Source: a virus. Taken from it: a stretch of 64,000 bases of DNA. Positions 1-64,000 of the stretch are shown piece after piece. The first letter of the stretch is position 1, and each line of letters begins with the position of its first letter. Below the pieces are notes generated by a model, which was not told where the DNA came from, ran no database searches, and saw only the letters and a list, made by a program, of their open reading frames with translations. The translations under genes and the position numbers were made by a program. Where the stretch lies: IMG/VR virus record IMGVR_UViG_3300023240_000010, one strand, 5' to 3'.

Positions 1-727
1 AGAGTCCATCAGAAGCACCACCATGTGCGACATACACTTTATATGTTCCTGGAACAGATGCATCAATGTTAGCAATCTCTCCTTTCATAGTGAAAGTTGC
101 ATTGACCTGTGATATCTCTTCGCCAATTTCAAACTTAGTGCCTATTGTAGTAAATGTAGTCTCGTCAAATATCAGAGTTGACGTATAAGCATGTACAGTT
201 TCAATAGCATCGATCTCTTCAACGCCGGTATCAAAGTCTTCATCATTGTATTCAAACAATTCACATCGCATACGGAACACAGGAAGATTCTTTAACTGGT
301 AGAATGGTGTCTCATCTTCTACTTTCTGAATCTCAAATATTGAGTTAGACAATGTTAAAACAATTAGATCGCCTTCTCTTGGGCGATAGAAAGGTTCTTC
401 TAATGTATTCTCGATAGAAGCAACAGTATTCAACCATCGACGCCTTGCCATAATGAATGTGGCAGCATCTCGAATCTCTACACCAAACTTAGCGAACAAG
501 TCACCTTCGCCATCAAATCCTTCAACGCCTTCGATGTACATTTCTATACGATAAGCATTGTCAAATCGTGAGGTGCTATCGTCACCAAAGATAGTATCTC
601 TGTTGACTAGTTCACGCGGGACATAGTAAACGTCCTGACCATACATCTTCAAAGACTCAATAATGATATCTTCATAGAGAGTCTGTTCAGACTTTCTGCC
701 TTGTGAGAAGTAAAGATTAGTTGCCAT
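1..727 (-). CDS. gp14: Neck protein gp14 (truncated by the window edge; missing from the ORF track)
   Basis: Hand translation from the ATG at 727 gives MATNLYFSQGRKSEQTLYEDIIIESLKMYGQDVYYVPRE...GDLFAKFGVEIRD...RPREGDLI...PFYQL. These are T4-like gp14 motifs, and the gene directly follows gp13. Confidence 0.92.
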   Translation of the reverse strand, partial: MATNLYFSQGRKSEQTLYEDIIIESLKMYGQDVYYVPRELVNRDTIFGDDSTSRFDNAYRIEMYIEGVEGFDGEGDLFAKFGVEIRDAATFIMARRRWLNTVASIENTLEEPFYRPREGDLIVLTLSNSIFEIQKVEDETPFYQLKNLPVFRMRCELFEYNDEDFDTGVEEIDAIETVHAYTSTLIFDETTFTTIGTKFEIGEEISQVNATFTMKGEIANIDASVPGTYKVYVAHGGASDGL

Positions 728-728
728 G

Positions 729-1484
729 TTATCCTATCAGAAAGTCAACTGGGAGTTCTTGTTCGAGACGTAGTTTCTCTTCAAGTTTCTCGATTTCAGC
801 AGTCGCGTCTTCGTACAATTGACGACCACTAATAGTAACACCACCCGGCAATTGCATTCCTTCAAACTTGGACATGTTCACGCCCCATTGCTGTTTGATT
901 AACTGCGTGGTATAATCTTTCATGAACATATCATTCCATATGCTCAAGTGTACTTCTGGATCAATAATCTGATATACTTCAGCAATAACAAAATCACCTG
1001 CTTTAATATCACCGTCAGCAAGATCACCATCGATGTATAGACGTTGCTGTCTACGCGAGTGGCGCACTTGTGGCATGCCGTTCAGTTGTTGATCGATCAT
1101 ACTCAGATATTGTTCCATCTGATATATGTATGATAGATCGCCCGCAAAACTATAGAAGTCTGCCATGTTATTTAAAAACATCTGATACTTTAGATCAAAC
1201 ATATTGCTGCCTGAACCAAACGACGAGTTCAGAGGAAACAATCTCTTCACCCACTGTACACTTGCGCTTAAAGGAATGTATCCATTAGTTACGTCTGTCG
1301 CAGTTATTTCATGCTTGATATAAGTTCTGAGAGTAGCATCGCTATGAAACTCTTGGTATTTCTGAAGAGCGTCATCGACCTTATCTTCAACTTGATCTAT
1401 ATCAACATTGATTTCTATTACAGGTTCACCCAATCTACGTAGGGCGAAGTCGATTAAATCTTGTCTTGAATCTGGCGATGCCAT
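729..1484 (-). CDS. gp13: Neck protein gp13
   Basis: SRQDLIDFALRRLGEPVIEINVD at the N-terminus and KQQWGVNMSKFEGMQLPGGVTISG at the C-terminus are gp13 signatures. Confidence 0.95.
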   Translation of the reverse strand: MASPDSRQDLIDFALRRLGEPVIEINVDIDQVEDKVDDALQKYQEFHSDATLRTYIKHEITATDVTNGYIPLSASVQWVKRLFPLNSSFGSGSNMFDLKYQMFLNNMADFYSFAGDLSYIYQMEQYLSMIDQQLNGMPQVRHSRRQQRLYIDGDLADGDIKAGDFVIAEVYQIIDPEVHLSIWNDMFMKDYTTQLIKQQWGVNMSKFEGMQLPGGVTISGRQLYEDATAEIEKLEEKLRLEQELPVDFLIG

Positions 1485-1511
1485 TTGTTACTCCAAAGTT
1501 TATCTGTTTAT

Positions 1512-2756
1512 TTATGCGCCCCAGATGGTAGCACCTGCAGAGTCATAAATTACTAACTGTCTTGCTGATCCATCAAAATAACGACTCGCTTCGAGATCAC
1601 CCTCTACCGTTACGCCTGCGAATGTGACACTATCTGTACTAGTAGAACCTCGACTGGTCACAGACTGTAGTGTGTCTTGCTCTGAATCAAGATATGCAAG
1701 ATCGCCTAATACACGGTATGATATAGAATCTTGAGAAGATAATACAAGTACATTATCAGTCTCTTGATCCAGATCGATTTGTGTTAAAGATAGATTGCCT
1801 AGAGTAAGTCTATTACTAGAGGCGTTATATGATAATGCACTATCAACCTTTGCACTATCTCCGCCATTTAGTACACTAACAAATGTTGGATAGAATGTTC
1901 TGTCTTCGTCTGTTGATGTAACTTGTGTTAAGTTGACAGTACCGTCAAGAATATCAGTTGATATAGTTCGTCTAACAATTCTATTTGTTGTTGGTTCTAA
2001 GAATAGACCGAATGTAGCGGTAACGGATGCATCTGTGTTGTTAATTACAACATCATTGTCGAAGGTTGCTGAATCAAATAGTGATGGTCCAACTACTGCA
2101 ATGCCCGCTTCAAATTTAGTTAGTCTGTTAAAGTTCCAGGAGTTATCTGTCGATGCGTATGTGATACCAGCATTTGATCCAGCAACAGTGATACCCGCGC
2201 CTTCTGCTTCGGCATTGTTTGTTGCGCCTCGAGCAATGACAATATTCTTATCATCGATTTCTAATGTTGCGGTGTTCAGAATTGTTTGTGTACCATTAAC
2301 AGTAAGATTACCATTAATTACTACACTGTCAGCATATAGTCCACCGTAGAAGTACGAGTAGACTTGTGTGCTGTCGCCTCGTGCGGTTACAGTTGCTAGG
2401 GTCTCGTTTGCTGTGTCAGCAAATGCACCTGCACCAATCTTACGAACAACAACACTATCAGTCTGACCATCAAAAGGATTATTCTTTACGAATAGAGCGT
2501 AGAAATCACTTGTATCACCCGAATCTAATGATGTGAAGTTAAGTGCATTTAGTGTAAGTGAAGATATATCACCCCAAGAACGAATACCACTAGCGGTAGA
2601 CGTAAGTACTTGACCGTCAGTTGTCGGATTACCAGGACTAGGTTCTACCTGATCAAGAGTAATATACTCATATCTGCCTGAATCAAGATCTCCTACTGGT
2701 CTGGTTGATACACCACCAGAAAGCGAAGTACTCGAAACGCTTATTGTACTAACCAT
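1512..2756 (-). CDS. Virion structural / fibre-like protein
   Basis: GNLTVNGTQTILNTATLEIDDKNIVI..GAGITV motif and two (E/D)TLxxVTxRG motifs typical of marine T4-like fibre proteins; S/T/G/D-rich; lies in the late cluster. Confidence 0.7.
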   Translation of the reverse strand: MVSTISVSSTSLSGGVSTRPVGDLDSGRYEYITLDQVEPSPGNPTTDGQVLTSTASGIRSWGDISSLTLNALNFTSLDSGDTSDFYALFVKNNPFDGQTDSVVVRKIGAGAFADTANETLATVTARGDSTQVYSYFYGGLYADSVVINGNLTVNGTQTILNTATLEIDDKNIVIARGATNNAEAEGAGITVAGSNAGITYASTDNSWNFNRLTKFEAGIAVVGPSLFDSATFDNDVVINNTDASVTATFGLFLEPTTNRIVRRTISTDILDGTVNLTQVTSTDEDRTFYPTFVSVLNGGDSAKVDSALSYNASSNRLTLGNLSLTQIDLDQETDNVLVLSSQDSISYRVLGDLAYLDSEQDTLQSVTSRGSTSTDSVTFAGVTVEGDLEASRYFDGSARQLVIYDSAGATIWGA

Positions 2757-3120
2757 TTAATGATTCCAGATAACTTAGAGTTAATTGCAATTTGCCAGCA
2801 CCCGTTGCATTAGTTGAACATCGGATAACACCGTTTTCTTCAATAATCAATTTGCCTGTGATAAGACTTACCGCATCACGCGCCTGCACTCGATAACCTT
2901 TAATCAAGTGAACTGCTGGTGCTGCCAAAGACAGCGCGGATCTCATAGAAATCTCATAGACACCAGTACCAGCGGAGTCGATATTCGCTACCTGCGCCAT
3001 CAACACAATCGCAGTGATTCCGTTGGGCGAAGTATAGACTACATCGCTATCGCCAGTAAACGTATCCTTACCTGCAACAGTAATAGAGGTTGACTTAAAC
3101 GTATTGAGTGGAGTTGCCAT
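2749..3120 (-). CDS. Small virion structural protein
   Basis: 123 aa, beta-rich (NTFKS..VYTSP.G.TAIVLMAQVANI...LSYLE); overlaps the next gene; resembles small structural ORFs of marine T4-likes. Confidence 0.6.
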   Translation of the reverse strand: MATPLNTFKSTSITVAGKDTFTGDSDVVYTSPNGITAIVLMAQVANIDSAGTGVYEISMRSALSLAAPAVHLIKGYRVQARDAVSLITGKLIIEENGVIRCSTNATGAGKLQLTLSYLESLNG

Positions 3121-3126
3121 TTTTCT

Positions 3127-6100
3127 TTAACCTTCTAGTGCTAGAATATATGGAGTTAGAATAGCGTATAGAGATCGTTCAAACGTCTCACCTACAATTC
3201 TACCTTCCTGTCTTTTGATTGTCAATTGAGAACCAATTCTAAAGTCGCCTAACTGATCCGTCGATGTAAATACTACTAAACCTTCGTTTGTTGCTGAGTC
3301 ATATACTACTTCTCTTTCTGGTCTTGGTATACCACCATTCTGAGGAATAGCAGTAAACGTGTTAGTTCCAGATCCAACATATTCAAAGGTGTGAGAAGAT
3401 GATGTAATAACAGATCGCTGTCTGAAAGTCATCTGCTGATTCGCTTTCTTGTTACTATTCAGTCCAGGTTCGAATGCAATGTCGTACATACCGCCACCGA
3501 CTGAATCAACACCCAACACTGTGTAGAAATATTCTTCACTGTCAAACTTCATTGCATCACCGTAGTTAGGCAACTTAGTTTGTCCTACAGTTCCGAAGTA
3601 ATCAGCACTATCTCTATTTATCACTCCTGAAATACGAATGGTGTCATCATACAGAAGTTTTGCTGAATCAAGATTGCCGTCATATAGTACTTGAGAACTA
3701 CCACGAGCAATCAGTCCGTAATCACCAAACGAAGAGTTACTGTTCGTAATAGAACATTGTCCACCAGTTTCAGCAAGAATAGAAGTCTGAGTTGAGATTG
3801 TAAAGATTGATACTAACTGTGCGTAACCACGATTCAACAAGTAAGTACCAATACCAGCGGCATTGTACTGAGTGAATGCGTCTGATACCATCGACTTCAA
3901 TCCAGAACATTTAGATCCGTCAATCTTCATACCGATACCATCGTTGGTAATAGATGTACAGTTCTGAACATATGGTGATTGAACGATGAATGGTCCAGCG
4001 CCAGCACTTTCTACTTTAGGATCATATGCTACACAGGCAGCGAAGTTCTGATGATCTCGGAAAGTAATATCTTTGATGAAACAACCGTTGTCCATATAGA
4101 ACATATCAGAGTCAACACTCTTAGGTCGCACAGTTGTTGTTCTCAAGTTATCACCAACGATTGCTGTCTTAGGCGGTAACTTGATAGGATTGTTTATTGT
4201 ATAATCACCAGACTTCAAGAAGATTGTAGTGTCACCAGTATTCTTAGCAGACTTTACGGACTGAAGAACAATGAAGTCCTGATCTTTCTTGACTGCGGCA
4301 ATCGCGTTTCGTAACTCTACACTTACACCACGACTTGATAGAATAGGATCAACTTCAGTCGGCAGACTGTCAGTATTACCAGCAACTAAAGTGGCAACTA
4401 AGAGGTCGTCAATCAGCGTAGCAATAATGGTTGATTCTGTTGAAGTTGCATACTGACCGGAGTTACCAGTCTCGTTAGGACCATATGCTGAAGTAGTAGT
4501 AACATTACTTGTAAGATTATTGGTGAGAAGTTGTCCAATAATGTCTCTCATATGCTCGTATGTTGCAATTGTTGCCGCAACTTCACCAGGGTTTAATTGA
4601 CTGGCAGCACCAACAAAGTATGCACGAGAGTTTATAACCATGGCGTGTGAACCGCCATATAATATATCGAAGGTTAGACCGTCAACAATAAACCCTATGT
4701 CTCTGCGACATCTAGTTCTATCGTAAGATGAAGGACCGTACAGATTAGCATACTGTATTGCTTGTGTTTGAATCGTGCTTTTCTGTGCTAGAATAGTAGA
4801 GTAGTTTGCCGCTGTTGTAGCATTAACACCAGTAAAGTTTGGTAGAATAGTAGCATCAAGATTGTCTAAACTTTCATCATTAATAACTTCAGTAATGATG
4901 TCCATGAGAACACCCAACTGAGTTGCTTGAGTAGATGTGGCAGTTCCTGCGCTAGTATCTTGACTTGCATAGTTTTCAATAACAACCAGACCTAATGAAG
5001 TCTTCAGATATGCATATGCACCCAGTGTTGCAACCTTCTCACTGGCGCCTAATTGACTTGCAGCACCAACAAAGTATGCTCTTGCACAAGTAACAGCACC
5101 AACATTTCCTTCGTAGACTATATCGTGAGTAAGACCGTCAAGAATATAACCAATATCTCTTTTACGCTTAACTCGATCATAAGTTGTTGGACCATACGAA
5201 TCAGCATACTCTATAACATCTGCTTGCAGGGAGGTGAGCGCACCATTGATGGTGTTGTAGTCTGTAGACACTATACCAGTAAAGTCTGGCAGTACACGAG
5301 TTGCGATCGAATCAAGATTTTCTGCTACAAGAACGTCAATAATAATATCAAGTAACGTGCCCGTTGTGGTTGCTTCTGTAGCAGTTGCAGTTCCGCCTGT
5401 TGTATTCTGACCAGTATATGTTTCTTGAACTATTGATGATAGAATAGTTTTAAGATTATTAAAAGAATCCTGCCGAGCGGCGACTTCTGCGCCACTGACA
5501 ATCACTGTTACTCCATCAACAAAGTATGACCTCGCAACATTGAATGAAGCGAAGTTGCCTGCATAAAGAAGATCGTGAATTATACTTTCAAGAATATAGA
5601 GAACTTCTGTTTGATATTTGCCACGATCATATATAGCAGGACCATACAAGTCAGCAAAGGCAAGTGAGTCTGATTGAATAGTTGTCTTTGCTGCCACAAC
5701 AGTAACAAAGTCAAGAATTATCGGTTCAGCAATAGCAGTCGTATCAGGATTAACTAGTGCAGGAACACCATCAAAGTTACCAGCAGTTAATGCGTCAATA
5801 GTTATCTGAAGAAGACCCTGAAGTCTTGTAGTCTGTAGTAATTGTCCAGACTGAATTTCGCCTGTTACGTCCTGTCCAGTCAAAGTTTCACTGAGCAATG
5901 TACCAAGTTGAGTTTTAAGATTAGTGTATGCCGCAATTGAGGCAGTAACTTCTGCCGCTCCACCTAACTGAGAAACACCATCCTTGAAGTAAGAGAATGC
6001 TAAAATACGTGAAGCGAAGTTGCCATCATACAGAATATCATAAGATAGTCCGTCAAGAATGTAACCTACGTCACGTTCGCATTTTTCAACATTGTAACTT

Positions 6101-8070
6101 AATGAAGGATAGTTTGTAGTGAGATAAGCAATCGTATTGTCAATAAGTAACTGACGGTTATTTCTAATCTGCTCGTGTGCCCAATATTCATTATTCAGAC
6201 TATTAAGAGGAGTAGGATATACAATCACCGGTGCTGGAATCTTTCCTTCAAGAATGTCAAGAATAATTTCAAGATTCTTTAACAATGAAATTTTAGACGA
6301 TTCGTTGATATCCAATGCACTAAGAAGAACACCGATGTTTCTGATAGTCAGTACAGTGCCTTCGACTTGTTCCTCAGGAATAGCACCTGCGCGAGTATAT
6401 GCAAGACCCGCTGTCACTGTATTATAGTTAGTACCAAACAACAAATCGTTGGTCAGTGCTTCGATAATGTAACCCACATCTCGCGAACATTTAGTTCTAG
6501 GATATGTTAATGAGACATGATTCACTGAAACATATGTGGTGCTGGCATCGATGATTAATTGTAAATTATTTAAAATCTGATCTGCGGCATTACGTCTGTT
6601 AGCAGTAGTATTAACAGAGTCTGGATACGCAATAGGAATCGGTTGAAAAGGAGGCACACCCGACATGATAGCGGTCAACTGAACAAACGATGCGTTAATG
6701 TGGGACTTACTTGCCGCACTAATACTTAGAGCATTTATTCCAACTCTTAATACTTCCCAGGCAGCAATTGTAAATGCTAACTGATTTCCTGGCAATGCAT
6801 TGGCACGTCGATACGCAAGACCTGCTGTAATAACATTATAGTCTGTTCCTAACATTAAATCAATAGTTAATGCATCGACAATGTGACCAACGTCTCGTTC
6901 ACACTTAGTTTGGTCGTAATCCTGAACGTCATAGTTGTCCGAGATATACTGAATAGTGTTGTTGATTAATAGGGTTTTGTTATTCTGTATCTGATTGCCA
7001 GCATCTGCCTCTGCTGTTATGGTAGCAGGTGCGGCAGGGAATATAATCGTTGCGGCAGCAGATTCGCCATTGACGATTATGTCAGTGATTTCTTTAACGC
7101 ATGAGGTGATTAAAACTTTCGAAGCGTCAGCAATACTTAGCGATAACATTTGATCACGAACAAAGACAATCACCGCAATTGTGGACGCTACTTGTGCTGT
7201 AGGCAATGCATTTGCTCGTTGATAAGCAATACCTGCGGTCACACAATTATAGTTCGAACCAGTCATTAAGTCTGTGATAACAGCATCAATGATGAAACCC
7301 GTATCACGTAGACATTTAGTTTCGTCGTATGTTAATGTAGGATAGTTTTTAGCAATGAATGTTATAAGTTCATCTTTCAACCATTCACGGTTGTTCTGAA
7401 GAATAATGGCAGCATCATCAGCATCAGCAGTAGGTAATACAGCAGGAGCAGGAAAGACTAGATCGTCGTGTGCTTGTTCTGTGCTTTGCTTACCATTTGT
7501 AAGAATATCTATCACTTCTGACCAGTGAGCATTGTTTCTATATAACGCTCCTGTTACACCAGTGCTTGCCTTTACTAGAGGAATAGAACCAACAGCACCA
7601 CGTGCTTGGTTAAATGCTACAACAGTTGGTTGCAATTGTCCTGTAGTAACTTTATTTGATCCTGCTCTTTGATAAGCATGACCAGATGTTACTGCATTAT
7701 AGTTTGTTCCGAAAGCAATGTCAAGGTAAAGTCCGTCAAGAATATAATTTAAGTCACGAGTACACTTAACTTCATCGAATGCGAATGAACCTAGTGCGGT
7801 AACGGTAGAAACAGCAGAGTCGAGAGTCTTAAAAGAGTCTCCTAGAGAAGTACCAGTATTGCCAAACTTTCCAGATTTAGAAACGTAGTAAACATTCTCT
7901 ACAGCATCTTCGCCTACTTGAATTATATCGACCACACCAAATCTATCACGCTTGAGGTACATTTTACCTTCATGCGTGTTGATCGCTATCTCGCCGAGCG
8001 ATATGTCTGTGTTGCCGGGCGCTTGACCCGGGACATTACTTCGGCGACTTAGTAACTTAGTGCTTGACAT
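3127..8070 (-). CDS. Large virion structural protein: Mtd-N-like N-terminus, 8 helical repeats, C-terminal parallel beta-helix-like domain
   Basis: N-terminal RRSNVPGQAP..LGEIAINTHEGKMY; 8 copies of YDxxKCxRDxGYIxDxxxxDLxxGxN; C-terminal IFLKSGDY..NPIKLP..AIVGDNLR..QSPYVQNCTS..SMVSDAFTQYN. Confidence 0.75.
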   Translation of the reverse strand: MSSTKLLSRRSNVPGQAPGNTDISLGEIAINTHEGKMYLKRDRFGVVDIIQVGEDAVENVYYVSKSGKFGNTGTSLGDSFKTLDSAVSTVTALGSFAFDEVKCTRDLNYILDGLYLDIAFGTNYNAVTSGHAYQRAGSNKVTTGQLQPTVVAFNQARGAVGSIPLVKASTGVTGALYRNNAHWSEVIDILTNGKQSTEQAHDDLVFPAPAVLPTADADDAAIILQNNREWLKDELITFIAKNYPTLTYDETKCLRDTGFIIDAVITDLMTGSNYNCVTAGIAYQRANALPTAQVASTIAVIVFVRDQMLSLSIADASKVLITSCVKEITDIIVNGESAAATIIFPAAPATITAEADAGNQIQNNKTLLINNTIQYISDNYDVQDYDQTKCERDVGHIVDALTIDLMLGTDYNVITAGLAYRRANALPGNQLAFTIAAWEVLRVGINALSISAASKSHINASFVQLTAIMSGVPPFQPIPIAYPDSVNTTANRRNAADQILNNLQLIIDASTTYVSVNHVSLTYPRTKCSRDVGYIIEALTNDLLFGTNYNTVTAGLAYTRAGAIPEEQVEGTVLTIRNIGVLLSALDINESSKISLLKNLEIILDILEGKIPAPVIVYPTPLNSLNNEYWAHEQIRNNRQLLIDNTIAYLTTNYPSLSYNVEKCERDVGYILDGLSYDILYDGNFASRILAFSYFKDGVSQLGGAAEVTASIAAYTNLKTQLGTLLSETLTGQDVTGEIQSGQLLQTTRLQGLLQITIDALTAGNFDGVPALVNPDTTAIAEPIILDFVTVVAAKTTIQSDSLAFADLYGPAIYDRGKYQTEVLYILESIIHDLLYAGNFASFNVARSYFVDGVTVIVSGAEVAARQDSFNNLKTILSSIVQETYTGQNTTGGTATATEATTTGTLLDIIIDVLVAENLDSIATRVLPDFTGIVSTDYNTINGALTSLQADVIEYADSYGPTTYDRVKRKRDIGYILDGLTHDIVYEGNVGAVTCARAYFVGAASQLGASEKVATLGAYAYLKTSLGLVVIENYASQDTSAGTATSTQATQLGVLMDIITEVINDESLDNLDATILPNFTGVNATTAANYSTILAQKSTIQTQAIQYANLYGPSSYDRTRCRRDIGFIVDGLTFDILYGGSHAMVINSRAYFVGAASQLNPGEVAATIATYEHMRDIIGQLLTNNLTSNVTTTSAYGPNETGNSGQYATSTESTIIATLIDDLLVATLVAGNTDSLPTEVDPILSSRGVSVELRNAIAAVKKDQDFIVLQSVKSAKNTGDTTIFLKSGDYTINNPIKLPPKTAIVGDNLRTTTVRPKSVDSDMFYMDNGCFIKDITFRDHQNFAACVAYDPKVESAGAGPFIVQSPYVQNCTSITNDGIGMKIDGSKCSGLKSMVSDAFTQYNAAGIGTYLLNRGYAQLVSIFTISTQTSILAETGGQCSITNSNSSFGDYGLIARGSSQVLYDGNLDSAKLLYDDTIRISGVINRDSADYFGTVGQTKLPNYGDAMKFDSEEYFYTVLGVDSVGGGMYDIAFEPGLNSNKKANQQMTFRQRSVITSSSHTFEYVGSGTNTFTAIPQNGGIPRPEREVVYDSATNEGLVVFTSTDQLGDFRIGSQLTIKRQEGRIVGETFERSLYAILTPYILALEG

Positions 8071-8123
8071 CGATATTCATTCCTGTTATAATGCTCTTAG
8101 TGTTTCTATTTAGTGTCTTTGAA

Positions 8124-9209
8124 TTACGCTGGATATAGAGGATCAGTACTATAGTATCCTCCATCAAGTACATTCACACTGACCGCACCATTTACAACTG
8201 TAAATTGTTTAGCAGTTCGTGTTGAATCTCCTGCACCAGCATCAAACGATGCAACACCCAATACTGCCGAATCTGTTGTAATAGCACTTACTGTTAAAAT
8301 ATTTGCACTATCACTGTATAATAAAGTTATCGCATTACCTGGTGTCAGTAATCGATTAACACTACTGTCAATATATTGTTCAATTTGTACACTATCAACG
8401 TAGAACTGTCCATTAGAATTAAGAAAGGTTCTACCGTTTACTTCTAAATCACCCTGGACTACTGTTGAATCTAATGTAATATCTAGTACGAATGTGGTAT
8501 CACCCTGTACTATTAGATTACCTTTAATAATAACATCAGAATCAAAAGACGCTTGATTTCTTACACTTAATGGTCCAATCGATGCTGAATCGAGAGTTGT
8601 TATTCCTGTTGCAGTAAGATTGATTGCTGTTAATGCATCAACAAGTAAAGAATCTATTCTACCGTTCGAGTCAACAATCAAAGCACTATTAGGTACATTA
8701 ACTCCTGCTTGATGATTGAGAAGATTTGTAAAGTAAGAACCACCAATAACTTCAAGTGACTCTGCTCTTACTGTAGCATCTGGATATGTCGAGTCTGACC
8801 CAACACCGATGTATAATCTCTTTCCGCCATTACCAAATCCATCTGTAGCAGAATCAACTAACCATGAGTACGCCATCTCACCAGAGCGAAGATAAGGTGG
8901 TTCTCCACTCGTTCCGCTTCGACGAGTTAGTATGAGACCGTGTGCAGAATCAGAAGGATATAATTTACCATCTATAATCTGATTATTGTTTAGTAGTTTA
9001 CTTGCTGTCCATTTATCTGTGGCAGCATTGTAGATAAACAGATCACCGTCAATTGCTCCTGTAGTATCAACACCCGCAATGTTATCAATGACAACACCTG
9101 CGGCAGCGGCAGCAACTACACTAGTAATAGGTATGCCGACAACAACACGTTTTACTTTCGTGATATTGCCGACTACTACTTTATATGTCTGATCTATTGG
9201 TGCTGGCAT
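8124..9209 (-). CDS. Virion structural / fibre-associated protein
   Basis: Internal RRSGTSGEPPYLRSGEMAYS (Mtd-N-like) segment, GNLIVQGDTTF beta repeats and a C-terminal GVASF...FTVVNGAV; downstream of late promoters. Confidence 0.65.
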   Translation of the reverse strand: MPAPIDQTYKVVVGNITKVKRVVVGIPITSVVAAAAAGVVIDNIAGVDTTGAIDGDLFIYNAATDKWTASKLLNNNQIIDGKLYPSDSAHGLILTRRSGTSGEPPYLRSGEMAYSWLVDSATDGFGNGGKRLYIGVGSDSTYPDATVRAESLEVIGGSYFTNLLNHQAGVNVPNSALIVDSNGRIDSLLVDALTAINLTATGITTLDSASIGPLSVRNQASFDSDVIIKGNLIVQGDTTFVLDITLDSTVVQGDLEVNGRTFLNSNGQFYVDSVQIEQYIDSSVNRLLTPGNAITLLYSDSANILTVSAITTDSAVLGVASFDAGAGDSTRTAKQFTVVNGAVSVNVLDGGYYSTDPLYPA

Positions 9210-9218
9210 GATAAACCT

Positions 9219-9578
9219 TTATGTTGTTACTGAAGGGGTAATAGTGATAAGTCCTTCCATCACCCGTTCGACGATAGTGTTATTTGTGTCACTATCAATA
9301 TGGGATATCTCAACGTCATAAACGTAACGCTTTTTAGGATTAAGTGCGGCAGTGACAGCATTAGTTAAAGAAAGATTTACTATCCCCGCTGTTGCTGGAT
9401 TAGCAATCAACGAAAGAAATGTAATCTTATCTGAATCTTTGGCATCATAATGAGTGCTAAGTTTAGCAGAAACACTATGTCCTGTCATGTCTTTTATTGA
9501 GTTATCGACATTAACCAGATGCAATTCGACAGAGACATCTGTGCCTTGATTAATTTCTAATACTTCGTAGTGTGCCAT
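9219..9578 (-). CDS. Small baseplate/fibre adaptor-like protein (BppU-N-like Ig fold)
   Basis: LEINQGTD...GIVNLSLT...T..L...RYVYDVEI...VERVMEGLITITPSVT pattern. Confidence 0.65.
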   Translation of the reverse strand: MAHYEVLEINQGTDVSVELHLVNVDNSIKDMTGHSVSAKLSTHYDAKDSDKITFLSLIANPATAGIVNLSLTNAVTAALNPKKRYVYDVEISHIDSDTNNTIVERVMEGLITITPSVTT

Positions 9579-9605
9579 TCGTCTTTATCCGCTATACTAT
9601 TGAGA

Positions 9606-9625
9606 TATTTATAGGTTTATTTATA
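9606..9625 (-). promoter_or_regulatory. Tandem T4-type late promoters (2 x TATAAATA)
   Basis: tatttata at 9606-9613 and 9618-9625 on the + strand, intergenic, upstream of 9219..9578. Confidence 0.85.
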
Positions 9626-9630
9626 AGAAT

Positions 9631-10305
9631 TTAAGCGTGTATATCTTCAATAACCCAATCTTGTAGACCTAAAGACATCTCTGATCGATCTAATACGAAA
9701 GCGATTGTCATACGTATTCCGCTTTCACCATTACGTGCTGTATGATATACTAGTTTATCAGATCCATCTTCGTATGCGCCGAAGTGTCCTGCCTTACACT
9801 GCCATCCTTTAACATCAGGAATGTGAATCATCTTCTGATTGACTGGATCCCAATGCTTCCACCAACCATCGCCTGTTTCACTGTATGTAAATATAAAGTT
9901 ATATGCTGAAGCATTAGCATTGTTATGCCAAGAGATATAACCGCCAGGTGGATACACCGAGAACAGAGCATTCTTTTTAAGATTGAATGCAGTCTGTACA
10001 TTAGTCATCAACCTACTATGATGATCAGCAACTTCTGCTATCTTTCTATCAATATGTGGGTTATGAGGATCAAACCTATAACCTTGATTGAATGAATAAC
10101 TAGTAACAAAAGCAGGGAACCCATCGTGTCCTCTGCCCTCACTCTTAATCTGCTCAAAGTATTCTTGACCAGTATACCAATCTGCTTTGTCTAAATCATT
10201 TATCTTAGAAGGAATAACCGCACTATAGTTCTCTTGCTTAGTAAACCACAATGCCTCATTCAAAAGATCGATTGCGTAATCATTAAGTGGTATATTTTTC
10301 ATCAT
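9631..10305 (-). CDS. Fe(II)/2-oxoglutarate oxygenase-like (DSBH) protein with an atypical H-x-N motif
   Basis: YPPGGYISWHNN...LVYHTA...RMTIAFV follows the HxD...H...R layout with Asn at the Asp position. Confidence 0.65.
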   Translation of the reverse strand: MMKNIPLNDYAIDLLNEALWFTKQENYSAVIPSKINDLDKADWYTGQEYFEQIKSEGRGHDGFPAFVTSYSFNQGYRFDPHNPHIDRKIAEVADHHSRLMTNVQTAFNLKKNALFSVYPPGGYISWHNNANASAYNFIFTYSETGDGWWKHWDPVNQKMIHIPDVKGWQCKAGHFGAYEDGSDKLVYHTARNGESGIRMTIAFVLDRSEMSLGLQDWVIEDIHA

Positions 10306-10307
10306 AT

Positions 10308-11063
10308 TTAAAAATCCAGTTGCTTTGCTCCAGAAGAAGAATAGTGTCTCAATACGACAGGATCCTTGTTATGCTCATATTTATATTTGGAATAAAAGTT
10401 CCACCGAGCATCGTCTTCTAGTATACCAACTTTCAAATCTTTGTACTTGGGTTCTTTGTTAACTAACCACCACAATGAGAATTGATCCCATCTCTTCAGA
10501 GTAGCAGGATAATTTTCTAAGTCTTCTGTTCCATCTGCTTTCATTGGCCACCACGTTCTGCCATATTGTGCGACAGTTAGATCGTACCAGTCTTGCATGA
10601 ATTCACGAACTAAAGGTTTGCGCATATCATATAGACAAACACCACCACATAATTCGAATCCTGCTTTAGTGCCGTCAGGTTTTCTTGCACCTTCGAAGAA
10701 CACTTCAGCATAGCAGTAATGTCTATCAGCAGGTAAACCAGTAAACATCAAATCATGTCCATCTAGTTTATCAAAGATGGTTGCAATATCTTCGTGTTCA
10801 CATTCTATATCAGCATCGACATAAAATGTAATATCATATGGAGACTTTGCCATACCAATCAGTTTTGCTCTAGCATGGTTATCACAGAATATAACATTGT
10901 CTGCAATTCTTTCTTGTCCGTCAAGAAATCTTTCTTCTACTACAAATGTAATCTGTGCTTCGGGATAATAATCTTTAATCGACTCCATCAAGTTAATGGC
11001 AGAAACATAAAAGAACTTCTTTCGTGATGCTACAATAACATAACCTTTAGTCGGTTCGCTCAT
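10308..11063 (-). CDS. GT-A fold glycosyltransferase (GT8/mannosyltransferase-like)
   Basis: GYVIVAS, RAKLIGMAKSPYDITFYVDAD (DxD), GGVCLY, WDQFSLW, RWNF, terminal HYS. Start moved to MSEPTK (11063), which overlaps the upstream stop. Confidence 0.75.
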   Translation of the reverse strand: MSEPTKGYVIVASRKKFFYVSAINLMESIKDYYPEAQITFVVEERFLDGQERIADNVIFCDNHARAKLIGMAKSPYDITFYVDADIECEHEDIATIFDKLDGHDLMFTGLPADRHYCYAEVFFEGARKPDGTKAGFELCGGVCLYDMRKPLVREFMQDWYDLTVAQYGRTWWPMKADGTEDLENYPATLKRWDQFSLWWLVNKEPKYKDLKVGILEDDARWNFYSKYKYEHNKDPVVLRHYSSSGAKQLDF

Positions 11064-11520
11064 CTTCATCTGCCTTTTTAAAATAACCAAGTTCGGTGCC
11101 AATAACCAATGCTGCCAAGGCATTCATTTCAATAACATTCTTTGCTCTACGTAGTCTGGAACGCAACTCACGATTTGTTGAGTTCTTAATCGTATCTATT
11201 TCGAATGCTTGTAGTTTGGCATTAAAGAGTTGTTCAAGTTCATGAGATTTTTTACGCTGTTCGTGAATAGCACGTTTCTCGCGATCCTCTTTCTCTTTCT
11301 TATCTTTGCGCTCTTGAGTATTAGCGTCGATCTTATCCATACCCCATTGTGCAATAACTGCTTTGAACTGATCACACTCTCTACCGTCAGGTAAAATCTT
11401 ACGTAGTTCAAGAACATCTTTCTTTCTACCGCCTGATGGAATAGGACTTAGACGAATACATTTAAGTATCGTCTTTTCTTCATTTTCCCAATATCCATTA
11501 TCTAAAAATTCCACTGTCAT
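11047..11520 (-). CDS. Hypothetical protein (charged, helical), coupled to the giant Tyr-rich gene
   Basis: 157-aa ORF; TAATG overlap with the upstream gene at 11518-11522; C-terminal LFNAKLQAFEI..IKNS.NRELRSRLRRAK. Confidence 0.7.
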   Translation of the reverse strand: MTVEFLDNGYWENEEKTILKCIRLSPIPSGGRKKDVLELRKILPDGRECDQFKAVIAQWGMDKIDANTQERKDKKEKEDREKRAIHEQRKKSHELEQLFNAKLQAFEIDTIKNSTNRELRSRLRRAKNVIEMNALAALVIGTELGYFKKADEDERTD

Positions 11521-14500
11521 TATGCTACCCTTACATATAATGTGTATGTTTCAATCTGTACTGGATTAGCAAGCAACTTGCCACCAACACCATATAAAAT
11601 AGATGTTTGATAATCTATTGTGTAATCTTGCGTGTATGTTCCGATGTAGTTAGTGTCTTCATAATTCTCTAATACTTCTACATCTTGATAATCTGAAGTA
11701 TAGTCCGTAGAATAATCAACATCATCATAACTTGAAACATAAGTTTCAGAAACATCTGCGCCTTCAAATGTATCTATATAGTTGCCTAAGTACACATCCT
11801 CTTGATAGTCTACTGAGTAGTCTGTATCATAAGTCTGTTCAATATAGTCAACAGTGTAAGACTCGTCAACTGCATTAGCATCATAAGTGCCTGTGTAGTT
11901 TCCAGCATATAGTGTTGAGTACGAAGGAGTATAGTCGCCAAGATAATCACCAACATAAGTTAGTGTGTAGTTTGACTCATAGTCTCCTGCGTAAGTAGTG
12001 CCGTAATCACCAGCATAAGTTGAATCGAAACCGCCTTCGTAGACTCCATCAAATCCTTGCAAGAAATCACCAGCATAAACTGATTCGTAAGTTCCTTCGT
12101 AGATCGTGTTGTAATCACCTAAGTAATTGCCTTCGAAGTCAACAAGATAATCAGTTGTGTAATCTGAAATATAGTTGCCTTCGTATTCGATATCGTCATA
12201 GGTCGAAACATAGTTGCCGAGATAGTTTTGCTCTTCATAAACACCGCTATAGTCTGTGACGTAATCACCACTATAGTCTCCAACATAATCACTAACATAG
12301 TTTCCTACATATACTTGATCGTCGTATGCAGTTTCATAAGTTGAAGTGTATTGACCAATGAAGTCGCCGATATAAAGACTAACATAGTTGCCTGCGTAAT
12401 CAATGTCATCATAGTTAGAAGTGTATTCACTTGCATATGTTGTAAGATATTCTGTCTCGTAGAACCCAGAATAAGTTGCTGTGTAAGGACTCTGATAATC
12501 ACCGGTGTAATCTGTGTTGTAGAAACCTGTGTAATCTGTTTCGAAGTCACTAACATAGTTTCCTGCGTAATCAATATCATCATACTCACCAGTATACTGC
12601 GCGACGAATGTTGATTCGTACTGATTAAGATAGTTTGAATCATATGTTCCTGCGTAGATCGCACCATCATAATCAGTGGTGTATACAGTAGCATAATCAG
12701 ATATATAATCACCATCATATGCAGTACCATAAGTGCCTGCATAGTTCTCTTGGAAGTCTCCCTCGTATCCAGAATCGTAATCAGAGATATAATCGTCCGA
12801 GTACTGTGAGATATAATCGCCAGCATATATGTCAGAAATATACACATCGGTAAAGTTGCCCGCATAATTCTCGGTGAAGTTACCATCATATGTTGAAATG
12901 TAAGCAGAGACATAGTTGCCGTCATACTGTGACGCATATGATCCTTCGTACTGAGTAAGGTATTGTCCTTCGTAAGTCTCAACATATCCAGAGATATAAT
13001 CGCCCAAATAGTCAACTAAGAATGCGCCTTCATAATCTGTGATATAACCTGTGCCATAAGTGCCGGTGAAGTTACCATCATATGTTCCAATAAATGATTC
13101 TTGGAAAGCACCTTCGTAAACAGAGATATAGTCGCCATCATATGTGTCAACATAATCAGAAGCATAGGTTCCTTCGAAGTTAGCAGAGAAGTCGCTTTCG
13201 TATGCTGAACCGTAATCTCCTAGGAAAGTTCCAAGATACTCTGAGTCATACGTACCTTCATATTGCTCTTGAAAGGCACCATCATAAGATGACAAGTATT
13301 GTGAAACATAAGTGTCGATGTAATCTACGTTATAAGTTCCAGTAAATGTAGCAGTAAACTCACTCTCATATTGACTTGAATACTCGCCTGTGTAATCATC
13401 AGTATACGATCCTTCGAAGTCACCTTGATATTGAGTGATGAAGTTTGATTGGTATTGAGAAACGTAATCAGATGTGTAAGTTTCAATGTAGTCTGAGACG
13501 TAGTTGCCTTCATATGTTGCACCAAATGCGCCTTCATATTCAGATAGATACTCGCCTACGAATGTTCCAATATATTGTGCGCTAAACTGAGCGCCAAAGT
13601 TGGCAGCAAAGTTACCTTCATATGATGCTACATAGTTTCCTAGGAATGTGCCGAGATACTGTGCGCTAAAGTCGCCGGTGTATACTACAGCAAAACTGCC
13701 TTCATACTGAGAAACATAGTTTCCTTCGAATGTTCCGAGATAATCAGTTGCGTAAGTTCCCGCGAAAGATTGAGCGAACGATCCTTCGTACTGAGACGCA
13801 TAGTCTCCGTCGAATGTTCCGAGATAGTTAACACCAAACTGACCAGTGAAGTTTTGTGAGAATCCGCCTTCGTACTGTGACGCATAGTCTCCGTCGAATG
13901 TTCCTATATACTGCGATACATATTGGGTTGCGAAGTTTGCCGCAAAAGATCCGGTGTACTGTGTAGCATAATTTGCGTTGAAGGTTCCTAAATAGTTTGC
14001 AGTAAACTGTTGATCTTGCACACGCTCATACGCACCGAGATATTGAGAAAGGTAATCGCCTTCGAATGTTCCAATATATTGTGCGTTAAATGTCTCGTTC
14101 TGCGCACGTTCATATAGTCCTACGTAGGCAGAGTCGAAACTACCTTCGAATGTTGGAATATAGTTAGCAGAGAAGTTCTCGTTCTGCGCACGTTCATATA
14201 GTCCTGCGTATTGACCAGTATAACCACCAGTATATGTTCCATCATAGTTTGCAGTGAATTGCTCGTCCTGCGCACGTTCATATAGTCCAGTGTATTGACC
14301 AGTATAGTTACCTATGAATGTTCCTAGATAATCAGATGCATAGTTCGCAGCATCGTCTCGATCATATACACCAAGATATTGTCCCAGGTATTGACCAATA
14401 TAGTCGCCTAAATAGTCAGAAGTTCTTGTCTGATTCTGCGCACGTTGATAACCACCAGCATATTGCCCAACATAATCACCTTCGAATGTTCCCGTATAGT

Positions 14501-17500
14501 TTGCGGTGAACTGCTCTTGTACATCACCTTGATATGCACCAGTGTATACGCCAAGATATTGTCCTGTGTAAGTACCTTCAAAGACTGCTGTACGAGTTTC
14601 ATTCTGCGCACGTTCATATAGTCCTACATAACCGCCAGTATATTGTCCAGTAAAGTTACCTTCATAAGTTGCACTTCGTGTGGTATTCTCTGCACGTTCA
14701 TAACCACCAGTATATCCACCGGTGTATGATTGTTGAATACCCTCTTGAGTGGTCTGTGATATAACTTCCTGAGCAGTTCGTTCATAACCGCCAGTATATC
14801 CACCAGTGTAAACACCAGTATATTGACCAGAGTATTGTCCTGTGTATGTTCCACCTCCGACAGCATAATTTGTCGTAGTCGGAGAGTTGGCAATTACACC
14901 GACTTGCCAACCACTATTTGCAGGAAACGCTGATGGAGGTTGTCCGAATGGGGACCAAGTCAAAGTACTCACTGGGCCATTAGCGCCAGTCCATGTAAAT
15001 GCAGTTCCATAATAATTGTTGGCATAAGTGGCAGAGGCGCGGAGGAATGTATAACCGTTCCTATCAGCAGTTGTACCATATGCCGGCGCACCGCTCACCG
15101 GCGCGCCGGAACCTGAACCGTACCACCAAATTATTATACCATACCAACTATTTCTCTGAGTAGTGCTAAGTGCTGATGTAAATGTCAGTGTTACGTATGG
15201 CCCCGGTGCCACCCCAAATGACTCATTCTTAGTTAACGCATGAACGGTAGCATTTATAGGAGACCAATAGGTATCTGCCATACTATTGCCGGCGGACTGG
15301 TTACCGCCAGAATAACCCGAAGGAGTTGGGTTAAAACCTATAGAATATTGGGTAAGGTAAAGGTTTGTATAATAACCTGTCACCATTGTTGTCGAGTCGG
15401 TGTAATTGTTGCCCGTATAGTTGACAGTGCTAGTGAATGACTCATTAGTTGACTGTGTTATTGCTTCAGAAATACCAGTCTGTTGTGTCTCTTGTACTTG
15501 ACCAGTATATCCACCTTGATATCCACCAGTGTATCCACCAGTGTAAGTACCGGTGTAAGTAGACTGTATAGTCTCTTGTACTTGACCAATATATTGTCCT
15601 GTGTAAGCGGCGACATAATTTGCAGCAAAGGTTTCGTTAATAGCAGTTTGTTGTGTCTCCGAGATTTGACCAATATATTGTCCTACAAAGTTGCCTGTGT
15701 AGTTCTCCTGAATTACCTCGTTAACACCATCAGTAATGTTCTCAGACTGTATGCGAGTATAACCACCAGTAAATTGTGTAGCATAGTCTGCTCTATCGTA
15801 TGATCCTTGGAAAGTTTCATTAATGCTTTCGCCCACAACACCAGTATATTGTCCTGTGTATGCTGCCTGATAACTTCCTCGCTCGAAAGATCCTGTAAAC
15901 AATTCATTGATACTTTCTCCTACACCACCAACATAATTGCCTGTAAATTGTGTGTTGTAGTTTTGTCTATCGTAGTTTTCAGCATTAACTGTGTCTAGGT
16001 TTTCAGAAATCTGTCCTGTGTATTGTCCCGTAAACTGTGTCGCATATTGTCCGCGGTCAAAAGATTCTTGGTTAGTAGTGTTCTCACTCTCGCCAATCTG
16101 TCCTACATATTGTCCTGTGAAGGTCGAAGTATAGATTCCGCCATCATAATTACCAGTATATGATACATTCTCAGTTTGTCCTACCTGACCAACATATTGT
16201 CCAGTATATTGAGATGCATAGTCTAGTCTATCATACGATCCTAAGAATGTTGCGCTGAAAGACTCTGGTACACCACCAGTATAACCACCGGTAAATTGTG
16301 TAGCGTAGTCTATTCTATCATACGATGCTAGATAATTAGCAGTAAATGCGCCTTCATAATCACCTGTATAAATTTGCTCATACTCTCGCGTATATGATGC
16401 GCGGTCATACGTACCCAAGAAGGTTGCAGTGAAAGCACCACTATAATCGCCTGTGTATATGCCTTCGTACTGTGTGAGATAATTAGCACGATCATAAGCA
16501 CCCTGAAATGATGCTGTAAAGTTACCTAAATAATCGCCCGAGTAAACAGTTTCAAATTCGTTTGTATAGTTTGTACTATCATATGTTCCTAAGAATGTTG
16601 CATTGAAAGCACCACTATAGTTACCGGTGTAGTCAACAGTAAAGTTCGAAATATAACCTGAACTATCATAGTCGCCTAAGTAGTCTGTATTGTATAGACC
16701 AATATAGTTTCCGGTATAAGTTGCAGCAAATTGAGTCTCGTATGCTTGACTATCATATTCACCCGAGAAGGTTGCGCTGAATGATCCTGTGTATGAACTT
16801 GCGTATGATGATATATAATCACCCGCATATGTTCCAGCATCATAATTCGCTGTGAAGGATGCACTAAAATCAGAAACATAATCTGTAGCATACTGCGCTG
16901 TGAATATAGAAGTGTATGCAGAACCCGCAAAAGAGGCAGCGAATTGACCAGTGAACTGACCAACATAGTTACCTAAATAGTCCGACTCGAATGCACCAAC
17001 GTAAGGAATACCGTCGAAACTGGCAGCAAAGTTCTGACTGAATGTTCCGATGTAATCACCGATATAAGATGAATCATATACTGATAGGTACGTAGTGCTA
17101 TCGTACTCGCCAATAAAGGATGCTGTGAATAATCCTGAGTACTCGCCAGTATAAGTTGTTTCGAACTCAGCGATATATGCTTGAGCATCATAAACACTTA
17201 CATAAGCAGAATCGTAATTGCCAAGATAATCGCCAACATAAGTTTCTTCGTATGTTGATATGTAATCTGTGCCTTGATAATCTGTAGCATATTCTGTATT
17301 GTATAGACCAATATAGTTGCCAACATATTGACTAGCATAGTTGCCTTGATACTCGACTCCATCAAATACACCAGTGTATAGTGTTTCAAATTGTCCACCA
17401 TATTCACTCTCATAAGTTGAAACATAATCAGAAACATATTCAGTGCCATCATAAGGCGAGATATAATCACCAAGATAATCTGATATGTAATCACCAGTAT

Positions 17501-19964
17501 AGATGCCAGTATATTCTACAGTATAGTCTGTTGAGTACTGCGCTTCATAATTACCAGAGTAGGTAGAAATATATTCTCCACCATAATCGCCTACATATAC
17601 TGTTTCGAACTCATCAGTGTATTGTGAAAGATAGTTTCCTGCATATACATTCTCATATCCAGCATCAAAGGTTGCTGTATAATCTGTCTCGAATCCGCCA
17701 ACATATACAGCATCAAACTGAGTAGTATAATTTGTTTCGTACTCTCCAGCATATGTTCCGAGATAATCGCTGATGTAATCACCAGCGTATAAATTTGTGT
17801 AAACACCTTCAAAGGCAGTTTCATAATCAGCAACAAAGTTGCCCTCATATGCCACTTCATCATACTCGCCTTCATATTGTGTAATATAGTCAGTTGTATA
17901 ATCCGACTCATATCCACTTGCATATGTTCCTAGATAATCACTGATGTAATCACCAAGATAGTTCTCTGCGAACTGACCTTCGTATTGTGAGTCGTAATCT
18001 GTTAGATATGTTCCAAGATAATCAGCAGTGAAGTCTCCAGCGTAAGTTGCTTGAAAGTCTCCTTCGTAGGAGTTATCATATACACCCTCATAACTTGCGC
18101 CGTAATCGCCTAGATAATCACCGTCATAAGTTCCAAGATAGTTACTGATGTAATCGCTGGTATAATCAGTAATGTAGTTTCCTGTGTATACATCATCGAT
18201 ATAGTTCGAGATATAGTTGCCAAGATATTCAGTCTGGAATCCACCAAGATAATCTGAAACATAGTTGCCTACATACTCTGTGCCAGAATAATCTGAAAGA
18301 TATGTGTTTGTGTAATCACTGATATAGTCTGTGTTGTAATCACTGATATAGTTACCAGTGTAATCAACAGATTCGTAGTCACTAGCATACTGTTCAATAA
18401 CAGCATCAGCATCATATGTGTTTTCATAATCACTAATGTAATCGGTGCCATCATAAGTAGGCACGTATTGATTAACGTAATCACCGAGATAGTTTTGTGT
18501 GTATTCTGTATTGTAATCGCCGAGGTAGTTCTGTGTGTAGTCACCCAGATAATCGCCATCGTATGTTGGAGTATATGAACCAGTATAATCACCGTCATAT
18601 GTTCCTAAGTATTCACCAGCAAATTCACCACTATATGTTGGTTCATAGTTGCCAGTATAAGTTGCTTCATAGTCGCCGAGATAGTCTTCTGTATACTGAG
18701 CAGTGTAAGTTTCTAGTGCTTGATAACCTGTATCATAATAGTATTCAAGTCTAGTATCAATTGCACTACCACGTGCTACCCATGTACCAGTATCTGTCGG
18801 TCGACCTTGAGTCGCTGAACGTAATTGATATTTACCAATACCAGTAGTTTCGACCGCTTTCTTTACTCGCTCACCAAACGTGAACTCTACTTCTGCATCG
18901 CTATGTTGTCTTAGTCCTGCCCATCCATTCTGAGCATTACGTGCAATATAAAGAGGTCTAATTACAGCAGGTTTAATGCCTGCTTGTCTGATCCATATAG
19001 AATAAGGTATAACAGTTCCATCGCCACGTGTGTCATTAAATACACTAGGAATAAACTGTACCCAATCAGCGCCAGGACTGTTCGCACTTAGACGATACGT
19101 ACCAGGCAACTCGTCTCGCATGATACGTATGACCAACTCTTCGCAAAATGCGTCAAGTTCTGCGTCATTCATCTCCTTAACACCGTTGGGCGTTAATGCT
19201 CTGCTCCAATATAATGGATTTTTCTTTAATGCACTAGTAGTATTAATAGGTTGTGATGCTGTTGTTACTTGATAAAGATCAGTCTGAACACCTATAGACT
19301 CCGGTGGTAAGGTCTCTTCGATTTCAATAGTAGGGAATACAATACTAGTGTTAGCAGTTTGTTTAGTTGTGTTTTGAACGTCAGTAGAGTTGGCAGTTAA
19401 AGTGAAGTTTAAAAGACCTACTTGAGTTGCTTTGATTTCGAATGTTGATTGATATGATCCTGAAAGACCACCGACAGTACTGAAGTCTTCCCACTCAACT
19501 CTTGTTCCATCAACTGAGTTAGCAGTAGGGGTTGTAGTAACGCCTTCGTTATCAAATAGTGCATCACCAGATACTGAAAGTTCGTGTCCGATCTCTTCAA
19601 ATCCAGTTACTGCGTCACCATTTACAACAACATAAACTGTATCGCCGACATATAGAGGAGACGGCATCTCACCCTGTGCGGTGAATATTGCGGTGTGTAT
19701 ACCAGTGCCAGGATTTGATCTATGTTCAACAGTGAAATTGACTGTGTAAAATGTGCCTGGTGTATCACCGACAGAGGTTTCGAAGAAGGTGTCGGTGAAA
19801 GTGCCGACAGCAGTTGCTCCACTACTCGTAGTAGTCAGAGCAGAAACATCGACATTGGTCATTTTTCCAAGATGTACTCCCGCCTGATACGCCAGATAAT
19901 CTATATCGAGCGTAGCGAGTTCTTGAAGTGCACCAGTTGCTAGGTGTTTTAACGGTAAGGACAT
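11520..19964 (-). CDS. Giant acidic Tyr-periodic repeat protein, probably a virion fibre
   Basis: 2814-aa ORF with a ~405-aa globular N-terminus, two ~1100-aa arms with Y/F every fourth residue, a central unique domain and a short C-terminal ETYTLYVRVA strand; TATAAATA upstream. Confidence 0.85.
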   Translation of the reverse strand: MSLPLKHLATGALQELATLDIDYLAYQAGVHLGKMTNVDVSALTTTSSGATAVGTFTDTFFETSVGDTPGTFYTVNFTVEHRSNPGTGIHTAIFTAQGEMPSPLYVGDTVYVVVNGDAVTGFEEIGHELSVSGDALFDNEGVTTTPTANSVDGTRVEWEDFSTVGGLSGSYQSTFEIKATQVGLLNFTLTANSTDVQNTTKQTANTSIVFPTIEIEETLPPESIGVQTDLYQVTTASQPINTTSALKKNPLYWSRALTPNGVKEMNDAELDAFCEELVIRIMRDELPGTYRLSANSPGADWVQFIPSVFNDTRGDGTVIPYSIWIRQAGIKPAVIRPLYIARNAQNGWAGLRQHSDAEVEFTFGERVKKAVETTGIGKYQLRSATQGRPTDTGTWVARGSAIDTRLEYYYDTGYQALETYTAQYTEDYLGDYEATYTGNYEPTYSGEFAGEYLGTYDGDYTGSYTPTYDGDYLGDYTQNYLGDYNTEYTQNYLGDYVNQYVPTYDGTDYISDYENTYDADAVIEQYASDYESVDYTGNYISDYNTDYISDYTNTYLSDYSGTEYVGNYVSDYLGGFQTEYLGNYISNYIDDVYTGNYITDYTSDYISNYLGTYDGDYLGDYGASYEGVYDNSYEGDFQATYAGDFTADYLGTYLTDYDSQYEGQFAENYLGDYISDYLGTYASGYESDYTTDYITQYEGEYDEVAYEGNFVADYETAFEGVYTNLYAGDYISDYLGTYAGEYETNYTTQFDAVYVGGFETDYTATFDAGYENVYAGNYLSQYTDEFETVYVGDYGGEYISTYSGNYEAQYSTDYTVEYTGIYTGDYISDYLGDYISPYDGTEYVSDYVSTYESEYGGQFETLYTGVFDGVEYQGNYASQYVGNYIGLYNTEYATDYQGTDYISTYEETYVGDYLGNYDSAYVSVYDAQAYIAEFETTYTGEYSGLFTASFIGEYDSTTYLSVYDSSYIGDYIGTFSQNFAASFDGIPYVGAFESDYLGNYVGQFTGQFAASFAGSAYTSIFTAQYATDYVSDFSASFTANYDAGTYAGDYISSYASSYTGSFSATFSGEYDSQAYETQFAATYTGNYIGLYNTDYLGDYDSSGYISNFTVDYTGNYSGAFNATFLGTYDSTNYTNEFETVYSGDYLGNFTASFQGAYDRANYLTQYEGIYTGDYSGAFTATFLGTYDRASYTREYEQIYTGDYEGAFTANYLASYDRIDYATQFTGGYTGGVPESFSATFLGSYDRLDYASQYTGQYVGQVGQTENVSYTGNYDGGIYTSTFTGQYVGQIGESENTTNQESFDRGQYATQFTGQYTGQISENLDTVNAENYDRQNYNTQFTGNYVGGVGESINELFTGSFERGSYQAAYTGQYTGVVGESINETFQGSYDRADYATQFTGGYTRIQSENITDGVNEVIQENYTGNFVGQYIGQISETQQTAINETFAANYVAAYTGQYIGQVQETIQSTYTGTYTGGYTGGYQGGYTGQVQETQQTGISEAITQSTNESFTSTVNYTGNNYTDSTTMVTGYYTNLYLTQYSIGFNPTPSGYSGGNQSAGNSMADTYWSPINATVHALTKNESFGVAPGPYVTLTFTSALSTTQRNSWYGIIIWWYGSGSGAPVSGAPAYGTTADRNGYTFLRASATYANNYYGTAFTWTGANGPVSTLTWSPFGQPPSAFPANSGWQVGVIANSPTTTNYAVGGGTYTGQYSGQYTGVYTGGYTGGYERTAQEVISQTTQEGIQQSYTGGYTGGYERAENTTRSATYEGNFTGQYTGGYVGLYERAQNETRTAVFEGTYTGQYLGVYTGAYQGDVQEQFTANYTGTFEGDYVGQYAGGYQRAQNQTRTSDYLGDYIGQYLGQYLGVYDRDDAANYASDYLGTFIGNYTGQYTGLYERAQDEQFTANYDGTYTGGYTGQYAGLYERAQNENFSANYIPTFEGSFDSAYVGLYERAQNETFNAQYIGTFEGDYLSQYLGAYERVQDQQFTANYLGTFNANYATQYTGSFAANFATQYVSQYIGTFDGDYASQYEGGFSQNFTGQFGVNYLGTFDGDYASQYEGSFAQSFAGTYATDYLGTFEGNYVSQYEGSFAVVYTGDFSAQYLGTFLGNYVASYEGNFAANFGAQFSAQYIGTFVGEYLSEYEGAFGATYEGNYVSDYIETYTSDYVSQYQSNFITQYQGDFEGSYTDDYTGEYSSQYESEFTATFTGTYNVDYIDTYVSQYLSSYDGAFQEQYEGTYDSEYLGTFLGDYGSAYESDFSANFEGTYASDYVDTYDGDYISVYEGAFQESFIGTYDGNFTGTYGTGYITDYEGAFLVDYLGDYISGYVETYEGQYLTQYEGSYASQYDGNYVSAYISTYDGNFTENYAGNFTDVYISDIYAGDYISQYSDDYISDYDSGYEGDFQENYAGTYGTAYDGDYISDYATVYTTDYDGAIYAGTYDSNYLNQYESTFVAQYTGEYDDIDYAGNYVSDFETDYTGFYNTDYTGDYQSPYTATYSGFYETEYLTTYASEYTSNYDDIDYAGNYVSLYIGDFIGQYTSTYETAYDDQVYVGNYVSDYVGDYSGDYVTDYSGVYEEQNYLGNYVSTYDDIEYEGNYISDYTTDYLVDFEGNYLGDYNTIYEGTYESVYAGDFLQGFDGVYEGGFDSTYAGDYGTTYAGDYESNYTLTYVGDYLGDYTPSYSTLYAGNYTGTYDANAVDESYTVDYIEQTYDTDYSVDYQEDVYLGNYIDTFEGADVSETYVSSYDDVDYSTDYTSDYQDVEVLENYEDTNYIGTYTQDYTIDYQTSILYGVGGKLLANPVQIETYTLYVRVA
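13400..14700 (-). repeat. Coding tandem repeats with 84-nt (28-aa) period
   Basis: tgcgcacgttcatatagtcc recurs at 14101, 14185, 14269 and 14605 (multiples of 84). A near-identical ~34-nt block occurs near 13788 and 13872. Confidence 0.9.
15740..17200 (-). repeat. Coding tandem repeats with 87-nt (29-aa) period
   Basis: Consecutive 29-aa units, e.g. YDSTTYLSVYDSSYIGDYIGTFSQNFAAS and YDRANYLTQYEGIYTGDYSGAFTATFLGT. Confidence 0.85.
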
Positions 19965-19995
19965 AAATCAGTCATCTTAGGTCAGTTGTTTCATT

Positions 19996-20003
19996 TATTT
20001 ATA
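19996..20003 (-). promoter_or_regulatory. T4-type late promoter TATAAATA for the giant Tyr-rich gene
   Basis: tatttata at 19996-20003, 32 nt upstream of the ATG at 19964. Confidence 0.85.
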
Positions 20004-20229
20004 TGCTTCTGGAAAGCAATAATGCGAGAGCGTCCTTTATTTCACACATATCTTTCTGAAGCGTTTCTACTGTTTTCACTAAGTCTGTCTGATCTTTTTG
20101 TTGTTGTCCTCTTATTTTTTTCTGTCTCTGGGCAAGTTCGATCTCGTGAGCATTTACGTTTATTAACGCATTAGACTCCATATCTCGAACTAACCCAGGA
20201 ACACCCTCTACTTTGACGTAGCGCGACAT
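19999..20229 (-). CDS. Small conserved T4-like protein (coiled-coil C-terminus)
   Basis: MSRYVKVEGVPGLVRDMESNALIN...; start moved to 20229 (TAATG overlap with the upstream gene). Confidence 0.7.
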   Translation of the reverse strand: MSRYVKVEGVPGLVRDMESNALINVNAHEIELAQRQKKIRGQQQKDQTDLVKTVETLQKDMCEIKDALALLLSRSI

Positions 20230-23200
20230 TAACTTGCTAACCACTTAACTACTACACTACCTATGGTTGCAGGTGTTGCAGGATTAGTACCCGTGGTAAT
20301 TATCTTAGTCTGTGCTTGTGTGAATGGATTCAGTGTACCTGCAACACCGCCTGCAAGAAACTTAACTCTGCGACTTTGACCATCTTTAACAATAATGTTA
20401 AATTCTGGTTGAAGTATCCAGGACAGTTCACTAAGATTCTGATCTGAAGTACCTACACGATAGTAGACAAGTACACTACCTGTTGGTGGTATTGATAAGT
20501 CAGCACTAATTTCAATACCGATAGCAGGTGATTCAAGAACGACTGGTTTCATAATATGTGCAGAACTTGAACTCGCTCCCGACGATGCTGTATTAGCAAC
20601 ATTGTAGATGTGAGGAGTAACCGATGGATCATCAATCAAGTTATTTACAGTGACCAAAGATGATCGTTGTAAGTCAATGATTGGTGAGACATAATCGTTA
20701 GCACTCTTCATGTCAACTTTAAAGAAAGTAGAAGAAGTGAATGTTGCAACACCTTCGCCAGTCCTATCAGAATCAACTTCAAACTGATTGTACAGAGTGT
20801 ATGTAGCAGCAAGATCAGTGTTAGTCTTAGGAGTAATTCTAGTGAAGTTAGCATCCTGTGCGAATCGTGTCTCCGTACCAGAGATAGATCGTCCAGTAGT
20901 AAACTTACCGGACACATCAATCGAAGTAGAGTTAGGAATAATCGACTCGATAATTGGATTAACTACTGAGAAGTTTATGTTGCCTTGTGACAATACTCTT
21001 TCGCCACCACCAGTTGCAGTCGATGTTGCAGTAACAGGATTAGAAGGACTAATTTCAAATCTGTAACCGTACATATCAACATCGATAACTTGATGTGATC
21101 CACTCAACTGCTCGGCAGTGAATCCGCCTGTTGCAGTAGCACTATCAATGTTAGCACCGTCACCTGCACGTAGACCATGATTGACATGTCGAACGTAAAT
21201 GTTGGCAGAACTGTTTACAGTTTGAATTGGATTCTCTTCAAGCAGTTTAGAAGGCACAACGGCATTCTTCAGTATCAAACTACCGTTAGCACCACCGCCA
21301 GAACCGAACACTGCACGAGTAACTTTAAACATTAAGTCTTCGTTCAAAGACTTCTCCCAGTTCTTACCGTTCTGTGGCAAGAAGAGATAACCCGGAGTCT
21401 GTGTGCTGTTGAATCTACCAGTCGTGTTGATAACTGACTCGCTAGTTCTTGCACTAAACAACTCATATTCAGTTGACTGTGAAGTAACTACAATAGCATA
21501 GTCTTGTCCTGGTGCCAAGTAAACAGGTTCATCGAATACGAATGACGTTCCGTTACCTTGAATAGTAACTAACTGACTAGAGAGTTCCGAAACAATAACA
21601 TTTGCGCGGTTGACAAATACTTGTGAATCTGGTACCATAGTACTGTAAGAAGGTTTACCATTCTCGACAGGTCGAATATGTATAGAAACGGGCAGAGATA
21701 CATTAGCAGGTTTCGACTTAAAGAACAACTCGACTTTAGTTAGTGTAACACCAAACTCGTTGTTGACTTTAAATGTCTGTGCTAAAGGATTCATCGGAGT
21801 AGAGATTGCTTTTGTACCGAGAACAGAAGCAAACTGTGCCTGATTCACATTGATATAGTCGGACAGAACCTTAGACATATCTTGATTATTAGCAAGTGTC
21901 TGTAATGCTGCCGCGTTTAATGTAGCGCCGTCAGGACTATATAATCCAGATAATCTAGGATCAATAATACTTACTGAACTAGCAGGTATAGAATCAAGAA
22001 CCTTCTTCATCTCTTTTGCAGAATACAATCTATGTCTATAGTTGTAAGGATACAGATAACTATGACCACGTGTAAATGATAGAGGGTTGTACCAAGTCCA
22101 AGGCAACAGTCCTTTAACAGTGTAGTGTGCGAATGCTTTACTATTAGCGCCTGCCCAATCATTTACATTAATATCGAGAAGTTTAAACTCTCGCGCGCCT
22201 GATCTGAATCGTAGATAATACTTACTATATCGTCCACGATACTTAGTAGTAGCAACTTCATACTTTGGAGTGAGGTTAGGTATGAAGAATGATCCAATAA
22301 CTTCACCGTTAGCATCAGCAATAAGTTCGCTTGTGCCGTCAGGATGACCAAGAACTGCTGAGTGTGTTAACTTGTTACCAATTTCATCTGCTCTATCAGA
22401 CCACTGAAGGAATGAAGACTCTGATTTACACCATACCGAAACATCAGTACCGTCAAAGAACGGAGTGAACTTAGTGTTAGGAGTCAGACCTTGTGCTTTA
22501 AAGTAAATCTTTCGTGAGCGAATCCATGGTACAAATGCAACATCGATAGTCTTTTCACCGACAACATTACGTAAAGTCTCGCCAGCAATGATACGTCTAA
22601 CTATTCCAGAATCGTTTATTCCATATTTCGTTTTCAGAGTTCTAAGAGCGAACGCTTTTGATCTGCCTGAACCAGTACGAAGAGTCTGAGATAACTTAGC
22701 AATCTCTGTATTCTCTTTCGCAGTACGACCCTGCCAGTTCCACTGCCAGTTGTTCCATAAGAATGCTTGCTTACCGAATAGTCTTCCTGCACCAGCAAGA
22801 GACTTAGCGGCATTTTGAATAGACTCTTTCCACTCATCAGTTGACGGTGATAATTTCAAAGTGCCTACGTTGTCAACAAGACCGAACGGATTGATTTTAA
22901 CTGTTCTTGATGCAAGACTTTGATCGACCCAGTTCGCTTCAGTGTGAGCAAGATAGACATTATCGCCTTTCTTGACAACACCCGACGATGCCGTAGCATC
23001 AAAGATTAGACGCATATTACCTTCATCGAATGAAGGACGTACTAAACGATTTTCAGGATCAATTGCTGCCTTATAGTCAGGAGATTCTACTTCAGCATTA
23101 GTCTGATCGGCATGTTCATCTACTTGCATACCACTAATGATACGTAGTACACCCGCACTATCAAGAACATTGTCCATTCTTGCTTCAAGTTCTGCAATGC

Positions 23201-25625
23201 TCAATTGAGTTGACTCTTCAAGAGCATCTAACTTACGATCAATATCGCCAATATCTTTCATTGTGTAACCGCGTTGTTGTGCGGTAGGAACAATTACTAA
23301 ATCGTCTTCGTTAATCGTGTTGCCGTTAAGAACGATCTTATACAATTCCATCGAATGCATAGGAGTTTCTTTGAACTGAGGTTCACGCGCTTGTTGACCC
23401 ATTAGCACCTGAATTTCTCCTTCAGGTGTAATAATTACTTTGTCTGCACGAGGTAGATAATAGTCAATATTAGCAGTTATATTAGTGCCGACTCTAGGCA
23501 AAGCATTAATATTAGTTACTGCACTATCGATACCGTTTCTATCCGGTCTGAAGTCAACTACATCTCGTAGATCGACTGTATTACCAGTAATTGAAGTGTG
23601 TATAGGAATATCTTTGTAAGGAACATTGTACGAAGAAGGAGCGAAGAAGTCGCCACTGCCTCGTGCAAAATACTTGTATGCAACATATATGTCGCCCGCA
23701 GGAACTGCGTGACCATCTTTAAGCGTCAAAGTGCCATCAGCGTAGAAGTTGTCTCTTTGTCCATCGTCAAGTACTACTGCACCAGAAAGATCGAACCCAG
23801 AACTAGAACTCTGTCTTACTGAGTCAACAGAGTAAATATCAGGAACCTGCATATCGAATATTGTACGACCAGAAGAGTCAGTGACGCTAGGCAAAATTGC
23901 GGTTGCTGATGTAAGAGTCTTTGTACGAATCGCTCCAGTCTTTTGAACATAGGCAAGAACTTCATATGCTCCTGATGCACTAGCAAGACTTGATATAGCA
24001 GCATCTCTGCCACCATTAGTAATAGAGATTGTATAAGTGCTAGGTGCTTCGAATACAGCACTGCCAAGACTTACAATCCATAAAGACGAATCGACATATG
24101 ATTGACCCGAAGGTAACTGATCTAGTGTAACAGTATTAGTAGAGGCAGTTTTTGCTTGTCTAACTTGCTTCGATAGAATAATATCCGAAAGAGACTCTAC
24201 ACGAGAAAATGGTGCATTAAACAATGCTGTGTTATTATTAGTAGTTTCGTTTAGAACTGCCGCGCCGCCAGTAAGAAGTTCGACATCAAAATAATCTGAG
24301 GTCGCAGTACCGATGCTTTTTACTTCAGCAAGACTTTCATTTGCAAATACTTTAACATCGTATACATAAACTTTAAACTTAGTGCCATAAGGTTCTACTG
24401 CACGAATACGACAAGTACCTATGTCCGTACCACTACCACCATAACCAGTAGCATTCCATAAGTCAACTCTAGCATGATCGAGATTAGGAAGACCTCTGTT
24501 AGTTGTACATACAAAGTAGTTGCCGTAGTTGACACCGATAACATCATTTGCTACTGTTTCAGTTTCTACTGGTCGTGGTAGACTAAGAGTGACAGGAGAT
24601 TGATTCTCTACACGATAACCATTAACGTATGCAGTGCCTTCACTAATATTAAGTTCAAGATTTTCATCAACGCCGTTGTCATTATCAGAGACGTGGACAA
24701 TGAATGGTTCAACAACATAATCACCAGACTCTTCTTTGGTTCGTAGCGCAAGAAGTTCTTCGATTTTAGCATAAGCGTCACTTGATTGTAGTTGCTCGCT
24801 GATCGAAGAGTTTTCAACTTCAGCAAGATATACAAAGGTGTCGTTTGCATCAACTAAGTCTTTAGTAGTCAGTTCTAGTTTAATCTGAAGTCTGTCAGCA
24901 CCAGGAGATGCTGTATTAACAATACCGTTCGCGTTGTCATAAAGTGTATCTGTGTCAGTAACAGTTACTACTTGCTGTACGACTTTAAAACCAACAGTTG
25001 CGTTAATGTTATCGCTAGTGTAAGATGAGAGAATAATAGACTGTTCTTGTGTATGAACGAAACGACCCAGCGCGAAGAAATCACCTTCTGCGACTGTAAA
25101 CTTAGCACCATATCCTGTCGCACCAGGAGTCTCTGTTACTAATTCGTATGCACTAGTAGTAGCAAACTGCTGGACTAGTGTTTCGTTATCACCGAATGTG
25201 GTTATCGAAGATGTTGCGAGAGCATTACCACCGTTGATATACTCGACAAATAATGTATCGAACGTCTGAGTGCCATGAGCAGGTATTGCTTGAATGACCT
25301 GAGCAGAAACATTAGTAGCAGTATTCTTCAGAATAGTGCCGCGCGGTATATCTCCGAAAGAACCGCCCTGATTCGTAGAGGCGATCTTTACGAAGTGATA
25401 AGCGTTATTAATACTGCAACCACCTCCAGATACTACTGCACCTTCTTTAAAGATGTTTCTACCCAATCGACCCATCTCTTCATAGATAAGAGTTTGCATC
25501 TGAGTGAGTTCTCGCGACTGAAGTGCGCGACCGCTGTTAAACAATATCTGATGATAGTTGTCATCAGCATTGTAATCGTCTGCATAACTTCCAGATAACG
25601 TATTAGATGTGAATATATTTGCCAT
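20229..25625 (-). CDS. Large virion structural protein, DUF4815 / VrlC-like
   Basis: YADDY..DNYHQILFNSGRALQSRELTQMQT, ASPGADRL, RTKEESGDYVV, YYLPRADK, PLAQTF, SPIIDLQR motifs; follows gp8 as in marine T4-likes. Confidence 0.85.
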   Translation of the reverse strand: MANIFTSNTLSGSYADDYNADDNYHQILFNSGRALQSRELTQMQTLIYEEMGRLGRNIFKEGAVVSGGGCSINNAYHFVKIASTNQGGSFGDIPRGTILKNTATNVSAQVIQAIPAHGTQTFDTLFVEYINGGNALATSSITTFGDNETLVQQFATTSAYELVTETPGATGYGAKFTVAEGDFFALGRFVHTQEQSIILSSYTSDNINATVGFKVVQQVVTVTDTDTLYDNANGIVNTASPGADRLQIKLELTTKDLVDANDTFVYLAEVENSSISEQLQSSDAYAKIEELLALRTKEESGDYVVEPFIVHVSDNDNGVDENLELNISEGTAYVNGYRVENQSPVTLSLPRPVETETVANDVIGVNYGNYFVCTTNRGLPNLDHARVDLWNATGYGGSGTDIGTCRIRAVEPYGTKFKVYVYDVKVFANESLAEVKSIGTATSDYFDVELLTGGAAVLNETTNNNTALFNAPFSRVESLSDIILSKQVRQAKTASTNTVTLDQLPSGQSYVDSSLWIVSLGSAVFEAPSTYTISITNGGRDAAISSLASASGAYEVLAYVQKTGAIRTKTLTSATAILPSVTDSSGRTIFDMQVPDIYSVDSVRQSSSSGFDLSGAVVLDDGQRDNFYADGTLTLKDGHAVPAGDIYVAYKYFARGSGDFFAPSSYNVPYKDIPIHTSITGNTVDLRDVVDFRPDRNGIDSAVTNINALPRVGTNITANIDYYLPRADKVIITPEGEIQVLMGQQAREPQFKETPMHSMELYKIVLNGNTINEDDLVIVPTAQQRGYTMKDIGDIDRKLDALEESTQLSIAELEARMDNVLDSAGVLRIISGMQVDEHADQTNAEVESPDYKAAIDPENRLVRPSFDEGNMRLIFDATASSGVVKKGDNVYLAHTEANWVDQSLASRTVKINPFGLVDNVGTLKLSPSTDEWKESIQNAAKSLAGAGRLFGKQAFLWNNWQWNWQGRTAKENTEIAKLSQTLRTGSGRSKAFALRTLKTKYGINDSGIVRRIIAGETLRNVVGEKTIDVAFVPWIRSRKIYFKAQGLTPNTKFTPFFDGTDVSVWCKSESSFLQWSDRADEIGNKLTHSAVLGHPDGTSELIADANGEVIGSFFIPNLTPKYEVATTKYRGRYSKYYLRFRSGAREFKLLDINVNDWAGANSKAFAHYTVKGLLPWTWYNPLSFTRGHSYLYPYNYRHRLYSAKEMKKVLDSIPASSVSIIDPRLSGLYSPDGATLNAAALQTLANNQDMSKVLSDYINVNQAQFASVLGTKAISTPMNPLAQTFKVNNEFGVTLTKVELFFKSKPANVSLPVSIHIRPVENGKPSYSTMVPDSQVFVNRANVIVSELSSQLVTIQGNGTSFVFDEPVYLAPGQDYAIVVTSQSTEYELFSARTSESVINTTGRFNSTQTPGYLFLPQNGKNWEKSLNEDLMFKVTRAVFGSGGGANGSLILKNAVVPSKLLEENPIQTVNSSANIYVRHVNHGLRAGDGANIDSATATGGFTAEQLSGSHQVIDVDMYGYRFEISPSNPVTATSTATGGGERVLSQGNINFSVVNPIIESIIPNSTSIDVSGKFTTGRSISGTETRFAQDANFTRITPKTNTDLAATYTLYNQFEVDSDRTGEGVATFTSSTFFKVDMKSANDYVSPIIDLQRSSLVTVNNLIDDPSVTPHIYNVANTASSGASSSSAHIMKPVVLESPAIGIEISADLSIPPTGSVLVYYRVGTSDQNLSELSWILQPEFNIIVKDGQSRRVKFLAGGVAGTLNPFTQAQTKIITTGTNPATPATIGSVVVKWLAS

Positions 25626-25637
25626 GTTTTTAGTCTC

Positions 25638-27029
25638 TTATCCTAACTGAATTACGATGCGAATGTCTTCGGTTTGATTAGAACCGCGTGTTATCTGTCC
25701 AACGTTATTTATGTGTAAAATATCACCGGTTGTGGCGTCAACGTCAGGATTAAATAATCTAGTAATCTCGCCGGTACCCGTTACGGTTCTATTGACAAGA
25801 GCGCCGCCGGTATTGAATTTACCGAACCCAGTAGTCTCATCTTGAAAATAATATAACTTTGTATCACTTGGTTCGTAGTAATACACTTTACCTTGTATTG
25901 TGTTTTCTGCATTAGAGAATAGATCATCTGGAGCAAATACACCGTTTGTTAAATTTATCTGTAGAATTTTTAATGCGTTACCAACATTCAAATCAAAGTC
26001 TGAATCAGTAGAAACATAATTCCGCTCGCCGTCACTGTCTCCATACTTCTTTAAGTCTCTTATTAGGCAAGTCTGATAGAAATCATTCTCAGTTCTAATC
26101 TTTGAATCTTCGTCAGACTTGAAGTCTGTTTGTAACATTAGAGCAGTAGACTTCAGAGTCTTAGTTGGATCATCATGAATGCCTTTAGGAGGTGAAAGAA
26201 CGCATCGCAGTACTGCATTGCCTGCTGAGACCGTTGCCTTCGCTCGTCGATAACCTGTACCATTAAGATAAGAGGCGTCAAGATTGCTTTGCGACACTTC
26301 TACTTTTACAATACTGCCTTCATTAATAGTAACTTCGAATTCTGCTCCAGTACCATCACCATCTATAATAACTGTAGGAGTTGCACTGTAACTTGTGCCG
26401 GCATCAACAATTTCAACACTAAGAATTTCACCATCAACGGATGCTTGCTGAAGTGCGTATTGCTCTTGCTCTTCAGCAATAGATGCTCCCGCAAGAACTT
26501 TCTTTACTGGAAACCATTCGTTTGTTTTGTATGTCGCATATGCTAGATTAGAGAGTCTAAACATGAAACGCCATTTGTAAAGATCAACAAGAGTAAAGGT
26601 TTTACCATCAGATGCTAAACCACCACCATTTTCAACAAAACGTGCGTATGTTGTGAATGGTTCATTAACTGAGTTTTGGACAATACCCTCAGAGTTTTTA
26701 CCCTGCTCTATACAAATAAACACTTCTCTTGCTGAATTGATAATATAGAAGTTCTCTTGTGCGGGCAATGCATCGCTATATGCTTCGTAAGAAAATCCAG
26801 TTGACCAAGGAATAGTTTTAACAACATGAGATGCATTATTCAGTGCCTTTACTGACTGAAGCGAATCACGAACTTGATTCTGTGCATAGACTGAGTTATT
26901 AATCGTAGGATTGGTAATCAAGTCTGCCCTTGCAAGACCGATATAATAGTTCTCGGTACTGCCGTCGATGTCTTCTTTCAGTTGATCTAAAAGCAGACTT
27001 CTAAACTGATTAGTAATTGCAGATGTCAT
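25638..27029 (-). CDS. gp8: Baseplate wedge subunit gp8
   Basis: MTSAITNQFR, YYIGLAR, FYIINS..EVFICI, D.YKWRFMF, C-terminal GDILHINN..ITR..NQTEDIRIVIQL. Confidence 0.9.
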   Translation of the reverse strand: MTSAITNQFRSLLLDQLKEDIDGSTENYYIGLARADLITNPTINNSVYAQNQVRDSLQSVKALNNASHVVKTIPWSTGFSYEAYSDALPAQENFYIINSAREVFICIEQGKNSEGIVQNSVNEPFTTYARFVENGGGLASDGKTFTLVDLYKWRFMFRLSNLAYATYKTNEWFPVKKVLAGASIAEEQEQYALQQASVDGEILSVEIVDAGTSYSATPTVIIDGDGTGAEFEVTINEGSIVKVEVSQSNLDASYLNGTGYRRAKATVSAGNAVLRCVLSPPKGIHDDPTKTLKSTALMLQTDFKSDEDSKIRTENDFYQTCLIRDLKKYGDSDGERNYVSTDSDFDLNVGNALKILQINLTNGVFAPDDLFSNAENTIQGKVYYYEPSDTKLYYFQDETTGFGKFNTGGALVNRTVTGTGEITRLFNPDVDATTGDILHINNVGQITRGSNQTEDIRIVIQLG

Positions 27030-27056
27030 TTAATTTTCTCTTTAGTATTATAAGTC

Positions 27057-27064
27057 TATTTATA
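27057..27064 (-). promoter_or_regulatory. T4-type late promoter TATAAATA
   Basis: tatttata at 27057-27064, upstream of gp8. Confidence 0.8.
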
Positions 27065-28847
27065 AGGTATCTGTAAGCACTGCTTTAGCAACAGACGATT
27101 CCGCATCAAACTTCAAAATATTGTTTCTTGTAGGATTAATCACGGACTCGTTAGCAGGTGTCGCTACAATCTTCATGAAGTCGCCTGAGATTAAAGATCC
27201 CGAGAAAGCATTCAGAGTAAGTGTGCCGTTTTGAGCATCATATGATCCCATTACATCTATTTCAACCAGTCCGTCAGAAACATTAATTGCTTCAATCGTG
27301 CTAGTACTAATTCTATTACGTAAGAAACAAGTCTTACCGTTCAAGAAAAAGTTCTCGCTTTGTATAATGTACTCGACATTATCTGGTTGCGCAATAGGAG
27401 CAGGATAGTCAATTACGTAATCGATTGTTCCGCCAACGGGATCAAATCTTGATTGCATCTTAATTGATGATCGACTGGACAATACAGAACCATCAACAGC
27501 ATCAATATCGGATAGCATATTAGACCGTCTGAATGATCGATTGAACTTGCCTAGGTTCTCATCAAAATATTCTGAAGTTGCATTCGATACTAATGCTTGA
27601 ACTGCGCTTTGACCTAGTGACGTTAATCTTGGATTGAACTGAAAGAATGTAGTCACTTCTAAGAAAGTATTAACTGGATCCGTGAACTGAAGTTCGAACG
27701 ATGCAACAGACAAATCTTTCGCCAGTTTCTTAATTGATTCTTTAGTAGATGCAATCACTGTAGCATCTTCTGTAGTAAAGTCGATCGAGAGATACACCGA
27801 ACCATATTTAGGCGGAACATTGTCTTGTCCGCCCCATGCTTTAATGTCGCTGATAACACTCTTGAAATTACGTAGTGTTAAGGCAGCATAGTCTTCAGCA
27901 GTAACCATTCTATTCTGTGCCGCATAGAGATAAGGAGCATTCTTACGAATAGACTCTATTGATTCTTTCTCATTACCACCACCAGCAGTTCCGCTAGTGA
28001 CATTCAATGTCTTACCGCCGACAGTACTTTCGGGAGTAAATACTCTAGCACCATTAGCAGATGGACCAGAAACTGTAGTATATTCAACTAGTATTCTGTT
28101 GCCAGCAGTAGGAGAAGAATTAGTAAATCGAACACCGTTACCAAACGATACTTCATAGAAACCATTAGGAGTTTCCTTTGCTACAAAGATAGCAGAGTTT
28201 ACGTCGATAGTTGTTGCGTCACTAATATTAGTATAAACAGTTCCTACTACATGCGAAGGATCCGTGAATACAGTAACTTTAATAGTAGCAATATCAATAT
28301 TGGTTACGGGGATAATAAAAGAATCTGTCGATGCAGTTTCACCCGCAACAAAGTTTTTACTCTTAACGACACCTTCGTAGATAGGAACGTTGATGTTTGA
28401 ATTCACAGTAAAGTAATATAGATTGCTGCCGTTGTTCGTAGCAGTTAGCGTATCACGAGTCTGAAAGGTGTATGTCTTATTATCAACAGTAGTTGTGAAT
28501 TTAAATCCTGCTGGCATTGTAACACTTGATGGATTATTAGTATCTTCAATCCAAAGATTCACTACAGCATATGCCGCAGTTCTTGAATTGACAGTATAAC
28601 CCAAACCACCCGCTAGACCAACTAGTGATGAACGCATCTGTGCAGTACTCAGGAACGATTCATTCAGAGCATAGTTAGCGACTAGTGCATTTTGGTGTGT
28701 GTTATATGCCAGCACATCCAATAGACTTGACAATGCACTTCCTTCAAAGTTATAGTCATTGAATTCACCTGATTGTATCAAATGTGATTTAAGACTATTC
28801 TTGATCGCACTGAAATCTAAATCCGCAGATTTAATGGTTGTTGCCAT
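27060..28847 (-). CDS. gp6: Baseplate wedge subunit gp6
   Basis: LDFSAIKNSLK..F.DYNFEGSALSSLLDVLAYNTH..NESFLSTAQ.RSS; ESIESIRKNAP..YAAQNRMVTAEDY; WGGQDNVPPKYG. Confidence 0.95.
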   Translation of the reverse strand: MATTIKSADLDFSAIKNSLKSHLIQSGEFNDYNFEGSALSSLLDVLAYNTHQNALVANYALNESFLSTAQMRSSLVGLAGGLGYTVNSRTAAYAVVNLWIEDTNNPSSVTMPAGFKFTTTVDNKTYTFQTRDTLTATNNGSNLYYFTVNSNINVPIYEGVVKSKNFVAGETASTDSFIIPVTNIDIATIKVTVFTDPSHVVGTVYTNISDATTIDVNSAIFVAKETPNGFYEVSFGNGVRFTNSSPTAGNRILVEYTTVSGPSANGARVFTPESTVGGKTLNVTSGTAGGGNEKESIESIRKNAPYLYAAQNRMVTAEDYAALTLRNFKSVISDIKAWGGQDNVPPKYGSVYLSIDFTTEDATVIASTKESIKKLAKDLSVASFELQFTDPVNTFLEVTTFFQFNPRLTSLGQSAVQALVSNATSEYFDENLGKFNRSFRRSNMLSDIDAVDGSVLSSRSSIKMQSRFDPVGGTIDYVIDYPAPIAQPDNVEYIIQSENFFLNGKTCFLRNRISTSTIEAINVSDGLVEIDVMGSYDAQNGTLTLNAFSGSLISGDFMKIVATPANESVINPTRNNILKFDAESSVAKAVLTDTL

Positions 28848-28861
28848 TACTGGTTATCCTC

Positions 28862-29539
28862 TTAAAGTAATCCGCCGGTGATAATTAATATGTTGCCTGA
28901 ATTATCAGAGAACGATATTTCATCACCGTCTTGTGTTAAAATTGCACCATCAACAGTATCACCAATATCTCTAATTAAGTAGGCGCCTGCTTCAGTCAAT
29001 GTTCTTAATGTTACATTATCATCTCTTTCTGATAGTACGACTCTATCAATGATCTGATCTGGAGTAACTGGTAGCACGATAGGTAGAGCAGGACCTGCTG
29101 TCTGGTCACTAACTGATATCTTTAGCGTATCTACTTGTTGAGTATTCAGAATGCGAAATTCTATTACAACCGCAACACTATTGTAATCTGGTGTCGCTGT
29201 TACTTGAAGTCGTAAGATTGCTACTCTTGGTTCGAATCTTTCTATCGCTGTTTTAATAGCAGATGATATTTCAGCACCTGTATCTTCATCAGCAAGATTG
29301 AATAGCAGAGAGTTTAAGTCTGCGCCAAACTGAGGTTTATAAGGTTTCTCGAAACGATTCGTTAAAAGAAGAGTCTTGATCGCCTGTTTTACTGATGCGG
29401 CATCGGTCTTCTTATATACATCACCGCCACTGGTAGTATTTGCCTCAAACGTAAGATCAAAATCAGAATACAGGCGTTCGCGCACGACTCTAATACTCGT
29501 GCTGAGATTGCCATCTTCTGTTGAAAAAATCTTCGCCAT
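28862..29539 (-). CDS. gp25: Baseplate wedge subunit gp25 with a C-terminal extension
   Basis: YSDFDL.F..DV.KKTDAASVKQAIKTLLLTNRFEKPYKPQFG..I..AIERFEPRV; about 80 extra C-terminal residues. Confidence 0.9.
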   Translation of the reverse strand: MAKIFSTEDGNLSTSIRVVRERLYSDFDLTFEANTTSGGDVYKKTDAASVKQAIKTLLLTNRFEKPYKPQFGADLNSLLFNLADEDTGAEISSAIKTAIERFEPRVAILRLQVTATPDYNSVAVVIEFRILNTQQVDTLKISVSDQTAGPALPIVLPVTPDQIIDRVVLSERDDNVTLRTLTEAGAYLIRDIGDTVDGAILTQDGDEISFSDNSGNILIITGGLL

Positions 29540-29561
29540 GTCGCTGAAACCCTTTTTCTTT

Positions 29562-29569
29562 TATTTATA
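29562..29569 (-). promoter_or_regulatory. T4-type late promoter TATAAATA
   Basis: tatttata at 29562-29569, upstream of gp25. Confidence 0.85.
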
Positions 29570-29577
29570 AGTTATTT

Positions 29578-30345
29578 CTAAGAGAAAAAATCAAATATGC
29601 TAGATTGATCGTCTTCTTCTGGAAGTATTTCTAGTAACTCGTCTTTCGACTGAAGTTCGCCATTATAAGTTGTTTCAAGATTGTACTTGTAACTCACATC
29701 CCAATCAGTACCAACTTTAGGCATCTCTAATATAATAGAGCAAGTAAGATCGCCGTTCGGATCAAATGTGTCGTAGTCAAGTGTTAACTTATCATAGTTC
29801 ATATAATCTTTCCAGAACACTGCGAGATCAAATGACATTCTAGGATCAGTCTTACCTTGCTGATCGATTAGTTGATATACAACTGTACGTCCAGTTCTTC
29901 GTAAGTCATTGATACTATTTGATGTTGGTTTCTCGCCAGTGTATATTGGTAGTCTAGCAACCCATCCATCAGGACCTTTACCATAAGAACCTTTATTGTT
30001 CTCTGCTAGTTTCTTTGCTTGTGCTTCACTGCCTGCAGGTCTTTCTTCTATAGTGAACTTAGGATTAGGTTCATAGATGCCTTCACTCACAACCAATCTA
30101 TGCTTCGAAAAGAATGAGTTTGTAGAAATAATCTGCATTGCTTGTGTGTGAAGAACTAAGTTTCTAGCAATCTGCGCTTTATCAGGTGCACCAAAGAAAC
30201 CGTCAGCATATAGTTTCTCTAACTGTGTACGTGAACCTCTAGCACCCAGAAACTTAGCAAGTGTTACACCTGGTCCAAGTTTAGTCGCTGAAGTGATAGA
30301 CGTTTGAAACTCTGGGTTGTACTGTGGATCTACCAATAACTTCAT
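29578..30345 (-). CDS. gp5-associated protein, degenerate peptidase-M15-like fold
   Basis: TKLGPGVTLAKF..IARNL..RLVVSEGIY..G..V..YDKLTLDY echoes the M15A layout but lacks the QH/D/WVH zinc ligands. Confidence 0.45.
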   Translation of the reverse strand: MKLLVDPQYNPEFQTSITSATKLGPGVTLAKFLGARGSRTQLEKLYADGFFGAPDKAQIARNLVLHTQAMQIISTNSFFSKHRLVVSEGIYEPNPKFTIEERPAGSEAQAKKLAENNKGSYGKGPDGWVARLPIYTGEKPTSNSINDLRRTGRTVVYQLIDQQGKTDPRMSFDLAVFWKDYMNYDKLTLDYDTFDPNGDLTCSIILEMPKVGTDWDVSYKYNLETTYNGELQSKDELLEILPEEDDQSSIFDFFS

Positions 30346-31796
30346 TTCGTATTTACCTTAAATCGCTTGCTTCTTGTATCAGCAGGGTTATTGCCGAGAG
30401 TGTTGATGCCAAATCTAATAGTTCCTTTCTTAGATGCTGATCGACCAATGTTTCTGGCAATGTTCTTCTTAAAGTCTTTATTCAGTTTACCTTCACTCAC
30501 TAGATAACTTGTGAAATCACCATTATTAAAGTGTTGTGGGTCACGTAACTTCGAACGAATCTCATGAATCGTTGGATCAAAGTTAAACAGTTCTTTATAG
30601 TCATCTGACTTGCTGATTTTATCTTTCAGTTTAGGATCAACAACTACGTTTCTAATTCCATAGTTACTTGTCGCTAACTGCAACTCAATGATTGCAGGTT
30701 GTGGCAGAGGCGCAGTAGGCGGCACAGGTAGATAAGGCATTATGCCTGCTTTTGGTGTAGGAGGACTTACTACACATGGCGCTTCTTTTTTCGCTATAAG
30801 TGCTTTCGCAGAACCTTTAGCGAACTCTGCTATAGATGATGTGATAGCATAGTCAGCATGAATTGCTTCGGTTGCTCTACCTACTAATGTGCCGTAGAAT
30901 GTTGAAAGATTAGTCAGACCGCCTGGCATACCGCCATATGTTTTACCGTAGTAATCAATGAGTGGTCCACCGATAGTTCCTTTGTGACCAATTATACTAA
31001 CGTGTCGTGCTGATATATTAGCAGTCGATGCTGTCGCAACCCACTCATTAACAGCAGTCGTAATTAGTGAGGTGCCTGTTAGTATTTCTATATCGCCTTC
31101 TACTAAGTTCTGTTGTTTACCTTTAACAATAACATTGTTGTCGCCAAGTATCGTTTCTGTGTTCATGCCGACAACTTGACTACCACGCGATCCGCGTATA
31201 GTATAGTTCTGATCTTTGTTTACAGTTTTTGCGTGTCTTCCTTTAATCTCTTCAATTTTATCTCCTGCAACTTTGAGATTGTAATTCCCACCAATATCAA
31301 CATTATAGTCGCCAGACACTGAGAGATTAAGATTGCCCTTATAAACAAGATTGCCATCTCCTTCAATAATAGTAGTATGATCCCCACCCGTAACTTCAAT
31401 CTTCTGATTCTTCGAGACTATCAGAACAGTACCGTCAGCACGTAACTCTACACCCGCACCAGTTCTGTGCTTGAGCAAAATACGTTCACCGCCAGGTGTG
31501 TCATCTACTTCTATAGAATGTCCTGACTGCGTTTCTTGTACTTGATTGTAAGGATACTGTGATGGTTTCTGTGATGGAATATCAATCGATACTCCGAAGT
31601 CCCCACCCCCAAGATCGAGATTGTTTATCTTCTCGCCTTTTGCTGCCTTGTTTACACTCGTGCCGAAGAAGTATTCACGATTAGGAAATTCACCAGACGC
31701 ATCCGCAAATCCGTCGCGAGGAACTCCGACTGTTACTTCTTCGCCCTCACCTAAAAACTTTGTTCGCGAGGCGATATTATCTAGTTTATTTGTCAT
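30342..31796 (-). CDS. gp5: gp5 C-terminal part (needle / beta-helix)
   Basis: SQYPYNQVQETQSGHSIEVDDTPGGERILLKHRTG plus VxGD/N-type 8-residue beta-helix repeats. Confidence 0.88.
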   Translation of the reverse strand: MTNKLDNIASRTKFLGEGEEVTVGVPRDGFADASGEFPNREYFFGTSVNKAAKGEKINNLDLGGGDFGVSIDIPSQKPSQYPYNQVQETQSGHSIEVDDTPGGERILLKHRTGAGVELRADGTVLIVSKNQKIEVTGGDHTTIIEGDGNLVYKGNLNLSVSGDYNVDIGGNYNLKVAGDKIEEIKGRHAKTVNKDQNYTIRGSRGSQVVGMNTETILGDNNVIVKGKQQNLVEGDIEILTGTSLITTAVNEWVATASTANISARHVSIIGHKGTIGGPLIDYYGKTYGGMPGGLTNLSTFYGTLVGRATEAIHADYAITSSIAEFAKGSAKALIAKKEAPCVVSPPTPKAGIMPYLPVPPTAPLPQPAIIELQLATSNYGIRNVVVDPKLKDKISKSDDYKELFNFDPTIHEIRSKLRDPQHFNNGDFTSYLVSEGKLNKDFKKNIARNIGRSASKKGTIRFGINTLGNNPADTRSKRFKVNTK

Positions 31797-33694
31797 TTCG
31801 TTAATATCTCATCTATTGTAAATGGTTGCTGAGTAAGCGGGGTTTTAAACTTACTCTTCTTACCAAAGTTTGCTCGTACATAACTGATAACATCAAACCC
31901 AGGATCAAACTCGTCTTCGTCAATATTACTATGTCCAATAATCTGTGCGCCAGGCATAACACTATATGTTGCGCGACAGAAGTGATCGAAGGTATTAACT
32001 TGACTTCTAGTCAATGACTGAGCAGATAGAAAGTTTTCACTATTGGGGGTTTCACTTGGCACGTTAATACCACCAACAAATACTATTCCTATACTTCGCT
32101 CGTCATGATTGTTACCCGGAGAATGTTGTCCTTCGAGATTGACTGGTCGACCTCGTTGAAGTGAACCATCTCTTCTGATAACATAATGATAACCAATACC
32201 GTTTAGACCAGCGGCAATGTGATATTTATTAATCTCTTCGGACCCGATATTCTTGTTCGTGTGAGTCTCTGTCCAATGAACAACAACCTCTGTTACCTCA
32301 CGACTTACGTTTTTGATATCCGCATGTAGTTCTTCTAGTGATGATATGTACGGGAATGCAGGATCGCCTTCACCGTCATTCCACGATGTTTTGTATGATC
32401 CAATAACATAAGGTTCACCAAACACTTGATCTTCTAGTAATGGTTTAGTAGCATCAAAGATTGTAGTATCGATAGTCTTCAAGAAAGTTTTAATCACGTT
32501 GTAGTCTTTCTTAGTTATATCAAACATCTTTCTTACCGCCTGAGAAAACTCGGCAGCATCTCCCTGACACAAATCAACAATATCAATAATATCTTCTCTT
32601 GAAACTGTTCGGGGAAAGGTGAAGTCGAAGAACTCTTTATTGATATTCTTCAAGGTTTCTTGATTGAGTCCTTGAATAACACCACGCTTAGAGTCATTAG
32701 CAATCTTTGACTTGACCATGGTTCGATACTCGCTGCCTTTCTTGTCGTACAGTGATCGATATTCAGCGCCTTTATCAACATCTGCTTGAACAGTCTTGCC
32801 GTCTTTGCCAGTTAGATTTGCTAGATCAGATATTTCGCCTGCTTTATTAGATTTGATATCTTGTGCGCTAGTCACTGTCGCTCTTAAATCTGTTATCGAA
32901 CCAGTCAAATCTGCCATAGAACGATTGAATGCACTGTCGTTATTTTCCATTGCTCCTGTAACAGTAGTGTATGCAGTCGCTTCACCGTTCGAATCCCAAC
33001 CACTTGGAAACGATAGATTCTTGTTGACACTATTAAGAACATTAGAACCTGCATCAACAACTTGACTTAAAGCACCATTCGTAACATTTTTGAGTGTATC
33101 TGTGACTGAGTTGACCGCGATTTCTGTTAGACTCGCAATCGCGGCAGCACCATCAAAAGCACCTAACTTACCAACAACTGATTTGCTCGCACCAATAAGA
33201 CCTGCAGGACTTCCTTCTGCAACTAGTTTCTGTAGACTACCAGGACCTACTCCCAGACCAGTGATCAATTGAAGTATAGATGCCGCAGTTGGATCTACAC
33301 CACCTTGAGGCACTAAAGATGATAGAAGAGGATATACCATACCCGAAGAATCTGGTTCACTGAATGTTACTTTAACTGATGATCCAAACTTTCCAATGAA
33401 ACCAGAGACAAGACTATTAACCGCATCAGTTGCCATTCCGTCGAGACTTGCGATACCATCATCAACTAGACCTTCGACAGTTGTTGTGTTTAACTTGTCT
33501 TGAAACTTATCAACTTTAGATGACAGTGATTGAATACCACCTTCTACTTGACCTGCTATCTGTCCTGTAGTCGTTTCAACTTGATTCTTTAAGTTTTCGA
33601 CAGCATCTTGTCCAGACTTAGTTAACTGTGTTGTGTCAACTGCCTTCTGAGCGTTATCTAACTTCTCTCTGAGGATATCACTATTAGTACCCAT
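31793..33694 (-). CDS. Baseplate-associated N-acetylmuramoyl-L-alanine amidase (Amidase_2, T7-lysozyme type) on a long helical N-terminus
   Basis: VVVHWT..IGYHYVIRRDGSLQRGRP..G.H..N..SIGIVFVGG..IIGH..DPGFDV. Confidence 0.88.
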   Translation of the reverse strand: MGTNSDILREKLDNAQKAVDTTQLTKSGQDAVENLKNQVETTTGQIAGQVEGGIQSLSSKVDKFQDKLNTTTVEGLVDDGIASLDGMATDAVNSLVSGFIGKFGSSVKVTFSEPDSSGMVYPLLSSLVPQGGVDPTAASILQLITGLGVGPGSLQKLVAEGSPAGLIGASKSVVGKLGAFDGAAAIASLTEIAVNSVTDTLKNVTNGALSQVVDAGSNVLNSVNKNLSFPSGWDSNGEATAYTTVTGAMENNDSAFNRSMADLTGSITDLRATVTSAQDIKSNKAGEISDLANLTGKDGKTVQADVDKGAEYRSLYDKKGSEYRTMVKSKIANDSKRGVIQGLNQETLKNINKEFFDFTFPRTVSREDIIDIVDLCQGDAAEFSQAVRKMFDITKKDYNVIKTFLKTIDTTIFDATKPLLEDQVFGEPYVIGSYKTSWNDGEGDPAFPYISSLEELHADIKNVSREVTEVVVHWTETHTNKNIGSEEINKYHIAAGLNGIGYHYVIRRDGSLQRGRPVNLEGQHSPGNNHDERSIGIVFVGGINVPSETPNSENFLSAQSLTRSQVNTFDHFCRATYSVMPGAQIIGHSNIDEDEFDPGFDVISYVRANFGKKSKFKTPLTQQPFTIDEILTK

Positions 33695-34575
33695 TATGAT
33701 ATTACCTCATCGTATGCTTGTTGAGCGAGTCTATTACTCACACCAGTATTCTTTAGATAATATCTGTTCATTACTTCACTCGCATCCTTAATATTAGATG
33801 TTGCTATCAAACGACTATTCTCTTGACTGAAAGATGTCCTTAATTCATACAACACAAACTGTAGTTGGAGAGAGAAAGACTTCCAGTCAGAGTTGGGTGA
33901 GAACTGTGCCGCAAACTTTAGTAGATTGTTATAACGACTGCCCAAGGATCTAACCTTTTTCCAACCAGCAATGCCTAATTTAGGAGTGAGAAATGCATCT
34001 AGGAAACTTTCGTCATATATTTCAAACTGAGACTGTCCTTGAAGCGCGCCTGTAATTGCTGCGGCATGCATGATATCGTAACCATTGTCAATAAAGAACT
34101 TCATGCTCTGTTGTCTACGTAAAGGTATTCTCGCTTTATCTAACTTGTCATCTTTAAACTGTTGTGTTACTACGTTCTGTAGTCTTCGCTTAGTGTAGTC
34201 AACAGCATTCTCGTCTGGGTTTCTTCTGCCGGTCTGTACAGCAGAGGGATATTCAACACGAGATAATGATCCAAGAATGAGCGGCAACTGAGAAGTAGTA
34301 CCATCCATGAACATACCGAACACAAATGCACCCTGTACAATCTGAGGAATACGTCCTATACCCGATGCACCGCCTTCAGTAGTCGGTATGAGTATCTGTG
34401 CCCAAGGTAAATCTTTCTCAGGAATATCACCAGTGCTAGGACTATGTACGCCATTGATTCGCACTTTAACTCTGCCTTCAAGACCAGCAGGTGGATGTGC
34501 ATTGACTACAGTGCCAAAGAACCAACGATGATCATCACCGTAAAAGTCTTTCTGAATGGGTACTAGAGTATTCAT
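33694..34575 (-). CDS. gp5: gp5 N-terminal OB-fold fused to a Phage_lysozyme2-like domain
   Basis: FYG..RWFFGTVV...GRVKVRING.H...DLPWAQ..P...G..VFGMFMDG...QLPLILG, then AAAITGALQGQS..GIAGW..R...QLQFVLYEL. Confidence 0.85.
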   Translation of the reverse strand: MNTLVPIQKDFYGDDHRWFFGTVVNAHPPAGLEGRVKVRINGVHSPSTGDIPEKDLPWAQILIPTTEGGASGIGRIPQIVQGAFVFGMFMDGTTSQLPLILGSLSRVEYPSAVQTGRRNPDENAVDYTKRRLQNVVTQQFKDDKLDKARIPLRRQQSMKFFIDNGYDIMHAAAITGALQGQSQFEIYDESFLDAFLTPKLGIAGWKKVRSLGSRYNNLLKFAAQFSPNSDWKSFSLQLQFVLYELRTSFSQENSRLIATSNIKDASEVMNRYYLKNTGVSNRLAQQAYDEVIS

Positions 34576-35927
34576 AACTTAAAGTCATCCGGTAGTTCGC
34601 CAAGTTTCGATAATCTAAGTTGAGTGATATTCTTCTCGCTCGTTAGTTTATGATTTATTGCTATGATGAAATAGTCTCCTGACTTTCTCATATCTATCTG
34701 TTCTGCAAAATCTTTTTCATCGCCACCAACGTCACTGCTCAAGAAAAGAAGTCTAACTTTATTTCCAACGCTAACTGATCCACTGAAAAAGAATGTTCCG
34801 TTCATGCCTATGTCAATCATATTCTTTTTCATAATAGAACGTATGATCTTGTTCTTAACCTTCAATCTTGATTCGACTATATCGCTATTGCCGTCAAGTA
34901 AAGTTGCTTCGTCGTGATAACTAAGAAACTGATTGTAAGTTCCTGAGGAGGTCACTTGATGTATGTGCAGTGAGTTGTATTCATCTGACAACTTACCGTC
35001 TATCTTTAAAGTTGGATCATAGACTGATTGAATCGATTCTATTGATAATAGTCCATTAGTATAGAACTCGTCGATGATGTCACGTACTGTTACATGATCA
35101 TCAACTGAGTTGCCTGTTCCCGCATCCAGATTAGAATAGAGTGAACCGATAGAACCCTCTTCGTATAATGCAAGAGAGTTCGAACCATCGGTTTCTCTAA
35201 ACTCGATGATTTCATATAAGTTGCGTCGTGGATCATCGCTCGCTTGAAGTGCCTTTGAGTATCTGAATGGCATATCTTCGTTGATAACATCTTCGCCCAA
35301 AAGATTATCCAAGTCAGACATGACTAAACCGTCTTGATATAAACTTGAATAGAGATAGATAGGTGCACCAATCTTCGTCGTTGCTCTAATCTTTAACCAT
35401 TGTATGGCGGCAATAGGACTCATATAGGGAACAATGATCTTTCGTTCACCCTGCACTGATCCTGTGAATAGATGTCTATCTACACTTTTGCCTAAATCGC
35501 GATTACATATATTCTCTATGATGTCTTCTAAGTTGGCAGTGTATGATCTACTGAATTGTTTAACGGCATCAACATATACATGCTCTTCGACTAAATCGAC
35601 CGATAGCATTTCACTTCTTTCGTTCAATCGTTTTGACTCTACTATGCTGGCGAAGTAGAAGTATTTAATAATAGAAGGTTCTTCGGGATGCTCTGCATCG
35701 CCCACAACAATACGAATACGCTCTGTGCCTTGAACACCTAGCGCCTCCTTTAAACCCATATCGTCAATAAACACAATGCTTGCGTCTATAAAGGGTTCAT
35801 CGATATGCTCGAAGAATTGTAGTTCTATAACATTACTCTTGATGTCAATTGAACTATCTTCACCAGAGGATGTCGAAGATATTACTGCCGCTTCAAGAAT
35901 ACTATACTGTGATTGATTATCTGCCAT
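34572..35927 (-). CDS. Baseplate hub protein (gp27-like)
   Basis: Position between gp53 and gp5; ELQFFEHIDEPFI..DD.G...G.ERI; IIVPYMSP..AIQWL; SGDYFIIAINH. Confidence 0.7.
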   Translation of the reverse strand: MADNQSQYSILEAAVISSTSSGEDSSIDIKSNVIELQFFEHIDEPFIDASIVFIDDMGLKEALGVQGTERIRIVVGDAEHPEEPSIIKYFYFASIVESKRLNERSEMLSVDLVEEHVYVDAVKQFSRSYTANLEDIIENICNRDLGKSVDRHLFTGSVQGERKIIVPYMSPIAAIQWLKIRATTKIGAPIYLYSSLYQDGLVMSDLDNLLGEDVINEDMPFRYSKALQASDDPRRNLYEIIEFRETDGSNSLALYEEGSIGSLYSNLDAGTGNSVDDHVTVRDIIDEFYTNGLLSIESIQSVYDPTLKIDGKLSDEYNSLHIHQVTSSGTYNQFLSYHDEATLLDGNSDIVESRLKVKNKIIRSIMKKNMIDIGMNGTFFFSGSVSVGNKVRLLFLSSDVGGDEKDFAEQIDMRKSGDYFIIAINHKLTSEKNITQLRLSKLGELPDDFKL

Positions 35928-35930
35928 ATG

Positions 35931-36728
35931 TTATCTCGATGTCAGACGTTTATGTTCGCCCACAATCTTATCAATGAATTGTTTCTTGATAACTCGTATC
36001 TTTCGAGAGTCTTGATTCTGTGCAATCATATACTCAAGATTGGTGACAGGTACTGTAGTCACCCGAGTCTCATAATAGAAGTCATACTCTAAACCATCAG
36101 AGTCCAAATAGTGATGTGTTCCTTCATACTCATACTTAGTGCTTACTAGAGTAAGTGCATTACTTGCACCATCTCCGTACGAAAGAAAGTTTTGATTCAA
36201 AGGAATCTCAGGACTTGCGGCCGCGCTATCAATTCTCACTGTTATCTCGGCGACTGCTAGATTCTTTCCAGTGACCACACCTTTCTGTTGACCAACAATA
36301 ACGTCTTGACCAACGGTGTAAATAGAAGCAAGATTTGAAAGAATCATTCGCTCTGCAATTGCTTCAGTGCCCCATAGCGTAACTTGTGCAGAATCAGGAG
36401 TAACATCGATTTTACAAGTGTAGTTAGTGTATGCCTTTTTTTGTGCGAAATCATATACATCCTGCAGACGCATCGGCCAACCGGACTCGCGCAGTCGCTC
36501 ATTCATTAAGAAGAATGTCCATTCGTATTCGCTCTTACCGTAAAGACGATATGCTAAGGTGTCAGGTCTATCTCCTTCAAGAATCTCATATTCTAAATAT
36601 GCTCCAACATCATCTTTGACTTGATCAATTAGATCGACGAACTTACTCAGTCTTTGAAATAAAACAGGATCTTCAGCATCACCGAAACTGTAGAGATTCT
36701 TAGGAAAGTTTTCAAAATAGTTTGACAT
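35931..36728 (-). CDS. gp53: Baseplate wedge subunit gp53
   Basis: MSNYFENFP..Y; YEILEGDRPDTLAYRLYG..YEWTFFLMN...WP; HHY; VTNLEY...N...RKIRVIK. Confidence 0.92.
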   Translation of the reverse strand: MSNYFENFPKNLYSFGDAEDPVLFQRLSKFVDLIDQVKDDVGAYLEYEILEGDRPDTLAYRLYGKSEYEWTFFLMNERLRESGWPMRLQDVYDFAQKKAYTNYTCKIDVTPDSAQVTLWGTEAIAERMILSNLASIYTVGQDVIVGQQKGVVTGKNLAVAEITVRIDSAAASPEIPLNQNFLSYGDGASNALTLVSTKYEYEGTHHYLDSDGLEYDFYYETRVTTVPVTNLEYMIAQNQDSRKIRVIKKQFIDKIVGEHKRLTSR

Positions 36729-37960
36729 TAAAAGTCCTCTCTTGCGACCATAAGTTTATCAAGTGCTTTAACTTCTTGAAACGATAACGCTATATCTACT
36801 TCGATGAAATTGCCATCTTGTAGAAGTCCATTACCGGTGGCATTGTATGATGTCTGAACATCTCGTAGATAACATCTTTGTATTTTTGAGGCAGCATTAC
36901 CGCCCAACTGATTCTTAACATCAATAGAAAAGACATTAGGAAACTTATATGCAATAGGAATTTTGTTGTCACCAAAAGTTAACATCTCAGGATACAACTC
37001 TTGTCTAAAGAACTTGACGATGCTCTTAATCTCTTCCGCTTCTGCGGCGCTGTTAGCAATCAATTTAAATGCAAACGCAAACTGTCGAATCTGAACTTCT
37101 TTGAACAAAGTTCTTTGATTAGGTGCAGAAGCAATACGTGTTGCATTCTTGACAGCATCACCCAGACCCTCTGTTGCTCCGGCGCCAAGTACAGCACCGC
37201 CTAAAGCACCGCCTGCTAATTTACCAATCAGCGCGCCGACTCCAGCGCCCGATGCTTTTGCGACTGCTTGTGCGGCAAGTGCAGAGGCAGCAGTACTGAA
37301 TGAACCGTCTCCTTTAGTAGCACCTTCGAATGGATTTTTACCACCAATTGCACCTGATAATCCAGCACCTAGTGCGCCAATAGCAGGACTCTCGTATACT
37401 ACGTTATCAGAGAAACGTAAGTCACGTTGCAGAGGTAGTAGAACACTACCTACATCTTCGCCGGATTGCGTATTCTCGTATGATTGAAGTTGATTAGATA
37501 ATCCAGAAAGATTATTTCTTTGCTCTTGAAGTTGTGCTGGAGTCATATCTTGTTCTGATTCAGAAACTTCGGAGTCAAGAACAGGTTTGCGGGTAAGTCT
37601 GTTATACAAACCTTTCATCTCTTTAGAAAGATCGATACCGTCTATTTTTATAGCAGTGAATAGAATAGTGCCAGGATATCCTTTGCCGCTCGTAGGCATT
37701 GACAGTGGGTATTTAAACCTGCGCGACTTGTCCTCTTCGAACATAGAAGGATTTTCTGCTATGTCAGCGACATTAGCAACTTCTTCATAAATGACTTTCG
37801 TCTTTGACTCCGCAGCAGGCGCACCACTTTCGTAGAATCTAAAGTTACTACTAGTAGGATCAGGTATGTTCTGCGACTTAGCAATCTCTGCCGCTTGTAC
37901 ATTTGCCGCTGCCGCTGCCGCTTGCTTTTGCGCCTGTCTCTGTTGTCCTCGACTTGCCAT
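36728..37960 (-). CDS. gp48: Baseplate tail-tube cap gp48
   Basis: FKYPL; L.LQRDL.FSDNVVY; PNQRTLFKEVQIRQFAFAFKL...EAEEIKSIVKFFR...YP..YKFPNVF..CYL..V...YN..LSFQE. Confidence 0.88.
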   Translation of the reverse strand: MASRGQQRQAQKQAAAAAANVQAAEIAKSQNIPDPTSSNFRFYESGAPAAESKTKVIYEEVANVADIAENPSMFEEDKSRRFKYPLSMPTSGKGYPGTILFTAIKIDGIDLSKEMKGLYNRLTRKPVLDSEVSESEQDMTPAQLQEQRNNLSGLSNQLQSYENTQSGEDVGSVLLPLQRDLRFSDNVVYESPAIGALGAGLSGAIGGKNPFEGATKGDGSFSTAASALAAQAVAKASGAGVGALIGKLAGGALGGAVLGAGATEGLGDAVKNATRIASAPNQRTLFKEVQIRQFAFAFKLIANSAAEAEEIKSIVKFFRQELYPEMLTFGDNKIPIAYKFPNVFSIDVKNQLGGNAASKIQRCYLRDVQTSYNATGNGLLQDGNFIEVDIALSFQEVKALDKLMVAREDF

Positions 37961-37970
37961 TTTATTTCCT

Positions 37971-38001
37971 ACTAAATAGAGTTTCTTTAAGGTTATTTAT
38001 A
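37971..38001. promoter_or_regulatory. Divergent late promoters between gp48 and gp4
   Basis: TATAAATA on the minus strand (37994-38001) facing gp48; ACTAAATA variant on the + strand (37971-37978) facing gp4. Confidence 0.75.
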
Positions 38002-38010
38002 AGTATAATT

Positions 38011-38529
38011 ATGGCGTATTCTGGAAGATATAAAGTTAAAAACCCCGAAAAGTACAAAGGCGATTACAATAAAGTCGTTTATCGTTCTCTATGGGAGAAG
38101 TATGCATTCATGTGGGCAGATGATAACACCGATATTAAGTACTGGTCAAGCGAAGAGACTGTCATACCTTATCTGTATGAGGTTGATATGCGATATCATC
38201 GATACTTCATGGACTTGAAGTTGACATACAAGAGTACCGGCAAGACTGTTCTGGTTGAAATCAAACCACACAAAGAACTGTCACCTCCTACAGGTTCACG
38301 TAAGACAAAGAGATACATCAATGAAGGTTTGACTTACATAAAGAATCAAAACAAATGGAAAGCGGCAGCATCGTATGCTAAGGATAATGGTTGGGACTTT
38401 GTGATATGGACTGAGAATGAATTGACTGCAATGGGTATTATGCCTAAGTCTACTCAGAAAGCAACTCCAAAGAAAAGTATTAAACCTTTAAAGAAAATGA
38501 AACCATACTCTAGGAAAAAGACTAAATAG
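38011..38529 (+). CDS. gp4: Head completion nuclease gp4
   Basis: MAYSGRYKVKNPEKYKGD..VVYRSLWE...WSSEE..IPY..HRYFMD..VEIKP..NQNKWKAA..TE; true start is the ATG at 38011. Confidence 0.95.
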   Translation: MAYSGRYKVKNPEKYKGDYNKVVYRSLWEKYAFMWADDNTDIKYWSSEETVIPYLYEVDMRYHRYFMDLKLTYKSTGKTVLVEIKPHKELSPPTGSRKTKRYINEGLTYIKNQNKWKAAASYAKDNGWDFVIWTENELTAMGIMPKSTQKATPKKSIKPLKKMKPYSRKKTK

Positions 38530-38533
38530 AACT

Positions 38534-39133
38534 ATGAGCGAAATATTTAAAAAAGTAGAAGCAGAAGCGTTTCGTGCAGGCATTACTCCTCGCACTAAAG
38601 AATCGCAGAACTGGTTTAGACGCAAGGTGCAGAATATGCGCGGTCTTAATCGGCGGGCATTAATGCGCGAAGAAGAACTAGAACAGCGAGGTCCTAATGT
38701 TGCGAAGCAGAAGAGCGGCATTGGAGACATGTACATGTACTTCTATGATGCTAAGAACAGAGCAACACTTCCATACTGGGATGCGTTTCCTCTGGTAATC
38801 ATTGTTGGTCCTGCAAAGGGCGGGTTCTATGGTTTGAATCTTCATTACTTACCTATTGCATTAAGAGCAAGATTTCTTGATGAGTTAATGAAGGTCACAA
38901 ACAATAAAGCATTCGATGAAACCACAAAGTTTCAGACTAAATATTCTATGCTTCAGAGAAGTGCGAAGATGAGATTCTTTAAACCTTGTTTCAAGCATTA
39001 CTTAACATCTCAGATTGAAGGTCGTATGGCATACGTGCCACCACCTGAATGGGAGATCGCGACTTTCTTACCCACGGCACAATTCCAGGGCAACAAGGGT
39101 CAAGTATATAAAGATTCACGGAGTATGATCTAA
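38534..39133 (+). CDS. gp2: DNA end protector protein gp2
   Basis: GDMYMYFYDAK...LPYWDAFPL...GFYGLNLHYLP..R...KPCFKHYL...EWEIATFLPTAQF. Confidence 0.95.
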   Translation: MSEIFKKVEAEAFRAGITPRTKESQNWFRRKVQNMRGLNRRALMREEELEQRGPNVAKQKSGIGDMYMYFYDAKNRATLPYWDAFPLVIIVGPAKGGFYGLNLHYLPIALRARFLDELMKVTNNKAFDETTKFQTKYSMLQRSAKMRFFKPCFKHYLTSQIEGRMAYVPPPEWEIATFLPTAQFQGNKGQVYKDSRSMI

Positions 39134-39864
39134 TGTTTAGACCAGGTAGTGTAGACGAATTTAAAAGTGTGTTTGGTGCTAAAGGAGGTGCGGCAAGACC
39201 CAACTTGTATCACGTTCTTTTGCCTCGTATGTCATCCCAATCGCCCAAAGATATGTCGTTTATGTGTACAAGTGTTACACTTCCCTCACGACAGATCAGT
39301 ACTGTTGCACGAGAGATTGGCGCTGATATACAGCAAGTGGCATACGGGTTCATGAATCCAGAAGTCAGTATGACATTCAGAGTAATGAATGATCAGGGCA
39401 CACGAAGATACTTCGAAGAGTGGATGGATAGAATTATTATGCGTGTTGGTGATGCGGGCGAAGGAAGATACGTTGCTGGATATGCAGACTCATATTGCTT
39501 TCCTCTACACATCTATCAACTTCAAAAAGGATTCACTACACCTCTATTCAATGTCAGCAAAGATATTAATCTTGGTCCTATCTCTCTCAATCTTGATATA
39601 GATGTTGACGCAGGAACAAGCGGTTCAGCAAACTATCATTGGTTACTTGATCGTGCATTTCCTAAGTCGATTGTATACGAAACATTTACGGATGCATCGC
39701 AGAATGAAATCAGTCAGTTCACTGTAGAGTTTACATACAAATCATGGCAGGGTCAATATATGGAATCCGCTGATAAGGGCAAAGTAGGAATCACAGCAAC
39801 TGGTGCCGCATCAACAAATGCGGCAAGTAAAGTAACAAACAAGATATTCAAAGGACTAAATTAA
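39133..39864 (+). CDS. gp54: Baseplate tail-tube initiator gp54 (gp19-like fold)
   Basis: GGAARPNLY.V..MC.SV.LP.R...MTF..YFEEW..FPKSI...NEISQFTVEFTYK.W; sits between gp2 and gp26. Confidence 0.75.
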   Translation: MFRPGSVDEFKSVFGAKGGAARPNLYHVLLPRMSSQSPKDMSFMCTSVTLPSRQISTVAREIGADIQQVAYGFMNPEVSMTFRVMNDQGTRRYFEEWMDRIIMRVGDAGEGRYVAGYADSYCFPLHIYQLQKGFTTPLFNVSKDINLGPISLNLDIDVDAGTSGSANYHWLLDRAFPKSIVYETFTDASQNEISQFTVEFTYKSWQGQYMESADKGKVGITATGAASTNAASKVTNKIFKGLN

Positions 39865-40256
39865 ATATGGCATACAGTGAGAAGTTACTAGACCATTACG
39901 AGAATCCCCGAAACGTGGGAAAGATGGACGAACATGACAAGAACGTGGGCACTGGTATGGTAGGTGCTCCTGCGTGTGGTGATGTTATGAGACTACAGAT
40001 AAGAGTAAGCGAAGAAGGAATAATAGAAGATGCTAAATTTAAAACCTATGGTTGTGGTTCTGCTATTGCTTCTAGTAGTCTGCTTACTGAATGGGTCATT
40101 GGTCTGACCTTGGATAAAGCAAACACAATCAAGAATACAGAACTGGCAGAAGAGTTAGCATTACCTCCTGTTAAGATACATTGTTCCGTCCTAGCAGAAG
40201 ACGCAATCAAGTCTGCTATCGCAGATTACAGAAATAAATAAAGAACTAAATTAAAT
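39850..40256 (+). repeat. 17-nt imperfect direct repeat flanking iscU
   Basis: aaaggactaaattaaat (39850-39866) versus aaagaactaaattaaat (40240-40256), one mismatch. Confidence 0.8.
39867..40241 (+). CDS. iscU: Fe-S cluster scaffold IscU (auxiliary metabolic gene)
   Basis: MAYSEK.LDHYENPRNVG, GAPACGDVM, FKTYGCGSAIASSS, LPPVKIHCS: all three Cys ligands and the HscA-binding LPPVK motif are present. Confidence 0.97.
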   Translation: MAYSEKLLDHYENPRNVGKMDEHDKNVGTGMVGAPACGDVMRLQIRVSEEGIIEDAKFKTYGCGSAIASSSLLTEWVIGLTLDKANTIKNTELAEELALPPVKIHCSVLAEDAIKSAIADYRNK

Positions 40257-40274
40257 TATTAAGGAAGTTAAATA

Positions 40275-40970
40275 ATGGCATTACCATCGTTAAATGATAC
40301 ACCCAAATATGAGTTGACAGTTCCATCATTGAAGAAGAAAGTAAAGTATAGACCTTACTTGGTCAAAGAAGAAAAGATTCTACTGTTAGCGTCGGAATCA
40401 AAAGATGTTACTCAGATAATGAACGCAGTACTCGATACAGTTATGGCATGTCTTGACGGTAATGCTATCAAACGAAATGAATTGACAACATTTGATATTG
40501 AATATATGTTTCTTCAGATCAGAGCAAAGTCTGTTGGTGAAGTTGTTACATTAAATGTCGCGTGTTCTGATTGTGACCATGAAAATGAGACTATTGTTGA
40601 TATCGGTGAGATTGAATGTAAAGTTGGTAAGAAGAGTAACATTATAAAATTAAGTGATACTATCTCAGTAGAGATGATGTATCCAAGTTATTCGATGGTC
40701 GACTTCAGTGAAGATGAGTCACAAGCAGGATTCAGTGTTCTTGGTAAGTGTATGAAGACTGTTATTACTGAAGAAGAACGAATCGTAATGGCAGACGAAT
40801 CAACAGAGAGTATTGATGCGTTTATTGATTCGATGACACAACAGCAGTTCGAAATGGTGTCATCCTATTTAAAAGATATGCCTTCAGTTAAGCATGAAGT
40901 TAAGTTTGACTGTGAAAAATGTGGTACACATAATAATGTTGTACTGGAGGGAATGCAGAGTTTTTTCTAG
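40275..40970 (+). CDS. gp26: Baseplate hub assembly protein gp26
   Basis: MALP.L..PKYELTVPS..KKVKYRPYLVKEEKILL..FDIEYMFLQIRAKSVGE..CxxC..CxxC..LEGMQSFF. Confidence 0.93.
   Translation: MALPSLNDTPKYELTVPSLKKKVKYRPYLVKEEKILLLASESKDVTQIMNAVLDTVMACLDGNAIKRNELTTFDIEYMFLQIRAKSVGEVVTLNVACSDCDHENETIVDIGEIECKVGKKSNIIKLSDTISVEMMYPSYSMVDFSEDESQAGFSVLGKCMKTVITEEERIVMADESTESIDAFIDSMTQQQFEMVSSYLKDMPSVKHEVKFDCEKCGTHNNVVLEGMQSFF
40961..40967 (+). promoter_or_regulatory. Candidate -1 ribosomal frameshift slippery site T TTT TTC
   Basis: X XXY YYZ heptamer over the last two gp26 codons; the -1 frame continues into the gp51 reading frame. Confidence 0.65.
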
Positions 40971-41161
40971 TATGCCTGTCTCACGACAATCTAGCAAATC
41001 ATTTTAAGACTAATTTTTTGCTATCCAGGTATCATAAGTATTCATTAACAGAGTTAGAGTTTATGATACCCTGGGAGAGAGAGGTACACTTGATACTGTT
41101 AATGCAAACCTTAGAAGAAGAGAAACAAGAGAGAGAAAGTAATGGCGCAAACACTGGATGA
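40961..41161 (+). CDS. gp51: Baseplate hub assembly protein gp51 (no start codon of its own; probably made as a gp26-gp51 frameshift fusion)
   Basis: Hand translation FFLVCLSHDNLANHFKTNFLLSRYHKYSLTELEFMIPWEREVHLILLMQTLEEEKQERESNGANTG*; HKYSLTELE.MIPWERE is the gp51 signature. Confidence 0.85.
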   Translation, partial: FFLVCLSHDNLANHFKTNFLLSRYHKYSLTELEFMIPWEREVHLILLMQTLEEEKQERESNGANTG

Positions 41162-42500
41162 CGTAGTACTAGAACAGATGCAGACTAACGAAACCCTTCA
41201 ACGGGTTGATCGTAGACTCGATAATTTTATTACGCTTTGGTTTAGTAATAAAATGGACGAGATGGAAATGATGCGCGAGAGAATCTCTGTGCCTGCTCCT
41301 ACCGCACCTGCAGAAAATACTAAACCAGAAAAAAGTACTGAAGGACTAGGATTTGGATTTGCTGCAATGGTCGCAGGTCTTACTGGTGCAGTTATTGGTT
41401 TCACATCTGGATTTGTTACGACTCTCAACAATATGTTAAAGTTCATTAAGATTGATCTTGGCAAAGTGTTTCTTAAATGGGGTAATTCGTTTAAAGCAAT
41501 CTTCTCAGCGGATGGAGCAATCGGTAAAGCAGTGTCAAAGGTAGGAACTTTCTTTAAACCTATGCTTGACTTCTTTGGCAGAATAGGCAAATTCTTTTCT
41601 GGTGGAGGAGTGCTACAGAAAGTCTTCGCTTCAATAGGAAAGTTCTTTCAACCTATCGCAACTTTTGTTGGTAAGTTTGGCGCAACATTCGCCAAGTTCT
41701 TTGGTTTCTTTAGAGTGTTAGGTAGAATATTTCTTCCTATTACTGTGGCAATCGAAGTAATATCAGCACTCTTTAAAGAGATGAGTAGTCTCGATGTAGG
41801 TGCAACTGTTGTAGATAAGATTCAAGCATTCTCGAAAGGCATATTGAAGGGTCTAATTAACGTAGTTATGATTCCGCTTGATATGATTATAAATGGTATT
41901 GCTTGGTTATCGAAGAAGATGTTCGGAGATACTAGTTTTTCTAAAGCACTCGAAGGTTTCTCTTTGTCTACTATGTTTAATGACATTGTTGACTGGATAG
42001 GAAATTTATTAAAAGCAGTTGGTCACAGTACAATGGCAGCACTCAGAGCATTAGTGACTCCTGGAGCATCTTCTACTGACGCATTTAAGAAAGAATTTGC
42101 TAGTATAATGAGTGGTGCAGGACCTACATCACCTGCCGAAAACGCAGTTGCGGTTTCTAGCGGCGGTGCTGGTGCGAGAAATCAACGCAGAATAGGTCAA
42201 GCAAATAGTAGAACTACTCTTGCAGAGATGAGTCAAGAAGGTCTTGCTAAAGCGGGTGTTACTGCTCAAGATAAATCTGTCGCCGAGAGACTGAGCAAGT
42301 CTACTATGCGAGATGAAATCAGTGGTCAGATTGGCAAAGAATCATTAGCAGTCGCTGGTAACGCAACAGTCAATATCACAAATGTTAATAATGTCAATGC
42401 TCCTACAACAACACAGAACAATGTACAAACTTCTAGTAGCGAATCTATGCTTGGTAATCCTACTAGCAATCGCCGTCGCAACAGATATCAGACTGGTTAA
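41142..42500 (+). CDS. Probable tape-measure / hub protein (gp29-like)
   Basis: Follows gp26/gp51; amphipathic F/G/K 11-residue-like repeats; hydrophobic segments; C-terminal NVNNVNAPTTTQNN. Confidence 0.65.
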   Translation: MAQTLDDVVLEQMQTNETLQRVDRRLDNFITLWFSNKMDEMEMMRERISVPAPTAPAENTKPEKSTEGLGFGFAAMVAGLTGAVIGFTSGFVTTLNNMLKFIKIDLGKVFLKWGNSFKAIFSADGAIGKAVSKVGTFFKPMLDFFGRIGKFFSGGGVLQKVFASIGKFFQPIATFVGKFGATFAKFFGFFRVLGRIFLPITVAIEVISALFKEMSSLDVGATVVDKIQAFSKGILKGLINVVMIPLDMIINGIAWLSKKMFGDTSFSKALEGFSLSTMFNDIVDWIGNLLKAVGHSTMAALRALVTPGASSTDAFKKEFASIMSGAGPTSPAENAVAVSSGGAGARNQRRIGQANSRTTLAEMSQEGLAKAGVTAQDKSVAERLSKSTMRDEISGQIGKESLAVAGNATVNITNVNNVNAPTTTQNNVQTSSSESMLGNPTSNRRRNRYQTG

Positions 42501-42501
42501 T

Positions 42502-42526
42502 AAAAAAAGGGACGCTTTCGCGTCCC
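42502..42526 (-). terminator. Rho-independent terminator (gp32 transcript; possibly bidirectional)
   Basis: Minus strand GGGACGC-GAAA-GCGTCCC followed by T7, between convergent genes. Confidence 0.92.
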
Positions 42527-42582
42527 CTTAGTTTCATCTTCGACCGGGTTACTCCCAAATATAACGTCTTATGAAGTTGACG

Positions 42583-43482
42583 TTATTCTGTCGCCGCTAG
42601 TTTAGCGAAGTAAGACATCGTGTCGTCTTCGTCTTCAGCGGCACTAGGCATGACAGGAGCAGGTGCTTCACGTACAGGCGCAGGCGCTTCATTAGTATCT
42701 AATGCTACAGTCTGTGCAATAGTGCGAGGCGCTTTTTCACCAAGAACAAGAGCAAGACGAGCAGATAACTCTTCGTATGTCTTGTAGGCAGAAGGATCAG
42801 AGAACTCGCTCAAGTCATAAACAGTTTCATATAACTGCTCAAGTTGATCATCATCACCGCCCATTAGAGGTGCTGGCGAAGAGAACTCAGATTTATCATA
42901 GTTACGATACCCTTCAACTTGACGAATCTTCAGTTTAAAGTCTGCACCTTCCCAGAAGTCGAATGGGTTAACTGGTTTCTCATCAGCGAACTGTGGTTGC
43001 ATAACATCCATGATCTTATCGAAGATTTTCTTACCATAAGTGTACATGAATACTTTGCCTTCATTGGCAGGATTAGATGGATCACTAACCACTAGTACAT
43101 TTGATACATAGTGCAAACGGCGCTTACGATCACGAACAATTGCTTTGTTATCATCAGTACCTGTGTTCCATAGGATACTGTTTGCTTCTGATACTGGATC
43201 TTGTTGACCAATAGAAGTCAAAGATTTCTCGATGAACCATTGACCAGTAGGACCCTTAAACCCGTGATCCCAATAGCGAACCCAAGGAGTTTCACATGTT
43301 TCAGGAGCAGGGAGAAAACGAAGTACAGCATAACCATTGCCTGCTTTATCAACAGTTGGTTTCCACTGACGTTCATCTTTATAGGATTTCTTTGCGTCTC
43401 CACCACCGCCTGAACCAGCACCAGCGGCACTGACAAGATCGGAGATTGAGTTACGGTTGCGTTTTAGATTTGCGAATGACAT
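42583..43482 (-). CDS. gp32: Single-stranded DNA-binding protein gp32
   Basis: DER.WKPTVDKAGNGYAVLRFLP, HGFKGPTGQWFIE, YGKKIFDKI, NPFDFWEGADFKLKIR..GYRNYDKSEF, acidic tail ending SYFAKLA. Confidence 0.97.
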   Translation of the reverse strand: MSFANLKRNRNSISDLVSAAGAGSGGGGDAKKSYKDERQWKPTVDKAGNGYAVLRFLPAPETCETPWVRYWDHGFKGPTGQWFIEKSLTSIGQQDPVSEANSILWNTGTDDNKAIVRDRKRRLHYVSNVLVVSDPSNPANEGKVFMYTYGKKIFDKIMDVMQPQFADEKPVNPFDFWEGADFKLKIRQVEGYRNYDKSEFSSPAPLMGGDDDQLEQLYETVYDLSEFSDPSAYKTYEELSARLALVLGEKAPRTIAQTVALDTNEAPAPVREAPAPVMPSAAEDEDDTMSYFAKLAATE

Positions 43483-43571
43483 ATTTATTTACCTTTAGTA
43501 TTATTACAGAGTATAGTTTCTAGTATGGTGTTGCTTTTTGTGTCCACTTGTATTTCATAATGTACTTGTAT

Positions 43572-43600
43572 ATAGTAACATAATAACTTACAGAAGTCAA
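43572..43600 (-). promoter_or_regulatory. Sigma70-type promoter upstream of gp32
   Basis: TTGACT-N17-TACTAT with a TG extension. Confidence 0.7.
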
Positions 43601-43609
43601 CCTTTTCTT

Positions 43610-43846
43610 TCATAGTGGCAAAGTATTTTGCCTTGGTAAATAATTTAGAGACATTGCTTCTGCCTCAATTTTGTTCTTGATGACAGGCGAGATGTACTTC
43701 TTACAATCTTCTACTTCCATGTTGTTGTTCTCACAAATCGCTACTACTGCATCCATATAGGGTTGTTGCTTCTCGCGCACCCAATCTTCTACCATCTTAG
43801 TGAAGCGACTCTTTGTCATCATCATACTACTTTCAAGTTTCATCAT
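43610..43846 (-). CDS. gp33: Late-transcription co-activator gp33
   Basis: TKSRFTKMVE..V...YMDAVV.ICE.NNME.E...K.IS..IK.KIEAEA..LNYL; sits upstream of gp32; start moved from the ORF track. Confidence 0.88.
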   Translation of the reverse strand: MMKLESSMMMTKSRFTKMVEDWVREKQQPYMDAVVAICENNNMEVEDCKKYISPVIKNKIEAEAMSLNYLPRQNTLPL

Positions 43847-44585
43847 TATTATAATAACCTTCCATTTCTTCAGTCCATACACCACCAACATCTAAGTAGT
43901 GAATACCAATAGTTCTTTTCTGTGTACCGTCTGCATGGTATGCTGGCGAAACACATACAGCGACTTGCTTGAACTCGCGCTTTTCGCCATAGTGCGAATC
44001 TAACCACACTCCTGATCTGACATAGGCGTTGAGATTGTAGAGATAAGTTTCCATTGTACGATACTGACTACGTATCGTAGAATCAGAAGACTCTTGATAG
44101 TTTTTACTCGCCTTCAGAAACGCCTTAGTCTCTGCTATCCATTCCTTCACTTTCGGGTAATACAATGCATGGTCTTCATCTTTATCAAGCACTGATGCAT
44201 GAATCGCAGGATCACTAGCAATTCTATCTTTCAGTTGTTGTGCTTTCTCAAGCAAAGGTAGAAGATTCTTCTTAATTGAAGTTTCAACAGTATCGGGCAT
44301 ATATCCCAATCGAATTGCTTTCCAACCATGCTTTGCAAATGGCAACATGAACGTATCAGGCAATAGGGCACTTTGCTCTGCCATATTCCAGTTACTACCG
44401 CGCACCCACTTCTTCATAGAGTGAAGGTATTCTTTATCAGTCACTTCAGCATGAACGAATTGTTCGCATTCAGTCCACGCTGCCATGCGCTTCTCTTCTG
44501 TATTCGCCTTCTCAAGTTTCTCCCAGTTAGGAGCAGGTACCAAAGTTTTCTTAGGTTTTGGTGTAAACTTCGCCTTCTTTGCCAT
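43833..44585 (-). CDS. Hypothetical protein
   Basis: 250-aa ORF coupled to both neighbours; C-terminal Y..NL..Y.RSGVWLD..YGE motif. Confidence 0.7.
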   Translation of the reverse strand: MAKKAKFTPKPKKTLVPAPNWEKLEKANTEEKRMAAWTECEQFVHAEVTDKEYLHSMKKWVRGSNWNMAEQSALLPDTFMLPFAKHGWKAIRLGYMPDTVETSIKKNLLPLLEKAQQLKDRIASDPAIHASVLDKDEDHALYYPKVKEWIAETKAFLKASKNYQESSDSTIRSQYRTMETYLYNLNAYVRSGVWLDSHYGEKREFKQVAVCVSPAYHADGTQKRTIGIHYLDVGGVWTEEMEGYYNNDET

Positions 44586-45136
44586 TAATTAACTCTCCAC
44601 CATTCTGGGATATTTCTCTTTGTCCATACTGCGAAATCACGCTTCGCTTCTCTGTAGTAGTTACGATACGATGTTAATGAATCTCCTTCTACTATGCAAT
44701 GCTTGTGTGAACCCATAGCAGGAGTAGGTTGTGTGAACCCATCCGTAGGTATGTTTGCTGGTGGAACTAAGAGATAGTACTCTAATTTAACAAACGACAG
44801 ATGCTTCTTGCCATAACGTCTTTCAAACTCAAAACATAATGCAATCCACATATCATACAACCACTGATAATTCTGTACTGATTTTCTGCACCAGATAGAC
44901 GATGGATGATTGATGTGTGTTGCTTTATACAGCGTATGATTCATGGCAGAGTCTGGGTGGAAGTACCTAGCAATCTTACGACCATTAGTTGTTCTACCGT
45001 TCCAGAATTCGCCATCAATACATCTTTGTGCAGTCGATAACAGTTGTGCATACTCTACACACATCTTTACCACGTGCTTGTCGTTGTGCTGTTCAGCACA
45101 TATTACAGGATCTTGATGTAAATAGAATATATTAAT
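44585..45136 (-). CDS. denV: Pyrimidine-dimer DNA glycosylase (DenV-like), probable ATT start
   Basis: Frame extends upstream of the tracked ORF to (I)NIFYLHQDPVICAEQHNDKHVVKMCVEYAQLLSTA; YKATHINHPS..W; RYGK.H; YRNYY..K...W. Confidence 0.85.
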   Translation of the reverse strand: MNIFYLHQDPVICAEQHNDKHVVKMCVEYAQLLSTAQRCIDGEFWNGRTTNGRKIARYFHPDSAMNHTLYKATHINHPSSIWCRKSVQNYQWLYDMWIALCFEFERRYGKKHLSFVKLEYYLLVPPANIPTDGFTQPTPAMGSHKHCIVEGDSLTSYRNYYREAKRDFAVWTKRNIPEWWRVN

Positions 45137-45137
45137 G

Positions 45138-45284
45138 TTATTTCTCCAACTGTTTTTGTTTTGCTACTTTATAAATCTCGCCTAACAATTCTTTTTCTTT
45201 GCTAGTTAGACTATTATACAAGGACTTTGACCGTTTGTCAACCTTTCCTACTTTACGAAACAATTTCGCTTTCTTTGAATTCAC
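45138..45284 (-). CDS. Small basic hypothetical protein (48 aa; not in the ORF track)
   Basis: GTG overlapping the upstream TGA; MNSKKAKLFRKVGKVDKRSKSLYNSLTSKEKELLGEIYKVAKQKQLEK*; fills the gap exactly. Confidence 0.6.
   Translation of the reverse strand: MNSKKAKLFRKVGKVDKRSKSLYNSLTSKEKELLGEIYKVAKQKQLEK
45213..45241 (-). promoter_or_regulatory. Perfect sigma70 promoter
   Basis: TTGACA-N17-TATAAT upstream of denV. Confidence 0.88.
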
Positions 45285-45556
45285 AGAATGATGCCGCTTA
45301 CTGCTGTACGATACGCTTTCTCAAACTCTGCGTTGGTTGGTGTTACATAAACATAATCTTTGAAACGAACAGTATTGACATTCTCAATACCAGTCATGCA
45401 AATACCACGAGCGAAACCAACACCTTCATCACCAGCAATCAACATACGAGGATCATCTAACGTCAACCCACCGTCTGCATGATTCTGATTGTACTTGCCC
45501 ATATACTCTCCTGAAAGAGTTACTACACTTACTACATCACCTTTAACAAAACTCAT
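45281..45556 (-). CDS. Hypothetical small beta protein (possibly Sm-like)
   Basis: KGDVVSVVTLSGEYMGK..LTLDDPR..Y....SGIIL pattern. Confidence 0.6.
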   Translation of the reverse strand: MSFVKGDVVSVVTLSGEYMGKYNQNHADGGLTLDDPRMLIAGDEGVGFARGICMTGIENVNTVRFKDYVYVTPTNAEFEKAYRTAVSGIIL

Positions 45557-46224
45557 TACTTAGTCTCCTCGACCGCTTTAACTACATCAGGGAAGTGTTG
45601 CTTAATTATTTCCCAACATTTATTTGCTACATCCATATGCTCTTTCTGTGTACCATTCGCCATGCGCAAATCACAATAGTGAATCCATGAACGCAAACTA
45701 CCTGCCATATACAGTGTTGTTCCTGTTAAACCCTCGGGCAACAATGCACGTGCCTGTTCCTTAGCAATACCCATATCAAGTGCGGCAGCATACTCTTTCT
45801 TTGCGAAGTTGCGAACCCTCGCTTGTGAACGTCCCCATTCACTCTTAATATGTTCATCATCAGTTACATTAGAGTTCTGGCGATTCTTCTCGTCTTGAAC
45901 TCGTGCTTCACGTACCACATTAATATTCTCACTCACTGCATATCTCTGTGAGAACTCTTGAAAGGCGAACGACCTGTGACGTATAATCTGACGACCAATA
46001 TCACGAGTTGTTTTAATCTCAAGTGTCAAGTGTACCATTTCAAGTGGTGACCAATGATTCTCCTTAATCAAATAACGAACTAACTTACCAGCAGTCTCGG
46101 TGTTATTCTGATTAGCGGGGTTACTCACTCTTGCCGCATATGCTACCAATTGCTCTGCTGAATTAACTCCAGTGATTGCACTAGGTTTACTCAGTGCAAT
46201 CAAACTCACTTCATTTTGTTCCAT
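45556..46224 (-). CDS. thyX: Flavin-dependent thymidylate synthase
   Basis: AYAARVS, HWSPLEM, RQIIRHRSFAFQEFSQRY (ThyX motif), AKEQARALLP, LRSWIHY..LR...TQKEH. Confidence 0.96.
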   Translation of the reverse strand: MEQNEVSLIALSKPSAITGVNSAEQLVAYAARVSNPANQNNTETAGKLVRYLIKENHWSPLEMVHLTLEIKTTRDIGRQIIRHRSFAFQEFSQRYAVSENINVVREARVQDEKNRQNSNVTDDEHIKSEWGRSQARVRNFAKKEYAAALDMGIAKEQARALLPEGLTGTTLYMAGSLRSWIHYCDLRMANGTQKEHMDVANKCWEIIKQHFPDVVKAVEETK

Positions 46225-46225
46225 A

Positions 46226-46768
46226 TTAATCCCATAGTCCTTCGTAGTATTTACCAAATAGTCTGAAACCATTTGTTATTCTTTTTTGATGCGCTTCAAC
46301 GCCTTTCATGTCAACTTGATAAGTATGATTAGGACCCTCTACTAATCGAAACATTCCGTCACCATTATCAACATGATCCCAGTCAGTTTCACCTTTTGAG
46401 TACTGAGACTGCCAATTAACTGGGGTTTTCTGTTCGAATGCCCAAATCATTTCGCTGATAACATATTCCCAACGCTCAAAGTATTGCTCATCAACTTCAC
46501 CTTTGGTCTTGTAGTGTCGTTCGTCTTTCATGTCCCAACGTAGAAGTTCAGGAACATCTTCCATCTCAACAAAGGGTGCACCATGCTGTGTCTCTTTCAA
46601 CTGAATAAGCATAGGAAGAATTATCTTTGCGAGTGTATGATCCATTGACCAAGTATCAAACTCTTCAATCACAATCTTCTCTTTTACCTTTGCTTCATAT
46701 CCAAAGTGCCAGAAAACAAAGTTGTGATACCATCGGTGTCTAGGATACTTACCTATATTAACTTTCAT
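46226..46768 (-). CDS. Conserved phage hypothetical protein
   Basis: DTWSMDHTLAKIILPML.QLKET.HGAP...RWEYVISEMIWAFE...NGFRLFGKYYEGLWD. Confidence 0.75.
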   Translation of the reverse strand: MKVNIGKYPRHRWYHNFVFWHFGYEAKVKEKIVIEEFDTWSMDHTLAKIILPMLIQLKETQHGAPFVEMEDVPELLRWDMKDERHYKTKGEVDEQYFERWEYVISEMIWAFEQKTPVNWQSQYSKGETDWDHVDNGDGMFRLVEGPNHTYQVDMKGVEAHQKRITNGFRLFGKYYEGLWD

Positions 46769-46859
46769 ATGTTACCTTTTAATCATTATGTATATGAAGT
46801 GTCGCTCTCGCTTAGGAATCATTACCAGTTTACGAAAGAGTTATCACTTCATAGGCACC

Positions 46860-46888
46860 ATTATACAGCAAAGTAAATGGATTGTCAA
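46860..46888 (-). promoter_or_regulatory. Perfect sigma70 promoter
   Basis: TTGACA-N17-TATAAT, intergenic. Confidence 0.9.
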
Positions 46889-46947
46889 GCATTATTTTAA
46901 AAAGAAAAGCAGTTTCGTGACATGCTCAGGTCGGTCCCAAGGCGGGA

Positions 46948-47601
46948 CTAAATCTTAGGGAAAAGTATCTCGGTCATGAAATACTCTGCACGTTCTTTGC
47001 CGATCTTCTTATTCAGTGCGGCACGTGTGCGTGGGTTTGATGCTTGGTGTTTACAGTAATTATTCTGTGCGTCCTTGATGATATCTAGTGCATCGTAAGG
47101 ATCATCTTTACCAGAGGTTTTAATAACGCATTCTTGGAGCATCATCATATATTCCATGAAAGTATCTATAGCAAACTCAAACAGTTTTTCAGTCTCCTCT
47201 TCATCAGGTCTGATAGCGACGAACTGATCACTAAAACAATCTGCCCATACAGGTAGTTTTCTATCTTTATTCCATACAGTGTCGTGCCACTTGCCGTCCC
47301 ATAACATAGGTGACCAATCAACGAACGCTCCAGTAATTTTACCAGTCTTAGCACTACCGACAACATCGAATCCGAAGATAGGTGCACCGATAGACTCGCG
47401 CGGCATTACAACAACATGAGCAACAACCAGTCCATCAACATAGTATCGCTCTATGTGTGCTAGTCTAAACTTAGGCGATTCGTATCGATAGTTCTCCCAT
47501 CCAAACTCCTCTGTCTCTAATGGTTTAACGCCAGCAGACGCTTCAATGATTTCTTGCATCTCACCAGTTAGTGCGGTTAGACGATCTTCTAAACTAATCA
47601 T
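46948..47601 (-). CDS. pcyX: Ferredoxin-dependent bilin reductase, PcyX/PcyA-like
   Basis: GWENYRYES.KFRLAHIE, H.V.MP...APIFGFDVV, GAFVDWSP, R.LP.WA..FS, AQNNYC..Q..NPRT; adjacent to a heme oxygenase. Confidence 0.85.
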   Translation of the reverse strand: MISLEDRLTALTGEMQEIIEASAGVKPLETEEFGWENYRYESPKFRLAHIERYYVDGLVVAHVVVMPRESIGAPIFGFDVVGSAKTGKITGAFVDWSPMLWDGKWHDTVWNKDRKLPVWADCFSDQFVAIRPDEEETEKLFEFAIDTFMEYMMMLQECVIKTSGKDDPYDALDIIKDAQNNYCKHQASNPRTRAALNKKIGKERAEYFMTEILFPKI

Positions 47602-48127
47602 CTTTACCCATCCTTTCTAACTCTTCGAATATCTCTATGTGATAACGAAACCCTTGATTGACTTCATCGACACTTAGTTCCAATCCACGAATCGCCGCAA
47701 TGATTTCTGATCGACCACCTTCGAACTTATATAAGTTACCATCAGAATAACCATTCTTTGCTACGATACCACCACCGAACATCATACCCATGTAGTTCAA
47801 GTAGATGTGTGAACTACGAAGATTCTCTTCAGAGTCGTATGGTCCAAGAATGTAATCAGCATATCTGTAAGCAGACTTAGGCATATTATGACCAGTTGCT
47901 TCTTCATCTAATGATTTGAGATCATCGATGATTGCTTGTTTTCTAGGTAGATTCTCATGAGGAAGAGTATACTCACCATATTGTTCCATAGCATTAAATA
48001 TTAAATACTGGGCATTAAGATAGCGAACGTAGTCCTTCTTAGACAAAGTACCATCAATCATTCGAATAGCAAAGGGTGTCGCCTCTACTGCATTATGCAA
48101 GTCAATTGTTGCTTCTCTAATATTCAT
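47594..48127 (-). CDS. hemO: Heme oxygenase
   Basis: IREAT.DLH..VE (proximal His), Y.RYL..QY.IF..ME, L.R..AI.DDL, H.Y..YMG..FGG, E...GF.Y.I.IFEEL. Confidence 0.88.
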   Translation of the reverse strand: MNIREATIDLHNAVEATPFAIRMIDGTLSKKDYVRYLNAQYLIFNAMEQYGEYTLPHENLPRKQAIIDDLKSLDEEATGHNMPKSAYRYADYILGPYDSEENLRSSHIYLNYMGMMFGGGIVAKNGYSDGNLYKFEGGRSEIIAAIRGLELSVDEVNQGFRYHIEIFEELERMGKDD

Positions 48128-49058
48128 TCGCGTTTACACCATAATTATTAATTAATTTCATACCGTAGTTATTAACACCTTTCTGTATCAGAACAGTTGT
48201 ATCTTTATCTAGCGGATTCTTTTTGAACGACTCGTAGTTTACATGGTGATGCCATCTACCATATCTCCATACCATCGTTGCCACGTCAGGATGCATATCA
48301 ACAAGCATCTGTGACTTGGCGATTGTTCCTGCTACGTTATATCTTTCTTTTACGTCTAATGTTTCGTCTGCTTGAATAGCAACACCGTTCTCATCAATAC
48401 CCAACTCTTTATGATAGAACTCTTCGGTGTTACCACCCTTGAGTGTCTGCGTTGCCATCTTGCCTTGAAGAAATGCATTGAACTGAATAGTACAGTCACC
48501 GTCTTTGAGAACGCGCAAACAAATGTCAGTGTCTTCATTGTAACGACCACGCCATCTGTGCTTACATTCATTGTCAATCAAGAGACAAGAATAGATTCTA
48601 GTGTTCTTTACGAATGCGGGGTATGCTTGATTAGGTGCGCAGAAGAAACGATACTGAGGTCCTGCTATCATAACATTAGTGTAGCGATCAACGAAGTCTT
48701 CCATAGGAGCAAAGAATGCACCACTCTCTACACGAATGCGCTTATTATTATGAAGGCGGTAGAAATCAGCAATATTGTCGTCAAGAACCCAATGGCGTTT
48801 AGCGCCAAGTGTAATAGAATGGTCCCAGCACCAATTACGAGCGCGACCTGGACCATCACCATGGTTGCTGAAGGGCAGAAGTAATAGAGTAACATACTTC
48901 CTAATGTTAAAATTATCAAGCGCAGTCTCATAAGCGTCCCAGTCTTGAGGTTCAATGCTAATGTAATGATGGACTTTCATTCTCGCTAATGACTGTGATG
49001 TCACCATAGAGTCTTGGCGTCCCTTTGATATAATATATATAGGATACTTAGGCGTCAT
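48117..49058 (-). CDS. TET/JBP-associated-type glycosyltransferase (TAGT/GREB1-like), putative DNA modification
   Basis: YPIYIISKGR, GPGRARNWCWDHS, HWVLDDNI, NTRIYSCLLI, WRGRYNEDTD..LR.LK.G, KGGNT. Confidence 0.75.
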   Translation of the reverse strand: MTPKYPIYIISKGRQDSMVTSQSLARMKVHHYISIEPQDWDAYETALDNFNIRKYVTLLLLPFSNHGDGPGRARNWCWDHSITLGAKRHWVLDDNIADFYRLHNNKRIRVESGAFFAPMEDFVDRYTNVMIAGPQYRFFCAPNQAYPAFVKNTRIYSCLLIDNECKHRWRGRYNEDTDICLRVLKDGDCTIQFNAFLQGKMATQTLKGGNTEEFYHKELGIDENGVAIQADETLDVKERYNVAGTIAKSQMLVDMHPDVATMVWRYGRWHHHVNYESFKKNPLDKDTTVLIQKGVNNYGMKLINNYGVNANEY

Positions 49059-49386
49059 CTTGAACCCAACGCAATAATGAGTTAGCAGTTCTATCTAACC
49101 GTGGGAACCAAGTACTCTTAGTCTTCTTAGTTAATGGTTGTCCAATCAGTTTAGCAAACTCTTCATAATCTTCTTTATTTCTAAAGTGCATAGAGATAGT
49201 CTTGTAAGTAGGATTATCTTCCTGCTTGTACTCGGGCATACCAACCCATTCTTTCTTCCACTCTACAGTTTTATCTTCCATACCGATAAACTCTGCGAGT
49301 GATGCTGGTGCTTCGGTATCTACTTCTACTCTTTCACCAACAAAGTTCTCGTACTCTGCTGATTCAGAAACTGTATTGTTCGGCAT
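49048..49386 (-). CDS. Hypothetical partner of the TAGT-like gene
   Basis: EW.GMPEY.QED...I..HFRN.EDYEEFAKLIGQ.LT.KTKS.WFP; start moved to MPNN (49386). Confidence 0.65.
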   Translation of the reverse strand: MPNNTVSESAEYENFVGERVEVDTEAPASLAEFIGMEDKTVEWKKEWVGMPEYKQEDNPTYKTISMHFRNKEDYEEFAKLIGQPLTKKTKSTWFPRLDRTANSLLRWVQDDA

Positions 49387-50047
49387 TTTTGCGATCCTTA
49401 TATTTCTTGATTGTGTCTTGTAATGGTCCTGACCAATTATCACGATGCTCGATAAACACTTGTGGTTCATCATCGTCAACAGCAATAATGGTAACTAGTT
49501 GTGTAATAGGTAATTGAGTGATCTCTTCCCATGCTATAGCATAGAATGACTCTTGCATAAAATACGCTTCGACATACTTGCGAAGTTTTGCTTTCTTAGC
49601 AGTCTTGAAATCGATGATTGATAACTTGCCATCAAACTCAGCAACACAATCCACTCGTCCTGCAACACCTAGATGATGCGAGTACAATGGAACTTCTTGT
49701 GCATAGACTTTACCTATACGTGTATCTAGGATTTCTTTAACGTCAAGAAAGTTAGCAATGATGTTAGGCATATACTTCTTAGTATAGTCTGGTACATTAT
49801 TGATGTAATCTTCGATGATTTCGTGAACAGCAGTACCGCGAGTAGAGGCGCGGAAAGAAATCTTGTCTGCTTCTACATCACCAACACGTTTGCGCCAAGC
49901 GGCGATGCCTTTCTCAGATAGAATAGACAGACATGTAGTGATAGAGGGATACTTTTTGCCGTCAGGCGTTTCGTAGTGACGACCAGTAGAAAGGGTCTCT
50001 GACTCTAAATCAGCATAACCCAGGTCGTAATTAACGTGTTCGAACAT
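49364..50047 (-). CDS. PD-(D/E)XK exonuclease (Cas4/RecB-like)
   Basis: R.Y.TPDG.KYPSITT.L, RGT.VH, E..LYS..LGVAGRVDCVAEFDGKLSIIDFKT, YFMQ..YA; start moved to MFEH. Confidence 0.9.
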   Translation of the reverse strand: MFEHVNYDLGYADLESETLSTGRHYETPDGKKYPSITTCLSILSEKGIAAWRKRVGDVEADKISFRASTRGTAVHEIIEDYINNVPDYTKKYMPNIIANFLDVKEILDTRIGKVYAQEVPLYSHHLGVAGRVDCVAEFDGKLSIIDFKTAKKAKLRKYVEAYFMQESFYAIAWEEITQLPITQLVTIIAVDDDEPQVFIEHRDNWSGPLQDTIKKYKDRKNAEQYSF

Positions 50048-50079
50048 AATATAAGTCTCTTCAATTGAATACAAGTAGT

Positions 50080-50108
50080 ATTATATCACAGGTATTCCAC
50101 CAATGCAA
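50080..50108 (-). promoter_or_regulatory. Sigma70-type promoter
   Basis: TTGCAT-N17-TATAAT with a TG extension, upstream of the exonuclease. Confidence 0.75.
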
Positions 50109-50111
50109 GAC

Positions 50112-50861
50112 TTATTTTGATTTCTTTTTCAATTCTTTTTCTAATCGTCGTCGCTCTGCTCTTGTCTGTGGGACAACAACCTGCTGATCCATTCCACGAC
50201 CATCACTAATATCACTCTCATCTTTCTTCTTTTGTGGACTGGTCAATGCGTCTGGATATACTACCACTTCAACATTAGGCAGTTTAGGTATCTTCAGTTG
50301 GTCATGATTGTGATGCAATACGAATTTAGTATCAGGAAACTCGCGCATGATGTCACGCCAGACAGGGCGCCAGTTGTTCAACAGTCTATAGTTGTTGACT
50401 TGTGTTCTATCACTAGACAATACAAGGTCAGTCACACTTCGCATATTGAAGTCGAACAGAGTATCGAATCCATACATATGAATCTCATCTGCTTTATGTC
50501 GTGCTGCCGCATAGTGAACTGCCATGTGACCACAGTTAAAGTTCGTTGCATTGCCAGCATATTCAGGAACATCAGTGTAGAACTCTTTGATGTTAGGGGC
50601 GTACTTGAGATAGAATGCATGACGTTCATACATCCATGCGCGAGGACGTGTGCCTAGAATCCACATATACTGATCAAGTTGAACTGACCCTTCGGTCAAT
50701 GCCATCATCATCTTGAAGTCGACCATGCACGTACCGAACACCTCATCTCTAGGTATCTCGAACGGAGGCATATTACAGAGAAGTTTAGTTCCCTTTCGTG
50801 GTTCTTTCAGATAGTGCTTCGCTTGATCACCGTTACCAATAATATGAAATACTTTACTCAT
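50112..50861 (-). CDS. Putative sialyltransferase-like / DUF115-like transferase
   Basis: FHIIGNG at the N-terminus and NCGHMAVHYA...ADEIHMYGFD match the GT29/GT42/Maf-like fold signature. Confidence 0.55.
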   Translation of the reverse strand: MSKVFHIIGNGDQAKHYLKEPRKGTKLLCNMPPFEIPRDEVFGTCMVDFKMMMALTEGSVQLDQYMWILGTRPRAWMYERHAFYLKYAPNIKEFYTDVPEYAGNATNFNCGHMAVHYAAARHKADEIHMYGFDTLFDFNMRSVTDLVLSSDRTQVNNYRLLNNWRPVWRDIMREFPDTKFVLHHNHDQLKIPKLPNVEVVVYPDALTSPQKKKDESDISDGRGMDQQVVVPQTRAERRRLEKELKKKSK

Positions 50862-51510
50862 TATACATTATCTTCTTTATCTGTTCTTTGCCCTTTGCAC
50901 CTGTCCAGTGCATAGCAAGTTTGTTAGGATTGTCTTGACCATCAAGTAATTGTATACGTAACCAGTTGTATATATTAGGCACACTATTGATGTGTGTCAT
51001 ACGTGAAATGGGAGTAAGCATCATAGAGTGAAGTACTTCTTGGTCTCCTACTTTAGGGTTCTTTCGACACTCATCTGCCCACTTACGAAGTATATTAGGT
51101 TTGCCCTTCATTGCAACAACACCAGAGTTGTGCCATACTTCGCCTCTTCGTGCGCTCCAAGGTTTGTCTTCTACCATGCCTAGTTTATTATCTTCAACAT
51201 GATCCCAGATACCCGATAGATCGCCCAGTACATGAATGTCTGTGTCAATCCAGCATGTCTCTTCACAAGGAGATGCAAGTAATGCTTGTGGTTTATAGAA
51301 CCAACCACCAACTTTCTGTTTCTCCATTGTTATGTAGTCAGTAAATATATTATCAGTCTGTAACCATCCTTTCAATTCACGCGATACACCAAAGTCCATA
51401 AAGACAATAGGTGTCTTGTTGTGCTTAGTGTAGTGCTTAATAAACCAAGGGAGCATCCATTCTGTATTAGAATCGCATCCTGTTATAAAGCATCTGCTTG
51501 TATTAGACAT
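50854..51510 (-). CDS. GT-A glycosyltransferase (GT8-like)
   Basis: FITGCD, WFYKP.ALL.SP..ETCWIDTD, HNSGVV, GDQEVL, YNWLR, HWTG. Confidence 0.8.
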   Translation of the reverse strand: MSNTSRCFITGCDSNTEWMLPWFIKHYTKHNKTPIVFMDFGVSRELKGWLQTDNIFTDYITMEKQKVGGWFYKPQALLASPCEETCWIDTDIHVLGDLSGIWDHVEDNKLGMVEDKPWSARRGEVWHNSGVVAMKGKPNILRKWADECRKNPKVGDQEVLHSMMLTPISRMTHINSVPNIYNWLRIQLLDGQDNPNKLAMHWTGAKGKEQIKKIMYNE

Positions 51511-52153
51511 TACTTATTATCCGATATTTGTTAGCATCATAATTATGCTTTGCTACACACCCACCTTCTTTTTGAATAGTAGTAAATGTATCTCTTGCAA
51601 CTACAGGATGTGGATAGAACTCTTCTAACCAAGGAAAGATTGCAATGTTTAGAAATACATCTGTTGGTCTGGCATAGTCATAAGCACCCTGAATAAATGC
51701 TTTTGCTGCTTCAGGTTTGAGTCGATAACCATGTGCGCCAGGAAAGTAAGTCTTAGTTGTCAAAGGATTAACACCCATCTGACCACACTGCATATGCTTA
51801 CCATAACTAGGTGCGCCAATATTGACACAACCCGTATAACTCATAACTCTAGGAATAGGCATAACTGCTACAGCGTCATGCTCGAATATTTGGTACTCGA
51901 CATTATCTTTGATACACATTTTCCATAATGTGTAGTGTGATAAGAATGCAGACATACAGTTAAGTTTCACTGATCCCTCTTCTCTGAATCCATGCAGAGG
52001 CAATCCATAATAATCAAATAGTTTATATGGATCATCCTTAGGAGTAATAGCATTGAACATCTGAACATCATACTCAGGCGCCGAGGCAATCATTCTCTCT
52101 GCTACCTTAACAGACTCGGGTAAAGATTTTATTGTAATTACATATGATTTCAT
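51503..52153 (-). CDS. GT25-like glycosyltransferase
   Basis: SYVITI, FNAITP, SAFLSHY.LWK.C, IFEHDA, GAHGY.LKP.AA, PTD. Confidence 0.8.
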   Translation of the reverse strand: MKSYVITIKSLPESVKVAERMIASAPEYDVQMFNAITPKDDPYKLFDYYGLPLHGFREEGSVKLNCMSAFLSHYTLWKMCIKDNVEYQIFEHDAVAVMPIPRVMSYTGCVNIGAPSYGKHMQCGQMGVNPLTTKTYFPGAHGYRLKPEAAKAFIQGAYDYARPTDVFLNIAIFPWLEEFYPHPVVARDTFTTIQKEGGCVAKHNYDANKYRIISNV

Positions 52154-52848
52154 AATGAAGTTGTCGATTCGATACCTTGTACTTTAGTTACATAAGGAAA
52201 CAATTGTCCCAGTTTGCGCGGTATTAGTTGTCTGCACATAATAGCATCGTTTGGCCAAGCACCGTATTCGTTCACTAAGTTTATTAGTTTCTGTGCGCCT
52301 TCGGGTTTAATGAAGTACGCAGAGTTTCCTGCTATGCCTTGTGGAATCTCAATGCTATCTATCTTAGGTGCTGGACTAACACCACGTTTCTTACTTACAC
52401 TTTCATGATATAGTTGGGCGCGTCGAGTTGCTCCCATTGGATTATTAAGTCCTATTATATCATAAGGTGACTGAGATAGCAAACTATAATCTAATTTATT
52501 TGTAAAATATGCATCATGCTCAAATATCATTATGTCTTTCTTCTCACCTACACACTTTTTCCATAGTAGATAGTGTGACAGAAAGCAAGCGATTCTCTTA
52601 TTAGGATCAACAGTTTGATAAGCAGACTTCATAAGACCAGACTGTAAATCAAGTTCTGTTCCTTGCCAAGGATAGTTCCAATTAAGTCTTTGCTGGTTAA
52701 ACAATGTTGTTACACGATCCGGTGTGATTGCCTGAGTCTTATGAATCGTAAACTCGTTCTCTACTTTCTCTGAACTAGCAATGAGTCTATCGCTCGAATG
52801 CCAAGAGATTGGATTATCACTCAATGTTATTACGTAACCTTCAATCAT
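52150..52848 (-). CDS. GT25-like glycosyltransferase
   Basis: GYVITL, AITP, IACFLSHYLLWKKC, IFEHDA, GNSAYFIKPEGAQKL, PND. Confidence 0.82.
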   Translation of the reverse strand: MIEGYVITLSDNPISWHSSDRLIASSEKVENEFTIHKTQAITPDRVTTLFNQQRLNWNYPWQGTELDLQSGLMKSAYQTVDPNKRIACFLSHYLLWKKCVGEKKDIMIFEHDAYFTNKLDYSLLSQSPYDIIGLNNPMGATRRAQLYHESVSKKRGVSPAPKIDSIEIPQGIAGNSAYFIKPEGAQKLINLVNEYGAWPNDAIMCRQLIPRKLGQLFPYVTKVQGIESTTSL

Positions 52849-53473
52849 TTTTTATCTCTATAATATAACTATCAGGAACACCGCTCGTATATCGACAATC
52901 GTATTCTACGTATCCTTCGGGCAATGCCTCGAGGAACATGTCATAGAATACTGGACTGTATACTGCTTTCTGTAACCAAGGATTCATCGATTCATCGAAA
53001 GTCATCTTGTTCATCGGCCAAACATCTTCAATTAAGAAACTGCCGCCCTTTGCTGTATACTCCCATAGGTTCTCGAAAGTCTTTTTGTTTGCACTGGGTG
53101 TATGTAAACCATCATCAATGATAAAGTCAAACGTAATATCTTTGCCCCATGCCGCTTCAATATGACCTTGTATCCTAGGATCTGTACTGTCTGCTTTGAT
53201 GTAGTGGCACCGATCGTCCTGTAGTGCAGGAACGTCTTCGGGTTGTACACGAGTAAATATGTCAATGCCATAGACTTGTGCATTTGGAAAATAATCTAAC
53301 CACGATTGATGACTCGTTCCTTTCCAAATACCTACCTCTAATATCTTAATAGGTTCGTTCCGACGCGATTCGAATACTGACTCATACACTGTGTGATAGT
53401 GGTGTGGGTATTTACCAGTAACGCCTTTATCACTGCCGTTCTTTTTAAAGATGTCTTTCATGTTCGTGTTCAT
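52841..53473 (-). CDS. Class I SAM-dependent methyltransferase (sugar O-methyltransferase-like)
   Basis: GSDK...HHY..VY, KILEVGI.KG.S..SW..YFP.A.VYGIDI, FDFIIDDGLH, GG..LIED. Confidence 0.85.
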   Translation of the reverse strand: MNTNMKDIFKKNGSDKGVTGKYPHHYHTVYESVFESRRNEPIKILEVGIWKGTSHQSWLDYFPNAQVYGIDIFTRVQPEDVPALQDDRCHYIKADSTDPRIQGHIEAAWGKDITFDFIIDDGLHTPSANKKTFENLWEYTAKGGSFLIEDVWPMNKMTFDESMNPWLQKAVYSPVFYDMFLEALPEGYVEYDCRYTSGVPDSYIIEIKND

Positions 53474-54174
53474 GTCAGTCTCGCTGATTTAATATCGTTC
53501 GGACAGAGTACGCTCTGCGGAACTTGTAAGTGTATGTTACCTGTACCAATATGATCTTCACGTAATCTATCAGCAAATCCTATACCTTCTACATTTATAT
53601 AGTCAATCATTCGCTGTGCTGCCACGGGACCTATTATGTAACCACTAGTGCCGTTTGTGCCTGAAAGAGGATGAGAAATGACACCGCGCTCTCCAGTCCA
53701 GTCGCGATATGGTTTCTGTGTCGTACCGAACTTTCTCATCTTATTAGCACGACCACAACCCTTTAGCATAGCAGGTGTAAGTTGTGTTGCTGAATGAGAT
53801 GATATTTGAATGATCGATTCGTTTATATTGGTAGGTAATTCTGTAGGCAGAGGAGCGACAAAAAACGCATCGTGTTCTAGTATAGCAATTGGTTCATTCA
53901 ATTCAACACACTTCTTATACAACATATAGTGAGTAGTGCCGTTTGCTACTCTAGTCTGTGGCGCGAACTTCTTAACAAAGTCTGTGTGTTGACCAGGTAT
54001 TGGCGTCCACTTTACTTTGATGTCATGCTCTTTCCAAACTTCTTTTAAGTCAGAGAAGTGTATGCAGGGATATGATATAAGATCGATGTCGTGCTTCTTA
54101 GCAGAATCTTTACACCTTTGCAATCCCTGCTTAGATCGAGGATCCTTCTCAGTGTAAATACAATAGACTTTCAT
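53470..54174 (-). CDS. GT25-like glycosyltransferase
   Basis: THY.LYKKCVELNEPIAILEHDA, GTSGYIIGP.AA..M, FAD. Confidence 0.72.
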   Translation of the reverse strand: MKVYCIYTEKDPRSKQGLQRCKDSAKKHDIDLISYPCIHFSDLKEVWKEHDIKVKWTPIPGQHTDFVKKFAPQTRVANGTTHYMLYKKCVELNEPIAILEHDAFFVAPLPTELPTNINESIIQISSHSATQLTPAMLKGCGRANKMRKFGTTQKPYRDWTGERGVISHPLSGTNGTSGYIIGPVAAQRMIDYINVEGIGFADRLREDHIGTGNIHLQVPQSVLCPNDIKSARLT

Positions 54175-54653
54175 TAATAGTTCTCTATGTAATCAGAACA
54201 TACACCAGCAAACAGAGATACATCTTGTTTGTTCAGTTCTGGTAAGTTGCATATACTAATACAATCAGCAGAATTGTAAATGTCTGTTGGTTTATATTCG
54301 CGAACAGAACTACCTGGATATGCCCAGATCCAATTAGAACTTGTTAAAGTATATGAATCACTCTCGTGGAAATAATAGTGCCAGTCTTCAAGCGAACATG
54401 AGAAGAATTGTAATGATATAACATCTTTACAGTGAATGACGATTTCATTCTTTCTTGCTCTCAACCATTCAATATTGACTTCAGTTCTATCGGACAACTT
54501 ACATTCATTGGTCATATACAATCTATGACCATTCTTCCATATATCCAATTCAACCACATATCCTAATGCGATTGCTTCATCAATATACTCTGAGGTGTTC
54601 TCGCGACCAGGATTAGGTCCACTTACATTACCACGGTGTGATATCTTAATCAT
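54174..54653 (-). CDS. GDPD/PLC-like phosphodiesterase-fold protein
   Basis: ISHRGN..GP..ENT..YIDEAI..GY.VELDIW, IHCK, YFHESD.YTLTS..WIWAYPG, GVCSD. Confidence 0.75.
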   Translation of the reverse strand: MIKISHRGNVSGPNPGRENTSEYIDEAIALGYVVELDIWKNGHRLYMTNECKLSDRTEVNIEWLRARKNEIVIHCKDVISLQFFSCSLEDWHYYFHESDSYTLTSSNWIWAYPGSSVREYKPTDIYNSADCISICNLPELNKQDVSLFAGVCSDYIENY

Positions 54654-55188
54654 GTGCTCTATACCAACTAACTAATACTGTTCTGTAACCGCGTTCAACT
54701 TGACAAACGCCATGCTTAATTGCATTGTCATAGATGATCGAGTCACCCAGGGTCATTCTAGCGATAATAGGAATGAGTGACGTACCAATTGGTGCTTCTC
54801 CCATCTTACCACGTTTTGCATACTTATGTTTAGGTCTAGCACTTTTAACATAACGATCAAGCACCAGTGTTTCACCACCTACTAGATCCATATCCTCAAG
54901 CAATGTTACGACAGTCAACTTTACTACGCCGTCATCATCTGTATGCAGACTAGTGAATGCTTCTGGTGTATACTTAACAAAATAATGAGACATAGGAGTT
55001 AAGTCCATATACTCATTTAGTTTTTGTAACAGAGGATGTGTAGCAGAGTTTGGAATAATACGTTTATCAACATCATAGAGATTATAATCTTGATGTGCTA
55101 AACTCTCTTCACAGGAATGGAATAGATGTCTCAAATGATATATATCATCATTGGTAAAGATTCTTTCTATTTTAAATGCGTTGTACAT
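54646..55188 (-). CDS. Fe(II)/2OG oxygenase
   Basis: Y...AFTSLHTD (HxD), GGET, GDSIIY...KHGV..V..G.R.VLVSW. Confidence 0.85.
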   Translation of the reverse strand: MYNAFKIERIFTNDDIYHLRHLFHSCEESLAHQDYNLYDVDKRIIPNSATHPLLQKLNEYMDLTPMSHYFVKYTPEAFTSLHTDDDGVVKLTVVTLLEDMDLVGGETLVLDRYVKSARPKHKYAKRGKMGEAPIGTSLIPIIARMTLGDSIIYDNAIKHGVCQVERGYRTVLVSWYRAHD

Positions 55189-55772
55189 TATTTAACTCTA
55201 ATCGCTAATCCAGTGTAGACTCCAGTACTATTATACACCGTTGAGAGGTTTAAGTCAAGAGGAATATAGTTATTCTCTATAAAGAATTGACTCCACTCGT
55301 CCTTAGTCCACTTAATAAGATGTGTAGGATCAGCACGAGATACGTCAAGATAGTAATCTTCGCCTGTCGCGGCAGGTACAGGCATACGAAATATGATTGT
55401 TTCTGCTTTAATAAGATTGAAGAATAGATCGAGTTCATCAACAGGCATATGCTCAAATACATCCATAGCAAATACAACACCGTGATTCTTGTGCCATTCT
55501 ACTTCTGATAATGCAGTAAGTCCTTTCTCTTTACATACTTCACGAGCATATTCAGAGATGTCAACACCGTACATTGAAGTATTAGGAGAAAGATTCTTTA
55601 GACCTTGAAGTAAGAATCCTACAGCACAACCGAAGTCGAGAAAGGGTCCATGATCTAAATTCATTGTCTTTAAGTGTGCCAGCAACTCTGCGGCAGTTTG
55701 TTGGTAACGATCACCTCTTTCGAGATAGTTCGTATAGTTGTTTGTTTCGTAGTACGTTTTGTCAAATGCCAC
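55188..55772 (-). CDS. Class I SAM-dependent methyltransferase
   Basis: FLDFGCAVGFLL, YGVDISEYA, DVFEHM, DPTH. Confidence 0.88.
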   Translation of the reverse strand: MAFDKTYYETNNYTNYLERGDRYQQTAAELLAHLKTMNLDHGPFLDFGCAVGFLLQGLKNLSPNTSMYGVDISEYAREVCKEKGLTALSEVEWHKNHGVVFAMDVFEHMPVDELDLFFNLIKAETIIFRMPVPAATGEDYYLDVSRADPTHLIKWTKDEWSQFFIENNYIPLDLNLSTVYNSTGVYTGLAIRVK

Positions 55773-55780
55773 ATCATCAC

Positions 55781-55909
55781 CTATTGTATAGTTACTAGTT
55801 TCTTACACTCTCGGAGTCTTCTTATTGAGGAGAGTACTCCGTAAAGATCATCTTCGCCATCAACACTCATTGATAACCAGACAATCAACATCATTCGCAA
55901 AATTAACAT
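55781..55909 (-). CDS. Possible 42-aa peptide (not in the ORF track)
   Basis: MLILRMMLIVWLSMSVDGEDDLYGVLSSIRRLRECKKLVTIQ* fills the only gap in an otherwise tightly coupled operon. Confidence 0.35.
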   Translation of the reverse strand: MLILRMMLIVWLSMSVDGEDDLYGVLSSIRRLRECKKLVTIQ

Positions 55910-55923
55910 CCCTGTTTCATGTC

Positions 55924-57027
55924 TCACGGAAAGTTAGGGTCTTCCATTGGTTGCGCTACTGTATGTAGTAGTTTGTTATTGTTATAGTAGAAGCACTTCA
56001 CGCATGACTTGTCCCAGTCATCACCACAGTTACCACGTACTTCATACGGGTTGCCTGTCTTTGCGTACAGTAGATTCGCCTTGTTCCATATTGCTTTGAT
56101 GTCTTTAATGTCACCAAGAGAATAGTCCAAATCATAGATTCGATTCTCTAGCACATGACTTGTGCAGATATAGACTTGATATGAACCGCCGTCAGGATGT
56201 GGTGCAATGTATGGGCGAACTAGTCCTACGTAACAACCGTCAGAGAACGGTTTATCTTGATCCCATATCTCTTTGATAAAGAACTTGTCATGCTTGTCAA
56301 GTGCATCAATGATATCACCGAATCTACCACGTATCTCTGTGTTGTGTCCTGACAATAAACAGTTGCCTGCAATACGACAGAACTTAACACCAGGGTTCAA
56401 CTCAATCAGTTTAGCAATACGTTCAATGCTTTCTACTGTAGTGCCTTGATAAGGTTTGTTCGTGCGAGATAATACATCAGGTCCATCGCCTGTGCTATCG
56501 TAGATTATGTAACTGAATCCTAACTTGCTGTGAGGGAATGATCCGAAATCATACTTCTCTGGTGGAGTTCGCTCGTCTAACTTAATCAGTGAGATACGAA
56601 TCCAGTTAATCATTGGATACACTTCTGGATCCAGATGACGTTCAAGTTTCTCTGTGTTAGTAATAATACCAACATCAAATCCACATTCGTTACAGAACTT
56701 AATTACATCGTTGATATTCTTCTTGGTCTCTTTATCGCGATACAGTAATGGATTACCACCACCGGTTATCTCAATACTCTTAGCACCCAAATCTTTAAAG
56801 TCAAGCAGAAGTTGTTTCACTTGCTCCCACGGAATGTAACTCTTCAGAGGTCGTGCCGCAACAGAGCAGAACGGACAATCACTATCGCACATCTCACATA
56901 GTGACAGTTGAACTGTAACTGGTTTAAACTTATCTTCTATTTGTATGGACGCCAGAAGGTCAGCATGTTGGAGAAGTTTATCTCCCCACGTACTGTATTT
57001 CTGAGTCTTATCTTCGTATGACTTCAT
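55924..57027 (-). CDS. Radical SAM enzyme with a C-terminal SPASM/twitch-like domain
   Basis: CDSDCPFC (CxxxCxxC), ITGGGNPL, C-terminal CY...YIC...C..CFY. Confidence 0.92.
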   Translation of the reverse strand: MKSYEDKTQKYSTWGDKLLQHADLLASIQIEDKFKPVTVQLSLCEMCDSDCPFCSVAARPLKSYIPWEQVKQLLLDFKDLGAKSIEITGGGNPLLYRDKETKKNINDVIKFCNECGFDVGIITNTEKLERHLDPEVYPMINWIRISLIKLDERTPPEKYDFGSFPHSKLGFSYIIYDSTGDGPDVLSRTNKPYQGTTVESIERIAKLIELNPGVKFCRIAGNCLLSGHNTEIRGRFGDIIDALDKHDKFFIKEIWDQDKPFSDGCYVGLVRPYIAPHPDGGSYQVYICTSHVLENRIYDLDYSLGDIKDIKAIWNKANLLYAKTGNPYEVRGNCGDDWDKSCVKCFYYNNNKLLHTVAQPMEDPNFP

Positions 57028-57809
57028 ATGTTTCCTATTAACTCGCTTACATTCTCACCGCCATTCGGCAGTTTATCTTTCAGAAAGAAGTGAACGAAGT
57101 GACATTCAGTTATCTTTGTATTTACAGTATACAGACCATTCCACTTAAAGTCAAGCGATTTAAACGAAACCTTCTCTTTTTTTATGAAATAGTTTAATAG
57201 AGTCTGATCAGTAGACCACTTCCAAGTACCAACGCCATCGACGAATGGTTTAAACTCCATACGATTTAGAAACTGTTTTGCAGTCTGTCCTTTAAGATAT
57301 GGTTTGAACAACTTACTATTCAGTAGAATCAGACCCATGTTAGCGAACTCGAATCCCATTCTATTAGGTTTGAAGTCTACTGCATGAGTGTGTAATCCAC
57401 CGTACTGCATATTAGAATAGTTTAGTATCTTATTCTCATACTCTCTAGTGATAGGCATCTCTCGCTCAATGACTGCACCGAACGCATGATCTGTTCCGAA
57501 ATCATCAAATATATTAGGAGCATCTTCACGTATGAATATGTCAGCATCAACTATAGCAATCTGGTCATAAGAATCGAGAAGATCAAAAGCATTCTCTTTC
57601 TCATAGATAGGTAGAAAACCACCATGCTTACTGTATGACTCAGTGCTACGACCCGTAGCAAAGATGTCGGGTTTGATTCTAAGTTTAGGAGTTGTCTGTA
57701 CGATATGTTCTATACCATGACGTTCACAATATAAGGAAACTGTCTCTATACATGTTGCATATAACTTAGAGGGTTTACCTACTGCTACTTGATATATTAA
57801 TCTTTTCAT
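57024..57809 (-). CDS. GT8-like glycosyltransferase
   Basis: YC.RHGI.H, PIYEK, YDQIAIVDADI, NMGLIL, TDQTLLNY, KWNGLY, FVHFF. Confidence 0.82.
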   Translation of the reverse strand: MKRLIYQVAVGKPSKLYATCIETVSLYCERHGIEHIVQTTPKLRIKPDIFATGRSTESYSKHGGFLPIYEKENAFDLLDSYDQIAIVDADIFIREDAPNIFDDFGTDHAFGAVIEREMPITREYENKILNYSNMQYGGLHTHAVDFKPNRMGFEFANMGLILLNSKLFKPYLKGQTAKQFLNRMEFKPFVDGVGTWKWSTDQTLLNYFIKKEKVSFKSLDFKWNGLYTVNTKITECHFVHFFLKDKLPNGGENVSELIGNI

Positions 57810-58387
57810 TTTCTATGCTCTACTGTCACACCAACTTCTTTGTCTTGTACTTGTATAGTTGTCATCATGAACCACTTGCCGTACTTATCGCATTGCTTGT
57901 GTATCCAAGCGTCTGAGTTATAATCAACGGAACCTTTTCTGTGATCTTTGATTGAACATAATCTCTTAGCGCCTTCGGGCGTAATATAATATGCACCACC
58001 CGCGAGTTTAGCATGATCACCATTTCTTCGTGTGACATGAGACAAGCAGGCAATAGGATGATTGAATACATCAGGATCAATGTCTCGCTCTAATAAAATA
58101 TCATGCTCTGCTACGATGATAGGTATGTTCAATTGACGGCATAGCATCCAAGCATAGTAATGACTGTACCATACTGCAACTTCTGTGTCAGTAAACCCAA
58201 GCAATTTACCACCTCGACGCTTATCGCCTAGAGGCAAGTCAATCGCTCCCACACAATCTTCGGGCACGTATGCCTCGAAGTGTCTGACTGTCCAGTCACG
58301 TTCTTCCCACGAAGGTTTAACTAGATCACGATAATGCTCTGATATAGAATTGCCAGAAATAGTAATCATATGTACTTCAGGTTTCAT
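57806..58387 (-). CDS. GT25-like glycosyltransferase
   Basis: MITI, FEAY.P, AVWYSHY.AW..C, IVAEHD, GAYYITPEGAKRL, NSD. Confidence 0.72.
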   Translation of the reverse strand: MKPEVHMITISGNSISEHYRDLVKPSWEERDWTVRHFEAYVPEDCVGAIDLPLGDKRRGGKLLGFTDTEVAVWYSHYYAWMLCRQLNIPIIVAEHDILLERDIDPDVFNHPIACLSHVTRRNGDHAKLAGGAYYITPEGAKRLCSIKDHRKGSVDYNSDAWIHKQCDKYGKWFMMTTIQVQDKEVGVTVEHRK

Positions 58388-59352
58388 CGGTAGTCATCCA
58401 GACTAAACTCAGTGCCGTACATCTTGTGTAGATCACGCTCATGGTTACTATAGACTAGAACTTCGGGATCGTCGAGTAAGAAGTCACACGACTTACAGTA
58501 ATCTGGATAGTCGCCTGTAGTATGATTGTCTCTCAACTCAGTGTAAGCAGGTCCATCCCAAATCTCTTCGATAGTATTCTCAGAACAATGACCGAGAACT
58601 GCTTCTTCGTCGCGACCTAATACTTGACAGCAAGGAGCAACTGCGCCTCTTCTACCATCTAAACCACCAGCACGAATCACTACGTCAGGAGAGAATGGTC
58701 GACCACATGTTTTAACATTACCCTTTCGAGCATTAACCTCTAACTCATATACACCTGACCAGTTATGCATCTTCCAGATTTCAGTCTTAACATCTAACTC
58801 TTCAACGATTGCTTTATACTCAGCAAGTTCGGCATCGTAGTTGTCGTTGTCAGTGATAAGATGATACGTTGCTACTGTACATGTAGAACCCGATGACTTA
58901 ACATAGTCGCGCATCTCGCGGATGTTCTTCTTGATAAACTCGTAGTTAGATCCGCGAGTGTTATACATCCACTCATCATACTTTGCTGGATTAGAACCGA
59001 TGAACGAGAATCTAAAGAAGTCAAGTCCTGCGTCCACACAGTCTCGCATGAACTGACCATGCATCTTAAAACCGTTAGAGAAGATAACGCACTCGGCATT
59101 GTATCTCTTAACAATTTTAATATATTCAGGAAGTGTTCGTAGAATTGTCGCTTCGCCCGAACCATCAAGATTAACTACACGTAAACCATGCTGTGCGCAA
59201 TCTCTTACGTAGTCCTCAAACTCTAATAGATTCATCTTACGGAGAAAGTCTTTGTGTCGCCCGCCCTGTTCGTTGCGCTTGTCTTGTGGACACATGGTGC
59301 AGGAGAAGTTACATGCACCTTCGATTTCAATTACTGCTCTATCGATTTTCAT
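58384..59352 (-). CDS. Radical SAM enzyme with a SPASM/twitch domain
   Basis: CNFSCTMC, L.GSGE, SNG, CGRPF...PCC...LG...TIEEIW.G..Y..LR..H...CKSC. Confidence 0.93.
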   Translation of the reverse strand: MKIDRAVIEIEGACNFSCTMCPQDKRNEQGGRHKDFLRKMNLLEFEDYVRDCAQHGLRVVNLDGSGEATILRTLPEYIKIVKRYNAECVIFSNGFKMHGQFMRDCVDAGLDFFRFSFIGSNPAKYDEWMYNTRGSNYEFIKKNIREMRDYVKSSGSTCTVATYHLITDNDNYDAELAEYKAIVEELDVKTEIWKMHNWSGVYELEVNARKGNVKTCGRPFSPDVVIRAGGLDGRRGAVAPCCQVLGRDEEAVLGHCSENTIEEIWDGPAYTELRDNHTTGDYPDYCKSCDFLLDDPEVLVYSNHERDLHKMYGTEFSLDDYR

Positions 59353-59397
59353 ATTAATTCACTTTATTACGTTATAGACTACTATGTATAGTATACA

Positions 59398-60285
59398 CTA
59401 AATGTCTTCGACTTGCAACTCATTTAGAATAAAATTTCTATATTTCTCTGCGCGTCGATCCATGTGCATCTGATTACCTTTATCTAAACCTTCAAGATAA
59501 GAGAAAACTGTGCCACCGGCGGCATCAGGTTTAGGTAACTTGAAGTTGACACCCTGTGGATTGTGTATGTGAATGATACCATTGTCGCCTAATGCTACAA
59601 CAGGTTTACATAAGTTCTTCGCAATGTACTGCCACATGCCATCATAGAATATACCAAATCGACAAGTGTTGATATGATAGAATGCTTCTCTTACGGGGGT
59701 GCGATATGACAACTCAATAAGTTCATAACCTTTGGCGCGTAGTATGTCGAGTATTCTTTCCCAGTCTTCGGGTTGAAATGTTCGTTTCCACCCACGTGGG
59801 ATCTCTGCATTAAGTACGAACGGTCTCCAGAATACCACCTTCTTGCTTTCACTTGAATCGTGCCAGCAATCGCGTCTGAACATCCATGACGGGATACCAT
59901 CTAGCACATCTCTCGCACCCGACTTACGTTGTAGTCCTCTATGACGTAGACGTTCAATCTCATTGTCAGTGGAGTTAAAGATATGATTAATCTTTACGGA
60001 TTCTTTATCGTGATAGAACGAGTGAATGTAATCAGTCCGTTCAATGATAGTTTCGGGATCTTCGAAGTGGTGGAGATGGTCTTCGCCATGTGTCCAATGC
60101 ACATTCATCGTAGTGAACGGAATATCACGTCCAGACTTTCTTGCTAGATGTGTGAGCATATGCACAGCATTAAGACCAAAGAGTATGTCGCCGACACCAA
60201 TAGTGCCTCTCCAATCTACAGTATTAGTATCTGTAAAAAGAAATGTAAAACCTTTCCATGGATCGACATACTCTTGTAAGGGCAT
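59398..60285 (-). CDS. Putative GT-B (GT9-like) glycosyltransferase
   Basis: G.GD.L near the N-terminus; WKR....W; I..CRFGIFYDGMW.YIA..L.KPVVALG resembles the GT9 C-terminal motif. Confidence 0.55.
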   Translation of the reverse strand: MPLQEYVDPWKGFTFLFTDTNTVDWRGTIGVGDILFGLNAVHMLTHLARKSGRDIPFTTMNVHWTHGEDHLHHFEDPETIIERTDYIHSFYHDKESVKINHIFNSTDNEIERLRHRGLQRKSGARDVLDGIPSWMFRRDCWHDSSESKKVVFWRPFVLNAEIPRGWKRTFQPEDWERILDILRAKGYELIELSYRTPVREAFYHINTCRFGIFYDGMWQYIAKNLCKPVVALGDNGIIHIHNPQGVNFKLPKPDAAGGTVFSYLEGLDKGNQMHMDRRAEKYRNFILNELQVEDI

Positions 60286-60434
60286 TACTTCTGTTCACGC
60301 TTCTCTGGCATTTCGGTTGCTCTCTTATCAAGCGAGTTAATAAAGTTCATAGCATCTTGTGGACTTCGAACTTTCTTACCCTCTTTCTGCTCCTTCTTCT
60401 TATTACGCGGGTCAAATCGACCGTACTTTGCCAT
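60285..60434 (-). CDS. Small basic hypothetical protein (49 aa; not in the ORF track)
   Basis: MAKYGRFDPRNKKKEQKEGKKVRSPQDAMNFINSLDKRATEMPEKREQK*; TAATG overlap with the next gene. Confidence 0.7.
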   Translation of the reverse strand: MAKYGRFDPRNKKKEQKEGKKVRSPQDAMNFINSLDKRATEMPEKREQK

Positions 60435-60439
60435 TACTA

Positions 60440-60886
60440 TTATCCTAGTGCTTCCAATCTAACCATCAGACGCTCGGCACGATTGCCTACTTGTCTGTAC
60501 CATAGACTATCACGACCTTCTACTGCCGCTCGTGCAAAGTCTTTATCTTTAAGTGCTGCCCTGAAGTTCTTGAACTTACTCAGTCGAGTACGACCTAAGT
60601 TGAACATCATGTTAATGCAGATTTCTTGTACTTCTGGTTGCCACAACATGAATCCGTTACCGAATAGTGCAACACACTCTATCTCTGCTAACTCACTGTC
60701 ATATTTAAACGCTTCAGCAACACGTTCTTCTGAGATAGGAGTGCCTTCTTCGAATCCATATTCGGGGTCATCTTTTAAAATTAAGTGACCTACACCAAAT
60801 GTTGGATAACCAAGATGATCCTTGTACACTTCGTACTTGATACCTTCGTCGATTTTTAATTGTTCAAATAAATTTGTTCTATTCAT
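60440..60886 (-). CDS. T4-type lysozyme (GH24)
   Basis: LKIDEG...VYKDHLGYPTFGVGHL (E/D/T triad), NMMFNLG, DSLWY.QV.NRA.RL. Confidence 0.95.
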   Translation of the reverse strand: MNRTNLFEQLKIDEGIKYEVYKDHLGYPTFGVGHLILKDDPEYGFEEGTPISEERVAEAFKYDSELAEIECVALFGNGFMLWQPEVQEICINMMFNLGRTRLSKFKNFRAALKDKDFARAAVEGRDSLWYRQVGNRAERLMVRLEALG

Positions 60887-61611
60887 TATGTTATGCCCAT
60901 ATGTTCTTTAGTCATTATATAGTCTCTCACGAAGTCTGACCTTACGATGTCTTTCCAAGTAAATGTAACTATGCTGAAACGTTTCATGTTCTCAAGTATA
61001 CTTAGGAATTTATTAACTCCCTCTTTTTCATTCTTATTCTTGAAATCTGATTGCAGATAATCACCCGCAAATATAATCTTACTGTTTTGTCCGATACGTG
61101 TGATGATAGAATCCAACTCGTGGAAGTTTAAGTTCTGCATCTCATCGACAATAACAATAGAGTTATCGTATGTCACACCACGAATAAATGATGTAGACTC
61201 GAATGTTAATTGGTTGGCGTCAATCAGTTTGTCATACGCTTCACCGTCTCCGAACAACTCAGCACAAGCAGAACGATAAGGTCCTGTGAACGCATCAAGT
61301 TTTTCTTCTAGTGTTCCTGGCAAGAAACCAACATCTCTTGTAGGTACAACTGAGCGAACGATTCTAACTGATTCATATATTGTAGACTTATTCATCATCT
61401 CTTCGAAGGCAAGATATAAAGCAAGAAATGTCTTTCCTGTTCCTGCTGTTCCTACGAGTGCTAGATGATCATCAGACTTATATGCTTCAAACGTATCTCT
61501 CTGCTTATCAGTAAGAGGTTCGATAGTCATCAAGTCACATAGACGAAGTGTTCTTGGTCGACGTGCCGCGGCAGTCGTAATGAATTGACCTTTAGTTTGT
61601 TTTGATTTCAT
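60886..61611 (-). CDS. phoH: PhoH-like ATPase
   Basis: GTAGTGKTFLA, RSVVPTRDVGFLPG, SFIRG.T, VDEMQN, ITRIG..SKIIFAGD..QSD, DIVRS. Confidence 0.96.
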   Translation of the reverse strand: MKSKQTKGQFITTAAARRPRTLRLCDLMTIEPLTDKQRDTFEAYKSDDHLALVGTAGTGKTFLALYLAFEEMMNKSTIYESVRIVRSVVPTRDVGFLPGTLEEKLDAFTGPYRSACAELFGDGEAYDKLIDANQLTFESTSFIRGVTYDNSIVIVDEMQNLNFHELDSIITRIGQNSKIIFAGDYLQSDFKNKNEKEGVNKFLSILENMKRFSIVTFTWKDIVRSDFVRDYIMTKEHMGIT

Positions 61612-61612
61612 A

Positions 61613-61849
61613 TTATACTTTTATAGTATTAGGAATGTGAGTGCCTGCCGCTTTCTGACAGCGCGAGAGATGTTCTTTCCAATCACCAGATGTCTTATTG
61701 ATGATGTTACCTGTATGACTTACTAAAGCAGGCGCACTCATAACTTGTGTGTGAGTACCTTCTGCTACGAATATTTCCATGTTTGCTATAGACATAAACA
61801 TATCTTCAGTTTCACCAGTCTTAATATTTTTCATTGTGTAAATAGGCAT
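61613..61849 (-). CDS. FmdB-like small protein (no Cys ligands)
   Basis: MPIYTMKN.KTGE..D.FMSI; typical position upstream of phoH; start moved to 61849. Confidence 0.7.
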   Translation of the reverse strand: MPIYTMKNIKTGETEDMFMSIANMEIFVAEGTHTQVMSAPALVSHTGNIINKTSGDWKEHLSRCQKAAGTHIPNTIKV

Positions 61850-61986
61850 TATTTGTTTCTTATCCTGTACATTGTTTCTTATAGTATACATTATGTATAG
61901 AAAAGATATGTCTCATCCTTGAGACGCTATCCTAAAACATACGATGAAGTAACTGTAATTACTCCAAAGAGATAGGATCACCCCCC

Positions 61987-62157
61987 TTATTTTGCTATTG
62001 AAGTCTCGAATGAATCTATTATCTGATTGAGAAAAGATTGCCGTTTTGCAATTTTATATGCTTTATCTGGATTTCCTTTCTTATTCAATTTGTGGATATA
62101 GTGTCCAAGTTCTTGAGAATCTTTTCTTAACCTTGCTATCTGATTTCTTTCTACCAT
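61987..62157 (-). CDS. Small hypothetical protein (56 aa; not in the ORF track)
   Basis: GAGG Shine-Dalgarno, then MVERNQIARLRKDSQELGHYIHKLNKKGNPDKAYKIAKRQSFLNQIIDSFETSIAK*. Confidence 0.7.
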   Translation of the reverse strand: MVERNQIARLRKDSQELGHYIHKLNKKGNPDKAYKIAKRQSFLNQIIDSFETSIAK

Positions 62158-62205
62158 AGGCGTACCTCGTTAGGGGGTTAGTTAATTAAACTTCAACATG
62201 ACAAA

Positions 62206-62637
62206 TTATCGGATCAAATCAGGCAATGCCTCCTGTACCAATTTCTTGGTCAATCCTTTCACTGGCGGTTTTTTTGCAATCATAGCGATTACAATTTTGG
62301 CATCTTGTGGATGTACTGATTCTAGTACTTCGATAAACATTTTTTCACGCTTAACATTACTGAGTTGTTCGCATTCCTTGACGCCCACAACAAAGTACTT
62401 AAAGAATCTATGATGTCTAAGTAGAGTCGAAGGTGCAGAATTTGGTTCATTGGCAGTATACGGAGGAGTACCTGCGGGCAGTTTGAATTGAACTGCTGGA
62501 TCGAATGCGCCTTGAAGTACGTCCCGTAGCGCGATTATATCGTTCTCACGTAAAACTTTAATTTTGTCTTGTCGTGATGTTGCGGATTCTACTAGTTCAA
62601 GTATCTGATATACTTCTTTGCGTTTCTGGTGATTCAT
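62206..62637 (-). CDS. Conserved T4-like hypothetical protein (DUF6433-like)
   Basis: K.KVLR....L..VL..AFDP...F.LP.G.PPY...KRE.MFI..LES.HP.DA...K..KGLTKKLV.EA.P. Confidence 0.75.
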   Translation of the reverse strand: MNHQKRKEVYQILELVESATSRQDKIKVLRENDIIALRDVLQGAFDPAVQFKLPAGTPPYTANEPNSAPSTLLRHHRFFKYFVVGVKECEQLSNVKREKMFIEVLESVHPQDAKIVIAMIAKKPPVKGLTKKLVQEALPDLIR

Positions 62638-62684
62638 ATTAATACTAACCTTTCATCTTATTCAATTAAAAACGTACTAAGTGT

Positions 62685-62713
62685 ATTATACACGTTCATA
62701 GCACGCCTGTCAA
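62685..62713 (-). promoter_or_regulatory. Perfect sigma70 promoter
   Basis: TTGACA-N17-TATAAT, intergenic. Confidence 0.9.
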
Positions 62714-62727
62714 CCTATTTCTTACTA

Positions 62728-63432
62728 TTATCTAGTCTTATTTTTCAACTCGGATTTAATCCACTTCTTAGCACGAGAATCTTTAACTGGTTTCTTGGAC
62801 CACGCTCCAATACCCTTGTACGCTGCCATAGTTTCTTTTGTGAAGTCTTTGCCTTCGCTGTTATCTACGATAAAGGTATTCTCTTGACCAAACATTTGCT
62901 GGTATGTTCCAATATTATCTTGCACTGCCTGCCACATCGGGGTAAGCATCTTCTTACCAATAGAGCGTTTACGTTGTGCGTCACGATCAACAGCAGTTTC
63001 TAAGTTGGTGTTCACTACAATGATTGCAGTGTCATATCCCATCTTCTCTAGTTTTGCTCTTTGCGCTTTAATCTTGTCTGAGTCTTTACCAGTTCCATCA
63101 ATAACAATACCTAGACGACCTTTAAGATACATCTCTTGTTTAGCGGCAGTTAATTTAGTTGCTTTACCACGTAGTTCTTGACCCTTAACAGAGAAGATAT
63201 TATCTGGATTCATCTCCATGCCCGCTTTCTTCATAGCGTTTTCGAATGCGTCATCAGAGTTGACGACACGAAATCCAAAACTACCTAGTCCAGTTTTACC
63301 AACGATGAAAGACTTACCGCTACCAGGACCACCAGCAAGAAACACCGCCTTAAAAATAGCAGGATCATTTACGCCTTCGTTGATAGTGTCGTATAGTGCT
63401 TGCTCGGCGAGGTGCTGTTTAAATTTTAACAT
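62728..63432 (-). CDS. P-loop kinase (AAA_33 / zeta-toxin-like) with a putative capsid-targeting N-terminus
   Basis: KAVFLAGGPGSGKS, NSDDAFE, IVIDGTG, V.T.LE.A..R...R.R; N-terminal MLKFKQHLAE..TINE. Confidence 0.8.
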   Translation of the reverse strand: MLKFKQHLAEQALYDTINEGVNDPAIFKAVFLAGGPGSGKSFIVGKTGLGSFGFRVVNSDDAFENAMKKAGMEMNPDNIFSVKGQELRGKATKLTAAKQEMYLKGRLGIVIDGTGKDSDKIKAQRAKLEKMGYDTAIIVVNTNLETAVDRDAQRKRSIGKKMLTPMWQAVQDNIGTYQQMFGQENTFIVDNSEGKDFTKETMAAYKGIGAWSKKPVKDSRAKKWIKSELKNKTR

Positions 63433-63502
63433 TAAAGATCCATATGAGGTTGTGTTAGTTAATAGTATTTAGCGTTAGAACATCTTTCACATTCATTATA
63501 TA

Positions 63503-63958
63503 TCACGATCTATTGTGCCAAGGTTCTGCTGGTCGCACAGGCATCGCAGGTTTAGATAAATGCTTTGCATGTATTTTGCAACCGATGAATGCGTTATAGT
63601 ATCGTTCGTCGAGCAGTACATCATATTCGAATTGTAACTTTGCTTCATAATAGGAGCATTCGCCTTTTGTTGTACATAACTTTAGAACTTCACGGTGATA
63701 GTTATCGACTCCAGTTCTCTTGATCGACTCTAATAGATGTTCGCTTGATCCGTAATACTTCTGCCAGTCAGATGGAACTTTCATCTTCACCTTTCTCTTA
63801 CGGACACTGTTGACTGGCAGTGTCTTGGGTTTCCAGAAGAACTTCTTACCTATATACATTTTACCGGTATCTTTCTCGGTGATACGATACACGAATCCAA
63901 CATAGTCTTTTAAAAACTCTTCGCTGGGTTCAAATGTTTCCTCGTTCATATTCCACAT
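63503..63958 (-). CDS. GIY-YIG family nuclease (Seg-like)
   Basis: GFVYRIT..TGKMYIGKK, W..YYGSS, F/Y.RE.L..C...YYE, YYN. Confidence 0.8.
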   Translation of the reverse strand: MWNMNEETFEPSEEFLKDYVGFVYRITEKDTGKMYIGKKFFWKPKTLPVNSVRKRKVKMKVPSDWQKYYGSSEHLLESIKRTGVDNYHREVLKLCTTKGECSYYEAKLQFEYDVLLDERYYNAFIGCKIHAKHLSKPAMPVRPAEPWHNRS

Positions 63959-64000
63959 GTTACTATATATCCTTAGAATAACCAGTATTCATTTTCATAC

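Follow-up and report, generated by a model that had tools for sequence, protein, structure and literature searches.

P0001, a 2814-aa predicted virion protein of an uncultured marine T4-like myovirus, is very probably a fold-back fibre in which two long repeat arms lie antiparallel, rung to rung, with a central domain at the distal end. The arms are read as folding back because relatives of the protein lengthen both of them by matching amounts at mirror-image positions. The gene lies on the minus strand of the window, the 64,000-nucleotide stretch of viral DNA analysed here (IMG/VR record IMGVR_UViG_3300023240_000010).

Gene and Protein Architecture

A preliminary description had divided P0001 into a base, two arms, a central domain and a terminal strand, and the open reading frame together with a segmentation into periodic runs confirmed this layout. 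The features are as follows.

11520..19964 (-), whole gene of the 2814-aa fibre protein P0001; the frame is open throughout, and relatives of 2926-3509 aa conserve the protein
18750..19964 (-), N-terminal domain, aa 1-405, the family-defining anchor or base (alignment A1 and profile search)
19275..19772 (-), insert inside the N-terminal domain, aa ~65-230 (alignment A1, gapped in P0006)
15495..18749 (-), arm 1, aa 406-1490, built of [YF]-x-[GSA]-[DNTQ] tetrads and including 25 five-residue steps
15645..17507 (-), part of arm 1 with 29-residue superrepeats, aa ~820-1440 (lag self-identity)
14850..15494 (-), central non-periodic domain, aa 1491-1705, proposed distal tip
11610..14849 (-), arm 2, aa 1706-2785, same tetrad pattern as arm 1 with 11 five-residue steps
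12975..14816 (-), part of arm 2 with 28-residue superrepeats, aa ~1717-2330 (lag self-identity)
11523..11609 (-), linker plus C-terminal strand, aa 2786-2814, with IETYTLYVRVA at the end (motif nearly invariant in the family)
11047..11520 (-), gene of a 157-aa K/E/R-rich protein directly downstream of the fibre gene (sequence)

The stop codon of P0001 occupies 11520-11522. The last part of the N-terminal domain is the conserved motif GIGxYQLRS..QG.PT..GTW..RG.A.DTR. Long members of the family carry the insert at aa ~65-230, short members and phage C48C1 lack it, and matches to the A1 profile start at profile position ~225 for most short members. A search for a known fold of the N-terminal domain gave nothing convincing. 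The central domain (~215 residues) is enriched in W, G, N and P; it had no Pfam match and no homologue among shorter proteins, and an Atlas features search with it gave weak leads only. An inverted repeat was looked for in the P0001 DNA and none was found, so the symmetry belongs to the protein rather than to a DNA palindrome.

Repeat Pattern of the Arms

By a simple run definition, the arms span residues 410-1486 (1077 aa) and 1707-2785 (1079 aa), with about 263 tetrad rungs in arm 1 and 266 in arm 2. The non-periodic domain, 1491-1703, is centred on residue 1597; residue 1604 lies halfway from the end of the N-terminal domain to the C-terminal motif. The distance from one Tyr or Phe to the next is 4 residues in 432 cases and 5 in 39. 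Position 0 of the tetrad is Y or F (100 %), position 1 is T, L, E, A, I or V, position 2 is G (45-49 %) plus S, A or T, and position 3 is D, N, T or Q. Both arms contain 17-18 % Y, 12 % G, about 15-16 % D+E and about 1 % R, and K, H, C, W and M each stand at 0.0 %. Such strong acidity of both arms would oppose their close pairing, unless the charges were screened or pointed outward.

Self-identity reaches 0.46 at a lag of 29 (aa ~820-1400) and 0.45 at a lag of 28 (aa ~1660-2290). Each 29-residue unit of arm 1 consists of 7 rungs and one five-residue step of the YDRxxY type, the type found near the tip, and in each 28-residue unit of arm 2 one of the 7 rungs lacks an aromatic (YERAQNExF). All 11 five-residue steps of arm 2 (YDDIDY, YDDQVY and others) fall in its C-terminal part. 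These counts agree with the preliminary description, which had reported an aromatic at every fourth residue, acidic arms almost without K, H, C, W and M, repeats of 29 and 28 aa, and five-residue steps of arm 2 confined towards the C-terminus. It had also reported that composition mirrors about the centre, and here the claim stood in part: the correlation of windowed composition is +0.16 to +0.25 in mirror order and -0.09 in direct order, and the mirror is coarse, though real. In either arm, rungs lacking an aromatic and Phe rungs come back at intervals of 7 rungs, and the patterns of the two arms coincide when mirrored with an offset of 1 rung (r = 0.52).

Matched Length Changes Among Close Relatives

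Members of 2814, 2926, 3508 and 3509 aa were compared within the P0001 clade. L088 (2926 aa) and L087 (3508 aa) are 91 % identical, and from the former to the latter arm 1 gains 170, 32, 32 and 58 aa at 281, 384, 435 and 565 aa from the base, while arm 2 gains 172, 32, 32 and 56 aa at 283, 427, 483 and 582 aa from the C-terminal motif, a net change of +292 per arm. The comparison of P0001 with L088 shows two differences of +32 per arm, at distances of 370-419 aa to the base. Between P0001 and P0156 the differences are 170, 32, 96 and 58 aa in arm 1 and 172, 32, 96 and 56 aa in arm 2 (356 against 356 in total). Rung numbers of partner insertions are equal despite unequal residue counts (42/42, 8/8, 24/24 and 14/14), and every arm 1 insertion in the clade has an arm 2 partner with the same rung number at the mirrored place. 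The regular bulge that had been proposed for the five-residue steps predicts just such a pair as the 58-aa (2 x 29) insertion of arm 1 and the 56-aa (2 x 28) insertion of arm 2, with 14 aromatics each. Partner blocks are separate in origin, since their sequences are unrelated.

Arms 1 and 2 of the four members measure 1085/1101, 1150/1165, 1442/1457 and 1442/1457 aa. The expectation that homologues of different length keep equal arms held, and in finer detail than foreseen, in that mirror-matched insertions leave arm 2 minus arm 1 constant at 15-16 aa over a change of 357 aa per arm, and the tip centre is 7 aa off the midpoint in each of the four. Identity between P0001 and P0156 is 0.85-0.96 at both ends and drops symmetrically to a central 0.43. 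Close relatives differ most in the central domain, with 43-52 % identity there and 85-96 % at the base. One close pair, L092 and L094 (95 % identical), is imperfect: arm 1 differs by 166 aa (40 rungs) and arm 2 by 189 aa (47 rungs), the two gaps being placed by the alignment at differing distances from the base, and this mismatch counts against the fold-back reading.

The Protein Family

The profile of the A1 N-terminal domain matched 433 cluster representatives at a cut-off of E<=1e-3, which gives an unnamed family with no fewer than 433 clusters. Its complete members, 318-4046 aa long, have in common the N-terminal domain and the terminal ETYTLYVR strand; about 100 of them end in ETYTLYVR[IVT][AS]. 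In 97 proteins the centre of mass of the non-periodic residues has a mean of 0.500 (sd 0.071), and inserts sit closer to the centre than those of block-shuffled controls do (z = -5.9). N-arm and C-arm are nearly equal in many members (113/116, 110/110, 230/236 and 268/259), and the zones of P0073 follow the order TFE, GNP, turn, GNP, TFE. Under a crude segmentation, asymmetric members also appear (L095, 630/717; P0081, 562/39; P0101, 44/217), and some members, such as P0002 and C48C1, contain several globular inserts. Over 102 proteins the mean mirror correlation of composition is about 0, so that mirror similarity is not general, and the excess of mirror over direct order arises mainly because the centre differs from the ends.

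Structure Models

AlphaFold2 modelled the N-terminal domain of P0073, a 540-aa member, at pLDDT 90-98. The model has long strands at 255-281 and 510-538, in both of which confidence drops outward (91 to 67 in the first, 66 to 97 in the second). The C-terminal strand (pLDDT 87-97) lies beside the confident N-terminal domain, which fits the earlier proposal that this strand returns to the base. Extended beta geometry was modelled only in the first and last 2-3 tetrads; the arms have pLDDT ~33 and no secondary structure. ESM Atlas models of 340-392-aa viral proteins align to residues 1-540 of the P0073 model. A tip-centred fragment of P0001 gave pLDDT 32, too low to be informative, so that neither model yielded a fold for the arms.

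Proposed Fold and Alternatives

The chain would leave the N-terminal domain and run outward as arm 1, fold the central domain at the far end and come back as arm 2, with the arms antiparallel and their rungs facing. The C-terminal strand would then dock on the N-terminal domain beside the first strand of arm 1 and close the loop. Such a path makes the central domain the distal tip and the likely host-binding part. One face of each strand would carry Tyr/Phe and a small residue (Gly/Ser/Ala), the other a beta-former together with a polar or acidic one. Burial of the aromatic face is most likely, and three hairpins joined in a six-stranded needle would probably provide it. Five-residue steps may act as bulges that add one residue and no extra rung. 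The number of rungs would set the length of the shaft, which may evolve by tandem duplication or deletion of repeat blocks, changes being kept only when both arms change by equal rungs at facing positions. A beta-ribbon geometry along the whole shaft, a trimeric state, attachment to the baseplate and receptor binding are all expected on this path, and the length of ~350 nm would be an upper bound, as it assumes fully extended strands.

An unlikely alternative keeps the fold-back topology and has the arms, singly or paired, form compact repeats side by side, for instance a beta-solenoid whose coils have 28/29 residues or a spiral made of successive G-D/N turns, giving a fibre several-fold below 350 nm. 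The superperiod of 28/29 residues is a typical solenoid coil length, G-[DN] at tetrad positions 2-3 readily makes turns, matched indels need only side-by-side arms, and the arms were not modelled as strands in the P0001 tip fragment or in P0073. However, the superperiod occupies only part of P0001 and is missing from many members, whereas period 4 is universal in the family; the matched insertions of 8 (32 aa), 14 and 42 rungs are not multiples of one coil, and the P0073 model places the first and last tetrads in long straight strands. Pairing between molecules, in which arm 1 would lie against arm 2 of a second, antiparallel chain, is improbable. The resulting rod would have the full repeat length, with junctions of N-terminal domain and C-terminal strand at both ends and the central domains mid-rod. 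An antiparallel dimer predicts mirror-matched indels and equal arms equally well, and monomer prediction, as run on P0073, does not show whether the C-terminal strand docks in cis or in trans. The turns between the arms of short members are only ~12-20 residues long, however, and the central domain evolves fastest, as expected of an exposed distal tip. Known phage fibres are polar, and a rod with two identical ends is ill suited to be a baseplate appendage.

Parallel trimers make up most solved phage fibres. A conventional fibre of this type, with the N-terminal domain at the baseplate, ETYTLYVR as a distal trimerisation or folding nucleus and a coincidental mirror pattern, is already disfavoured and very improbable, even though the short invariant C-terminal element resembles the foldon of T4 fibritin. 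Sixteen classes of phage fibre have been described (PMC12143355). A parallel chain gives no account of insertions matched in size, rungs and mirror position in three comparisons or of the constant arm difference, leaves the centred inserts unexplained, and sits poorly with a C-terminal strand confidently placed in the P0073 model though its arms are unplaced. That the repeats lack any defined pairing and are disordered, low-complexity sequence (a sticky Tyr-rich tether, say) is likewise already disfavoured and scarcely credible: low pLDDT of the arms in both models and their extreme composition would suit it, but a strict 4-residue phase over more than 1000 residues, clear position-specific preferences within tetrads and length changes matched rung for rung would not.

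Comparison with Known Fibres

The closest precedent for the fold-back fibre is the short needle of T4 gp37, the tip domain of the long tail fibre, which we take to be PDB 2XGF. Iron ions, bound by HxH motifs, hold this needle of about 130 residues together, and gp37 requires dedicated chaperones. The gp37 collar domain D10 consists of residues 811-881 and 1010-1026 (PMC6957217), so the C-terminus ends beside the start of the needle. The preliminary description had called P0001 unlike canonical fibres, and this needs qualifying, as the gp37 chain also runs out to a receptor-binding tip and then back (PMC6957217). In addition, the variable part lies mid-sequence in both proteins, in gp37 as the receptor-binding residues, and in the gp37 stem a glycine packs on an aromatic of the neighbouring chain (G921/F970; PMC6957217). 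P0001 differs in that its arms contain no histidine, are about 1080 residues each, carry an aromatic repeat of 4 residues and form the entire shaft, not just the tip. No sequence or Pfam/PHROG relation between P0001 and gp37 was found.

Other long rods with short repeats that, like those of P0001, have glycine and hydrophobic positions are the C-terminal triple beta-helix of T4 gp5, with its VxGxxxxx octapeptide, and the triple beta-spiral of the adenovirus fibre, both trimeric. Unlike P0001 they are built from parallel one-way chains with repeats of 8 or ~15 residues, for which the mirror-matched arm changes of the P0001 clade would be unexpected. Merkel and Regan reportedly described in 1998 the cross-strand pairing of aromatics with glycine in antiparallel beta-sheets as an 'aromatic rescue of glycine'. 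Y/F and G/S/A alternate on one strand face of P0001, as such pairing would use, and it would fit if facing strands were offset by two residues. The pair is known to give local stability in globular proteins, but is not known to form the basis of a 1000-residue ribbon.

Genome Context and Phage C48C1

Genes for gp25, gp6, a wedge protein, a DUF4815 protein and tail fibres lie near P0001, and the gene order is kept in two related lineages. The P0001 gene starts the host-recognition block, preceded immediately by the wedge genes of the baseplate and by the VrlC-like DUF4815 gene. The ATG of the 157-aa protein overlaps the P0001 stop codon (TAATG), a 1-nt overlap that recurs in L086 and L088. Its gene has a conserved position directly downstream of family members, and the protein is 35-37 % identical to the downstream ORFs of a TARA contig and of phage C48C1; it is a candidate assembly factor or partner.

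Among 50,697 deposited phage records the single match to P0001 was CDS0201 of C48C1 (OQ984149, Kyanoviridae), a 3347-aa 'hypothetical protein' that is otherwise unannotated and unstudied. CDS0201 has the same N-terminal domain, the terminal ETYTLYVRVA and a period-4 aromatic body, and downstream the locus shares the ~150-aa gene and the two genes that follow it. In contrast to P0001, its repeats are basic, with Arg alternating with Tyr/Phe, and its second half contains several inserted globular domains.

Fibre gene and genomic setting

The open reading frame at 11520..19964 on the minus strand is uninterrupted and holds 2814 codons' worth of protein, the 2814-aa fibre protein P0001. The window comes from a T4-like myovirus, in which the fibre gene has the following neighbours.

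Upstream of the fibre gene: gp25-like, gp6-like and wedge genes, and a 1798-aa DUF4815 (VrlC-like) protein
Downstream of the fibre gene: small ORFs and a 1647-aa tail-fibre protein; further on, tube cap, hub/lysozyme and gp32

In related marine phages the hypervariable host-recognition cluster forms the block that follows VrlC (PMC7029224). Host choice rests on phage fibres, and those of the abundant uncultured marine T4-like phages are largely unannotated. Among 50,697 deposited phage records the only one with a relative of P0001 is phage C48C1 (Kyanoviridae), where it is annotated 'hypothetical protein', measures 3347 aa and has basic tetrads in contrast to the acidic ones of P0001. Of five relatives that carry the fibre family, one of them complete and four partial, none yielded the gene psbA. 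A 76-aa coiled-coil-like ORF (19999-20229, minus strand) lies between the DUF4815 and fibre genes and is 39% identical to a 76-aa C48C1 ORF annotated as 'virion structural protein.'

Repeat anatomy

Behind its N-domain (residues 1-405), P0001 has two periodic runs, 410-1486 (1077 aa) and 1707-2785 (1079 aa), which are separated by a non-periodic domain at 1491-1703 whose centre, residue 1597, lies close to 1604, the midpoint between the end of the N-domain and the C-terminal motif. The runs, or arms, are built from tetrads led by Tyr or Phe (rungs) with the consensus [YF]-[TLEAIV]-[G>S,A,T]-[DNTQ]; Gly occupies tetrad position 2 in 45-49% of them. The gap from one Tyr/Phe to the next is four residues in 432 cases and five in 39 (5-steps). 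Recomputation of the ORF, spacing, composition and periodicity has borne out all descriptive statements of the preliminary description on P0001. The arms, described as almost free of Lys, His, Cys, Trp and Met, contain none of these five residues and 17-18% Tyr, and they are strongly acidic, as had been stated. The periods of 29 in arm 1 and 28 in arm 2 were recovered at lag 29 over residues ~820-1400 (self-identity up to 0.46) and at lag 28 over residues ~1660-2290 (up to 0.45), with seven rungs per superrepeat unit in both arms. The 5-steps were located where they had been placed, namely once per 29-residue unit in the tip-proximal part of arm 1 and towards the C-terminus in arm 2.

The mirror symmetry of composition reported for the two arms is present in P0001, and it is coarse only, with correlations of +0.16 to +0.25 in mirror order as against -0.09 in direct order. 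A BLOSUM dot-plot of one arm against the other gave an antidiagonal trend that is faint only. With an offset of one rung in mirror order (modulo the seven-rung period), the two arms coincide in their aromatic-free rungs and in their Phe rungs, which is consistent with paired superrepeats without fixing their register. With 0 inverted repeats in the DNA, a palindrome is ruled out as the origin of the symmetry.

The ETYTLYVR period-4 family

The N-domain of P0001 carries the motif GIGxYQLRS..QG.PT..GTW..G.A.DT[RK] (N-domain alignment A1) of a family that has neither a Pfam nor a PHROG entry and is defined here, without a name of its own, as 'ETYTLYVR' period-4 fibres. A profile search with this domain returned 433 cluster representatives at E<=1e-3, of which 208 reach E<=1e-30. 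The family is large, with at least 433 clusters made at 50% identity, and is absent from domain databases. Searches of Pfam (E<=1) and PHROGs (E<=0.1) with the whole of P0001, and of both collections with its N-domain and tip, gave no match. The tip domain had no relative among proteins under 1547 aa, and an Atlas features search gave scores of <=0.88 only, one lectin-like cluster among them being a weak lead.

P0001 ends in IETYTLYVRVA, and ETYTLYVR plus two residues ends about 100 of the best 150 of the 433 members; these complete proteins range from 318 to 4046 aa. Members of all lengths share the conserved N-domain at one end and the conserved ten-residue C-terminus at the other, and the body enclosed by the two can thus have nearly any length. 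In a few members an ETYTLYVR-type motif is followed by extra sequence, which amounts to ~280 aa for P0005 and ~30 aa for P0010 and for P0011, and the motif is thus not invariably the very C-terminus. The body of P0001 is typical of the family in having an aromatic residue at every fourth position and a centred non-periodic insert. The centre of mass of the non-periodic residues, taken over 97 complete members, has a mean of 0.500 (sd 0.071), and the outer periodic arms on the N-side and the C-side are frequently near-equal. Relative to block-shuffled controls the inserts lie nearer the centre (z = -5.9, the sequences being related and hence not independent). The order is unambiguous in P0073, a 540-aa TARA member, where an 18-residue turn is flanked on either side by GNPxIxY octads and, further out, by TFE-type tetrads. 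Mirror composition as a family-wide property was rejected, as the mean mirror correlation is ~0 and the excess of mirror over direct order in 74 of 102 members is explicable by a distinct centre alone.

In several short members (P0044, P0134, P0055) arm 1 is Arg-rich (YTRDRTQNF) and arm 2 Asp/Glu-rich (GDYIGDY). Such opposite charges would fit a pairing of the arms and are absent in P0001, where both arms are acidic. The contig Ga0208814_1000005 (308,986 bp) carries one 2478-aa fibre gene twice, ~154 kb apart (L093 and L096), which suggests that the contig holds two joined units of one ~154-kb phage genome, as a concatemer.

Mirror-matched length changes

Close relatives with 87-92% N-domain identity to P0001 were obtained from IMG/VR and JGI contigs, and three complete genes were recovered, L088 (2926 aa), L087 (3508 aa) and P0156 (L086:290-10819, 3509 aa). 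The expectation that homologues of different length keep equal arms held in the pairwise alignments of this clade, where every length difference in arm 1 is mirrored in arm 2. Compared with L088, L087 is longer in arm 1 by 170, 32, 32 and 58 aa at 281, 384, 435 and 565 aa from the base and in arm 2 by 172, 32, 32 and 56 aa at distances from the C-terminal motif of 283, 427, 483 and 582 aa, a net 292 aa per arm. From P0001 to L088 the changes are +32 and +32 in both arms alike, and from P0001 to P0156 they come to 356 aa in each arm. Arm 1 and arm 2 measure 1085/1101, 1150/1165, 1442/1457 and 1442/1457 aa in the clade, the tip centre is 7 residues off the midpoint in each member, and identity between P0001 and P0156 drops symmetrically from both ends toward the centre.

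Partner blocks have equal rung counts (42/42, 8/8, 24/24 and 14/14) and different sequences. The 42-rung partners are 170 aa with two 5-steps and 172 aa with four, and the 14-rung partners are 58 aa (2 x 29, with two 5-steps) and 56 aa (2 x 28). Equal rungs with unequal residue numbers fit the earlier idea that a 5-step is a bulge. Independent duplications that leave the rung number equal at facing positions can hardly be accounted for without arms that lie against each other antiparallel, rung to rung. The matched insertions amount to a natural experiment with the outcome that the two halves of the chain face each other, and they give length evolution a simple rule of equal rung numbers.

Family members P0071 and P0073 show a rougher version of the pattern (+16 / +42 vs +50 / +16), and in a second lineage one pair, L092 and L094, matches imperfectly, the difference being 40 rungs for arm 1 and 47 for arm 2. 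An insertion of 114 aa at the border of the central region distinguishes P0003 from P0004, whose arms are identical, and this pair is uninformative on compensation. In further pairs, with <60% fibre-region identity, noise in the alignments prevented scoring.

Structure prediction and fold searches

AlphaFold2 gave an unusable result (mean pLDDT 32) for the tip-centred fragment P0001:1300-1921 run as a single sequence. A full-length model of P0073 built on a 52-sequence alignment has an N-domain with pLDDT 90-98 and leaves the arms unplaced. It contains a 27-residue strand (255-281) in which the conserved GTW motif continues into the first three tetrads and a 29-residue strand (510-538) from the last three tetrads through ETYTLYVR, both most confident at the domain end with confidence fading outward. 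These predicted positions and this trend are as would be expected if, at the base, the C-terminal strand paired with the first one. Viral proteins of 340-392 aa modelled in the ESM Atlas align to the P0073 model over residues 1-540. Foldseek with this model returned nothing from PDB or BFVD at E<=0.001, and phmmer with an arm fragment against PDB gave noise only. The best VIA-align matches (8b6v, 2qp2, 3tow, 6sb1; Z 5.0-5.8 over 111-120 residues), which bear on a possible beta-prism fold of the N-domain only, as in MABP and MACPF-associated domains, lie under the tool's advised trust level. A three-copy complex prediction of P0071:252-420, run without controls, gave an ipSAE of 0.00 and an uncertain partner fold, which counts neither for nor against.

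Comparison with known fibres

In the T4 gp37 needle the chain also runs out and back. Its collar domain is formed from residues 811-881 and 1010-1026, its receptor-binding residues lie mid-sequence, and a stem glycine packs on the aromatic residue of a neighbouring chain (PMC6957217). Comparative data and the AlphaFold2 model of a homologue indirectly indicate a likeness, in that the P0001 chain would reverse at the tip and bring its C-terminus back to the start. P0001 is not a member of the gp37 needle family. The gp37 needle has iron-binding HxH motifs whereas the arms of P0001 have 0.0% His; no sequence kinship to gp37, gp12 or collar families was found in Pfam (E<=1), PHROGs (E<=0.1) or with an arm fragment against PDB; and the repeat is different, in arms ~16 times longer that form the entire shaft. 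An atlas of 16 tail-fibre classes includes T4-like needle tips and has no class that folds back over its whole length (PMC12143355).

In parallel triple beta-helix and beta-spiral fibres such as gp5C and the adenovirus fibre, the two halves of one chain never face each other, and a one-way fibre of this kind does not agree with the mirror-matched insertions of equal rung number in the P0001 clade. A collagen-like phage fibre, with G-X-Y repeats and Gly at every third residue, is excluded by the period of 4.

Proposed architecture

The shaft of P0001 most likely runs out and back within one chain, so that the central domain lies distally and the C-terminal strand returns to close on the N-domain. 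Annotators should accordingly seek host-range determinants in these phages in the middle of the gene and not at its 3' end. The strands are probably extended, with a face of Tyr/Phe and Gly/Ser/Ala buried and a polar or acidic face outward, and the chains would probably trimerise into a six-stranded needle. More speculatively, the shaft could be ~350 nm long, the tip could bind the receptor and the N-domain could attach to the baseplate.

We tentatively suggest, as a real possibility that falls short of our expectation, a new fibrous architecture, a metal-free 'tyrosine-ladder' needle with one immense beta-hairpin per chain and freely tunable length. Three hairpins would probably bury alternating Tyr/Gly faces round a common axis, and rung insertions matched in both arms would set the shaft length anywhere from ~10 nm to several hundred nm. 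If so, P0001 (~265 rungs), like its relatives of up to 4046 aa, would rank with the longest rigid appendages that any phage builds from a single protein, and such fibres may act as long-reach host-capture lines in dilute seawater. An extended hairpin needle would be a new way of building a rod, of interest for structural biology and for the engineering of fibres of programmable length, and it would bear on marine virus ecology because virion reach affects the encounter rate with rare hosts.

Conserved downstream genes

Three conserved genes lie downstream of the fibre gene, the first of them directly.

11047-11520, minus strand: 157-aa protein, rich in K/E/R and probably helical, whose ATG overlaps the stop codon of the fibre gene (TAATG)
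10308-11123, minus strand: 271-aa gene, 60% identity to its C48C1 counterpart, with a YVDAD motif
9631-10305, minus strand: 224-aa gene, 36% identity to its C48C1 counterpart, with conserved GHDG...WHNN...YHTA histidines

The latter two had been proposed to be a glycosyltransferase and an oxygenase, which was not confirmed; the sole match is a weak, sub-threshold one of the 271-aa product to Glycos_transf_2 (E 0.089), and PDB profile searches were empty. The histidines of the 224-aa protein are suggestive, at the level of sequence, of a metal-dependent oxygenase fold. If real enzymes, the two proteins might modify the Tyr-rich fibre.

The 157-aa protein is a candidate assembly chaperone or stoichiometric partner. 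A gene for a charged protein of ~150 aa was found directly downstream at the five loci examined, which are not a family-wide census. ORFs 35-37% identical to the 157-aa protein follow the fibre genes in a TARA contig (L002:1901-2335) and in C48C1 (L001:21815-22276), and an ORF of the same size is present in L086 and L088 (157 aa, 1-nt overlap) and in L094 (149 aa, 4-nt overlap).
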